DNA of 38,422 bases from a virus (IMGVR_UViG_3300044820_000057:1-38422); one strand, 5' to 3'; positions 1 to 38,422 are shown, numbered from the stretch's first letter. Numbers and translations: made by a program. The notes: a model not told the origin generated them from the sequence alone.

Positions 1-2
1 CT

Positions 3-752
3 GAGGGCCGCGCGGGCCCCGATGTCCTAGTATCTGACGAGGCATTGCCCAACATGAAACGCCCCAAGTTTGTCGCTGCCCTTGCCGCCCTGTTTGGCTC
101 CACGCTGCCGCCGGAAAAGCTGGTGGCACTTGACGCTGCCATGGAAGAGGAAATGAAGGGCGACACCGCCGAGGAAGTGAAGGCGGAGGATGAAGAGTTG
201 AAGGCCGCCGATGCGTCCCTCAGCGACGAGGAAAAGAAAGAGGCCCGGGATTGCGCCATGAAGGACATGGGCAAGGACTCGTTGACCGACGAGGAAGAGG
301 CCGAAGCCTACAAGCGCGCCGCCAAGGACAAGCGCGCGCGTGACGAGGCGCCGAAGGGCCCCGAGGGCGGCGCACCGAAGCCGGCCCAGGATGCGGCCAT
401 CGCGGCGGCCGTCGCTGCCGCCACCAAGGACATGATCCCGCGCGCGGAGGCCACGAAGCTGGCCGCCGACGCGGCCGCCGCGGCGCGCGCCGACGCGCTG
501 GCGCTGGTCACCGCCCGCGAGGCCGTGGCCGCCAAATGCGGCGTGGTCGCGCTCGACAGCGCCGAAGCGGTCTACCGTTTCGCGCTCGACGCGGCCAAGA
601 TCCCCCACAAGGACGTGCCCGCCACGGCGCTTGCTGCGCTGTACGCGGCCACGGTCAACCTGACGATTGCCACGGACGCTGCTGCCCCTGCGGCGAAGGC
701 GGACGTGCGCGACCTGTTCCCCGGACTGTCACTCATCACCCGCCGAGGCTAG
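3..752 (+). CDS. DUF2213-type prohead protease/scaffold, 5'-truncated
   Basis: Frame is open from the window edge and reads [12 protein letters not shown], the GRAG motif at the end of the DUF2213 protease domain. An acidic/Ala-rich scaffold-like region follows. Lies upstream of the decoration and capsid genes. Confidence 0.8.
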
Positions 753-756
753 GCCC

Positions 757-1683
757 ATGAGCATTTCCCGCAACGGTTTCCAGACCTTCGTCAACCAGCA
801 GCCCCCGCCGGCCGTCGTTGGCGATTTCGCCAGCATGAACCCGCGCACGACCGTGGACGCTGGCCCGGGCGCACTCCTGGCCGACTCCGCGGCGCCTGTC
901 GTCGTCGGTAATTTCGCGTGGGCCGTGAACGGCATCGCCAAGGGCCTGAAGGCCGTGGGCGCTGCCGTCGGCTTCGTGGCCAACGAACTGCAGACCGTCA
1001 TCACCGACTACCTGGGCCAGTCGCGCCTTGTGGTGCAGGCCGGCTTCCCGGTCACGCTGTACAGCCGCGGCGACTTCTGGGCGTTCGTCCAGGGTGGCGT
1101 GGTCAACGTCGGGGACACCATCTACGCTGACCGCGACACCGGCGCGCCGACCGTCACCAGCGGGGCCTTTTCGGCCACGGCTGTCCAGACCGGCGCCAGC
1201 ACGACCATGACCGTGTCGGCCGTCACGGCCGGCAAGTTGGAAGTGGGCGACGTGATCGCGGGCACCGGCGTGGATGCCGGCCTGACCATCGTGGCGCAGC
1301 TGACCGGCACCCCGGGCGGCGCGGGCACGTACACCGTGTCCACCAACACGGGTTTCACGTCCACCACCATTACGTCCACGTCCGGCGTGACGGACACCGG
1401 CTACAAGGCCGCCACGGCGCTGGCCGCGGACACCACGGCCATCAACTGTTCGTTGGCCGCCAACACCGGCGTGCTGACCGTGGGCACCGTCACGGGCTCC
1501 GTGCAGATCGGCGCCAACGTGTCGGGCACGGGCGTCCCGGCCAACCTGTTCATTCTCGCGCAGCTGACCGGCACGCCCGGCGCGGCGGGCACCTACCAGG
1601 TGAACACGATTGGCCCGGCCGTGACCACGTTTACGGGCACGTTCACCGTCGGCAAGCTGGTCAAGATCGGCCGGCCCCTGTAA
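757..1683 (+). CDS. Head decoration/cement protein with inserted Thr/Gly-rich repeated beta domains
   Basis: ATG at 757. Motifs [30 protein letters not shown]; two copies of [26 protein letters not shown]; directly upstream of the major capsid gene. Confidence 0.75.
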
Positions 1684-1728
1684 CCCTTTTCCGCAACCTG
1701 ACCCCCAGACAATCGAAGGTATACGCAC

Positions 1729-2829
1729 ATGATTCGCAACCTCGCAATGGATGCGGCCAAGATCCGCGACGCTGTCAAGGCCGGCCAGTCGGCCGACATC
1801 CTGCGCCAGCTGGCCAGCTACGGCGTGACCTTTGATGCCCGCCTGGGGAAGATTGGGTTTCTGACCCAGCCGGCCCAGGACACGGAAGTGACGCTGGCCG
1901 CCGATGGCAGTTACGCGTGCGACGCGCAGACGGAACTGGTCACCGTCAGCAATGCCGGCATCCCAGCGTGGCTGACGAACTACTTTGACCCGCGGGTCAT
2001 CCAGATCCTGACCTCCCCGATGCGCGCCACGGAAATCGTGGGCAGCGAGGAAAAGAAGGGCGACTGGACGACGACCTACGCCACCTTCCTGTCCGTGGAA
2101 CTGACCGGCGAAGTGTCCAGCTATGGGGACTTCAACAACAACGGCCAGGCCAACGCCAACATCAATTTCCCCCAGCGCCAGAGCTACCTGTACCAGGTGT
2201 TCACGAACTGGGGCGAACTGCAGATGGCCCGCGCTGGCAACGCCCGCGTGGACTGGGCCAACAAGGTCAACGAGGCGTCCATTCTGGTGCTCAACAAGTA
2301 CCAGAACGCCACGTACTTTTTCGGCGTCGCCGGGCTGCTCAACTACGGTCTGCTCAACGACCCCGCGCTGTACCCCTCCATCGCGGCCACGGCCCCGTGG
2401 AATGCGTCCAGCACGACCGGGGACCAGGTGTACGAGGACATCCGCCGGCTGTACGTGCAGGCGCAGCTGCAGTCCAATGGCGTCATCGACACCGACCAGC
2501 CCTGCACGCTGGCCATGTCGCCCGTGCTGTCCGTCGCGCTCAACAAGACGAACCAGTACAACGTCAACGTGGCCGACCAGCTGAAAAAGAACTTCCCGGG
2601 CCTCGAAGTCAAAACGGCCGTGGAGTACGAGACGGCCAGCGGCCAGCTGGTGCAGCTGATTTTCAAGGACGTGCAGGGCCAGCCGACGGCCACGACGGCC
2701 TTTACCGAAAAGATGCGCGCGCACGCGGTCATCCCGGGCCCGTCCTCGTGGTCGCAGAAGAAGAGCCAGGGCACGTTCGGAACGGTCATCTACCAGCCGT
2801 TCGCCATCGCCTCCATGATCGGCGCGTGA
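1729..2829 (+). CDS. Major capsid protein (DUF2184 family, HK97 fold)
   Basis: 366 aa with motifs NAGIPAWLTNYFDP, KKGDWT, RQSYLYQ..WGELQ, NYGLLNDP, FTEKMRAH; GAAGG upstream; expected position in the head module. Confidence 0.9.
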   Translation: MIRNLAMDAAKIRDAVKAGQSADILRQLASYGVTFDARLGKIGFLTQPAQDTEVTLAADGSYACDAQTELVTVSNAGIPAWLTNYFDPRVIQILTSPMRATEIVGSEEKKGDWTTTYATFLSVELTGEVSSYGDFNNNGQANANINFPQRQSYLYQVFTNWGELQMARAGNARVDWANKVNEASILVLNKYQNATYFFGVAGLLNYGLLNDPALYPSIAATAPWNASSTTGDQVYEDIRRLYVQAQLQSNGVIDTDQPCTLAMSPVLSVALNKTNQYNVNVADQLKKNFPGLEVKTAVEYETASGQLVQLIFKDVQGQPTATTAFTEKMRAHAVIPGPSSWSQKKSQGTFGTVIYQPFAIASMIGA

Positions 2830-3272
2830 TCCTAGAAGGCAGTTTTGCCAACGCAAACCCCCGCGCGGTCATCCTCGCGGGGGTTTCGTCTTTTCGGGCC
2901 GCATCCCCGGACGGCTTGGCGGTTGGGGTGTTCGGCTGGGCGGATCCAGACACCGGGTACGCGGCCAACGAGCGCACCGGCGACCAGCAGCTGCTGGGGT
3001 TCGTGCTCCCCGTGTGGGAAGGCAGCTACCCAGTCTTTCGCCCCTACGGCCGCCGCGCGTACGTGCGGCCGGGGTACCAGGTGACCTTGTGCAGCGGCGG
3101 GGACTTCTGGGCGAAGTTTGACGCGGGCGCGGAAGTGGGCGCCCCGGTCTATGCCTCCATTGTGGACGGCTCCGCCATATCGGGGTACGCTGCAGATGCT
3201 GAATTGACGCGCTGGACAGTCGCAACCCCTGCGGCGCCCGGCGAGTTAGCCATCATCACATCTTACCGATAG
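2826..3272 (+). CDS. Second, short paralogue of the head decoration protein
   Basis: GTG start overlaps the capsid stop (GTGA). GSFANANPR/GVFGWA/GFV/VTLCSGGDFWA align with [29 protein letters not shown] of 757..1683. Confidence 0.7.
   Translation: MILEGSFANANPRAVILAGVSSFRAASPDGLAVGVFGWADPDTGYAANERTGDQQLLGFVLPVWEGSYPVFRPYGRRAYVRPGYQVTLCSGGDFWAKFDAGAEVGAPVYASIVDGSAISGYAADAELTRWTVATPAAPGELAIITSYR
2855..2895 (+). terminator. Candidate intrinsic terminator downstream of the major capsid gene
   Basis: Perfect 11-bp stem AAACCCCCGCG / CGCGGGGGTTT with a 10-nt loop, followed by CGTCTTTT, about 25 nt after the capsid stop. Confidence 0.55.
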
Positions 3273-3282
3273 GACACCGCAC

Positions 3283-3675
3283 ATGACCGACACCGTGACA
3301 GTAGGCTGCAAACTCCCCAACGGGCTGATTTGCGAGATGGGCAAGGCCGGCGCCGAAAACTATAAGCGCGTCGTGCTCAAGGGCGCCAATGACTCCAAGG
3401 TCATCGGTGGTTTTGGCATGACCCAGGTTGACGGCGAATTTATGGCCGCGTGGCTCAAGAAATACGCGTGGCTGCCGGCCGTCAAGAATGGTCTGGTCTT
3501 CCTGCAGTCCGATATGGACAGCGCCAGCGCCCAGGCGCTTGACCATGCCGACCAGCGCAGCGGGCTGGAGCGGCTTGACCCGGAGGCTGCGCCCAAGGGC
3601 ATTGAAGCCGACCCGGACCACCTGCGGCAGGTGCGCCGCGAGGCCCCGAAGCTTGCCGACCGGAGCGCCGCCTAA
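3283..3675 (+). CDS. Conserved phage head-module protein
   Basis: AGGA RBS; VGCKLPNGL and GAN..GGFGMT.VD.EF..WL motifs, which I recall from the gene after the capsid in this phage type. Confidence 0.7.
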   Translation: MTDTVTVGCKLPNGLICEMGKAGAENYKRVVLKGANDSKVIGGFGMTQVDGEFMAAWLKKYAWLPAVKNGLVFLQSDMDSASAQALDHADQRSGLERLDPEAAPKGIEADPDHLRQVRREAPKLADRSAA

Positions 3676-4182
3676 ATGGCCATAGTGCCCTGCCCGCCAT
3701 CAACGCCCGTTCCCACGGGGGTGGTGCAGTTCGTCCCCGCCGATTTCAAGGCGGCTTTTCCCGAATTCGCCACCGTGGCGGACGGGGCACTGTCCATGAA
3801 TTTCGACCTTGCCACGCTGCAGCTGGCCAATACGTGCCGCAGCCTCGTGTGCAACGCCCAGACCCGTGAAACCCTGCTCAACCTCCTGACGGCCCATATC
3901 ACGGCCCTGCGCAACGGCCAGAACGGCCAGCCCCCGCCGGGCATCGTGGGCCGCGTCAGCGACGCCACGGAGGGTTCCGTGGCCGTCAGCGCCGACATGG
4001 GGACGGTGGTTTACGGGCAAGCGTACTACCTCCAAACGCAGTGGGGCGCCCTGTACTGGCAGTCCACGGCCCGTTTCCGGACGATGCGCTACGTGCCCCC
4101 ACCGCCGACCTGTGCCGACCTTCCCAACGGCCTGGCGGTGCCGGGCTTCCCCAATTGGCCGGGCGGCCCCGGATGCTGCTGA
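3676..4182 (+). CDS. Head-tail adaptor (DUF4054 family)
   Basis: FKAAFPEF, LLNLLTAHI, VGRVSDATEGSVAVS and QTQWGALYWQ motifs. Confidence 0.85.
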   Translation: MAIVPCPPSTPVPTGVVQFVPADFKAAFPEFATVADGALSMNFDLATLQLANTCRSLVCNAQTRETLLNLLTAHITALRNGQNGQPPPGIVGRVSDATEGSVAVSADMGTVVYGQAYYLQTQWGALYWQSTARFRTMRYVPPPPTCADLPNGLAVPGFPNWPGGPGCC

Positions 4183-4183
4183 C

Positions 4184-4681
4184 ATGGCCCAGCGTATCGT
4201 CAGCATCGAAGGCGGCGACAAGCTGAAGCGCCACCTGGCCGCCATTGCGGCCAAGCTGTCCACCGCGGGCGCTGTCAAGGTGGGCTTTTTCAAGGGCGCC
4301 ACCTATCCCGCCGACGCCAAGAAAAACCGCAAGGGCGGTTTGCCTGTCGCGCAGGTGGCCTTCTGGAATGAGTTCGGGACATCGCGCGCGCCACCCCGCC
4401 CATTCTTTCGGGGCATGATCGCCAAGAATTCCCCGCAGTGGGGCGAACAGATGGCGACCGTGGCCAAGGCCAATGAATACGATGCAACCGCCACGCTCAA
4501 CCTGATGGGCGAAGGCATCAAAGACCAGCTGGTGAAGTCCATCAACGATTTCCAAGACCCGGGGCTGGCGCCCTCCACCATCGCGCGCAAGGGCTTTTCC
4601 AAGCCCCTGATTGACACGGCCGTGATGATCCGCCACGTGGGTTACGAAGTGACCACCGAGGACGCGGAGGGCGAAGCATGA
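4184..4681 (+). CDS. Neck/tail-completion protein
   Basis: ATG at 4184; VKVGF..ATYP, VAFWNEFGT..PPRPFFR, LAPSTIARKG.SKPLIDT motifs. Confidence 0.8.
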   Translation: MAQRIVSIEGGDKLKRHLAAIAAKLSTAGAVKVGFFKGATYPADAKKNRKGGLPVAQVAFWNEFGTSRAPPRPFFRGMIAKNSPQWGEQMATVAKANEYDATATLNLMGEGIKDQLVKSINDFQDPGLAPSTIARKGFSKPLIDTAVMIRHVGYEVTTEDAEGEA

Positions 4682-5088
4682 GCATGAATTTGCACGCCAT
4701 CGTGCGCGGCGCCATCAACACGGTGAACCCGGACCAGACCGTGGTGTTGCGCGCGTCCACGGGCTACACCACCAACGCGGCCGGCAAGCGCACGCCCACG
4801 TACGCGGCGGATGCTACCGTGGCCGCCCAGGTGCAGGCCCTGAGCGGCCGCGACCTGCAGCACCCGGACTTTTTGAACGTGCAGGGCATCAAGCGCGCCG
4901 TGTACCTTTACGGCGACGTGCAGGGCGTCGTGCGACCCAATGCCAAGGGCGGGGACTTGCTGGTGTTCCCGCAAGACCTGGGCGGCACGGCTCAGCTGTG
5001 GCTGGTGGTCGCGGTGCTGGAGACGTGGAACCCGGACGCCACGGGGTGGTGCAAAGTGGGCGTCGTGCTGCAGGATGACGCGCCATGA
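4678..5088 (+). CDS. Head closure/head-tail joining protein
   Basis: MNLHAIVRGAI..VNP, QVQALS..DL, KGGDLL, WLVVAVLETW motifs; ATGA coupling on both sides. Confidence 0.75.
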   Translation: MSMNLHAIVRGAINTVNPDQTVVLRASTGYTTNAAGKRTPTYAADATVAAQVQALSGRDLQHPDFLNVQGIKRAVYLYGDVQGVVRPNAKGGDLLVFPQDLGGTAQLWLVVAVLETWNPDATGWCKVGVVLQDDAP

Positions 5089-5615
5089 GCATCCCCAGCG
5101 CGCCGGTGCTAGATGCGGTGTTCACCAAGCTGGCGGCCTTCCTGGCCACCATCGTGCCCACCGGGACCGAAATCGTGCAGGGCCTGGGCAACCGCGTGCC
5201 CATGCCGGTGGGCCCGTTCATCGCCATGACGCCCATCTTGCAGACCCGACTGGACACCAATCAGGACACGTACGCTGATCCCTACCCCACCCCGGGCGGC
5301 GCGCGCAGCGTCCAGCAGAATATCCGGCTGCAGGTGCAACTGGACTGCTATGGGCCGGACGCGGGCGACTGGGCCACGACCATCAGCACCTTGCTGCGGG
5401 ATGACTACGGCGTGGACGCGCTGGCGCCCGACGCGGCGCCCCTGTACGTGGAAGACCCCCGGCAGGTGCCGTTCATCAGCGGGGAGGAACAGTACGTTAC
5501 GCGGTGGACCGTGGGCGCCATCTTGCAGTACAATCCGGTAACGGCACTCCCGCAAGACTTTGCGGCCGCTGCCGTCGTGGACTTAATCAACGTTGACGAG
5601 GCATACCCGCCATGA
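5085..5615 (+). CDS. Tail terminator/neck protein
   Basis: NRVPMP, VQLDCYGP, PLY, EEQYVTRW, LQYNP motifs; directly before the sheath gene. Confidence 0.7.
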   Translation: MSIPSAPVLDAVFTKLAAFLATIVPTGTEIVQGLGNRVPMPVGPFIAMTPILQTRLDTNQDTYADPYPTPGGARSVQQNIRLQVQLDCYGPDAGDWATTISTLLRDDYGVDALAPDAAPLYVEDPRQVPFISGEEQYVTRWTVGAILQYNPVTALPQDFAAAAVVDLINVDEAYPP

Positions 5616-7114
5616 CCCAATCCATTCCCGCCAGTCAGCTGGTCAATGTCATTCCGGGCGTGCTGGGCGCCGGTGGCAACCCGCTGTCCCTCAACAGCGT
5701 GTTTCTGACGCAGGATACGTCAATCCCCGTCGGCACCGTGAAGGCGTTTGCCACCCTCGCTGACGTGCAGGCATGGTTTGGCGCGAACTCCGCAGAAGCC
5801 ACCCTGGCCGCGGTGTATTTCGCCGGCTTCAGCAACGCCACCGTACTGCCCTCCGTGCTGTATTTCGCGCAGTACAACGTGGGTGCCGTTGCGGGCTACC
5901 TGCGCGGTGGCAGCCTCGCGGGCGTGCCGCTGGCCACCATCCAGGGCCTTGCGGGCACCATAACGGTGGTCATCGATGGCGTCAGCCACGTGTCCAACGC
6001 CATTGACCTGTCCACGGCCACCAGCTTCAGCAACGCGGCCGCGCTCATCCAGACGGCCCTGCAGGCCGGCACGCCCACGACCACGGCCACGGTCACGTAT
6101 GACGCGCTCCGCAAAGCGTTCGTCATCACGTCGGCCACGACCGGCGCCAGCAGCACGCTGGCCTTCCCGACTACCAATAGCCTGACCACGGGGCTGAAGC
6201 TGACGGCCGCCACGGGTGCCATCGTTGCCCCGGGCGCGGTGGCCGGCAGCCCCGCCAGCATCCTGGGTGGCGTCGTGACGCAGACCCAAAACTGGGCCAT
6301 GTTTATGACCGTGTGGGAACCGGACCTGACCACCAAAGAAGCTTTTGCCGCGTGGGTGCAGACCATCAACCAGCGGTATACATACGTGGCGTGGGATTCG
6401 GACGTGACGCCCAAAGCGGGCGATGCGCCGGCTTCGTTCGGTGCCGTCGTCAAGGCGGCCAACGATAATGGCGTGTTCGTCATTTGGGACACCACGGGCG
6501 CCAAAGCGGCTTTCGTGTGCGGCACCACGGCGTCAATCGACTTCACGGCCGCCGAGGGCCGCATCACGTACGCATTTAAGGGCCAGCCGGGCCTGACCGC
6601 GGACGTATACGATGCGACCACGGCCAACAACCTGTTGGCCAACGGATACAACTTTTACGGCGCGTACGCCACGGCGAATGACCAATTCGTCAATCTGCAG
6701 AATGGGCAGATTGCGGGTCAGTGGAAGTGGCTGGACCCCTACGTCAACCAGATTTGGCTGAACAACGCGCTTCAGCTGGCGTTCATGTCTTTCCTGACGC
6801 AAGCCAAGTCCGTGCCGTACAACGCGCAGGGCTATAGCCTGCTGCGCGCCGTCGCGCTCGACCCGATCAATGCCGCCCTCAACTTCGGCGCCATCCGCCC
6901 GGGCGTGGCCCTGAGCGCGACGCAGGCCGCGGAAGTCAACAGCGCGGCCGGTGTGCCGATTGCCGACACGCTGGAGCAGATTGGGTGGTACCTGCAGATC
7001 CTGCCGGCCTCCGCCCTGACGCGCGCCGCGCGCGGTTCGCCTCCCATGACCCTCTGGTATACGGACGGCGGCAGCATCCAGAAGATCAACCTGGCCTCCA
7101 TCGACATCGAGTAA
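5612..7114 (+). CDS. Contractile tail sheath protein (DUF3383)
   Basis: 500 aa; SIPASQLVNVIPGVL start, QNWAMF, GRITYAFK, NGYNFYG, WLDPYVNQIWLN, WYTDGGSIQKINLAS. Confidence 0.9.
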   Translation: MTQSIPASQLVNVIPGVLGAGGNPLSLNSVFLTQDTSIPVGTVKAFATLADVQAWFGANSAEATLAAVYFAGFSNATVLPSVLYFAQYNVGAVAGYLRGGSLAGVPLATIQGLAGTITVVIDGVSHVSNAIDLSTATSFSNAAALIQTALQAGTPTTTATVTYDALRKAFVITSATTGASSTLAFPTTNSLTTGLKLTAATGAIVAPGAVAGSPASILGGVVTQTQNWAMFMTVWEPDLTTKEAFAAWVQTINQRYTYVAWDSDVTPKAGDAPASFGAVVKAANDNGVFVIWDTTGAKAAFVCGTTASIDFTAAEGRITYAFKGQPGLTADVYDATTANNLLANGYNFYGAYATANDQFVNLQNGQIAGQWKWLDPYVNQIWLNNALQLAFMSFLTQAKSVPYNAQGYSLLRAVALDPINAALNFGAIRPGVALSATQAAEVNSAAGVPIADTLEQIGWYLQILPASALTRAARGSPPMTLWYTDGGSIQKINLASIDIE

Positions 7115-7120
7115 CCCCAC

Positions 7121-7570
7121 ATGGCACTCAAGACAATTACGGCGGCCAACGCCAAGTTTTCCATCGTCGTGCCGGCGCTCGCGCTGGGGCCCTTCACGCT
7201 GCAGGGCTACTCCGCGGACGCGGCTTTTGCCGTGGACCCCGTGGACGTTGCCGAGACGTTCATGGGCGTGGACGGCAAGATGACGGGCGGCTATATCCCC
7301 TTCATTACCCCCATGACCATCACGCTGATGGCCGACAGCGAAAGCAAAGCATTCTTTGATGCCTGGCTGGGCGGCGAAAAGGCCATTCGTGAACTGGCCT
7401 ACGCGGACGCCACCATCGACCTGGCCAGCATCGGGCTTTCGTACATCTGCACGCGCGGCGCCCTCAAGCGGGTGTCGCAGGTGCCGATTGCGCAGAAGGT
7501 GCTGCAGCCGGTGGTCTATTCGATTGACTGGCAGGACGTGCAGCCGGTGCCCCTCATCGGGCTGACCTGA
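7121..7570 (+). CDS. Tail tube protein
   Basis: 149 aa after the sheath gene; TITAANA, LQGYSAD, MGVDGKMTGG, ITLMADS motifs. Confidence 0.85.
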   Translation: MALKTITAANAKFSIVVPALALGPFTLQGYSADAAFAVDPVDVAETFMGVDGKMTGGYIPFITPMTITLMADSESKAFFDAWLGGEKAIRELAYADATIDLASIGLSYICTRGALKRVSQVPIAQKVLQPVVYSIDWQDVQPVPLIGLT

Positions 7571-7574
7571 CGCC

Positions 7575-8042
7575 ATGGCGCGGCGCACGCTGGTTTACAC
7601 GGTGCAGGACGAAGGCCGCGACAAGGGCAAGTCCTTTCTCGTCACCGAAATGTCCGCCGACCGCGCGGAGCGCTGGGCCACGCAGGCGCTGCTGGCCCTG
7701 GCCAATGCCGGCACCAAGCTGCCGGATGGCGTGGCGGACGCGGGCATGGCCGGCGTGGCCTCCATGGCGGCCATTTTCGTGCTGTCCCTGCGCACCCTGC
7801 AGGGCCTGACGTACCAGGCCGTGGCGCCCCTGCTGGACGAAATGATGGAATGCGTGCAGTTCGTCCCGGGCCCGGGCATTCCCCCGCAAAAGCTGTTTGT
7901 GGGGGAAAACTGCCAAATTGAGGAAGTCCGCACCCGGCTGTCCCTGCGCGCGCAGGTGCTGCAGGTACACACGGATTTTTCGCTGGCCGGCGTGCTGTCG
8001 AGTTTCCGCCAACCTTCGGCGGATCCCGGCCCGTCGGCCTAG
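7575..8042 (+). CDS. Tail assembly chaperone (G-like)
   Basis: GRDKGKSF..TEMSA..AERWA, PLLDEMM.CV and IEEV.T..LR motifs; between tube and tape measure genes. Confidence 0.8.
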   Translation: MARRTLVYTVQDEGRDKGKSFLVTEMSADRAERWATQALLALANAGTKLPDGVADAGMAGVASMAAIFVLSLRTLQGLTYQAVAPLLDEMMECVQFVPGPGIPPQKLFVGENCQIEEVRTRLSLRAQVLQVHTDFSLAGVLSSFRQPSADPGPSA

Positions 8043-8212
8043 TCCAATACGTCAACCTGCCCCGGCTCATTGGTACGCTGGTGTCCAGCCGGCTGGCCAC
8101 GCTGACGGAACTGCAAACCGTCTACGGCGTGCAGGATGCGTATGACTTGCTGGAAATCCTGAGCGTGGACGCACACAATGAGACGGTAGCCCGGGCCCAG
8201 GAAGCGCATTGA
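7979..8212 (+). CDS. Tail assembly chaperone T-segment, probably expressed by a -1 frameshift
   Basis: The -1 frame is open from 7922 to 8212 and encodes ..YVNLPRLIGTLVSSRLATLTELQTVYGVQDAYDLLEILSVDAHN. There is no start codon before the conserved part, and GGATTTTT lies at 7973-7980. Confidence 0.7.
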   Translation, partial: FAGRRAVEFPPTFGGSRPVGLVQYVNLPRLIGTLVSSRLATLTELQTVYGVQDAYDLLEILSVDAHNETVARAQEAH

Positions 8213-8213
8213 C

Positions 8214-9656
8214 ATGGCCACCGTAATTGACACCCTGATTGTCAAATTGGGGCTGGACCCTTCTAGTTTCACCAAAGGTGAAAAGGAAGTTGCGGCCCAG
8301 GTACTGAAGACCAAAAACGCGGTCAATTCCGCGAATGACGGTATGGCCGCGGGCTTTGCGTCCATGGCCAAGAAATTCCTGGGCTGGGCGTCCGTCATTA
8401 TCGCCCTCAAGAAATTGATTAGCGCCGCGGCCGACCTAAACGCGGAAACGCGCCAGCTGGGCATTGACTCCAAGAATTTTGGCCTCGCGGCCAACCAGCT
8501 GCGCAATTTCCAGAACGCGGCCGAAATGATGGGCGGCAAGGCCGAGGACGTGACGGCCAGCGTGGAGGGGTTGCAGAAGGCCGTCTATGACCTGACCGTC
8601 ATGGGCCAGAGCAGCGCGCAGCTGGAAATGCTGACGCGCCTGGGCGTGCAGTTCCAAGACGCCACGGGGCACGCGCGAAGCTTCCACGACATCGTACTGG
8701 ACACGGCCGACGCGCTGGAGCGCGCGCAAAAGAATGGCACCCTTAACCGGACGGAAGCCTATTTTGCGGCGAAACAATCGGGCTTTGACGAGGGCACCGC
8801 GCAGCTGATCCTGTCGGGCCGCAAGAACGCGGAAGCCGAACTGGCCCGCCAGGAAGCGCGCCGGCAGGTGAACGGGGAAGACATCGCCAGCGCCACCAAG
8901 GTGGAGCAGCTGAAGACTGGCGCGGAACAGGAAGTGAAGGCGCGCGGCATCGGCGTGGAAACGGCCACCGTGGGCACCGTCAGCCAAGCCATTGAAAACG
9001 TCGGGGACATGGCAGAAAAGGCATCCAGCAAGCTGGCCGATTTCGCGGAAGCCATCCGCGACCACGTCATCAGGCCCCTAGAAGACCTCCGCCCCACGCG
9101 CGGGATCCGCAACAACAACCCCGGAAATTTGAAGTTTGCGGGGCAGGCCGGCGCTCACCAGGGGGATGACGGCTTTGCGGTGTTCAACAGCATGGAAGAA
9201 GGCGTGGCCGCCAGCAAACACCAGCTGCAGCTATACGCGGACCGGGGCATCAACACGGTGCAGTCCATCATTGAAAACTGGGCGCCCAAGAAAGACCACA
9301 ACGACACGGTGGCGTATGCCTATGACGTGGCCCAGCGCGCGGGGGTAAAGAGCACCGCGGAGCTAACCGCGGAACAGCGCGACCGAGTGCTGCAGGCCAT
9401 GTTCATCCACGAGTCCGGCAAGGGCGCCGCGGGCCTTGTCGCCCAGCCGCGCCTAACGGTCCCCCTGGCCCAGGCGATGGCAGGGGCGGCGGTCCCCACC
9501 CCCTCTGTCAATCGCCCGACAGGCAACACCACCGTCAACGTGGGGCCCGTCACCGTGGTGACCCAAGCCACGGACGCCAACGGCATTGCCAAGGACATGG
9601 ACGGCGCGGTTAAGCGTAAGATGCAGGCCGCCCAAGCGGAAACCGGACAGCGCTGA
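8214..9656 (+). CDS. Tape measure protein with C-terminal lysozyme-like domain
   Basis: MATVIDTLIVKLGLD start, helical Ala-rich body, then RGIRNNNPGNL..FAVF..WAP..NDT..Y..HESG. Confidence 0.85.
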   Translation: MATVIDTLIVKLGLDPSSFTKGEKEVAAQVLKTKNAVNSANDGMAAGFASMAKKFLGWASVIIALKKLISAAADLNAETRQLGIDSKNFGLAANQLRNFQNAAEMMGGKAEDVTASVEGLQKAVYDLTVMGQSSAQLEMLTRLGVQFQDATGHARSFHDIVLDTADALERAQKNGTLNRTEAYFAAKQSGFDEGTAQLILSGRKNAEAELARQEARRQVNGEDIASATKVEQLKTGAEQEVKARGIGVETATVGTVSQAIENVGDMAEKASSKLADFAEAIRDHVIRPLEDLRPTRGIRNNNPGNLKFAGQAGAHQGDDGFAVFNSMEEGVAASKHQLQLYADRGINTVQSIIENWAPKKDHNDTVAYAYDVAQRAGVKSTAELTAEQRDRVLQAMFIHESGKGAAGLVAQPRLTVPLAQAMAGAAVPTPSVNRPTGNTTVNVGPVTVVTQATDANGIAKDMDGAVKRKMQAAQAETGQR

Positions 9657-10420
9657 TGGCCACCATTCCAAAGCCGGCATTTCCCAACGTGCCCGCCCTC
9701 CCGGGCGTGCCGCAGGTGCCGCGCTCCAATTTGTTCCCGGCGGCGCCTCCGCCGGCCCTTAACGCGGTCATCGCGCTGGGCCGGCTCGCGCTGTCGTTGA
9801 CCTCTAAGCCGACGTGGGGCGTCTACAAGGTGACGCAACCGCCGGCGGCGCCCGGCGCTGACGGGTTGGAGACGGTGGTGGTATCGGCTACCCCGCCCCC
9901 GCCGGTCATCATCCCCGACAGCTATAGCCGATTCCAGTACAAACAGGAATGGAGCGTGTCCAGCGCACCCGTGCAGGAAGGCGGCTTTGCCTCCTACAAC
10001 AAGGTGGCCAGCCCATATGAAATCACGCTCAAAATGGTCAAGGGCGGCACCCTCAGCGACCGCAAGACCTTCCTGGCCAACCTTGAAACGGTGGCGGCCT
10101 CGCTCGACCTGTACAAGGTGGTGACCCCGGAGCGCGCCTACATCAACGCCAATATCACGGGCTTTCGGGTCACGCGCGACGGCGCGCAGGGCGCGTACTT
10201 CCTGACGGAAGTGGAAGTATCGTTCTTGGAAGTCCGCCCCGTGCAGGCGCAGTACACCAGCACCGGCGCCAACACTACAAACGCCCAGAACCCCAGCGCG
10301 CAGCCTGTGGCCAACCAAGGCACCCTCAACAGCACCCCGCCGGCCAGTCGGTTGCAGACCACCGTGGACAGCGTGCTGGGCCCGCTGCGCTCGCTGGCCA
10401 ACGTCATAGGGGCAGGCTAA
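9656..10420 (+). CDS. Tail tube initiator/Dit-like baseplate protein
   Basis: PVQEGGFASYNKV..P and VVTPE..Y motifs; TGATG coupling to the tape measure gene. Confidence 0.7.
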   Translation: MATIPKPAFPNVPALPGVPQVPRSNLFPAAPPPALNAVIALGRLALSLTSKPTWGVYKVTQPPAAPGADGLETVVVSATPPPPVIIPDSYSRFQYKQEWSVSSAPVQEGGFASYNKVASPYEITLKMVKGGTLSDRKTFLANLETVAASLDLYKVVTPERAYINANITGFRVTRDGAQGAYFLTEVEVSFLEVRPVQAQYTSTGANTTNAQNPSAQPVANQGTLNSTPPASRLQTTVDSVLGPLRSLANVIGAG

Positions 10421-10731
10421 TGCGTGTCGTGCCACTTGCCGCGGTTCCGTCGCAGACCCTGGCCATTGTGCTGGACGGGCAGAATGCGCAGATTGCGTTG
10501 CGCCAGAACGGCTCATTCCTATACTTCAGCTTGTCGCAGGATGATAGCCCCATTGTGACCACGCGCATTTGCCGCGATCGCCAGCTGCTGCTGGTGGATG
10601 CGCGGTACCGTGGGTTCAAAGGGGATTTCCTGTTCGTTGACCAGCAAGGCGACACGGACCCCACCTTTACCGGCCTGGGCGCGCGGTATCAGCTGGTGTT
10701 CGTCAGCGCTTCGGAAATCGCACCCACATGA
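10420..10731 (+). CDS. Small baseplate hub/plug protein
   Basis: VPLAAVPSQ..., Y.GF.GDF.FVDQQG..DP...GLG.RYQL; position in the baseplate cluster. Confidence 0.7.
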   Translation: MRVVPLAAVPSQTLAIVLDGQNAQIALRQNGSFLYFSLSQDDSPIVTTRICRDRQLLLVDARYRGFKGDFLFVDQQGDTDPTFTGLGARYQLVFVSASEIAPT

Positions 10732-11615
10732 GCGCGTCAAGCTACAGCGCGGAAAAGTTGTTGCGGGTGACACTGATCCTGGCCGGCTCCGGTAGCACGT
10801 TCCCCGGCACCAACAGCAACACGCTGATCCTGTCCAACCTGCGCGTGACCGCGACCGTGCAGGCTGTGGCGCGCCTCGCGGTGCAGGCCGACATATCCAT
10901 CTACGGGATGCTGCGCGCGGACATGGACGCGCTGACCGTGGCCTGGGCCAATCCCCCCATCGTGCGTGACCATATCGTGATTTTGGAAGCCAACAGCGGC
11001 GACGGCTGGACGCAGGTATTCAAGGGCACCATTCTTGAAGCGCAACCGGACTACCAGAGCGCGCCGGATGTCTTTTTCAGGCTACAGGCTATCACGGGGT
11101 ATTTCCAGAAGATCAACGCGGCCGCGCCAAACAGCTATCAAGGCGCCGTGAAAATCGGCGCCGTGGTGGCGGACCTGGCCGGCAAAATGGGTTTCACTTA
11201 CACCGACGGCGGTGCCACCGGGGTGCTGAATTCCCCGTACCTTAGCGGCTCGCTGTTCGACCAATTGCAGCAAGCTTGCCAGGCTGCGCAGGCGGACTTC
11301 TACATACAGGGGGACACCATACTGGTGACCCCGCAGGGCCTGCCACGGAAACAACAGCCGTCGCTGGTGTTGAACGCGGATTCGGGCCTCATCGGTTATC
11401 CGTCATACGAGCGCGCGGGCTTGAATGTCGTGGCCATTTTCGACCCGGCGATACTGTGCGGCAGTCCGATTGACATTCAATCTATCGTGCCCAGCGCATC
11501 GGGCCGGTGGTACCCCTACTCCACGCAGCACCTGCTAGAATCCAAAATGCCGGACGGCGCGTGGTTTTCTAAGATGTTTTGCCTGCGCGTGCTGGGCGAA
11601 GATTCCACGCCATGA
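10728..11615 (+). CDS. Baseplate hub protein
   Basis: 295 aa; IYGM, VFKGTI..A.PDY..APDV and GLIGYP motifs; precedes the spike gene. Confidence 0.75.
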   Translation: MSASSYSAEKLLRVTLILAGSGSTFPGTNSNTLILSNLRVTATVQAVARLAVQADISIYGMLRADMDALTVAWANPPIVRDHIVILEANSGDGWTQVFKGTILEAQPDYQSAPDVFFRLQAITGYFQKINAAAPNSYQGAVKIGAVVADLAGKMGFTYTDGGATGVLNSPYLSGSLFDQLQQACQAAQADFYIQGDTILVTPQGLPRKQQPSLVLNADSGLIGYPSYERAGLNVVAIFDPAILCGSPIDIQSIVPSASGRWYPYSTQHLLESKMPDGAWFSKMFCLRVLGEDSTP

Positions 11616-12265
11616 CGGCCGTGGCGCTTCAAGTCCCCGCGGACGTTGCCAGCGACTATGCCACGCTGCGCTTTATCATCCAGCAGTCCCTGCTGCGGAT
11701 GCAAACCGCCATGCCGGTCAAGGTGGTGAAAGCCACGAACCCGGGCAGCGTCGCCCCCGTGGGCTTCGTGGACGTGGTGCCGCTGGTCAACCAGGTGACG
11801 GGGGACAACACCGCGGTGCCCCACGTGACCATTTTTGGCGTCCCCTACTGCCGGCTGCAGGGCGGCGCCAACGCAGTCATCCTTGACCCGGAAGTGGGGG
11901 ACGTAGGTATTTGCCTGTTCGCCTCGCGCGACATTTCGGCCGTCAAGGCCGATCCGCAATCTGCTGTCGCCAACGGCGCCAACCCCGCCAGCGCGCGCAC
12001 GTTTGATTTTGCGGACGCGGTCTACGTGGGCGGCATGTTGAATGCGGTCCCCACGCAATACGTGCAATTCTCCACCGCCGGGATTAAGCTACTGTCCCCC
12101 ACGAAGGTGACCATTGAAGCCCCGGCGATTGAACTTAAAGGCCCCGTGACGGCCACGAGCACCATTGACGCAACCGGCGAAATCACGGGCAACGGCACGC
12201 ACCTGCACACGCATATGCACAGCGGCGTGCAGCCTGGCGGTGGCAACACAGGGCCCCCGGTATGA
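11612..12265 (+). CDS. Baseplate central spike (gpV/gp138-like)
   Basis: ATG at 11612; VDVVPLV, RLQGG.NAVILDP.VGD.G..FASRDIS; C-terminal metal-binding HTHMHSGV..G...TGPP. Confidence 0.85.
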   Translation: MTAVALQVPADVASDYATLRFIIQQSLLRMQTAMPVKVVKATNPGSVAPVGFVDVVPLVNQVTGDNTAVPHVTIFGVPYCRLQGGANAVILDPEVGDVGICLFASRDISAVKADPQSAVANGANPASARTFDFADAVYVGGMLNAVPTQYVQFSTAGIKLLSPTKVTIEAPAIELKGPVTATSTIDATGEITGNGTHLHTHMHSGVQPGGGNTGPPV

Positions 12266-12615
12266 ACTCCACTCTCCTGCTGGATAACACCTTTTGGGAT
12301 TTGCTGGTGGATTCGTCCGGCAACATCGCCATGGCGTCCCCGCCCTATTCGCTCGCGCAAGACGTGGCCAGCGCCATCAAGCTATTCCTGGGGGAACTCT
12401 GGTACAACAACCAGGCCGGCGTCCCCTATTTTGGCGAAATTCTGGGCCACGCCCCGCCCATTGGCGTTTTCCAGCAGTACATGATTGCCGCGGCCCTGAC
12501 GGTCCCCGGTGTCGTGTCGGCAGACTGTGCGATAGAATCGACGGATGGGCGCACCGTAAAGGGCGCCGTTACGTTCACCGACACCAACGGCACAACCTCC
12601 AGCGTGGCCATCTGA
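12262..12615 (+). CDS. Baseplate wedge/sheath initiator (gp25-like)
   Basis: WDLLVD..GNIA, AQDVASAIKLF.GELWY...GVPYF motifs. Confidence 0.8.
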   Translation: MNSTLLLDNTFWDLLVDSSGNIAMASPPYSLAQDVASAIKLFLGELWYNNQAGVPYFGEILGHAPPIGVFQQYMIAAALTVPGVVSADCAIESTDGRTVKGAVTFTDTNGTTSSVAI

Positions 12616-12616
12616 C

Positions 12617-13828
12617 ATGCCAACCAACGTACCCCAAGTCCAGTTCACCCCCACGGGGCTGGTGCTGCCGCAGGAATCGGCCATCTTGGCCGGCGTGCAG
12701 GCGGATTACAATGAAGCCTTCGGCGGCAACCTCAACCCGGCGTTGGAGACTCCGCAAGGCCAGCTGGCCACCAGCACCACGGCCGTGATTGCCGATGCCA
12801 ATGGGCTACTGGCGGAATTCGTCAACCAGGTGAACCCTGACACCGCGGACGGGTTCATGCAGGATGCCATCGCGCGCATCTACTTCCTGAATCGGTCCCC
12901 GGGCGCGCCAACGGCCGTGCAGTGCGATTGCACGGGCGCCTTCGGTACCACCATCCCAATCGGCGCGCAGGCCCAGGACACGAGCGGCAACCTGTACATC
13001 TGCACGCAGGCGGGGACCATCCCCGTGGGCGGCACGGTTACGCTGCCATTCGCCAACGTGGTCAACGGCCCCGTGGCGTGCCCCGCTAACACGCTGACGA
13101 AAATCTACGTGGCCATCCCGGGGTGGGACACCATCAACAACCCGGCGGACGGCATCCCGGGCAACGACGTGGAGACGCAGGCGGCCTTTGCCTACCGGCG
13201 TCAACAGTCGGTGGCGTTGAACGCGCGCGGCTCGCTGCCCTCCATCTATGCCGCAGTTTTCGACGTGCCGGGCGTCATTGACTGCTACGTGTTCGAAAAC
13301 ACCACCAACAGCACCGTCCCCGTCGGCTCGACCAGTTACAACCTTGTGCCCCACTCGCTGTATGTCGCGGCCGTGGGCGGTTCGCCTGACGCCATCGCAA
13401 AAGCGATTTGGACGAAAAAGGACGTGGGTTGCGACTACAACGGCAACACCACCGTGACCGTGACGGATGACAGCGGCTATCAACCCCCGCTGCCCAGCTA
13501 CACGGTCAAGTACGAAATTCCGCCAGCGCTGCCGATCAAGTTTGCCGTGGAAATCGCGGCATCTTCCGGGCTGCCCGCCAACATCGTGGACTTGACCAAA
13601 GCGGCCATCATTGCCACATTCAACGGCACCGACGGCGGGCAGCGCGTCCGCATCGGTTCGTTGCTGCTGGCGTCCAAGTTTTACCCGGGCGTCATCGCCA
13701 TTGGCCCTGAAGTGTCGGTGCTGTCCATCCTGCTAGGCTCCGCCACGCCCACGTTGACATCGCAGCTGATCGGTATCGACCAGGCGCCCACGGTGGTGGC
13801 GGCTGACATTTCGGTCACGCTGGTGTAG
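12617..13828 (+). CDS. Baseplate J-like wedge protein
   Basis: ETPQGQLA, G.MQDAIARIYFL.R, G.DVET..F..RR, HSLYV.V.GG motifs. Confidence 0.85.
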   Translation: MPTNVPQVQFTPTGLVLPQESAILAGVQADYNEAFGGNLNPALETPQGQLATSTTAVIADANGLLAEFVNQVNPDTADGFMQDAIARIYFLNRSPGAPTAVQCDCTGAFGTTIPIGAQAQDTSGNLYICTQAGTIPVGGTVTLPFANVVNGPVACPANTLTKIYVAIPGWDTINNPADGIPGNDVETQAAFAYRRQQSVALNARGSLPSIYAAVFDVPGVIDCYVFENTTNSTVPVGSTSYNLVPHSLYVAAVGGSPDAIAKAIWTKKDVGCDYNGNTTVTVTDDSGYQPPLPSYTVKYEIPPALPIKFAVEIAASSGLPANIVDLTKAAIIATFNGTDGGQRVRIGSLLLASKFYPGVIAIGPEVSVLSILLGSATPTLTSQLIGIDQAPTVVAADISVTLV

Positions 13829-13831
13829 CCC

Positions 13832-15988
13832 ATGTCCACGTGGACATACCGCACAACCCTGGGTAGCGGTTTCGGCACGCACCAGACCCGCAGCCGTAAC
13901 GGGACCACGGTGTGTTTCCGTGTCGGCACCGCGTACCGGTCTGCGGATGGCGGCACGACGTGGAGCGCGCCGGCCAGCTTGCTGGACGGCGGCGCCGGCT
14001 CCGTGCTCGCGCCCACCGCGGGCAAATGGAATATTGCCGCATACCCGGGCTTCGGCTGCTACGTGTCCACGGATGATGGCCTCAACTACAACAACATTTC
14101 CAGCGGCTTCATTTCCGCGCAGTCTAGCAATGCGATCACGGATGGCGCCGGCTCATCCATCTTCCTGGGCGCAGGTAGCGCCGTGGTGGCGTGGTCTACC
14201 GACAGCGGCGCGACATGGCACAACACGAGCAGCCCCCCGTGGGCCCCGTCATTTCCATCGCAGGCGACCACCTGCTGCTGGGACGGTACCCAGTTTGTTA
14301 TGCTTCTGCGCAACGGCAGTGCGTTGGACATCTACACCGCCCCGGGCGGCTTCAGTTCCGGCACGGGCCCGGTGTGGACGCTGGCGCAGTCGGGCACCCC
14401 GGCCGCGGGCGCTATCATTTCTGCGGCGTTGGTGGACGGGAACGTCGCATACCTACCCGGCGTCGGCTACATTGCCACGTGCGTGGGAAATTTCCCGACC
14501 ACGCAGCAAGGCATAGTCATTGCCTCCACGCTGGCCGGCCTCTACACCGCGCCCGTCGTCACTCCCACAGGCTGGACTTCCGGCGCCGGGGTACAGGGCG
14601 TATGGGCGGCCAATGGCGCCATTTTCGTTGCCGAGTCTAACGGCAAATTGCATCGGTCCACGGATGGCGGCACCACGTGGAGCACGGAAACCACCAACCT
14701 GCCCACGTCCACGTCCAACGTGGTCAATTTTGCCTTTGACTCGGTTGCCACCAAGTACATCGTTATCAATGCCGCGGGTGAAGTGTCCAACGCAGACAGC
14801 GGCGTGCTGGTGCCCAACGTCGTGGGCCAGCTGCAGGCGACCGCGCAGGCCAACATCATCAGCGCCGGCTATACCGTCGGCGTCGTGTCCACGGGCACCA
14901 GCCTGACGGTTCCCCTGGGCTACGTCATCAGCCAAAACCCGGTTGGGGGCGTCCTCGACCCGCCGGGCACCGCGGTGGACCTCGTGGTGTCTTCCGGGCC
15001 GCCATCGTTCACGGTGCCCAGTGTCGTGGGCTACCCGTACCCGGTGGCCGTGTCGGTCCTGTCCGCTGTCACCCTCGTGGTGGGCACGGTCACCGACATA
15101 CACAGCGAGACGGTGCCCCCGGGCTCCATCATCGCGCAGGCGCCGCTGGCGGGCACCCCCGCATTCATCGGGCAGGCCATCAACCTGACGCGCTCGCTGG
15201 GCTCCAGCTTCAAGGTGGTCCCCAACATCGTGGGGGATACCATCAGCGCCGCAGCGCAGGCGCTGCTGGACGCGGGGCTGCTGCTGGGCGATGTCACCAT
15301 AGACACGTCCGGCGCCGGCACTGTGGGCGCCGTGGTGTCGCAGGGCGTCCCGGCCGGCGCGCTGGTGCAGCCGGGCACGCGTGTGTCTGCGGTGCTCGCG
15401 GCGCTCGTGGGGCCTTTCAACGTTGACCGCACTGTCATTTCGCAGTACGCCAACAGCCCCACGCTGCTGCGCCTCGTGCATAACATGCAGGACTACATTG
15501 ACCCGCGCGCGAACCTGACAACCTTCTATGACTACGTGTGGAACGTGGACACCGCGGTGGGCTTCGGGCTCGACATTTGGGGGCGCATCGTGGGCGTGTC
15601 GCGCCTACTCAAGATCCCCAACACGGCCAACCTTTTCGGCTTCGAAAATTCGGACATCCCGCCCGACTGGCAGCCCTTCAACCAGGGCACCTTCTACACC
15701 GGCGCGGAAGCCTCGCAAGCGTACCTGCTGCCGGACGATGTCTACCGGACGTTGATCCTGACCAAAGCGCTGGCCAACATCGTGGCCACGAGCGCGGCAT
15801 CCCTCAACCAGCTGTTGCGCAACCTCTTCCCCAACCGCGGGCGCTGCTATGTCATTGACAACGGCGGCATGTCCATGTCGTTTAAATTCGAATTTGCCTT
15901 AAGCGACGCGGAATATGCTATTCTCACGCAGTCTGGCGCCCTTCCACACCCGGCCGGCGTGGCCTATGACGTAATCGTTGCCCCGTAG
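13832..15988 (+). CDS. DUF2612 baseplate wedge protein fused to an Asp-box beta-propeller and three PASTA domains
   Basis: Four SxDxGxTW-type Asp boxes; three VPNVVG...VISQ.P..G.....V.L.VS units (about 14804-15405); C-terminal TVISQYANSP..AVGFGLDIWGRIVGV..L.DD.YR.LI..KA..NI (from about 15416). Confidence 0.8.
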   Translation: MSTWTYRTTLGSGFGTHQTRSRNGTTVCFRVGTAYRSADGGTTWSAPASLLDGGAGSVLAPTAGKWNIAAYPGFGCYVSTDDGLNYNNISSGFISAQSSNAITDGAGSSIFLGAGSAVVAWSTDSGATWHNTSSPPWAPSFPSQATTCCWDGTQFVMLLRNGSALDIYTAPGGFSSGTGPVWTLAQSGTPAAGAIISAALVDGNVAYLPGVGYIATCVGNFPTTQQGIVIASTLAGLYTAPVVTPTGWTSGAGVQGVWAANGAIFVAESNGKLHRSTDGGTTWSTETTNLPTSTSNVVNFAFDSVATKYIVINAAGEVSNADSGVLVPNVVGQLQATAQANIISAGYTVGVVSTGTSLTVPLGYVISQNPVGGVLDPPGTAVDLVVSSGPPSFTVPSVVGYPYPVAVSVLSAVTLVVGTVTDIHSETVPPGSIIAQAPLAGTPAFIGQAINLTRSLGSSFKVVPNIVGDTISAAAQALLDAGLLLGDVTIDTSGAGTVGAVVSQGVPAGALVQPGTRVSAVLAALVGPFNVDRTVISQYANSPTLLRLVHNMQDYIDPRANLTTFYDYVWNVDTAVGFGLDIWGRIVGVSRLLKIPNTANLFGFENSDIPPDWQPFNQGTFYTGAEASQAYLLPDDVYRTLILTKALANIVATSAASLNQLLRNLFPNRGRCYVIDNGGMSMSFKFEFALSDAEYAILTQSGALPHPAGVAYDVIVAP

Positions 15989-15999
15989 GATTGCCCACA

Positions 16000-17238
16000 A
16001 TGCCCGGCCAACCGACACCGCCCCTGATTGTTGAACCGTTCGGCAAAAATGCTGGCGGCTCATTCATCCAGAACCCCATCCCGCTGACCACGTCCAGCCC
16101 GGGGCGCGCGTCGTTTGACCAGGGATTCCCTGCGCTGACGATGACCCCGGAAGTGGCCGGCGGCGTCCCGCCCTACGGCCAGGACGTGAATGGCATCCTG
16201 TACATGGTGACGGCGCACATTGCCGCCCTGCAGGCTGGCCAGCCCTACCTGTACAGCGCCACGCTGTCCACCGCCATGGGCGGCTATGCCGTGGGCACCA
16301 TCCTGGGCATGGCCGACGGTACGGGCCTGTGGATCAACCAGACATCAGGCAACACGACCGACCCGGACGGCGGCAGCGCGGCGGGTTGGCTGCCGGTCTA
16401 CCGGTACGGCTACACGGCTTTGACGGGGCTTACGGGCGGCTCGCGCACGCTGACCGCCGCGGAGGCGCGCAGCGGCGTCATTACCCTGGCGGGCACGCTG
16501 GCGGGCAACCAGACCATTGTGTTGCCCAATACGCTGCAGACTTGGCTGATAGTCAACAACACCAGCGGTGCCTTTACCACCACGGTCAAGACGGCCGCGG
16601 GCACCGGCGTGGTGGTGCCGCAGGGCGGATATGGCGCCCCGGTGCAGGTGTACGGCGAAGGAACGAACATCTACCCCACCGTGGCGCCGCTGACGATTCC
16701 CACCAGCGTATCCCCCACCGCCAACACCTACGTGCTGCGCGACAACCTGGGCAACGTCTACGCGGCTGCGCTCAACCAAAACACGGGGTACGAGACGCCC
16801 ACCATCGGCGCCCTGTTCGTGGAGAATGCGGCGCATGACGGCTTTTTGCGCAAAGTCCACTTGACCGACGTAGAAGCCCAGTTACTGCTGGAAAACATGG
16901 GCGGCCACGTACAGGCCGTCCAAATGTCGGCCGGTGCGTCCGCTGCCAATTTCACGCCCACGGTGGGGCCTTTTGCGACGCCCGGCTATTGTAAGCTGCC
17001 CAACGGGCTGATTTTCCAGTGGGGTAGTTCCGGCTCCATCCCGGCGATCAGCACGGCACACCAGACGTTCCCGCTGGCCTTCCCTATCGCGTGCCTCAAC
17101 ATTCAAATCACGGCCACCGGTGGCGCGGGCACGGCGCAGTCGCACGACCTCGCGGCCAGCAAGAATGCCACGGGCTTCAACCTGACCAATGACGCATCGG
17201 TTGCGTCAACCTTCGATTGGTTCGCCATCGGCTATTGA
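16000..17238 (+). CDS. Tail fibre protein
   Basis: AGGA RBS before ATG 16000; N-terminal anchor GFPALTM.P..AGGVPP.GQD.NGIL; C-terminal GYCKLPNGLIFQWG...FP.AFP..C...WFAIGY (gp53-like) domain. Confidence 0.85.
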   Translation: MPGQPTPPLIVEPFGKNAGGSFIQNPIPLTTSSPGRASFDQGFPALTMTPEVAGGVPPYGQDVNGILYMVTAHIAALQAGQPYLYSATLSTAMGGYAVGTILGMADGTGLWINQTSGNTTDPDGGSAAGWLPVYRYGYTALTGLTGGSRTLTAAEARSGVITLAGTLAGNQTIVLPNTLQTWLIVNNTSGAFTTTVKTAAGTGVVVPQGGYGAPVQVYGEGTNIYPTVAPLTIPTSVSPTANTYVLRDNLGNVYAAALNQNTGYETPTIGALFVENAAHDGFLRKVHLTDVEAQLLLENMGGHVQAVQMSAGASAANFTPTVGPFATPGYCKLPNGLIFQWGSSGSIPAISTAHQTFPLAFPIACLNIQITATGGAGTAQSHDLAASKNATGFNLTNDASVASTFDWFAIGY

Positions 17239-17249
17239 GGAATTCCGCC

Positions 17250-17600
17250 ATGATCCGCAAACTTGCCCTGTCCCTCGTGCTCGCGCTGGTCGCCCTTCCG
17301 GCCGCGGCCGCGTCGCTGTACGTCACCGAGTTTGTGGGCGCGCCGCCCACGTCGGTGTACTACCAGGCCGTGAAGCAGCCGGAAGTGACCACGCAGGTGT
17401 TGAGCATCGGCGGCAGCAGCGTCCAGTCTGCGCCGTTCGGCTCCACCACGGGCATCGTGCGCGTGCAGGCCGATGCGGCGTGCCACATCGTAGTCAACGG
17501 CTCCCCGACGGCGACCAGCACCAGCATGAAGCTGACGGCGGGGCAGACGGAGTATTTCGTGGTCACGCCCGGGCAAATCCTGGCCGTCATCACGGACTAG
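17250..17600 (+). CDS. Small beta-rich protein with Sec signal peptide
   Basis: GAGG RBS; MIRKLALSLVLALVALPAAAA leader followed by a beta-strand-rich mature region. Confidence 0.7.
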   Translation: MIRKLALSLVLALVALPAAAASLYVTEFVGAPPTSVYYQAVKQPEVTTQVLSIGGSSVQSAPFGSTTGIVRVQADAACHIVVNGSPTATSTSMKLTAGQTEYFVVTPGQILAVITD

Positions 17601-17604
17601 CGCC

Positions 17605-17820
17605 ATGCGCGTGTGGCTGTACAGACTCGCGGGCGCCATCTTTGTGCTGACGGTGCTGGCGCATGTCGCGCGCGCGGGGATGCTGTCATCCCCTGGCCAT
17701 CTGATGGGCCCCGGTCCCGGCGTGGGCAGCCCATCGCCCCCGACCAATCACAACATCACCACGGAAGCCGGCGTGGCCATCACCACGGAAGCCGGCGTGG
17801 CCATTCGCACGGAGCAGTAG
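17605..17820 (+). CDS. Small exported protein with ITTEAGVA repeats
   Basis: MRVWLYRLAGAIFVLTVLAHVARA leader; fills the gap between its neighbours with 4-nt spacers. Confidence 0.6.
   Translation: MRVWLYRLAGAIFVLTVLAHVARAGMLSSPGHLMGPGPGVGSPSPPTNHNITTEAGVAITTEAGVAIRTEQ
17755..17802 (+). repeat. 24-bp tandem repeat, two copies (ATCACCACGGAAGCCGGCGTGGCC)
   Basis: Exact in-frame duplication encoding ITTEAGVA twice, followed by a degenerate third unit (IRTEQ). Confidence 0.9.
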
Positions 17821-17824
17821 ACCC

Positions 17825-19018
17825 ATGAAGCGTATCGCACTATTCGCCGGCCTCGCGCTGGCGCTACTCACCGGCACGGCCGGCGCGCAGGTGAAAATCA
17901 GCGCGCTGCCCGCCGGCACCACGTTGGCAGGCACCGAAGCGCTGCCCCTCGTGCAGTCGGGCGTCACCGTACAGAGCACCCCGGCAGCCTTCGGCACTTA
18001 CATCCTGGGCGCGCCCAATTCGGGCAGCCTACTGATCGGCGCCGGTGCGGGCGTCGCGCCGACCACGGACACGGCCCTGACGTGGACTACGGGCACGCAG
18101 ACGCTGACCATGGGCACCACCAGCGTGGCGGCCGTCATCCAGCCCACGCAGCCCACCGGGGCCGCTACGGGTGTCAGTCTGACCGTCAAGGCGGGTCAAG
18201 GTGGCACGACCAACGGCGGCGGCGGCAACATTACCGTCAGCGGCGGCGATCAGGCCGCCGGCACCGCGGGCAACGGCGGCGCGGCCACGGTGCAGGGCGG
18301 TAGCGCGCTGGGCACTGGCAATCGCGCGGGCGGCGCGGCCACCCTCAAGGGCGGCAACGGTTCGGGCTCGTCGGCGGGTGGTGCCGGCGGCATATCGGGC
18401 GGCAACGGCGGCGCTACTGGCAACGGCGGCCCCGCCAACATGAACGGCGGCGCGGGCGGCAGCACGTCAGGCAACGGCGGCAGCATCAACGCCAGCGGCG
18501 GCAATGCCACCACGTCCGGCAACGGCGGCAGCGTGACTTTTACCGGCGGTATTGCGGCGGGCACCACCAAGAACGGCGGCACGCTCGCATTCAACGCGGG
18601 GCAACCTACGTCGGGCGGCACGTCGCTAATCACATTCTCCACCAAGAATTTTGATGGCTCCATCAACAACGCGGGCCAGTTCGACAGCACGGGGAAGTTT
18701 ATTACCTTCCAGGCCGTCGCTGACCAATCGTACAGCCGGCAGACGCCCACGACGGGCTTTGCCATCACCATCGGCAACCAGAATGCAAGACTCGTGTTGC
18801 ATCCGGCTGGTACCCTTGCCACGGGCACCGTCACGATGCCAGCCGCGCCGATTGACGGGCAGTTGGTGGAAGTGATGAGTGACCAGGCAGTCACGACGCT
18901 GACGGTTTCGGCAAATGCGGGGCAGACCATTGCGAATCCGCCCACCACGCTGGCCGCCGGTACGGGCTTTGGATACCTCTACTGCGCCGCTGACACCGAA
19001 TGGTACCGGCGCTTCTAG
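17825..19018 (+). CDS. Signal-peptide-bearing Gly-rich fibre/adhesin-like protein
   Basis: GGAG RBS; MKRIALFAGLALALLTGTAGA leader; QVKISALPA; repeated GNGG/GG units about 15-16 aa apart; C-terminal PAGTLATGTVTMPAAPIDGQ..WYR domain. Confidence 0.7.
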   Translation: MKRIALFAGLALALLTGTAGAQVKISALPAGTTLAGTEALPLVQSGVTVQSTPAAFGTYILGAPNSGSLLIGAGAGVAPTTDTALTWTTGTQTLTMGTTSVAAVIQPTQPTGAATGVSLTVKAGQGGTTNGGGGNITVSGGDQAAGTAGNGGAATVQGGSALGTGNRAGGAATLKGGNGSGSSAGGAGGISGGNGGATGNGGPANMNGGAGGSTSGNGGSINASGGNATTSGNGGSVTFTGGIAAGTTKNGGTLAFNAGQPTSGGTSLITFSTKNFDGSINNAGQFDSTGKFITFQAVADQSYSRQTPTTGFAITIGNQNARLVLHPAGTLATGTVTMPAAPIDGQLVEVMSDQAVTTLTVSANAGQTIANPPTTLAAGTGFGYLYCAADTEWYRRF

Positions 19019-19032
19019 ACTGAGGGCGAATC

Positions 19033-20103
19033 ATGCGCAAAGTATTAGGGGTCGTCATTCTGTTGGCGGCTTCAGGGGTTCATGCTGCCCCTAACGTGCT
19101 GAACAACTCCGCACACGCGGCCGGCAACATCGCCCCGGCCATCAATGTGGTGCTAGGCGCCGGGCACGTAGACACTGACATTTTTGTTGACATGTCCTCG
19201 CTGAGCCAAACCGGCGCGGATTCCAACATTGTGGCGCTGGCCACCGATACCGGGCACACCAATTACTCCGCGGCGAACAACGCGCCCACCAACCACGCGC
19301 CTTATGCGCTGACCTCCAACAGTTACAGCGGGTGGTCCCCCTCTACCGATCAAAGCGCGTACGCCACGTCCATTGCCAACGGGCTGGCCTCATCGTGGGC
19401 GTTTTGCCCCTTCCCTTCTGCGTTCCCCGCCGGCACTCCTCCGCCCGTCGTGGACACCACCATTTTGCAGACCGGCTCGACGTGCTTTAGCTCCGCGGGC
19501 AGTGGCGGCCTTGAATTCAACATTCCCGCCAATTACAAGGGGCTTGACACGTCCAGCCCATCGGGCGGCACGGCGACCTTCAGCGGCCTACTCATGGGCT
19601 TGAAGTACAACCACCCCACGTGGAACTGGCAAGACATCAAAGGCGCGCTGCGCCAGACGGCCAGCAATTGGGCGACGGGCTGGGCCACGGGCACGGGCTT
19701 CGGGGACATCAACTACGATACGGCCAACGCGGTGGCCTCGTCATCGGCCATCTACCTGCAGGGCCCACTGGTCAACGTCACGCAGACCAGCGGCAACACC
19801 TACACGGCCACGCTCTACCCGTACCGCCAGACCCGGCGCGTCAACGAGGCCGTCTATGTGGTTTCGACCAGCTACAGCTGGCCGGCGAAAAATGAATATA
19901 CGTTGGCGGACATCACCGCGTCCGGCGCCACGCTACTTTACACTTCCAACGGAACCGACATAAACCCCACGTTTTCCTTTGCGCTCCACCTACCTGTTGG
20001 TAATTATTACGTGATGGGCTTCACACTTGATGGCTCTGGCGGCTACTCGCGCGTGGACGGATACACGCCAAACACGGTTGCGGTGCTGGCCACTTGCCAT
20101 TGA
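19033..20103 (+). CDS. Secreted protein with a divergent subtilase (S8)-like C-terminal motif
   Basis: GAGG RBS; MRKVLGVVILLAASGVHA leader; SPSGGTATFSGLLMGLKYNHPTWNWQDIKGALRQTA...GFGDIN resembles the end of the subtilisin catalytic domain. Confidence 0.5.
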   Translation: MRKVLGVVILLAASGVHAAPNVLNNSAHAAGNIAPAINVVLGAGHVDTDIFVDMSSLSQTGADSNIVALATDTGHTNYSAANNAPTNHAPYALTSNSYSGWSPSTDQSAYATSIANGLASSWAFCPFPSAFPAGTPPPVVDTTILQTGSTCFSSAGSGGLEFNIPANYKGLDTSSPSGGTATFSGLLMGLKYNHPTWNWQDIKGALRQTASNWATGWATGTGFGDINYDTANAVASSSAIYLQGPLVNVTQTSGNTYTATLYPYRQTRRVNEAVYVVSTSYSWPAKNEYTLADITASGATLLYTSNGTDINPTFSFALHLPVGNYYVMGFTLDGSGGYSRVDGYTPNTVAVLATCH

Positions 20104-20143
20104 TCCCGGCTAAAATGGGGGCACTCCACCGAAGGGCCCCGAA

Positions 20144-20419
20144 ATGTCCGACCAGCTACCCAGTATTCAGCGCATGTTGGGCGCAATCGACGCGCGCCAA
20201 GATGCCCAGGAAGCGGCCATTGGCCATGTGCAAAACACGGTCAGCGGGCTGGACGGCAAGGTGGACAGGATCCTGTTGCACCTTGAGCACCAGAAGGGCC
20301 AGCAGATAGGGCAGCGCCGTACGTTTGCGGCCATGGCGGCCATCGTCGGGGCGGTGTTCGGTGTCGCGGGCGAAGTGGCCGCGCAGTGGTTTACGAACGG
20401 GGGCCAAGGGCGGCATTGA
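20144..20419 (+). CDS. Coiled-coil protein with C-terminal TM helix (holin/antiholin-like)
   Basis: Heptad-like N-terminus, then TFAAMAAIVGAVFGVAG; sits at the start of the lysis region. Confidence 0.55.
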   Translation: MSDQLPSIQRMLGAIDARQDAQEAAIGHVQNTVSGLDGKVDRILLHLEHQKGQQIGQRRTFAAMAAIVGAVFGVAGEVAAQWFTNGGQGRH

Positions 20420-21044
20420 ACGCGTCGCGCAGGTGCTGGCGATCGGCCAGGCCTTGCGTGCCCCCGTTGACGATGCGCGTAATGCTGACGAAGTCGGCAC
20501 CGTCATCGTCGTTGGGTTCGTCCAGTGCCAGCCGGTTCAACTCGGGCCGCTGCGCCCACCACGCGGCGCTGGCGTTGGCCGCCACCGCCTTGGTGCATAG
20601 CCGGTCGGGGCACAGCATGACCAGCGGGTCATTTATCAACTTGGCCACCGCAGCATAGTTTGCCCGCCCCGTGACCATGAACACCCCGCGCCCCCGGTAC
20701 TTGTAGCCGTCACCCGACTCTGGCGGCCCGTTGCCCATGCGGTTGGCGTACACGAAGTCCGCCAGGCCCTGCGGGTTGTTGGCGTATGGCAGGGCGGCCG
20801 CCACCGTCGGAAAGCGCTTGGGCCACACCTGCACGAGCCGGTCGGCGCTGTAGACCAACGACTCGGCCAGGCGGGTGAATTGGGCCGACTCGTGCGCGCC
20901 CTGCGCTAGAAACTCCACGGCGTAATCGCGGTTCGCTGCGATGCCCCACAGCAGCATGGCGTCATTTAGCGCGGCCGCCCACCCGACGGGATCCGGGCAG
21001 CGCGGGGCCGCGCTGTGTAATTGGTCGGGCGTTATGGCAAACAT
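20391..21044 (-). CDS. Endolysin, glycoside hydrolase family 19
   Basis: FLAQGAHES..F..L.ESL.YS, YANRMGNG...GDGYKYRGRG...TGRANY, ITRIVNGG..GL.DR. Likely start is MFAITPDQL. Confidence 0.9.
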   Translation of the reverse strand: MFAITPDQLHSAAPRCPDPVGWAAALNDAMLLWGIAANRDYAVEFLAQGAHESAQFTRLAESLVYSADRLVQVWPKRFPTVAAALPYANNPQGLADFVYANRMGNGPPESGDGYKYRGRGVFMVTGRANYAAVAKLINDPLVMLCPDRLCTKAVAANASAAWWAQRPELNRLALDEPNDDDGADFVSITRIVNGGTQGLADRQHLRDAFNAALGPRS

Positions 21045-21101
21045 GCGGGGGCTAAGATACACTGATGGCTCATTTGCCGCCACCCTCTGGAGGGTCTAGC
21101 C

Positions 21102-21290
21102 ATGCCCACAGTCACCCAGCTGCTGAAGTCCAAAACCGTCTGGGCCGGCCTTCTGACCGGCATTGCCGGCGTTGTCCAGTACGCAACCCCGTTCGTGCCG
21201 CCGCAGTACACCGCCATCGCCCTGGGCGCCGCGGGCCTCCTGCAGATTGCGCTGCGCGCGGTCACCACTCAGCCCCTCAAGGACAAATAG
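21102..21290 (+). CDS. Holin-like membrane protein (two hydrophobic segments)
   Basis: GGAGG RBS; KSKTVW, two hydrophobic stretches and a LRAVTTQPLKDK tail. Confidence 0.7.
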   Translation: MPTVTQLLKSKTVWAGLLTGIAGVVQYATPFVPPQYTAIALGAAGLLQIALRAVTTQPLKDK

Positions 21291-21292
21291 CC

Positions 21293-21766
21293 ATGTTCAA
21301 GTCCCTACGCTTCGGCCCCCTCGTGCCCATGTTCGCCCTGCTCGTGCTGGCCCTCGTGGCCGGCGCCCTGACCGGCTGCGCCACCCTGTCGGCGCCGCAG
21401 AATCAGGCCGTTGAACAAATCACGGTCCAGTACGCAACGGGCAAATTCATTGAAGCCAAGCCGACCGGCCCGGAGCGCGCCGCGCGCGCCGCGCAGGTGA
21501 AGGCCGTTGCCCTGTCGGTCAAGTCGGTGGCGGCGTCGGATAGCGCCACGATTGCTTCGCTGTCGGAACTGGCGCTGTCCAAGGTGGCCACGGCCAACCT
21601 GCAGCCGTCTGACCGGCTGCTGGCGCAGTCGCTGGTCACGGCCGTGGTCAACGAACTGTCCGCCCGCGTGGCCGGCGGCGTGCTGACCCCGGAAAACCGC
21701 GTGGTTGTCACGCAGATGCTGGACTGGGTGATTGCCGCCGCGGACGCGTACGCCCCCGGTGCGTAG
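21293..21766 (+). CDS. Lipoprotein in the lysis cassette
   Basis: Hydrophobic leader ending in the lipobox LTG-C; helical Ala-rich mature part. Confidence 0.7.
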   Translation: MFKSLRFGPLVPMFALLVLALVAGALTGCATLSAPQNQAVEQITVQYATGKFIEAKPTGPERAARAAQVKAVALSVKSVAASDSATIASLSELALSKVATANLQPSDRLLAQSLVTAVVNELSARVAGGVLTPENRVVVTQMLDWVIAAADAYAPGA

Positions 21767-22137
21767 TGTTCTGTTCTGACCTCATCCTGCGAGCCGACAA
21801 GCGCCCAGACAATTGGATTGTCTGGGCGCCCCTCGTTTGGGACAACCGGCGCACGGGTCGAATTACCGTCCCCGTGGGCACCGTCACCGACTTGGCCAGC
21901 ATCCCGCGGGTATTCCGCAACCTGCCGTTTCTGGACCCCAACGGGTTGAGCCGACGGCCGGCGGTGCTGCATGACTACCTGTATCGCGGCGGCAACCGCT
22001 ACGGGCTGCAGATGACGCGGAAGAAAGCCGACCGCGTGCTGCGTATCGCCCTGCGGGACGAAGGCGCCAGCCGGTGGGTGGCGTGGCTCTTTTGGGCGGC
22101 CGTGCGCGTCGGTGGCCGCCGCGCGTGGCGGCGCTAG
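21766..22137 (+). CDS. DUF1353 family protein
   Basis: ITVP.G..TDLASIPR, AVLHDYLY, ADRVL..AL and AVRVGG motifs. Confidence 0.8.
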   Translation: MFCSDLILRADKRPDNWIVWAPLVWDNRRTGRITVPVGTVTDLASIPRVFRNLPFLDPNGLSRRPAVLHDYLYRGGNRYGLQMTRKKADRVLRIALRDEGASRWVAWLFWAAVRVGGRRAWRR

Positions 22138-24359
22138 CCGTCGAATTTGCCATACCGAGGCCCGCGCCACCCGCCCGTCATCTTGACCGGCCACGGCTGA
22201 CCGTCGGGCGTGCGCGCCCACTCCAGCGATCGCACGCGCTCGGTGACGATGCGTTCAAACTCTTCCACGCTGCCCCAGCCCTTGGGCACTTCGGCACAGG
22301 GTTCGTCATGGCTGTGGATCACGACCGGATAGCCGGCGCGCTCCAGCGCGTCTAGGCCTTCGGCGTGCAAGTCGCGCGCGACCCGCTGCACAACGTTTTC
22401 AGTGGCCTTGCCCCCATAGATGTCCATGCGCTGCCAGCCTATCGGGCCCGCCTGGGGGTTGCTGTTCCACCCCTCGTAACTGATTTCCACTTCCCACGCG
22501 TTGGCGTACGGCCGCGTGGACTTGCGCAAGCGCGGCGCGTGGTACGTGATAAGGCCGCCCGACGGGACGCGGCAGTACAGCACGTCGTCGCGCACTTCGT
22601 ACGATATCTGCCGGTAGGTGAAGCAATGCCCGGGGTAGCTGATGGCCGACACCATCGCGCCTTCCAAGCCGTACAGTTCCGGCCGCGCGTCATCAAAGCG
22701 GCCGCGCGACTGGCCGCCCCATAGCTCCACGATCATGGGTGACTCGGCCCGCCATGCCAGGATGGCGGCCTTTATTTCATGTTCGGCCATGAAGGCATCC
22801 GCGCCGAAGCGCTGCCACGCAACGATCCAGCCGCCGAAGCCTGACGCCAGTTCGGCCACCTTGCCCACGGTCTGGCGCAGCGGGTGGTGCGCGCCGGTGT
22901 CTTTGCGGTGTTGCAAGATCGTTTCGAAAGGCACGCCCGTGATTTTGGACACGCTCATTTCGTAGATTTTGCCGTGGGTGCGGAACACTTCTAACCGCCA
23001 CTCTTCCCCGGCCAATGCCGCGGTCACGACGCCTTCAATGGCGCTGAAGTCGCTACAGATGAAGTCATGGCCGGGCGCTGCGATCAGCAGGCCGCGCAGG
23101 CAGCTGGACACCACATCAAGCGCCGTGCGGTTCGGGTATTCCAACTCGACCAATTCAAGCGTGCGCGCGCTGATGATTTCTAGGGCGCGCTCGACCTCTT
23201 CAACCTTGGTGAAAAACCCCTTAAACAAATTTTGCGGCTGCGGGCCGTTGCCGGTCCACCGACCCGTGCGCGCGGCGAAATACTGGTATAGCTCATACAG
23301 CCGGCCGGCGTGCTGCTGCGCGCGGAACGCGTAGAGCTTCTTTACGCTGGCATTGGCCAAAGCCTGGCGGATTTCCAGCGCGCGGCGCGCATCGTCGCCC
23401 ATGGACGTGCCCGGCTGCAGCCACGCGCTAACCGATTCGTCCGTCAGATCGTTGAGGTACACGCCCTGCCCCCGCAGCCATCCGCGCAGCGCTTCCACTT
23501 CGCTGGCACTTTCGACCTGGCCGCCCGTGATGGCGCGCAACTCGGCGTTGTACTTCGCCATGGCCTGCTCGACTATGGCGATGCAGTTTTCCACGCCCAC
23601 CATGTCCACCTGAATGCCCCGGCGGTTTATGGCTTGGTCGACCTGCCAGAAACGCAACTCCATGGGCGACAAATCGGGCGTGCGCAAGCTGGATTCGATT
23701 TCTGTTCGCACGTCCTGTTCGTTGTACCCGTACAGCCGTTCCGCGTCGTCGGGGTCTTCTTCCGGCCGGATACGCAACCGCTGGTCTTTTTTCGTCGGGT
23801 TGCGTGGAATGCTGAATTTCTTTATAAGCCGATCGCCATCCGGGTTTTTCTGGTTGACCAACCGCTGCACGCGCGCGGACTCGGCAAGCTTGCCCGGTAG
23901 CGCGTGGCTGCGCGCCTTGGCCATTGCGCACCGCACCTGCTCCGCGCGCAGCGGGGGCCAGCCCCACTTCGGCACGCAATGGAAATTCCACACGTGCCAC
24001 TCAAAACCAATGTTCCACGCTTCCAGGAACCCGCCGCGCTCGACGTGCGCCAGCAATTCGTGGGGCTCATCGGCCAGTCCCAATTCCGCAGGCCGCGGCA
24101 CCCACACGCGCACGCCCTTGCCGTCGAATAGGTCATAGGCCAGGCACAACAATTCGAAGCTTGGATGCTCGACGTACGCGCGCACGCCCACGACCCCCAG
24201 GCCGCGCGCCGTGGCCGCGAGGCCGGGCAGCGATCGCCACTTGCCTGCGGTGCCGTCCCACAGGTAGCCCGCTTCGCTGTAGGTTTCCACGTCGAAGGCG
24301 GGCACCACCGTGGTGATGCCCGGCCCCGCCGCGTAGACCTGCCCGGCCCGTAGGATCAC
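22134..24359 (-). CDS. Family A DNA polymerase with 3'-5' exonuclease domain
   Basis: Exonuclease motifs FDVETYS, AWNIGFE, YNEQDV; RTGRW; motif A DFSAIE; motif B RQTVGKVAELASGFGG; ENVVQ..ARD; motif C HSHDE. Confidence 0.92.
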   Translation of the reverse strand: MILRAGQVYAAGPGITTVVPAFDVETYSEAGYLWDGTAGKWRSLPGLAATARGLGVVGVRAYVEHPSFELLCLAYDLFDGKGVRVWVPRPAELGLADEPHELLAHVERGGFLEAWNIGFEWHVWNFHCVPKWGWPPLRAEQVRCAMAKARSHALPGKLAESARVQRLVNQKNPDGDRLIKKFSIPRNPTKKDQRLRIRPEEDPDDAERLYGYNEQDVRTEIESSLRTPDLSPMELRFWQVDQAINRRGIQVDMVGVENCIAIVEQAMAKYNAELRAITGGQVESASEVEALRGWLRGQGVYLNDLTDESVSAWLQPGTSMGDDARRALEIRQALANASVKKLYAFRAQQHAGRLYELYQYFAARTGRWTGNGPQPQNLFKGFFTKVEEVERALEIISARTLELVELEYPNRTALDVVSSCLRGLLIAAPGHDFICSDFSAIEGVVTAALAGEEWRLEVFRTHGKIYEMSVSKITGVPFETILQHRKDTGAHHPLRQTVGKVAELASGFGGWIVAWQRFGADAFMAEHEIKAAILAWRAESPMIVELWGGQSRGRFDDARPELYGLEGAMVSAISYPGHCFTYRQISYEVRDDVLYCRVPSGGLITYHAPRLRKSTRPYANAWEVEISYEGWNSNPQAGPIGWQRMDIYGGKATENVVQRVARDLHAEGLDALERAGYPVVIHSHDEPCAEVPKGWGSVEEFERIVTERVRSLEWARTPDGQPWPVKMTGGWRGPRYGKFDG

Positions 24360-24436
24360 GCCCGCACCCTGTGGCTAGCTGGATATCCGAAGTTGCGCGA
24401 CGGCCCTGTGCCGCCACTCGGATGCGGGGTGAACAT
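24356..24436 (-). CDS. 26-aa mini-ORF bridging the SSB and polymerase genes
   Basis: ATG overlaps the SSB stop (TGATG) and its TGA overlaps the polymerase GTG (GTGA); MFTPHPSGGTGPSRNFGYPASHRVRA. Confidence 0.4.
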   Translation of the reverse strand: MFTPHPSGGTGPSRNFGYPASHRVRA

Positions 24437-25350
24437 CAGGCCAGGTACCCGTGCTGCCTCAGGGTGGCTTCCGTCCACCCGGCCGCGATCATGGCCGCGT
24501 ACGTCGCCCCATTGGCCTTGGCCGTCATCACCGGGCCCGCGGGGGCGGCCGGCGGCGGGGCAGCCACGGGCGGGGGCGGCGGGGCCACGCCAGCGGGCGC
24601 CAGGAACGACGGGGCCGGCGTCACGGGCAGCGGCGGCACAAGGGCGGCCACCGGGGCGGGTGCCGGCGGGGGCGGCGCAGGCGCAGCCGTGGGGGCTCCC
24701 ACGGGGGCCGGCGGGGCCACCAGACCCCCCACGGGGGCAGCCTGCATCCCGACCGGGGCCGGGCCCTGGCCGAAGCCAACCGACGCGGCGTCGGGGCCGC
24801 TGACGATTTCGGTCCCGTACCCCTGCAGGGCCACCATGTTGTGGTTGAGGTAGACCCCGGGATTCTGCGTAGACCCGTTGCTGTCGACCGTGCCGGCGAC
24901 CTGGATGTAATACCCGCACTTGACCGCGCCGGGCTCGGCAATGGGCGCGCTGCCGTCCTTGTTGAAAACGCGCGGCGCAAAGCTGCTGGAGAAAGACAGC
25001 ACCCAGTGGCCCGGGTAGCCCTCTTTATCGCAGGGGCGCTTGCCGTTTTTGTTCGGCACCGTGCTGTCACCGTCGGTCACCTTCCAGGCGAATGACGGGG
25101 ACTGTGCCTGCTGCGGGAACCCGGCATGGCCGGTGGCCCAGATGGGGGCGCCCCACGGCGTTTCAGCCCAGTGGCGTTCCGCGCCCTTGGGAATGCCCAC
25201 GCCAAACGCATATCGCTGCGTCGGCTTGCCCGCGTCGGGGCCCGTCTTGATGACCAGCGGTTTGCCGTCGGCATCCTTGGTCTGCGGTTCGTAGAGGCTG
25301 CCCCACAGCATCCGGCCGGTGGGGGTCAGAACGTTGGCTTTCGTACTCAT
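24436..25350 (-). CDS. ssDNA-binding protein (gp2.5/DUF2815-like) with Pro-rich linker and small C-terminal domain
   Basis: TPTGRM.WGSL, F.WKV.DGD, GYPGHWV, K.GYY..V, PGVYLN motifs; between the nuclease and polymerase genes. Confidence 0.7.
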   Translation of the reverse strand: MSTKANVLTPTGRMLWGSLYEPQTKDADGKPLVIKTGPDAGKPTQRYAFGVGIPKGAERHWAETPWGAPIWATGHAGFPQQAQSPSFAWKVTDGDSTVPNKNGKRPCDKEGYPGHWVLSFSSSFAPRVFNKDGSAPIAEPGAVKCGYYIQVAGTVDSNGSTQNPGVYLNHNMVALQGYGTEIVSGPDAASVGFGQGPAPVGMQAAPVGGLVAPPAPVGAPTAAPAPPPPAPAPVAALVPPLPVTPAPSFLAPAGVAPPPPPVAAPPPAAPAGPVMTAKANGATYAAMIAAGWTEATLRQHGYLA

Positions 25351-26447
25351 GTTGCGTTGGCTCCAAAGACCTTGCGGGCCTGTGTTGTGGATTCGGGAAC
25401 AAGTTTCATCGCACCCGGCGGGCGTTCCGCATACTGTGCGTTAATGACGGCGGCGTCAAGTCCCGCGGCAATGGCTTGCGTGGGCGTCAAGATGTCCAGC
25501 GGTTTGCGCACGTTGACGCCCAGCAAGTCGGCAAATTGGGCGACCTCTTCGGGTGGCACTTTCCACTTAAGGCGCCCGGCGGCGGCCTCCAGCGCGAAGC
25601 CTGGCACGCGTTCGCCCCGGCGGATCATGGCCGTGGCCTGCGCCTGCAGCCCCGTGCGGCGGGCCTCCAGCAGCGTGGCGGCGTTGTCCAGTATGGTCAA
25701 TTCCGCGGCCAGCGCCGCGGGCGGCAGGTTGACGCGGTCCATGGTGCCCATGAAGTCGGCCACGCTGTTGGCGGCATTCTGCAGCGTGCGGCATTCATGG
25801 CGCCCGGGGCAGAATTCGCAGTGCGCGCCAGCGCGCGCCGTCGGATTGGGCGCCAGCGCTTCGTGCGCGGCAAAGGCGGCGCGGTTCACGTAGCCGCGCA
25901 ACTCGTGGCCCATGATCCGCCAGCGACGCACGGGCCCGTCTTTGTGGTAGCTGCGCGGCTGGACAATCCCCAACTCCACGGTGGTGTGCAAATCGCTAAG
26001 GCCCAGGAAGTCCAGCAGCCCGCACGCGTAGGCAATCAGCTGGTAATTTTCGAAGGCATCCACGAACAGGTGGCCGTACTTGTAGTCCCACACGCGCAGC
26101 ACGTTTTCGATAGGGTCATGCCGCCACCAGTCGGGCGTGCCGGCGCACTCGGTCGGGTGGATGCGCGGGATGGCCACGGGCAACTCGGTGTAGCCATACA
26201 ACCCCACGGTGTCGCGCCACAGCTGCGCGCCGGCCACCATGTCGGCGTCCACGGGGACGCCCTGCGGGGTGGGTGCCCCGGCGGGCAACTCGTTGCCGTT
26301 GGCATACGCCATGGCCACGTGGTGGGCCGCGTCGCCCTCCAGCGTTTCGGGCGTGGGCGGCGCGTCGCGGTACGGCTCGGCCATCTGCACGTGGGCCGCG
26401 CACACCACCGTGGTGGCCAGGCTGCTGGGCGCTATGCGGGCGTGCAT
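25347..26447 (-). CDS. Cas4-like PD-(D/E)XK exonuclease (DUF2800)
   Basis: HARIAPSS..C, EGDAAH, GTPD, DYKYG, QL..YA.G, IVQPR and HCEFCP..C motifs. Confidence 0.85.
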   Translation of the reverse strand: MHARIAPSSLATTVVCAAHVQMAEPYRDAPPTPETLEGDAAHHVAMAYANGNELPAGAPTPQGVPVDADMVAGAQLWRDTVGLYGYTELPVAIPRIHPTECAGTPDWWRHDPIENVLRVWDYKYGHLFVDAFENYQLIAYACGLLDFLGLSDLHTTVELGIVQPRSYHKDGPVRRWRIMGHELRGYVNRAAFAAHEALAPNPTARAGAHCEFCPGRHECRTLQNAANSVADFMGTMDRVNLPPAALAAELTILDNAATLLEARRTGLQAQATAMIRRGERVPGFALEAAAGRLKWKVPPEEVAQFADLLGVNVRKPLDILTPTQAIAAGLDAAVINAQYAERPPGAMKLVPESTTQARKVFGANAT

Positions 26448-26620
26448 CAGGCACCCCCGCGCAGGCGCTGGGCCGCGTACTCGGCCTCAAGGGTCGGGCG
26501 GTACTCCACGACCTTGGCCACGACGTAGCCCAACGGCGCCCCGTCAATGTCCAGCAGCTTGAAGCTGGCATCACTCAGCTGCTCAAGCTGCCGACCGTCG
26601 GGCAGTACGATGCGGGTCAT
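26447..26620 (-). CDS. Hypothetical protein (57 aa)
   Basis: Start MTRIVLPDG; overlapping start/stop coupling at both ends. Confidence 0.55.
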   Translation of the reverse strand: MTRIVLPDGRQLEQLSDASFKLLDIDGAPLGYVVAKVVEYRPTLEAEYAAQRLRGGA

Positions 26621-27414
26621 GCCGCAAACCGCGTCTGCAGGAAGGCCGCGGCTTCCAGAATTTTGGCCGGCTGCTGCTGCAGGGCCAGCAGGCTGGGCAC
26701 TCCAATGGCTGCGCATATTTCGGGCACCTGTTCATTTTGCAATTTCTTTGCGGCAATGCCGGCGGTAATCCGCTGCATCAGGCCGCGGAAGTCCAGCGCC
26801 CCGTCCCCTGCAGGTACTGGCGCAACCGGTGCGGCCGGCGGCGCTCCGTCAGCGGGGGCAGGTGGAAGAGCCACCGGGGGCGGCGGAATCACGGGCCCAG
26901 CCACCACCGGCGCGGGTCCAGCTGCGGCAGCCATTGGCGCATCCGTTGGCGGAAGCGGCACCTGTGCGGGTTCGGCGGGCGCCTTGCCCTTGGTGACATT
27001 GCGCCGCGCGCGCCATGTGCCGTCTACGTTCAACTTGGCCGGCGTGGAGTGCTGCGCCGGGTTCCATGCCACCCCGGCGCTGTCCAGCTTGGCGTCAGAA
27101 GGGGACGCACTCATCGTTGCAGGCGGGGGCGTGGGGTCCGAATTGGGGGTGGCCGCGCTCGCATCGCCCGGTGTACTCGCGGCCACGGAAGGGGGCGGCG
27201 GAATGGCCACGGGGGCCGCGTTGGCGGCGAACACGGACGGATCAGCCGGCGGCGGCGGCGGCGGCGGCGCGTCGGGCACCGGCGGTGCGGGCGGCGTCAA
27301 GTTGGTGGGGGGCAGCGCTTGCGGCATACGCTCCTGTATCGTCGCGCCCAGCACCATAATGGCGGCGCGAATGTCGGCCAGGGAGTCGGCGGCGGTGTCA
27401 ATCAAAAGCTGCAT
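26617..27414 (-). CDS. Pro/Ala-rich phage protein
   Basis: GGAG RBS; folded-looking core LDSAGVAWNPAQHS..KLNVDGTWRARR between poly-Pro linkers; first gene of the replication operon. Confidence 0.7.
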   Translation of the reverse strand: MQLLIDTAADSLADIRAAIMVLGATIQERMPQALPPTNLTPPAPPVPDAPPPPPPPADPSVFAANAAPVAIPPPPSVAASTPGDASAATPNSDPTPPPATMSASPSDAKLDSAGVAWNPAQHSTPAKLNVDGTWRARRNVTKGKAPAEPAQVPLPPTDAPMAAAAGPAPVVAGPVIPPPPVALPPAPADGAPPAAPVAPVPAGDGALDFRGLMQRITAGIAAKKLQNEQVPEICAAIGVPSLLALQQQPAKILEAAAFLQTRFAA

Positions 27415-27448
27415 ACATTCTCCACGGGTTGGGGTTGCACTGGCCGCG

Positions 27449-27477
27449 ACAATAGACCAAACTGACGGCATTGTCTA
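27449..27477 (-). promoter_or_regulatory. Sigma70-type promoter for the replication operon with overlapping operator-like site
   Basis: TAGACA-17 nt-TATTGT on the minus strand; 15/16 identity to 36740-36755; contains TGAC-N6-GTCT at 27463-27476. Confidence 0.6.
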
Positions 27478-27496
27478 CAGGGCCACCATTTTCCCC

Positions 27497-27976
27497 ATGA
27501 CTGTATCTAGACACATGCCCCCGGGCACGCGCGGTAAGCACCGCACGCCGCGTATTACGTCGCCCGCGCGCCAGGCGGCGCTATTGGCAAACCGTCGCAC
27601 CTATCTCTCAAAAGACCCGTGCCCGCGCGGACACGTTGGGGAAAGGCGCACCGCTAATGGTGAGTGCGTGCAGTGCCATAGAGATTGGGCGAAGCGTAAC
27701 ATTTTGCGCGCGCGGGCCAACCGCATTGCATGGCTCGCCAAGAACATGGACCGCGTGGCTAAGTGGCGCGGTCATTCCCCGCCTACGCGCCCGCGCCCCC
27801 TTCGTTGCGAATGCTGCGGCCGAATCCCACCAACATCCCTGCACATGGACCACGACCACGCTACGAAAAAATTTCGCGGGTGGCTTTGCGCCTCGTGCAA
27901 CACCGCGTTAGGCAAGCTGGGCGACAGCGTGGCGGGGCTATTGCGCGCGGTCAAATACCTACGGCGCGTCAAATGA
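27497..27976 (+). CDS. Endonuclease VII-family (HNH-type) nuclease with N-terminal Cys/His module
   Basis: CECCG..LHMDHDH....RGWLC..CNTALG.LGD; N-terminal CPRGH...R....CVQC. Confidence 0.85.
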   Translation: MTVSRHMPPGTRGKHRTPRITSPARQAALLANRRTYLSKDPCPRGHVGERRTANGECVQCHRDWAKRNILRARANRIAWLAKNMDRVAKWRGHSPPTRPRPLRCECCGRIPPTSLHMDHDHATKKFRGWLCASCNTALGKLGDSVAGLLRAVKYLRRVK

Positions 27977-29694
27977 GTTTGCGCCCCTATCAGCGCGAAT
28001 ACCTCGCGGCGATTTATGCAGCCTGGCAAGATCCTACTTGCCGCAACGTGATGGGGGTACTACCAACCGGCGCGGGGAAAACAACTTGTTTTTCAGCCCT
28101 TCTAAAAGACATGGGCCGCCCCGCCTGCGTGGTCGCACACCGTAACGAGTTAGTTTCTCAGGCCGCGTTGGCCCTTAACCGCGAGGGCGTCCCCCACGGC
28201 ATCATCGCGCCAAAGGCCGTCATCCAGCAGATTGTACGGCTTGAAATGGAAACACACGGCGAAAGCCACTATAGCGCCCGCGCCCATGTGCGCGTGGCGG
28301 GGGTCAATACGCTGGCCGCGCGTGCGAAAAAAGCAATTGACCCGTGGGCGCGAAGTGTTGAATTTGTCATCATGGACGAGGGCCATCATGTACTGCGCGA
28401 AAATATTTTCGGTGCGGCCGTGGCTAGCTTCCCTGCGGCGCGCGGCCTGTTCCCCACCGCGCACGCTGTGCGGGCGGATGGCGCTGGACTTGGCCGCAGT
28501 GCCGACGGGCTAGTTGACCGTCTCGTGGTCGGCCCTAGCTGCCGCGCACTTATTGACCGGGGGTATTTGTCGGACTATCGCCTTGTGTGCCCCCCTACTG
28601 ACATCGACGTGTCCAAGGTACCAATTAGTTCAACGGGCGATTTCAGCAGCCCGAAGCTACGCGAGGCGGTCCACAAATCCAAAACCATAGTGGGCGACAT
28701 CGCGGCGCACTACCTGAAATTCGCGGCCGGTAAACTCGGCGTCACGTTCGTGGTCGACGTGGAAGCGGCCGGCGAAGTGGCCGCGGCGTACCGCGCAGTG
28801 GGCGTATCGGCCGAAGTCATCACGGCCAAAACCCCGATACACATACGCTCCACCCTCATGCGCCGATTCCGCAACCGGGAACTGTTGCAGCTGGTCAGCG
28901 TGGACGTATTGGGCGAAGGGGTCGACGTGCCAGCCATTGAAGTGGTTAGCCTGGCGCGGCATACGGCGAGTTTCCAGCTATATGGCCAACAGACTGGCCG
29001 CGCGCTGCGCCTGATGATTTCCCCGGAACTGACCCGGCAGTGGGATAGCTTTACAGATGACCAGCGTTTGGCGCATATTGCCGCCAGCGTCAAACCCAAA
29101 GCCATCATCATTGACCACGTAGGAAACTGGCAACGCCATGGGCTACCCGATATCCCCCGCGAATACAGTTTGGAGCGGCCGGAACGCAACAGCCGCAAGG
29201 GGCCTGCGGACGCTATCCCTTTGCGCACTTGCGTTAACCCTGATTGCCTGCAGCCATATGAACGCGTCTTGCCCGCGTGCCCCTACTGCGGACATACCTC
29301 CGTACCCGCCGGACGCGGAACCCCGGAAATGGTCGACGGCGACTTGGTCGAATTGGACCCCGCCACCCTTGCCGCCCTGCGGGGCGAAATTGCGCGCATC
29401 GATGGACCCGCCCGTGTCCCGGCGTCTGCCGGGCCTGCTGCGGCCGGCGCAATTCTTCGCAACCACCGCGACCGGCAGGCAGCGCAGGCGGCTTTACGCC
29501 AAGCTATTGCGCTCTGGGCGGGTTGGCAGAAGCACTTAGGGCGCGGCGATAGTGAAGGCTACAAGCGCTTTTTCTTTGCATTCGGCACCGACGTGGCCAC
29601 GGCCATGACCCTGGGCGCGCGCGAGGCTGAAGACATGGAAACCCGTATCCGCGCGGAACTAGCGCGGCACAACGTAGTGGAGGCCACAGCGTGA
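27973..29694 (+). CDS. Superfamily 2 (DEAH-like) helicase with C-terminal Zn finger
   Basis: LRPYQ, PTGAGKT, DEGHH, EGVDVP, QQTGRALR, IIDHVGN, C..PDC...CPYC. Confidence 0.92.
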   Translation: MSLRPYQREYLAAIYAAWQDPTCRNVMGVLPTGAGKTTCFSALLKDMGRPACVVAHRNELVSQAALALNREGVPHGIIAPKAVIQQIVRLEMETHGESHYSARAHVRVAGVNTLAARAKKAIDPWARSVEFVIMDEGHHVLRENIFGAAVASFPAARGLFPTAHAVRADGAGLGRSADGLVDRLVVGPSCRALIDRGYLSDYRLVCPPTDIDVSKVPISSTGDFSSPKLREAVHKSKTIVGDIAAHYLKFAAGKLGVTFVVDVEAAGEVAAAYRAVGVSAEVITAKTPIHIRSTLMRRFRNRELLQLVSVDVLGEGVDVPAIEVVSLARHTASFQLYGQQTGRALRLMISPELTRQWDSFTDDQRLAHIAASVKPKAIIIDHVGNWQRHGLPDIPREYSLERPERNSRKGPADAIPLRTCVNPDCLQPYERVLPACPYCGHTSVPAGRGTPEMVDGDLVELDPATLAALRGEIARIDGPARVPASAGPAAAGAILRNHRDRQAAQAALRQAIALWAGWQKHLGRGDSEGYKRFFFAFGTDVATAMTLGAREAEDMETRIRAELARHNVVEATA

Positions 29695-29852
29695 AATTCC
29701 TAACGGACCCGCGGCTGTTCAACTACCTGATTATGTGCCTGTACGCGGTGTCCGCCATTCGCTGGGGAGTGTCCGCCCGGTGGGCGGACATGTGCTATTG
29801 GCTCAGCGCGCTGGCCATTACGGCCACGGTCACCTTCGGTTACAAACACTAG
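29691..29852 (+). CDS. Small membrane protein (53 aa, not in the ORF track)
   Basis: GGAGG RBS and GTGA coupling; MKFLTDPRLFNYLIMCLYAVSAIRWGVSARWADMCYWLSALAITATVTFGYKH. Confidence 0.6.
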   Translation: MKFLTDPRLFNYLIMCLYAVSAIRWGVSARWADMCYWLSALAITATVTFGYKH

Positions 29853-29861
29853 GGGCGCCCC

Positions 29862-30095
29862 ATGAGCGTGCAATATCACGCGCAGATAAAATGCGACGGT
29901 TGCGGCTTGCGTTCGCTGCTGTTCCCTAACTCGACCACGGCCCGCGCGGTGCTGAAAAATGACGGGTGGGTGCGTATGCAGGAAGTGGGCGACCGCGACC
30001 TGTGCCCCGCGTGCCGCCCGCAGCCCGGCGCGGAAGCCTTGACCAATTGCCGGATGTGTGGATTGGTTCACACTTCCGCAGAGTGCCCGGAATGA
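29862..30095 (+). CDS. Small Cys-rich zinc-ribbon protein
   Basis: CDGC, GW......DLCPAC and CRMC...H...C motifs. Confidence 0.65.
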   Translation: MSVQYHAQIKCDGCGLRSLLFPNSTTARAVLKNDGWVRMQEVGDRDLCPACRPQPGAEALTNCRMCGLVHTSAECPE

Positions 30096-30493
30096 AGCCC
30101 CGCAAGATCATGGGCCACGAGGCCATAGCGTCAGAGACTGCCGTGCAGTCGGCCGTGCGGCTGCGCGCGGCGCAGCTGGGTATGCGCCTGTGGCGCAACA
30201 ATGTGGGCGTGCTGAAGGACTCCCGCGGCGTGCCGGTGCGTTTCGGCCTGGCCAACGATTCAAAGGCGCTTAACTCCGTGCTGAAAAGCGCGGACCTAGT
30301 GGGGTGGGAAACCATCACCATTACCCCCGACATGGTGGGCCAGCGCATCGCCCGCGTGCTGTCGGTGGAATGCAAGCCCGCCGGGTGGGTGTACACCGGC
30401 GACTCGCACGAAGAGGCGCAAAAGCGTTGGCGCGACCTCATCAACGAAGCCGGGGGCCGCGCAATGTTTGCGGCCGGCCCCGATTGCCTGTAA
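30092..30493 (+). CDS. VRR-NUC-like PD-(D/E)XK nuclease
   Basis: LWRNNVG, RFGLAN, SADLVG, VECK and Q..W...I...GG.A.F motifs. Confidence 0.8.
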   Translation: MKPRKIMGHEAIASETAVQSAVRLRAAQLGMRLWRNNVGVLKDSRGVPVRFGLANDSKALNSVLKSADLVGWETITITPDMVGQRIARVLSVECKPAGWVYTGDSHEEAQKRWRDLINEAGGRAMFAAGPDCL

Positions 30494-30501
30494 TCTTTAG
30501 C

Positions 30502-30515
30502 TGACTTCAACGTCA
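30502..30515. promoter_or_regulatory. Operator-like palindrome TGAC-N6-GTCA upstream of the TetR-like gene
   Basis: TGACTTCAACGTCA in a 33-nt intergenic gap; same half-sites as at 36750 and nearly the same as at 27463. Confidence 0.45.
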
Positions 30516-30526
30516 AAGGTGTATCA

Positions 30527-30805
30527 ATGAAGGATCAAATTCTGGCCACCGCCATGCGACTGGCCGCAAAGAAAGGTTTTCGCAACGTGACGCGGCAGGA
30601 CATCGCCACGGCGGCCGAAGTGGCCACGGGTTCGGTGTCCTACCACTTCGACACGATGCGCAAGCTTCAGGCGGCCATGGTGCTGAAGGCCATTGAAGAC
30701 AAAAACTTGCCGGTATTCACGCAGGCGCTGGCCGACGGCCACCCGCTGGCGCTGCGGGCGCCCGTGGAACTGAAGAAAGCGGCGGGCCGGGCACTCAGCG
30801 CGTAG
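30527..30805 (+). CDS. TetR-like HTH transcriptional regulator (short)
   Basis: ILATAMRLAAKKGF..VT..DIA..AEVATGSVSYHF is a TetR N-terminal HTH pattern. Confidence 0.85.
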   Translation: MKDQILATAMRLAAKKGFRNVTRQDIATAAEVATGSVSYHFDTMRKLQAAMVLKAIEDKNLPVFTQALADGHPLALRAPVELKKAAGRALSA

Positions 30806-30813
30806 TCCCACGC

Positions 30814-33213
30814 GTGGCCCTTGACCTACTTTTTGCGGCCCTCGCGGGTCGGCGTTGCTTCGTTGCCTGGCGTCCGGTGCCGAAACCCGGCACGGCCAAG
30901 GTGGACAAGGTGCCGATTGATCCGCGCACCGGCTACGACAGCGACGCGCAAGACCCGGCCACTTGGCTGACGGCCGAAGAGGCCAGCGCGTGCGTAATGT
31001 CGGGCGTCCCCGTGGGGCTCGTGCTGTCCGAAGCGCTGGGCGTCTTTTGCGTTGACTTGGACGCGGCGCTGCAGGCGGATGGCACATGGTCACCCTTCGC
31101 ACTGGAAGTGCTGGGGCGGTTCCCCGGCGCCCTGCTGGAAGTGTCCTACAGCAATAGCGGCCTGCATATCTTCGGCTTTCACCAGCCGATACCGGACCAC
31201 CGCACGCGCGTGGGCGGCGTGCCCATGGAAGTTTACTCAAGGCGCAGATTCATCGCGCTGACCGGCACGCACATGGCCGGCCAAATGCTCGACCACACGG
31301 CCGCGCTGGTGAAGTTGATCGCCGATCACTTGCCGGAACCCGTGGCCACGCGGGACGCGGAATGGACAACGGGCCCGCACGTCGGCTGGCGCGGCGACGG
31401 CACCGACGAACAGATTGTGCGCAACCAGCTGCAGCGTGCCAGCGCCCACGCTACGTTCGGCGGCGGCGCCAGCTTCGCCGACTTGTGGAACGGCAACGCA
31501 GATGCGCTGGCCCGCGCGTTCCCCGACACCACGGGGGCCAAGGCATACAACGCCAGCGCCGCGGACCAGGCCTTGGCCAACCACCTGGCGTGGGCCACGG
31601 GCTATGACTGCGAACGCACGCTGCGACTGATGCAGGCCAGCGGCCTGAAGCGCGACAAGTGGGAACGGGAAGACTATTTGACCCGTACCATTCTGACCGC
31701 GGTTGCTGGTAAGATACCGACGCGGGGGCAGGATAGCGCCGGGCCCGTGAACAACGCCCCGCCAGCTGCGCCAGCCGGCCCTGCCCCCGCACCACTTGCC
31801 GGCGTTGAAATCCCACCGCCCCCGCCGGCCATTCCCGAACCCCCGCCCCCGATCGTGCGCGGGTTGTTGCCCGACCCAGGCCGCACGCTGACTTCCGCGG
31901 AGCAGGTGGAACTGTTCGCCGGCTGCATCTATATCGAAGACATGCACGGCATGTTGATGCCCGATGGCGATATCCTGTCGCAAAAACAGTTTGACGTTCA
32001 TTTCGGCAACTTCGAATTTATCATGCGCGTGGACGGATCGAAGCCGACCACGAGCGCGTGGGATTGCTTTACCGGCAGCCACCTTGTGCGCTTCCCGCGT
32101 GCCCACGGGTTGGCCTTCGACCCGTCGCGCCGCGCGCGCGAAGAAATCGTGCGCGACGGTGCGTTGTTTATCAACTCGTGGGTTCCGATCGAAATCCCCA
32201 TGCAGCCGGGCGACCCGGCGCCGTTCGTGGAACACCTGCGCAAGCTCCACCCGCTGGGCGACGATGCGGATATTCTGCTGGCCTACATGGCCGCGCTCGT
32301 GCAGTACAAGGGTCGCAAATTCCAGTGGGCGCCGCTGCTGCAGGGCGTGGAGGGCAACGGCAAAACCTTTTTCAGCCTGGCGCTTGAGCAGTGCGTGGGC
32401 CAGCGCTACACGCACCACGCCAAGGCCGCGCAGCTTGACAGCCGTTTCAACTCGGCATTCTATGGCAAACTTCTGGTGACCGTCGAAGACGTATATATAT
32501 CCGAAGCCCGCGCCAGCATGTGGGAAACCCTCAAGCCGATGATTACCAACACGCGTATGGAAATCGAAGGCAAGGGGCTGGATAAGGTGACGCGCGATGT
32601 GTGTTTCAACTTCCTGATGAATAGCAACCACAAGGACGCTATCAGGAAGACCCGCAACGATCGGCGTATTGCACCTTTCTTCGGCGCCCAGCAGCATGAA
32701 GCCGACCTGGCCCGCAGCGGCCTGACCGAAGCGTATTTCAAGCGGCTGTACAATTGGGCCAACGGCGGGGGCTGGGCCATCATCGCCAATTTCCTGAATA
32801 CCTACGCCATCCCCGACAAGTGGAACCCGGCCGTTGACTGCGTGCGTGCGCCGACCACCAGCAGCACCGAAGCGGCGCTGCGCGCGGGGCGCGGGTCGAT
32901 TGAGCAGGAAGTGGCCGAAGCGATCGAAGAGGGCCGCGCGGGGTTCCGCGGCGGTTGGGTTTCGTCCATGGCCTTTGACAACCTGCTGGCCGAAATCGGC
33001 AAGGCCAAAGTCCTACCGCGGAACAAGCGCGCGGAATTGCTGGAGGGCATGGGCTATGCCCTGCATACCGTGTTCAAGGATGGCCGGCCGGCGGCGCCGT
33101 TACCCGACGGCACCCGCCCCAGGCTCTACACGCTGCCCGGCGTCGCCACGGGCCTGTCTGAAGCCGACACCGTACGCGCGTACACCGACGCCCAGGCTCC
33201 CACGGTGAAGTGA
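30814..33213 (+). CDS. Primase-polymerase fused to an SF3-type helicase/NTPase
   Basis: N-terminal VDLD..EVSYSNSGLHIF (AEP prim-pol); SAADQALANHLAW helical domain; Pro-rich linker; Walker A GVEGNGKT, FNS, SNH..DRR. Confidence 0.88.
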   Translation: MALDLLFAALAGRRCFVAWRPVPKPGTAKVDKVPIDPRTGYDSDAQDPATWLTAEEASACVMSGVPVGLVLSEALGVFCVDLDAALQADGTWSPFALEVLGRFPGALLEVSYSNSGLHIFGFHQPIPDHRTRVGGVPMEVYSRRRFIALTGTHMAGQMLDHTAALVKLIADHLPEPVATRDAEWTTGPHVGWRGDGTDEQIVRNQLQRASAHATFGGGASFADLWNGNADALARAFPDTTGAKAYNASAADQALANHLAWATGYDCERTLRLMQASGLKRDKWEREDYLTRTILTAVAGKIPTRGQDSAGPVNNAPPAAPAGPAPAPLAGVEIPPPPPAIPEPPPPIVRGLLPDPGRTLTSAEQVELFAGCIYIEDMHGMLMPDGDILSQKQFDVHFGNFEFIMRVDGSKPTTSAWDCFTGSHLVRFPRAHGLAFDPSRRAREEIVRDGALFINSWVPIEIPMQPGDPAPFVEHLRKLHPLGDDADILLAYMAALVQYKGRKFQWAPLLQGVEGNGKTFFSLALEQCVGQRYTHHAKAAQLDSRFNSAFYGKLLVTVEDVYISEARASMWETLKPMITNTRMEIEGKGLDKVTRDVCFNFLMNSNHKDAIRKTRNDRRIAPFFGAQQHEADLARSGLTEAYFKRLYNWANGGGWAIIANFLNTYAIPDKWNPAVDCVRAPTTSSTEAALRAGRGSIEQEVAEAIEEGRAGFRGGWVSSMAFDNLLAEIGKAKVLPRNKRAELLEGMGYALHTVFKDGRPAAPLPDGTRPRLYTLPGVATGLSEADTVRAYTDAQAPTVK

Positions 33214-33545
33214 TGGCGCGAAGCCAATACGAGCGCAGCGCGGCGTATAGACGGACCCCACGCGGGGCCTATGCGAAGCACCGGGAAAACGCCAAGCGCC
33301 GCGGCGTGGCCTTCCGGCTGACGTTTAAGCAATGGATGGGCATCTGGGCCCTGTCCGGCCACTGGCACGAGCGTGGGTGTAGCCCCTACCAGTTTGTTAT
33401 GTGCCGGCACTTCGACTTAGGCGCGTACGAAGTGGGCAACGTGTACATCGCCCAGAACCGGCACAACCTGCACGAATCAACGTGGACGCGCCACCTGCGC
33501 GGGGCTCCGCAGTCCCGGGCAGGTGGCGTTGACCTGACCCCTTAA
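33213..33545 (+). CDS. HNH-like endonuclease
   Basis: NAKRRG..F.LTF..W, MCR..D.GAYE.GNV.....N motifs; TGATG coupling. Confidence 0.7.
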
Positions 33546-35092
33546 GGGTGCGCCACCATCCAATCATGGATGACCTTGCCGGCGCCGTCGGTCGGCGTGC
33601 CCGCAGCATCCTTGACCAGCACGAAGTCCGGATTTCCCCACACGTCCCACGACCAGGCAATGCCGCTGGCGCCGGTCTTGTCCAGCCATGCCGTGACGTT
33701 GCTGACAAACTGGTCACCCACGGTGCCGGCGACATTGTGCCCGCCAAACTCCGTCACGATGACCGGGACACCGGCGGCCAGGATGCCTTCCAGCGCGGTG
33801 TATGCGGCCTGCCCTAGATCCGGCAGCGCGTAGGCGGCCGTCCCGTAGGCGGCGCCATAAGCCGGATACCCGTGCCACACCGCAGCGACCTGGCCCAGCG
33901 GGTCCGTGATGCGGTTGGCCAGCCACGCGCGCAAGTCCTTTGCGTAGTTGCGGTCAGACACGAGAATGACGTTGGTCGCGCCCGTCGCGCGTATCGTGTC
34001 GGTCATCTGCTGGAATCCAGCAATGGCCCACGTCTGCGTCATGCTGCCGGCGGTATTCAGGAAGCGCCCCACCGCGCCGCCATTGCGCTGCGCCTGCCCG
34101 ACATCGGCCGGAACCGTCGGGCCGAAGCTGTCTAGATACGGCTCGTTGAACAGTTCAAACATGACGGCCGGGTTGCCCTTGTACGCGGTGGCAACCTCTT
34201 TCCAGAACTGCAAATCGGTGTCGGTGTTGGCAAAGCTGCCCTGCCCATCCGGGGTGAATGGCACTTTGCCGGTCTGGCCGGTGACGGTGAAGTACGGCGC
34301 GGACCAATGCAAATCCAGGATGACGTACAAGCCCGCCGCGTTGGCCGCGGTAACGGCCGCCTGCACGGAAGCCTGGTACCCGCGCACCTTGGCAGGGTCC
34401 GCTGCAATCGCCTTGCCCGCGGCGTTGTAGGTCATCAGCCCCAACCAGCTGGCGGCGTTCAACGGGAAGCGTACGGCGTTGGCTTTCCACGTCTTGATGG
34501 CGGCGTAGTTGGGCGCGCTGCCCAATCCGCTGTCGCCCCAATAGTTGTACGTCCCGTCGGCATTCTTTGCCCACTGGTGAACGGCCGTGGCTTCCAGCCC
34601 CGAGACGTTGACCCCGCGCAGCTGGATGACCGCGCCGTTGCCGTCCACGAATTTGGACCCCTTGACCGACACGGCAAGCGTGCCGGCCGGGGGCGGTGTC
34701 GGCGTTATGACAGGCGGCGTTGTGACCGGGGGCGTTGTCGTGGCCGGCGCGAAGTACGGGGCCAGTTGTTTGGCCAGCGTCGGAATGTCAATGGTGGCCG
34801 GGGCACCGGCAGGCCCCGTGGCGCCCGCAGGGCCCTGTGCACCGGCCGGACCCGGGATACCCTGGGGGCCAGCAGCCCCCGCGGCACCGGCCGGCCCAGG
34901 GACGCCCTGCGGCCCCTGCGCACCGGTCGGGCCCGGGATGCCCTGTGGGCCGGGGGCGCCGGGTGCGCCCGCCGGGCCCGGGGGCAGCAGCGTGGTGTCA
35001 ATCGTGACCGTCGCGGGCACGGTCACGGTCTGGGCAATGGCAGCCGTCGAAATGACGGCGCCGGCAATCAGGGCCGCAAGTATCTTGCGCAT
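33542..35092 (-). CDS. Secreted GH5 glycoside hydrolase with collagen-like stalk
   Basis: AGGAG RBS; signal peptide [20 protein letters not shown]; 20 consecutive G-X-Y triplets; TTPP linker; GH5 motifs LRGVN, VRFPL, VILDLHW, FELFNEP, H.Y, VTEFG, AWSW. Confidence 0.9.
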
Positions 35093-35127
35093 GGTCGGGT
35101 ACTCCTGTGGGAATACCCGCATGATGC

Positions 35128-35526
35128 CTAGCGGATGATAGACCCGTCAACCAGCGTCCATTGCGTGGAACAGTGCTGCCCGCGCCCGCTTCGCACGCAC
35201 ACCTTCTGCTGCAGGAATCGCGCGGTCAGCAGCGCCGTGGTGCCGTCGGGCGCGATCAGCGGGTAGCCGTCGAAGTCCAGCACGTATGCCTGCTGCGCGG
35301 ATGAGTAGGTGACGCCATTTACCGACAGTCGCACGAAGTTGCCATAGGCGGCCGACAGGCTGACCACGTCCCCGGTGCTGTTGGGGACGTTGCCGCAGTA
35401 GCGGGTCAGGCCGCAGGGCGTGGCGCCCAGGTAGATGGCGGGCAGCGACTGGGCCGCAGCGGGGTCAGAGGCAAACCCCAGCCCCAGGGTGAAGGCCAGC
35501 ACGAGTGCAGCGAAAAAGTTACGCAT
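35128..35526 (-). CDS. Secreted small beta protein with two Cys pairs
   Basis: AAGGA RBS; leader [25 protein letters not shown]; CGLTRYC and [10 protein letters not shown]. Confidence 0.65.
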
Positions 35527-35719
35527 GGTCAGGTGTCCTTGTCGTTGGTTGGGAAGCTTCGGCATCGTCGGCCAGCGCGTCAATGGCCACGCGGGCGTTG
35601 CAGGTACACGGGCCCAGTGACCGGGTGCAATGCGCGGAATGCTCATCGGCATAGTACGCCAGTGCGACGCGCAAAAGGTAGATGCGGGTGGCCGGGTCCG
35701 GCAGCGGTTGGGCGCTCAT
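35519..35719 (-). CDS. Hypothetical protein
   Basis: GGAG RBS; MSAQPLPD start with ATGA coupling; H..C.....C.C motif. Confidence 0.55.
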   Translation of the reverse strand: MSAQPLPDPATRIYLLRVALAYYADEHSAHCTRSLGPCTCNARVAIDALADDAEASQPTTRTPDHA

Positions 35720-35919
35720 GCTGGAGTCTCCAGGGTGGTTGTGACAATGCACCGGCGCACCAGTCGGAATTCGTCCATGTCCATGCCCTCGCGCTGCAAG
35801 ATTGCCAGCGCTTGCCGCGCGATCGTGTTCGAAACGTAGTCCCGGCCGTATTCGCGCCACTTGCGGTCCGCACCCCGATACAGGATTTGGAACCGCACAA
35901 CGGTAGTGGTGCGGCTCAT
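35716..35919 (-). CDS. Hypothetical protein (67 aa)
   Basis: ATGA coupling at both ends. Confidence 0.6.
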   Translation of the reverse strand: MSRTTTVVRFQILYRGADRKWREYGRDYVSNTIARQALAILQREGMDMDEFRLVRRCIVTTTLETPA

Positions 35920-36152
35920 GACTGCACCTTGGCCAGCAACGCGCGGGACTGCTCGACGTGGTCGCGGTTGACCATCACGTACAGGCTGTCCGCTTCGCTA
36001 TTGTGGTCGCTATCGGCATCGTTCACCAGCACGCGCAGCGACGCCACGAGCGTGTCGCGCTCGACGTGCAGGGACTGCAGCGCGCGGATGGCTTCGGGCG
36101 TGCCTTCCACGTGGATGATGTGGCCGTCAATGGCGAAGTGGGCGCGGCTCAT
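35916..36152 (-). CDS. Hypothetical protein (78 aa)
   Basis: ATGA coupling at both ends. Confidence 0.6.
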   Translation of the reverse strand: MSRAHFAIDGHIIHVEGTPEAIRALQSLHVERDTLVASLRVLVNDADSDHNSEADSLYVMVNRDHVEQSRALLAKVQS

Positions 36153-36424
36153 GACCCGGCCACCTTGCGCGCCAGCTTCACAGCGGCCAGCGTGTCTTTG
36201 ACCAGCAGCGCGTACGGCGTGCGCGGGTCGCTGGCCAGCGTGTTCAATGTGCCTTCTGCAAGACGGAGGGCGGCGAACAGCCCGGCCTGGTTGCGCATCA
36301 TCTGCACAACGCGCGTGGCGGTGTCCAACCGCGCATCGCTCGTAGCCTTCATGCGCGCGCCCAGCTTGCGCATGGCGTCGCTGCTCGGGTGGGCGGGGTT
36401 GTTGCAGTCAATGACGTTGTCCAT
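36149..36424 (-). CDS. Hypothetical protein (91 aa)
   Basis: GGGAG RBS; ATGA coupling downstream. Confidence 0.6.
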   Translation of the reverse strand: MDNVIDCNNPAHPSSDAMRKLGARMKATSDARLDTATRVVQMMRNQAGLFAALRLAEGTLNTLASDPRTPYALLVKDTLAAVKLARKVAGS

Positions 36425-36438
36425 GGTCTATGCTCCCG

Positions 36439-36522
36439 TTAGAGTTTGGAAATGACGTGGTAAACGAAACGGCCAAGGGGCCAACCGGTGGCGATGCAAG
36501 CGATTAGTACAAGTGCGATCAC
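36439..36522 (-). CDS. 27-aa hydrophobic peptide
   Basis: GTGA coupling to the upstream gene; MIALVLIACIATGWPLGRFVYHVISKL. Confidence 0.45.
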   Translation of the reverse strand: MIALVLIACIATGWPLGRFVYHVISKL

Positions 36523-36728
36523 GGCGCCACCCCCGTGTTGCTGGCTTCGAATTCTGCGATGGCGGCCTGGGCGTCGGCCTCCGTCGCAAACTTGCGGATA
36601 CGGCCGCGCGCCGTGGTCAGGCAGAAGCGGTCACCCTTCCAGGCCGAAAACGGGCGTTTGGTGGTGACGGCGCTGCCCATTTGGTGGGTGGCAATTACTT
36701 TCCAGGCGGCGGTGTTGTTGGTGTCCAT
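36519..36728 (-). CDS. Hypothetical protein (69 aa), probably leaderless
   Basis: ATG 7 nt after the TAGTAT -10 box; MDTNNTAAW...RGRIRKFATEADA. Confidence 0.6.
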   Translation of the reverse strand: MDTNNTAAWKVIATHQMGSAVTTKRPFSAWKGDRFCLTTARGRIRKFATEADAQAAIAEFEASNTGVAP

Positions 36729-36735
36729 GGGTGCG

Positions 36736-36764
36736 ATACTAGACCGAACTGACGGGCCCGTCAA
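36736..36764 (-). promoter_or_regulatory. Near-consensus sigma70 promoter with 14-bp palindromic operator
   Basis: TTGACG-17 nt-TAGTAT; perfect palindrome TGACGGGCCCGTCA at 36750-36763 overlaps the -35 box. Confidence 0.7.
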
Positions 36765-36936
36765 GAACTGCGTCACAATTTTGCGACTCGTGCGAATCGC
36801 GCATTATGTCCGGCCCGTAGCGCTTGCCCAGGGTTTCCAGCGTGCGGCGCGTCACGGTTCGCCGGTCCTTGTCGCCCCGGACCAGGCCGGCCCACTTTTT
36901 GCGGCGCTTGTGGTTGCGGCTGCGCGTGTGGGTCAT
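36739..36936 (-). CDS. Small basic hypothetical protein
   Basis: GGAG upstream and ATGA coupling to the stop at 36933; MTHTRSRNHKRRKKW. Confidence 0.45.
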   Translation of the reverse strand: MTHTRSRNHKRRKKWAGLVRGDKDRRTVTRRTLETLGKRYGPDIMRDSHESQNCDAVLDGPVSSV

Positions 36937-37484
36937 GGAGCGCGCTCCGTGTACTGGTCGAAGCCGGGCAACTCGGCATCCGGCACCGTGCCCCATTCCG
37001 CCAGGCCATCGGCCACCAACGTGTCCGGCCGCCACCCCTTGGCCAAGTACGCTTCCAGCGCAATGCCGTTGGCCTTGGGGGTCATCCTCAGCCGACGCCC
37101 CAGCAGGTTGCCGTCCAGGTACTGCATGACCGCTGCGGCCTCCTGATACGGCTTGTCAAAGGACCGATCCTCCAGCAGCGGGCGGACGCGCAGGTATTCC
37201 AACCCGTAGCGATCGGCGGCGCCGCTGGCCAGGATGCGGGACCAGACGTACGCATCCATCCCCGGCGTGCGCTGCTCGCGGGTGACGCGCGAATAGAGCA
37301 GCGGGGACTGCGGGACCAAGGCATTGGGGGCGGCCGCGCTGGGCATCGTTTTGAAGTTGACGCACTGGACGCAGCCGGCGTTGCTGACGAAACGTTCGGC
37401 CAGGTGACCATGTTTGCACGGCTTCCCGGTAAAGAAGCGGCGGCGGCCGGCGCGCTGGGCATCTAGGCGACTTATCAATTCCAT
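36933..37484 (-). CDS. Modular protein: N-terminal CxxGH..CxxC module and C-terminal MTxKANG..GW domain
   Basis: GAGG RBS before ATG 37484; FFTGKPCKHGH.AER......CVQC; RMTPKANG..YLAKGW....L...G. Confidence 0.7.
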   Translation of the reverse strand: MELISRLDAQRAGRRRFFTGKPCKHGHLAERFVSNAGCVQCVNFKTMPSAAAPNALVPQSPLLYSRVTREQRTPGMDAYVWSRILASGAADRYGLEYLRVRPLLEDRSFDKPYQEAAAVMQYLDGNLLGRRLRMTPKANGIALEAYLAKGWRPDTLVADGLAEWGTVPDAELPGFDQYTERAP

Positions 37485-37779
37485 TGGGGTACCCTCGTGT
37501 TTCCATACTGACACTTCCATTATATTAGTGAATATTAGCCTAGTTACAAGCTAAATAACACATATTCATTAATTTTTTACACGTAAGGGTTAGGGATTTT
37601 TTCCGGTAAATCGGGGTTGCCGGAAATTGTAGGGGGCCCAGGACGTTGAAGAAAATAGCCGCAGTGCAGCAGCATAATTTAATGCATACGTATGCTGCAT
37701 ACGGGCGGCCCGACACCGCGCAGCTGCTGCCCCCTCCGTGGAAGTGTGCAACGGCGCCCGGTTGCGGTACGCTGGCGGC
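37485..37779. promoter_or_regulatory. AT-rich divergent intergenic control region
   Basis: The only long non-coding and strongly AT-rich stretch; TATAAT on the minus strand at 37519-37524; TACGCT at 37768-37773 before terS; several palindromes. Confidence 0.6.
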
Positions 37780-38422
37780 ATGGCTGACAACCCCCTAACG
37801 TCCGACCGGGTCGACCACGGCGTGCCGCTGCGCGAGCGTTACGAGCGCTTCTGTGGCCACTTCGTGGAATCGCGCAACCCCATGCAGGCATTCCGCCTGG
37901 CGTTCGTGCTGGACAAGGGCGCCACGTCGCAGTGGGTTCACGAGCAGGCGCAGAAGCTGCTGGCCGACCCGCATGTGGCCTTGCGCGTGCAGGAACTGCG
38001 CGACACCGCGGCGGCCCAAACGATCGTCAGCGTGCGGGAACTGCTGCAGGATTGGCACGACATCGCCACGGCCGACCCCAACGAAATTGTCAGCCACGTG
38101 CGCGAGGCCTGCCGGTTTTGCCACGGCGTCGGCCACCACTACCAATGGGCCGATGAGCGCGAATATGCGGAAGCGTGCGACAAGGCGACGCGCAACAAAC
38201 AGCCGCTGCCGGACATGTCCGGGGGCTTTGGCTACCGGCCAGACGTTGAACCGATGATGACGTGCCCCGCCTGTTACGGGCGCGGCGAAGGGCGTGTGAT
38301 TGTCCACGACACGCGCAAGCTATCCCCCGCCGCGCGCAAGTTGTACGCGGGCGTCAAAGAGACGCGCAACGGCGTGGAAGTGCAGCTGCATGACCAGCAC
38401 AAGGCGCGCGAATCGCTCGGGC
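37780..38422 (+). CDS. terS: Terminase small subunit, 3'-truncated (not in the ORF track)
   Basis: ERFCGHFVESRNPMQAFRLA..AQKLLADPHVALRVQEL (TerS HTH), IATADPNE, CRFCHG...CPACYG.G, DTRKLS..A..LYAGVK....G.EV...DQ. Confidence 0.85.
   Translation, partial: MADNPLTSDRVDHGVPLRERYERFCGHFVESRNPMQAFRLAFVLDKGATSQWVHEQAQKLLADPHVALRVQELRDTAAAQTIVSVRELLQDWHDIATADPNEIVSHVREACRFCHGVGHHYQWADEREYAEACDKATRNKQPLPDMSGGFGYRPDVEPMMTCPACYGRGEGRVIVHDTRKLSPAARKLYAGVKETRNGVEVQLHDQHKARESLG

What the first reader, a model, noticed from the sequence alone, without database searches (positions are those of the whole stretch)
17250..20103. Four consecutive Sec-exported proteins in the tail-fibre locus: candidate exported fibre/accessory system
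Seen: all four tightly packed genes between the tail fibre and the lysis genes begin with basic-hydrophobic-AxA leaders (..LPAAAA, ..HVARA, ..TAGA, ..GVHA). The mature parts look like virion-type parts: a small beta protein, a TE-G repeat peptide, a KISALP-headed Gly-rich fibre and a subtilase-like protein. Known: tailed-phage virions assemble in the cytoplasm and their structural proteins normally lack signal peptides. Inference: these late proteins are exported and either join the virion only at lysis, build a phage-encoded surface appendage on the host, or act as receptor decoys. This is my best candidate for an undescribed system in the window.
Basis: partly seen in the sequence, partly recalled or inferred. 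Interest (0 to 1): 0.82.

Follow-up and report, generated by a model that had tools for sequence, protein, structure and literature searches.

The report
Exported phage head-spike and fibre kit
An uncultured tailed phage carries four neighbouring genes whose proteins start with predicted bacterial export signals, and three of them match a spike-base, adaptor and fibre set that another phage encodes without such signals, so these parts are likely made outside the cytoplasm and would join the virus head only when the cell bursts, a route I found described for no tailed phage.

Summary
Observation confirmed: A (17250-17600), B (17605-17820), C (17825-19018) and D (19033-20103) all begin with Sec-type leaders (own heuristic; no SignalP). 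The leaders are add-ons: for A and C the predicted cut falls where leaderless relatives start. A is a small beta-sandwich of a huge, mostly leaderless phage family. In all 10 other distinct cassette loci, B and a KISALP-headed fibre follow A, and all 10 lie among packaging or head genes; only this window has the set at the tail. Cultured phage DSL-LC05 encodes a leaderless A-B-x-C set between portal and capsid genes; its B starts with an IGIGLG motif like the RcGTA head-fibre anchor. A itself shows no detectable kinship to the RcGTA base. D has a subtilase fold with conserved Ser177, but it is an optional passenger (2 of 11 loci). Best reading (0.6): exported capsid spike plus fibre that dock on virions at lysis. 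Rival (0.25): host-surface appendage, since some relatives add a lipoprotein with the same repeats. Binding, export and virion location are untested here; the complex-prediction queue was full. This scan noted similar leader-bearing fibre cassettes on other DNA (106 findings); ten paper searches found no description.

The parts
17250..17600 (+). Gene A, 116 aa: 21-aa predicted leader plus 95-aa beta-sandwich; likely capsid-surface spike base
   Evidence: AlphaFold pLDDT 87.7, all-beta mature part; family of 4783 clusters at 50% identity, 11 of the best 150 with a leader call; weak fold likeness to the PM2 spike P1, Z 5.4, rmsd 3.2, 75 aligned
17250..17312 (+). Predicted Sec leader of A; the cut gives SLYVTEF, where leaderless relatives begin MA(S/T/K)LY(I/V)TEF
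17605..17820 (+). Gene B, 71 aa: 24-aa predicted leader, conserved G-x-x-x-x-G-x-L-M motif, Gly/Pro linker, then TE-G repeats; likely adaptor between A and C
   Evidence: found directly behind A in all leader-bearing loci; leaderless counterpart in DSL-LC05
17755..17817 (+). Two and a half ITTEAGVA repeats of B; predicted docking site for the KISALP head
   Evidence: sequence; similar repeats end the gene just before a KISALP-type fibre in Erwinia phage Deimos-Minion and occur in the gene after it in QHHSV-1
17825..19018 (+). Gene C, 397 aa: 21-aa predicted leader, KISALP head, Gly-rich shaft, C-terminal beta-sandwich; likely trimeric receptor-binding fibre
   Evidence: head matches the N-termini of annotated tail fibres of cultured phages, weak E-values; C-terminal part resembles phage fibre-tip domains, TM 0.55-0.75 between predicted models; homologue in L018 ends in a Peptidase_S74 chaperone, E 4.9e-13
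19033..20103 (+). Gene D, 356 aa: 18-aa predicted leader, compact subtilase-fold domain (about residues 19-240) without propeptide, C-terminal beta domain; optional passenger
   Evidence: pLDDT 95; Foldseek probability 1.0 to subtilases; Z 14.6, rmsd 3.4, 192 aligned; Ser177 99 of 100, His28 89 of 95, Asp53 83 of 96 rows
15991..17238 (+). Context: leaderless tail fibre just upstream; in four complete relatives this spot is followed by a leader-bearing 520-770 aa fibre instead of A-D

Best explanation
A, B and C are likely a capsid spike kit (base, adaptor, fibre) whose genes carry predicted Sec leaders, so the parts would fold in the periplasm during infection and would dock on finished virions when lysis mixes the two compartments. 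Steps: (1) shown by sequence: leaders sit on proteins whose leaderless relatives start at the cut site; (2) inferred from textbook Sec biology: export and cleavage by signal peptidase I; (3) inferred from gene order and the DSL-LC05 counterpart: A oligomers bind the capsid surface, B's N-terminal motif plugs into A, and B's TE-G repeats hold the KISALP head of fibre C; (4) inferred: C's tip binds a surface polysaccharide or protein for first, reversible attachment, as RcGTA head fibres do; (5) weakest: D is a co-exported serine hydrolase that is not needed for the kit. A likely gain is folding with disulfides and without jamming the cytoplasm.
For: Cut site equals the start of leaderless forms for A and C. 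A-B-C order kept in all 11 distinct cassette loci, the window included; L009 has A cut by the contig start. 10 of 10 other loci lie in the packaging/head block. Leaderless A genes lie near portal, terminase or major capsid genes in the loci whose neighbours I scanned or read, with MinM2 near a tail fibre gene. Cultured DSL-LC05 has leaderless A (hhalign 92%, E 5.6e-7), a B with AIGIGLGG plus LLxExG repeats, and a KISALP fibre between portal and scaffold genes. [quoted passage not shown] A leader-bearing C homologue has the S74 trimer-folding chaperone of phage fibres. 4 of 4 complete relatives fetched have a leader-bearing long fibre right after the tail-fibre genes. Cellulophaga phage phi10:1 gp091-094 have leader calls and are annotated 'structural protein' from MS/MS. 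Mature leader-bearing fibres have even cysteine counts in 22 of 24 and 11.5 Cys per 1000 aa, against 9 of 13 even (4 zeros) and 6.0 in leaderless controls.
Against: A shows no sequence or profile match to the Rcc01079 base family, and fold searches gave only Z <= 5.5, so 'spike base' rests on context. No member of the A family has been placed on a virion by anything I could read. The window's B motif (GMLSSPGHLM) is not the IGLGLG star. The window's own C has one cysteine, so it cannot use intrachain disulfides; the 24 fibres are not independent; and crAss001 has virion disulfides with no mention of signal peptides (PMC10172136, passages). L010, L011 and L013 insert a lipoprotein with the same repeats, which suggests a membrane anchor. 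In 6 loci B has only a short hydrophobic start (L001, L002, L015-L018), which fits cleavable export poorly. The kit is accessory: A in 3 of 32 and the C head in 2 of 32 capsid relatives, 14 of them incomplete.
Confidence: 0.6

Rival explanations
1. The kit was borrowed from a virion spike but now builds a fibre on the surface or in the periplasm of the infected cell (receptor masking, superinfection block, adhesion or decoy). A no longer binds capsid, and a lipoprotein or uncleaved hydrophobic B anchors the fibre.
For: A lipoprotein with TE-S/G repeats between B and C in L010, L011 and L013; short, possibly uncleaved B starts in 6 loci; D also occurs alone in bacterial chromosomes among exported and polysaccharide-type genes, as read from translations; the window has other leader-bearing accessory genes, including a collagen-GH5 protein; leader-bearing A forms mostly one clade, 43 of 46, which could mark a change of role.
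Against: The kit always lies in the late morphogenesis operon, on its strand. No integrase was found among the 45 window proteins scanned (record 76% complete), so a long-lived carrier cell is not evident. This window has no TE-G lipoprotein. The mature A keeps the N-terminal LYxTEF strand of leaderless forms. phi10:1 leader-bearing proteins are annotated as virion proteins.
Confidence: 0.25
2. The leaders are storage or timing devices: the parts stay tethered in the inner membrane (signal-anchor-release style) to keep sticky fibres away from assembling particles, and are freed uncut at lysis.
For: SAR endolysins set the precedent (PMC6116005, passages); short hydrophobic B starts.
Against: Conserved A-x-A cut sites placed exactly at the ancestral N-terminus argue for cleavage; many mature C forms start with Gln.
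Confidence: 0.1
3. The leaders are not used: translation starts downstream and the proteins are ordinary cytoplasmic virion parts.
For: ATG at B M26 and GTG at C V23.
Against: A and D have no such start; most C homologues have D-V-K, D-T-K or Q-T-K there, and the start is not conserved; leaders keep their character while diverging and change mostly at third positions.
Confidence: 0.05

Closest known systems
RcGTA head spike: base Rcc01079 pentamer plus head fibre Rcc01080 (PDB 6TB9; PMC7296036 and PMC5026251, passages seen)
   Same: Small jelly-roll-type gene followed by a partner with a short Gly/hydrophobic N-terminal motif; accessory, patchy, horizontally exchanged; the leaderless DSL-LC05 B carries an IGIGLG motif like the RcGTA anchor.
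   Different: No detectable homology of A to Rcc01079; three parts with a separate adaptor; all parts carry export leaders; the window's B motif differs from the star motif.
Phage DSL-LC05 (OR003940) WJZ48170, WJZ48169, WJZ48167
   Same: Homologues or counterparts of A, B and C in the same order, in the head block.
   Different: No leaders, one extra gene between B and C, no D; function not tested in anything I read.
Cellulophaga phage phi10:1 gp091-gp094 (KC821618)
   Same: A run of leader-bearing late genes behind the tail genes, annotated as structural from MS/MS.
   Different: Bacteroidota siphovirus; no A, B, C-head or D profile hit in the 23.7 kb fetched; the record does not remark on the leaders; the source paper is not held.
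Filamentous phage coat proteins pIII and pVIII (recalled, no call)
   Same: Virion proteins made with signal peptides; pIII is a disulfide-bonded receptor-binding protein.
   Different: Those virions are assembled at the membrane during extrusion; here the head is a cytoplasmic HK97-type capsid released by lysis.
Signal-peptide and SAR endolysins (PMC6116005, passages seen)
   Same: Late proteins of tailed phages exported by host Sec.
   Different: They are lysis enzymes, not particle parts.
Subtilases, MEROPS S8 (for D)
   Same: Fold (Z about 14.5) and the nucleophile Ser position.
   Different: Below the PF00082 threshold, no propeptide, shortened N-terminal part, no Asp on the first strand.

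Membership tests
Sec/SPase I substrates | basic n-region, hydrophobic h-region, A-x-A cut site | tested here: met
   own heuristic with controls, 4 of 4; SignalP not available
Sec/SPase I substrates | export and cleavage in a cell | not testable with these tools
   needs reporter fusions or N-terminomics
RcGTA-type spike base (Rcc01079 family) | sequence or profile homology to Rcc01079 | tested here: not met
   hhalign probability 0.1 and 0.5; the second template had only 4 sequences; its first member matches 6tb9 at E 2.9e-30
RcGTA-type spike base (Rcc01079 family) | small jelly-roll fold | tested here: inconclusive
   all-beta model; best Z 5.5, PM2 spike P1 Z 5.4; 6tb9 not listed
RcGTA-type spike base (Rcc01079 family) | pentamer on capsid vertices | not testable with these tools
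RcGTA-type spike base (Rcc01079 family) | next gene starts with an alternating Leu/Ile-Gly star motif | tested here: inconclusive
   present in DSL-LC05 B; replaced by GMLSSPGHLM in the window
Trimeric phage fibres | modular head-shaft-tip layout with swapped tips | tested here: met
   shared KISALP head, lengths 180-1071 aa, unrelated C-termini; fibre-tip-like C-terminal domain
Trimeric phage fibres | trimer | tested here: inconclusive
   S74 chaperone in the L018 homologue only; no complex prediction obtained
Subtilase S8 | subtilisin fold | tested here: met
Subtilase S8 | nucleophile Ser in the GTS-type helix | tested here: met
   Ser177 aligns with it and is kept in 99 of 100 rows
Subtilase S8 | Asp-His-Ser triad in canonical order | tested here: inconclusive
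   His28 and Asp53 are conserved but come in the order His-Asp; model residue 19 aligns to subtilisin residue 25, which puts Asn/Ser near the Asp32 place (Asp32 recalled); profile alignment of this part failed; no coordinates available
Subtilase S8 | PF00082 gathering score | tested here: not met

The most novel reading that the evidence does not exclude
Many tailed phages build their particles in two compartments: heads and tails in the cytoplasm, and a plug-in kit of spikes, adaptors, fibres and enzymes in the periplasm, joined at lysis through a portable TE-G repeat / KISALP head coupling. Ancestrally cytoplasmic parts were rerouted as a set by gaining leaders, more than once, in myo-, podo- and siphoviruses.
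Probability: 0.5. Interest if true: 0.9.

Novelty: new variant of a known kind. Interest (0 to 1): 0.78.

Why it matters
Tailed-phage particles are taken to be finished in the cytoplasm (textbook knowledge). An assembly step after lysis for exported parts would change how receptor-binding proteins are annotated: leader-bearing late genes are usually filed as host-modifying extras. It would give phages access to periplasmic folding and disulfide chemistry. This locus is unusually testable, because leaderless and leader-bearing versions of the same three parts exist, one set in a cultured phage. The short B/C coupling might also serve as a modular display tag.

Tried and rejected
Pfam and PHROGs gave nothing for A-D; member-wise scans of 21 A relatives gave only one DUF7243 hit, E 1.7e-4. 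PDB sequence searches for A gave nothing significant (G4 spike G, E 0.19), nor for C. Foldseek on A found no PDB match at E <= 0.001; BFVD matches were uncharacterised or unnamed proteins. The RcGTA base was not listed in any fold search, which does not exclude it. No A relative was found in genome contigs by a pattern scan and no D relative in cultured phages. Pattern scans with the broad A alignment and the C-head alignment could not be run. The C-head homologue search returned 8 proteins, the query included and all leader-bearing, so the leaderless control for cysteines is small and hand-picked. His/Asp register of D unresolved. The idea of a fixed four-gene system was rejected, as was a tail-specific location. 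Deimos-Minion gp308 was seen by MS only in crude lysate (PMC6690015, passages), so it is not proof of virion location. Ten paper searches found no paper on exported virion parts of tailed phages; JG068 (PMC3765740) and PMC7476776 were seen as listings only; PMC5723332 passages only count leaders. The library lacks most subscription papers and I read no supplements. Sequencing-run tools were not used.

Full report
Setting. The window is a 38.4 kb virus record, 76% complete, of about 65% GC. It is a contractile-tailed phage with E217-type neck and baseplate genes, a DUF3383 sheath, a family A DNA polymerase, helicase and primase. The host is unknown. The only hint is that D relatives lie in two Steroidobacteraceae assemblies and one named protein record. 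The four genes A, B, C and D follow the tail fibre on the late strand and precede the lysis block. None has a Pfam or PHROG match.

The leaders are real features. It of 4 genes, 1 of 19 virion controls from the same window and 0 of 664 internal pseudo-starts. Leaders are called in 35 of 37 close A homologues and in 78 of 100 D homologues; many D misses begin inside a hydrophobic stretch and look like late start calls (by eye). Leader sequence diverges faster than the mature part (0.38 vs 0.61) but keeps its character, and changes fall mainly on third codon positions. The strongest point: the predicted cut restores the ancestral N-terminus. Mature A starts SLYVTEF, and leaderless relatives start MA(S/T/K)LY(I/V)TEF. 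Mature C starts QVKISALP, and QHHSV-1 and DSL-LC05 start MAQVKISALTP and MADTKISALP. B and C have a possible downstream start just behind the cut, without a clear ribosome-binding site and not conserved.

A. A profile search found 4783 clusters at E <= 0.001; 11 of the best 150 have a leader call, so the family is mostly cytoplasmic. On a FastTree of 186 mature domains (46 leader-bearing, enriched by my first search) the label changes 5 times against 41 in shuffles; 43 of 46 leader forms fall in one branch (support 83, unstarred) and three fall elsewhere. One gain is not excluded, several are possible, and the tree is short and unrooted. The model is a small beta-sandwich. Fold searches give only middling matches: iridovirus ORF158L Z 5.5, PM2 spike P1 Z 5.4, STIV turret protein Z 4.5. 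A does not match the RcGTA base family by profile. Leaderless A genes lie near portal, terminase or major capsid genes, in one case after a tail fibre gene. One A domain is fused to a 552-aa protein that reads like a beta-helical spike (P0282, by eye).

A-B-C is the unit. Counting duplicates once, ten loci show a leader-bearing A (window, L001, L002, L010/L011, L012, L013, L015, L016, L017, L018), and L009 has A cut by the contig start. In all 11, B follows A and a KISALP-headed gene follows B or a lipoprotein after B. The B and C-head profiles were built from these rows, so the hits are by construction; the gene order is the finding. Of 23 other A loci (leaderless in the 17 whose start I read; some too short to hold neighbours) only DSL-LC05 has a C-head hit. 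All 10 non-window cassette loci lie among terminase, portal and head-morphogenesis genes; the window is the exception. Among 32 of the 74 capsid relatives, A occurs in 3 and the C head in 2 (1 of 18 near-complete records each). The kit is therefore accessory and mobile.

The leaderless key. DSL-LC05, a cultured phage of a gammaproteobacterium, has between portal and scaffold genes an A homologue (hhalign 92%), a 52-aa gene with AIGIGLGG near its start and LLCENGDNLVQEDG near its end, one other gene, and a KISALP fibre, none with a leader. [quoted passage not shown] RcapNL and three other Rcc01079-like genes are followed by such a motif. B thus reads as the anchor motif split off from the fibre and joined to TE-G repeats. 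The repeat/head pairing also appears without A: Deimos-Minion gp309, annotated as a virion protein, ends in LLTESG repeats just before the ISGLP-headed fibre gp308. Binding itself was not modelled, because the queue was full.

C. Homologues share about 45 N-terminal residues and then differ, from 180 to 1071 aa. The window's tip resembles phage fibre-tip sandwiches, and the L018 homologue ends in a Peptidase_S74 chaperone. In the four complete relatives I fetched (G002, G008, G009, G010), the gene right after the tail-fibre genes is a leader-bearing 520-770 aa fibre. Exported fibres are thus a trait of this phage group even where A-B-C is absent. Cysteines are even in 22 of 24 mature leader-bearing fibres and about twice as dense as in 13 leaderless controls, of which 9 are even too. 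This fits periplasmic disulfides, but the rows are related, the control is small, and the window's C has one cysteine.

D. The model is confident and has the subtilisin fold over residues 19-240 plus a beta domain. Ser177 aligns with the nucleophile; His28 and Asp53 are conserved but not in canonical order, and there is no propeptide. It is likely a serine hydrolase with a rearranged site, or a dead enzyme. It accompanies A-B-C only here and in L002. It lies among other leader-bearing genes in a podovirus-like (L036) and two siphovirus-like contigs (L037, L038; morphotypes from my reading of the genes) and alone in two chromosomes. It is not needed for the kit.

Precedent. Earlier notes of this scan pointed to Cellulophaga phage phi10:1. 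I checked the record: gp091-094 are annotated as structural from MS/MS, and all four have leader calls, while gp087-090 do not. I could not read the source paper, so the purity of those virions is unchecked. The scan holds 106 findings with my search words, on other DNA; none matched A or D by sequence. These notes are not independent support. Ten literature searches found no description of exported particle parts in tailed phages.

Verdict. The parts descend from cytoplasmic virion decoration and were rerouted as a set. Docking on the virion at lysis is the most likely fate (0.6). A host-surface appendage is the main rival (0.25), backed by the TE-G lipoprotein in some relatives and the short B starts in six loci. 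The structure is of a known kind, a spike with a fibre; the route of manufacture is what appears to be new.

Noticed in passing
window 33542-35122 (-): Leader-bearing collagen-repeat plus GH5 glycoside hydrolase; a GH5 relative lies in L036 behind its exported cassette. Could be a second exported fibre-enzyme.
   Followed up: partly
window 35128-35526 (-): Small leader-bearing protein with four cysteines, just upstream of the collagen-GH5 gene; no Pfam match.
   Followed up: partly
window 13832-15988 (+): Baseplate DUF2612 domain fused behind BNR-like repeats and three PASTA domains (718 aa); in G002 the gene is about 239 aa, and PASTA-like sequence also occurs in G008.
   Followed up: partly
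window 20391-21083 (-): The endolysin is on the strand opposite to the late genes and to the holin-like and lipoprotein genes that flank it; G002 shows the same inversion.
   Followed up: no
window 21293-21766 (+): Lipoprotein (LTGC lipobox) after a small membrane protein; likely part of the lysis block.
   Followed up: no
L010:3317-3502, L011:2140-2325, L013:7145-7357: Lipoprotein carrying TE-S/G repeats inserted between B and C; a possible membrane dock for the fibre.
   Followed up: partly
L001:8356, L002:8363, L015:1213, L016:6655, L017:10309, L018:10345: B forms with only 8-12 hydrophobic residues before the conserved motif, beside A and C with full leaders; how they are exported is unexplained.
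   Followed up: partly
L132:15144-16709 (-), L134:10081-11790, L136:16666-18738, L141:15119-17425 (-): A second class of exported fibre head (A/Q/G-T/L-F/Y-x-x-F-x-P) behind a paralogue of the tail-fibre N-terminus, with a SGTC...FLRGDG.C two-cysteine motif, read in the G002 and G009 fibres and shared with several C homologues.
   Followed up: partly
L015:1380-3162, L017:10485 and 11926: Two KISALP-headed fibres in tandem behind one B, suggesting alternative tips on one adaptor.
   Followed up: no
L127 (G018:C1:10087-10317, -): An A-like domain at the C-terminus of a longer protein directly before a gene that reads like the head maturation protease.
   Followed up: partly
L010:5949-7151, L013:9623-10828: Head-morphogenesis protein with an inserted NUDIX domain.
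   Followed up: no
L039:4397-5512, L040:9992-11155: D homologues stand alone in Steroidobacteraceae chromosomes near genes that read like exopolysaccharide export and TonB-type systems (not scanned).
   Followed up: no
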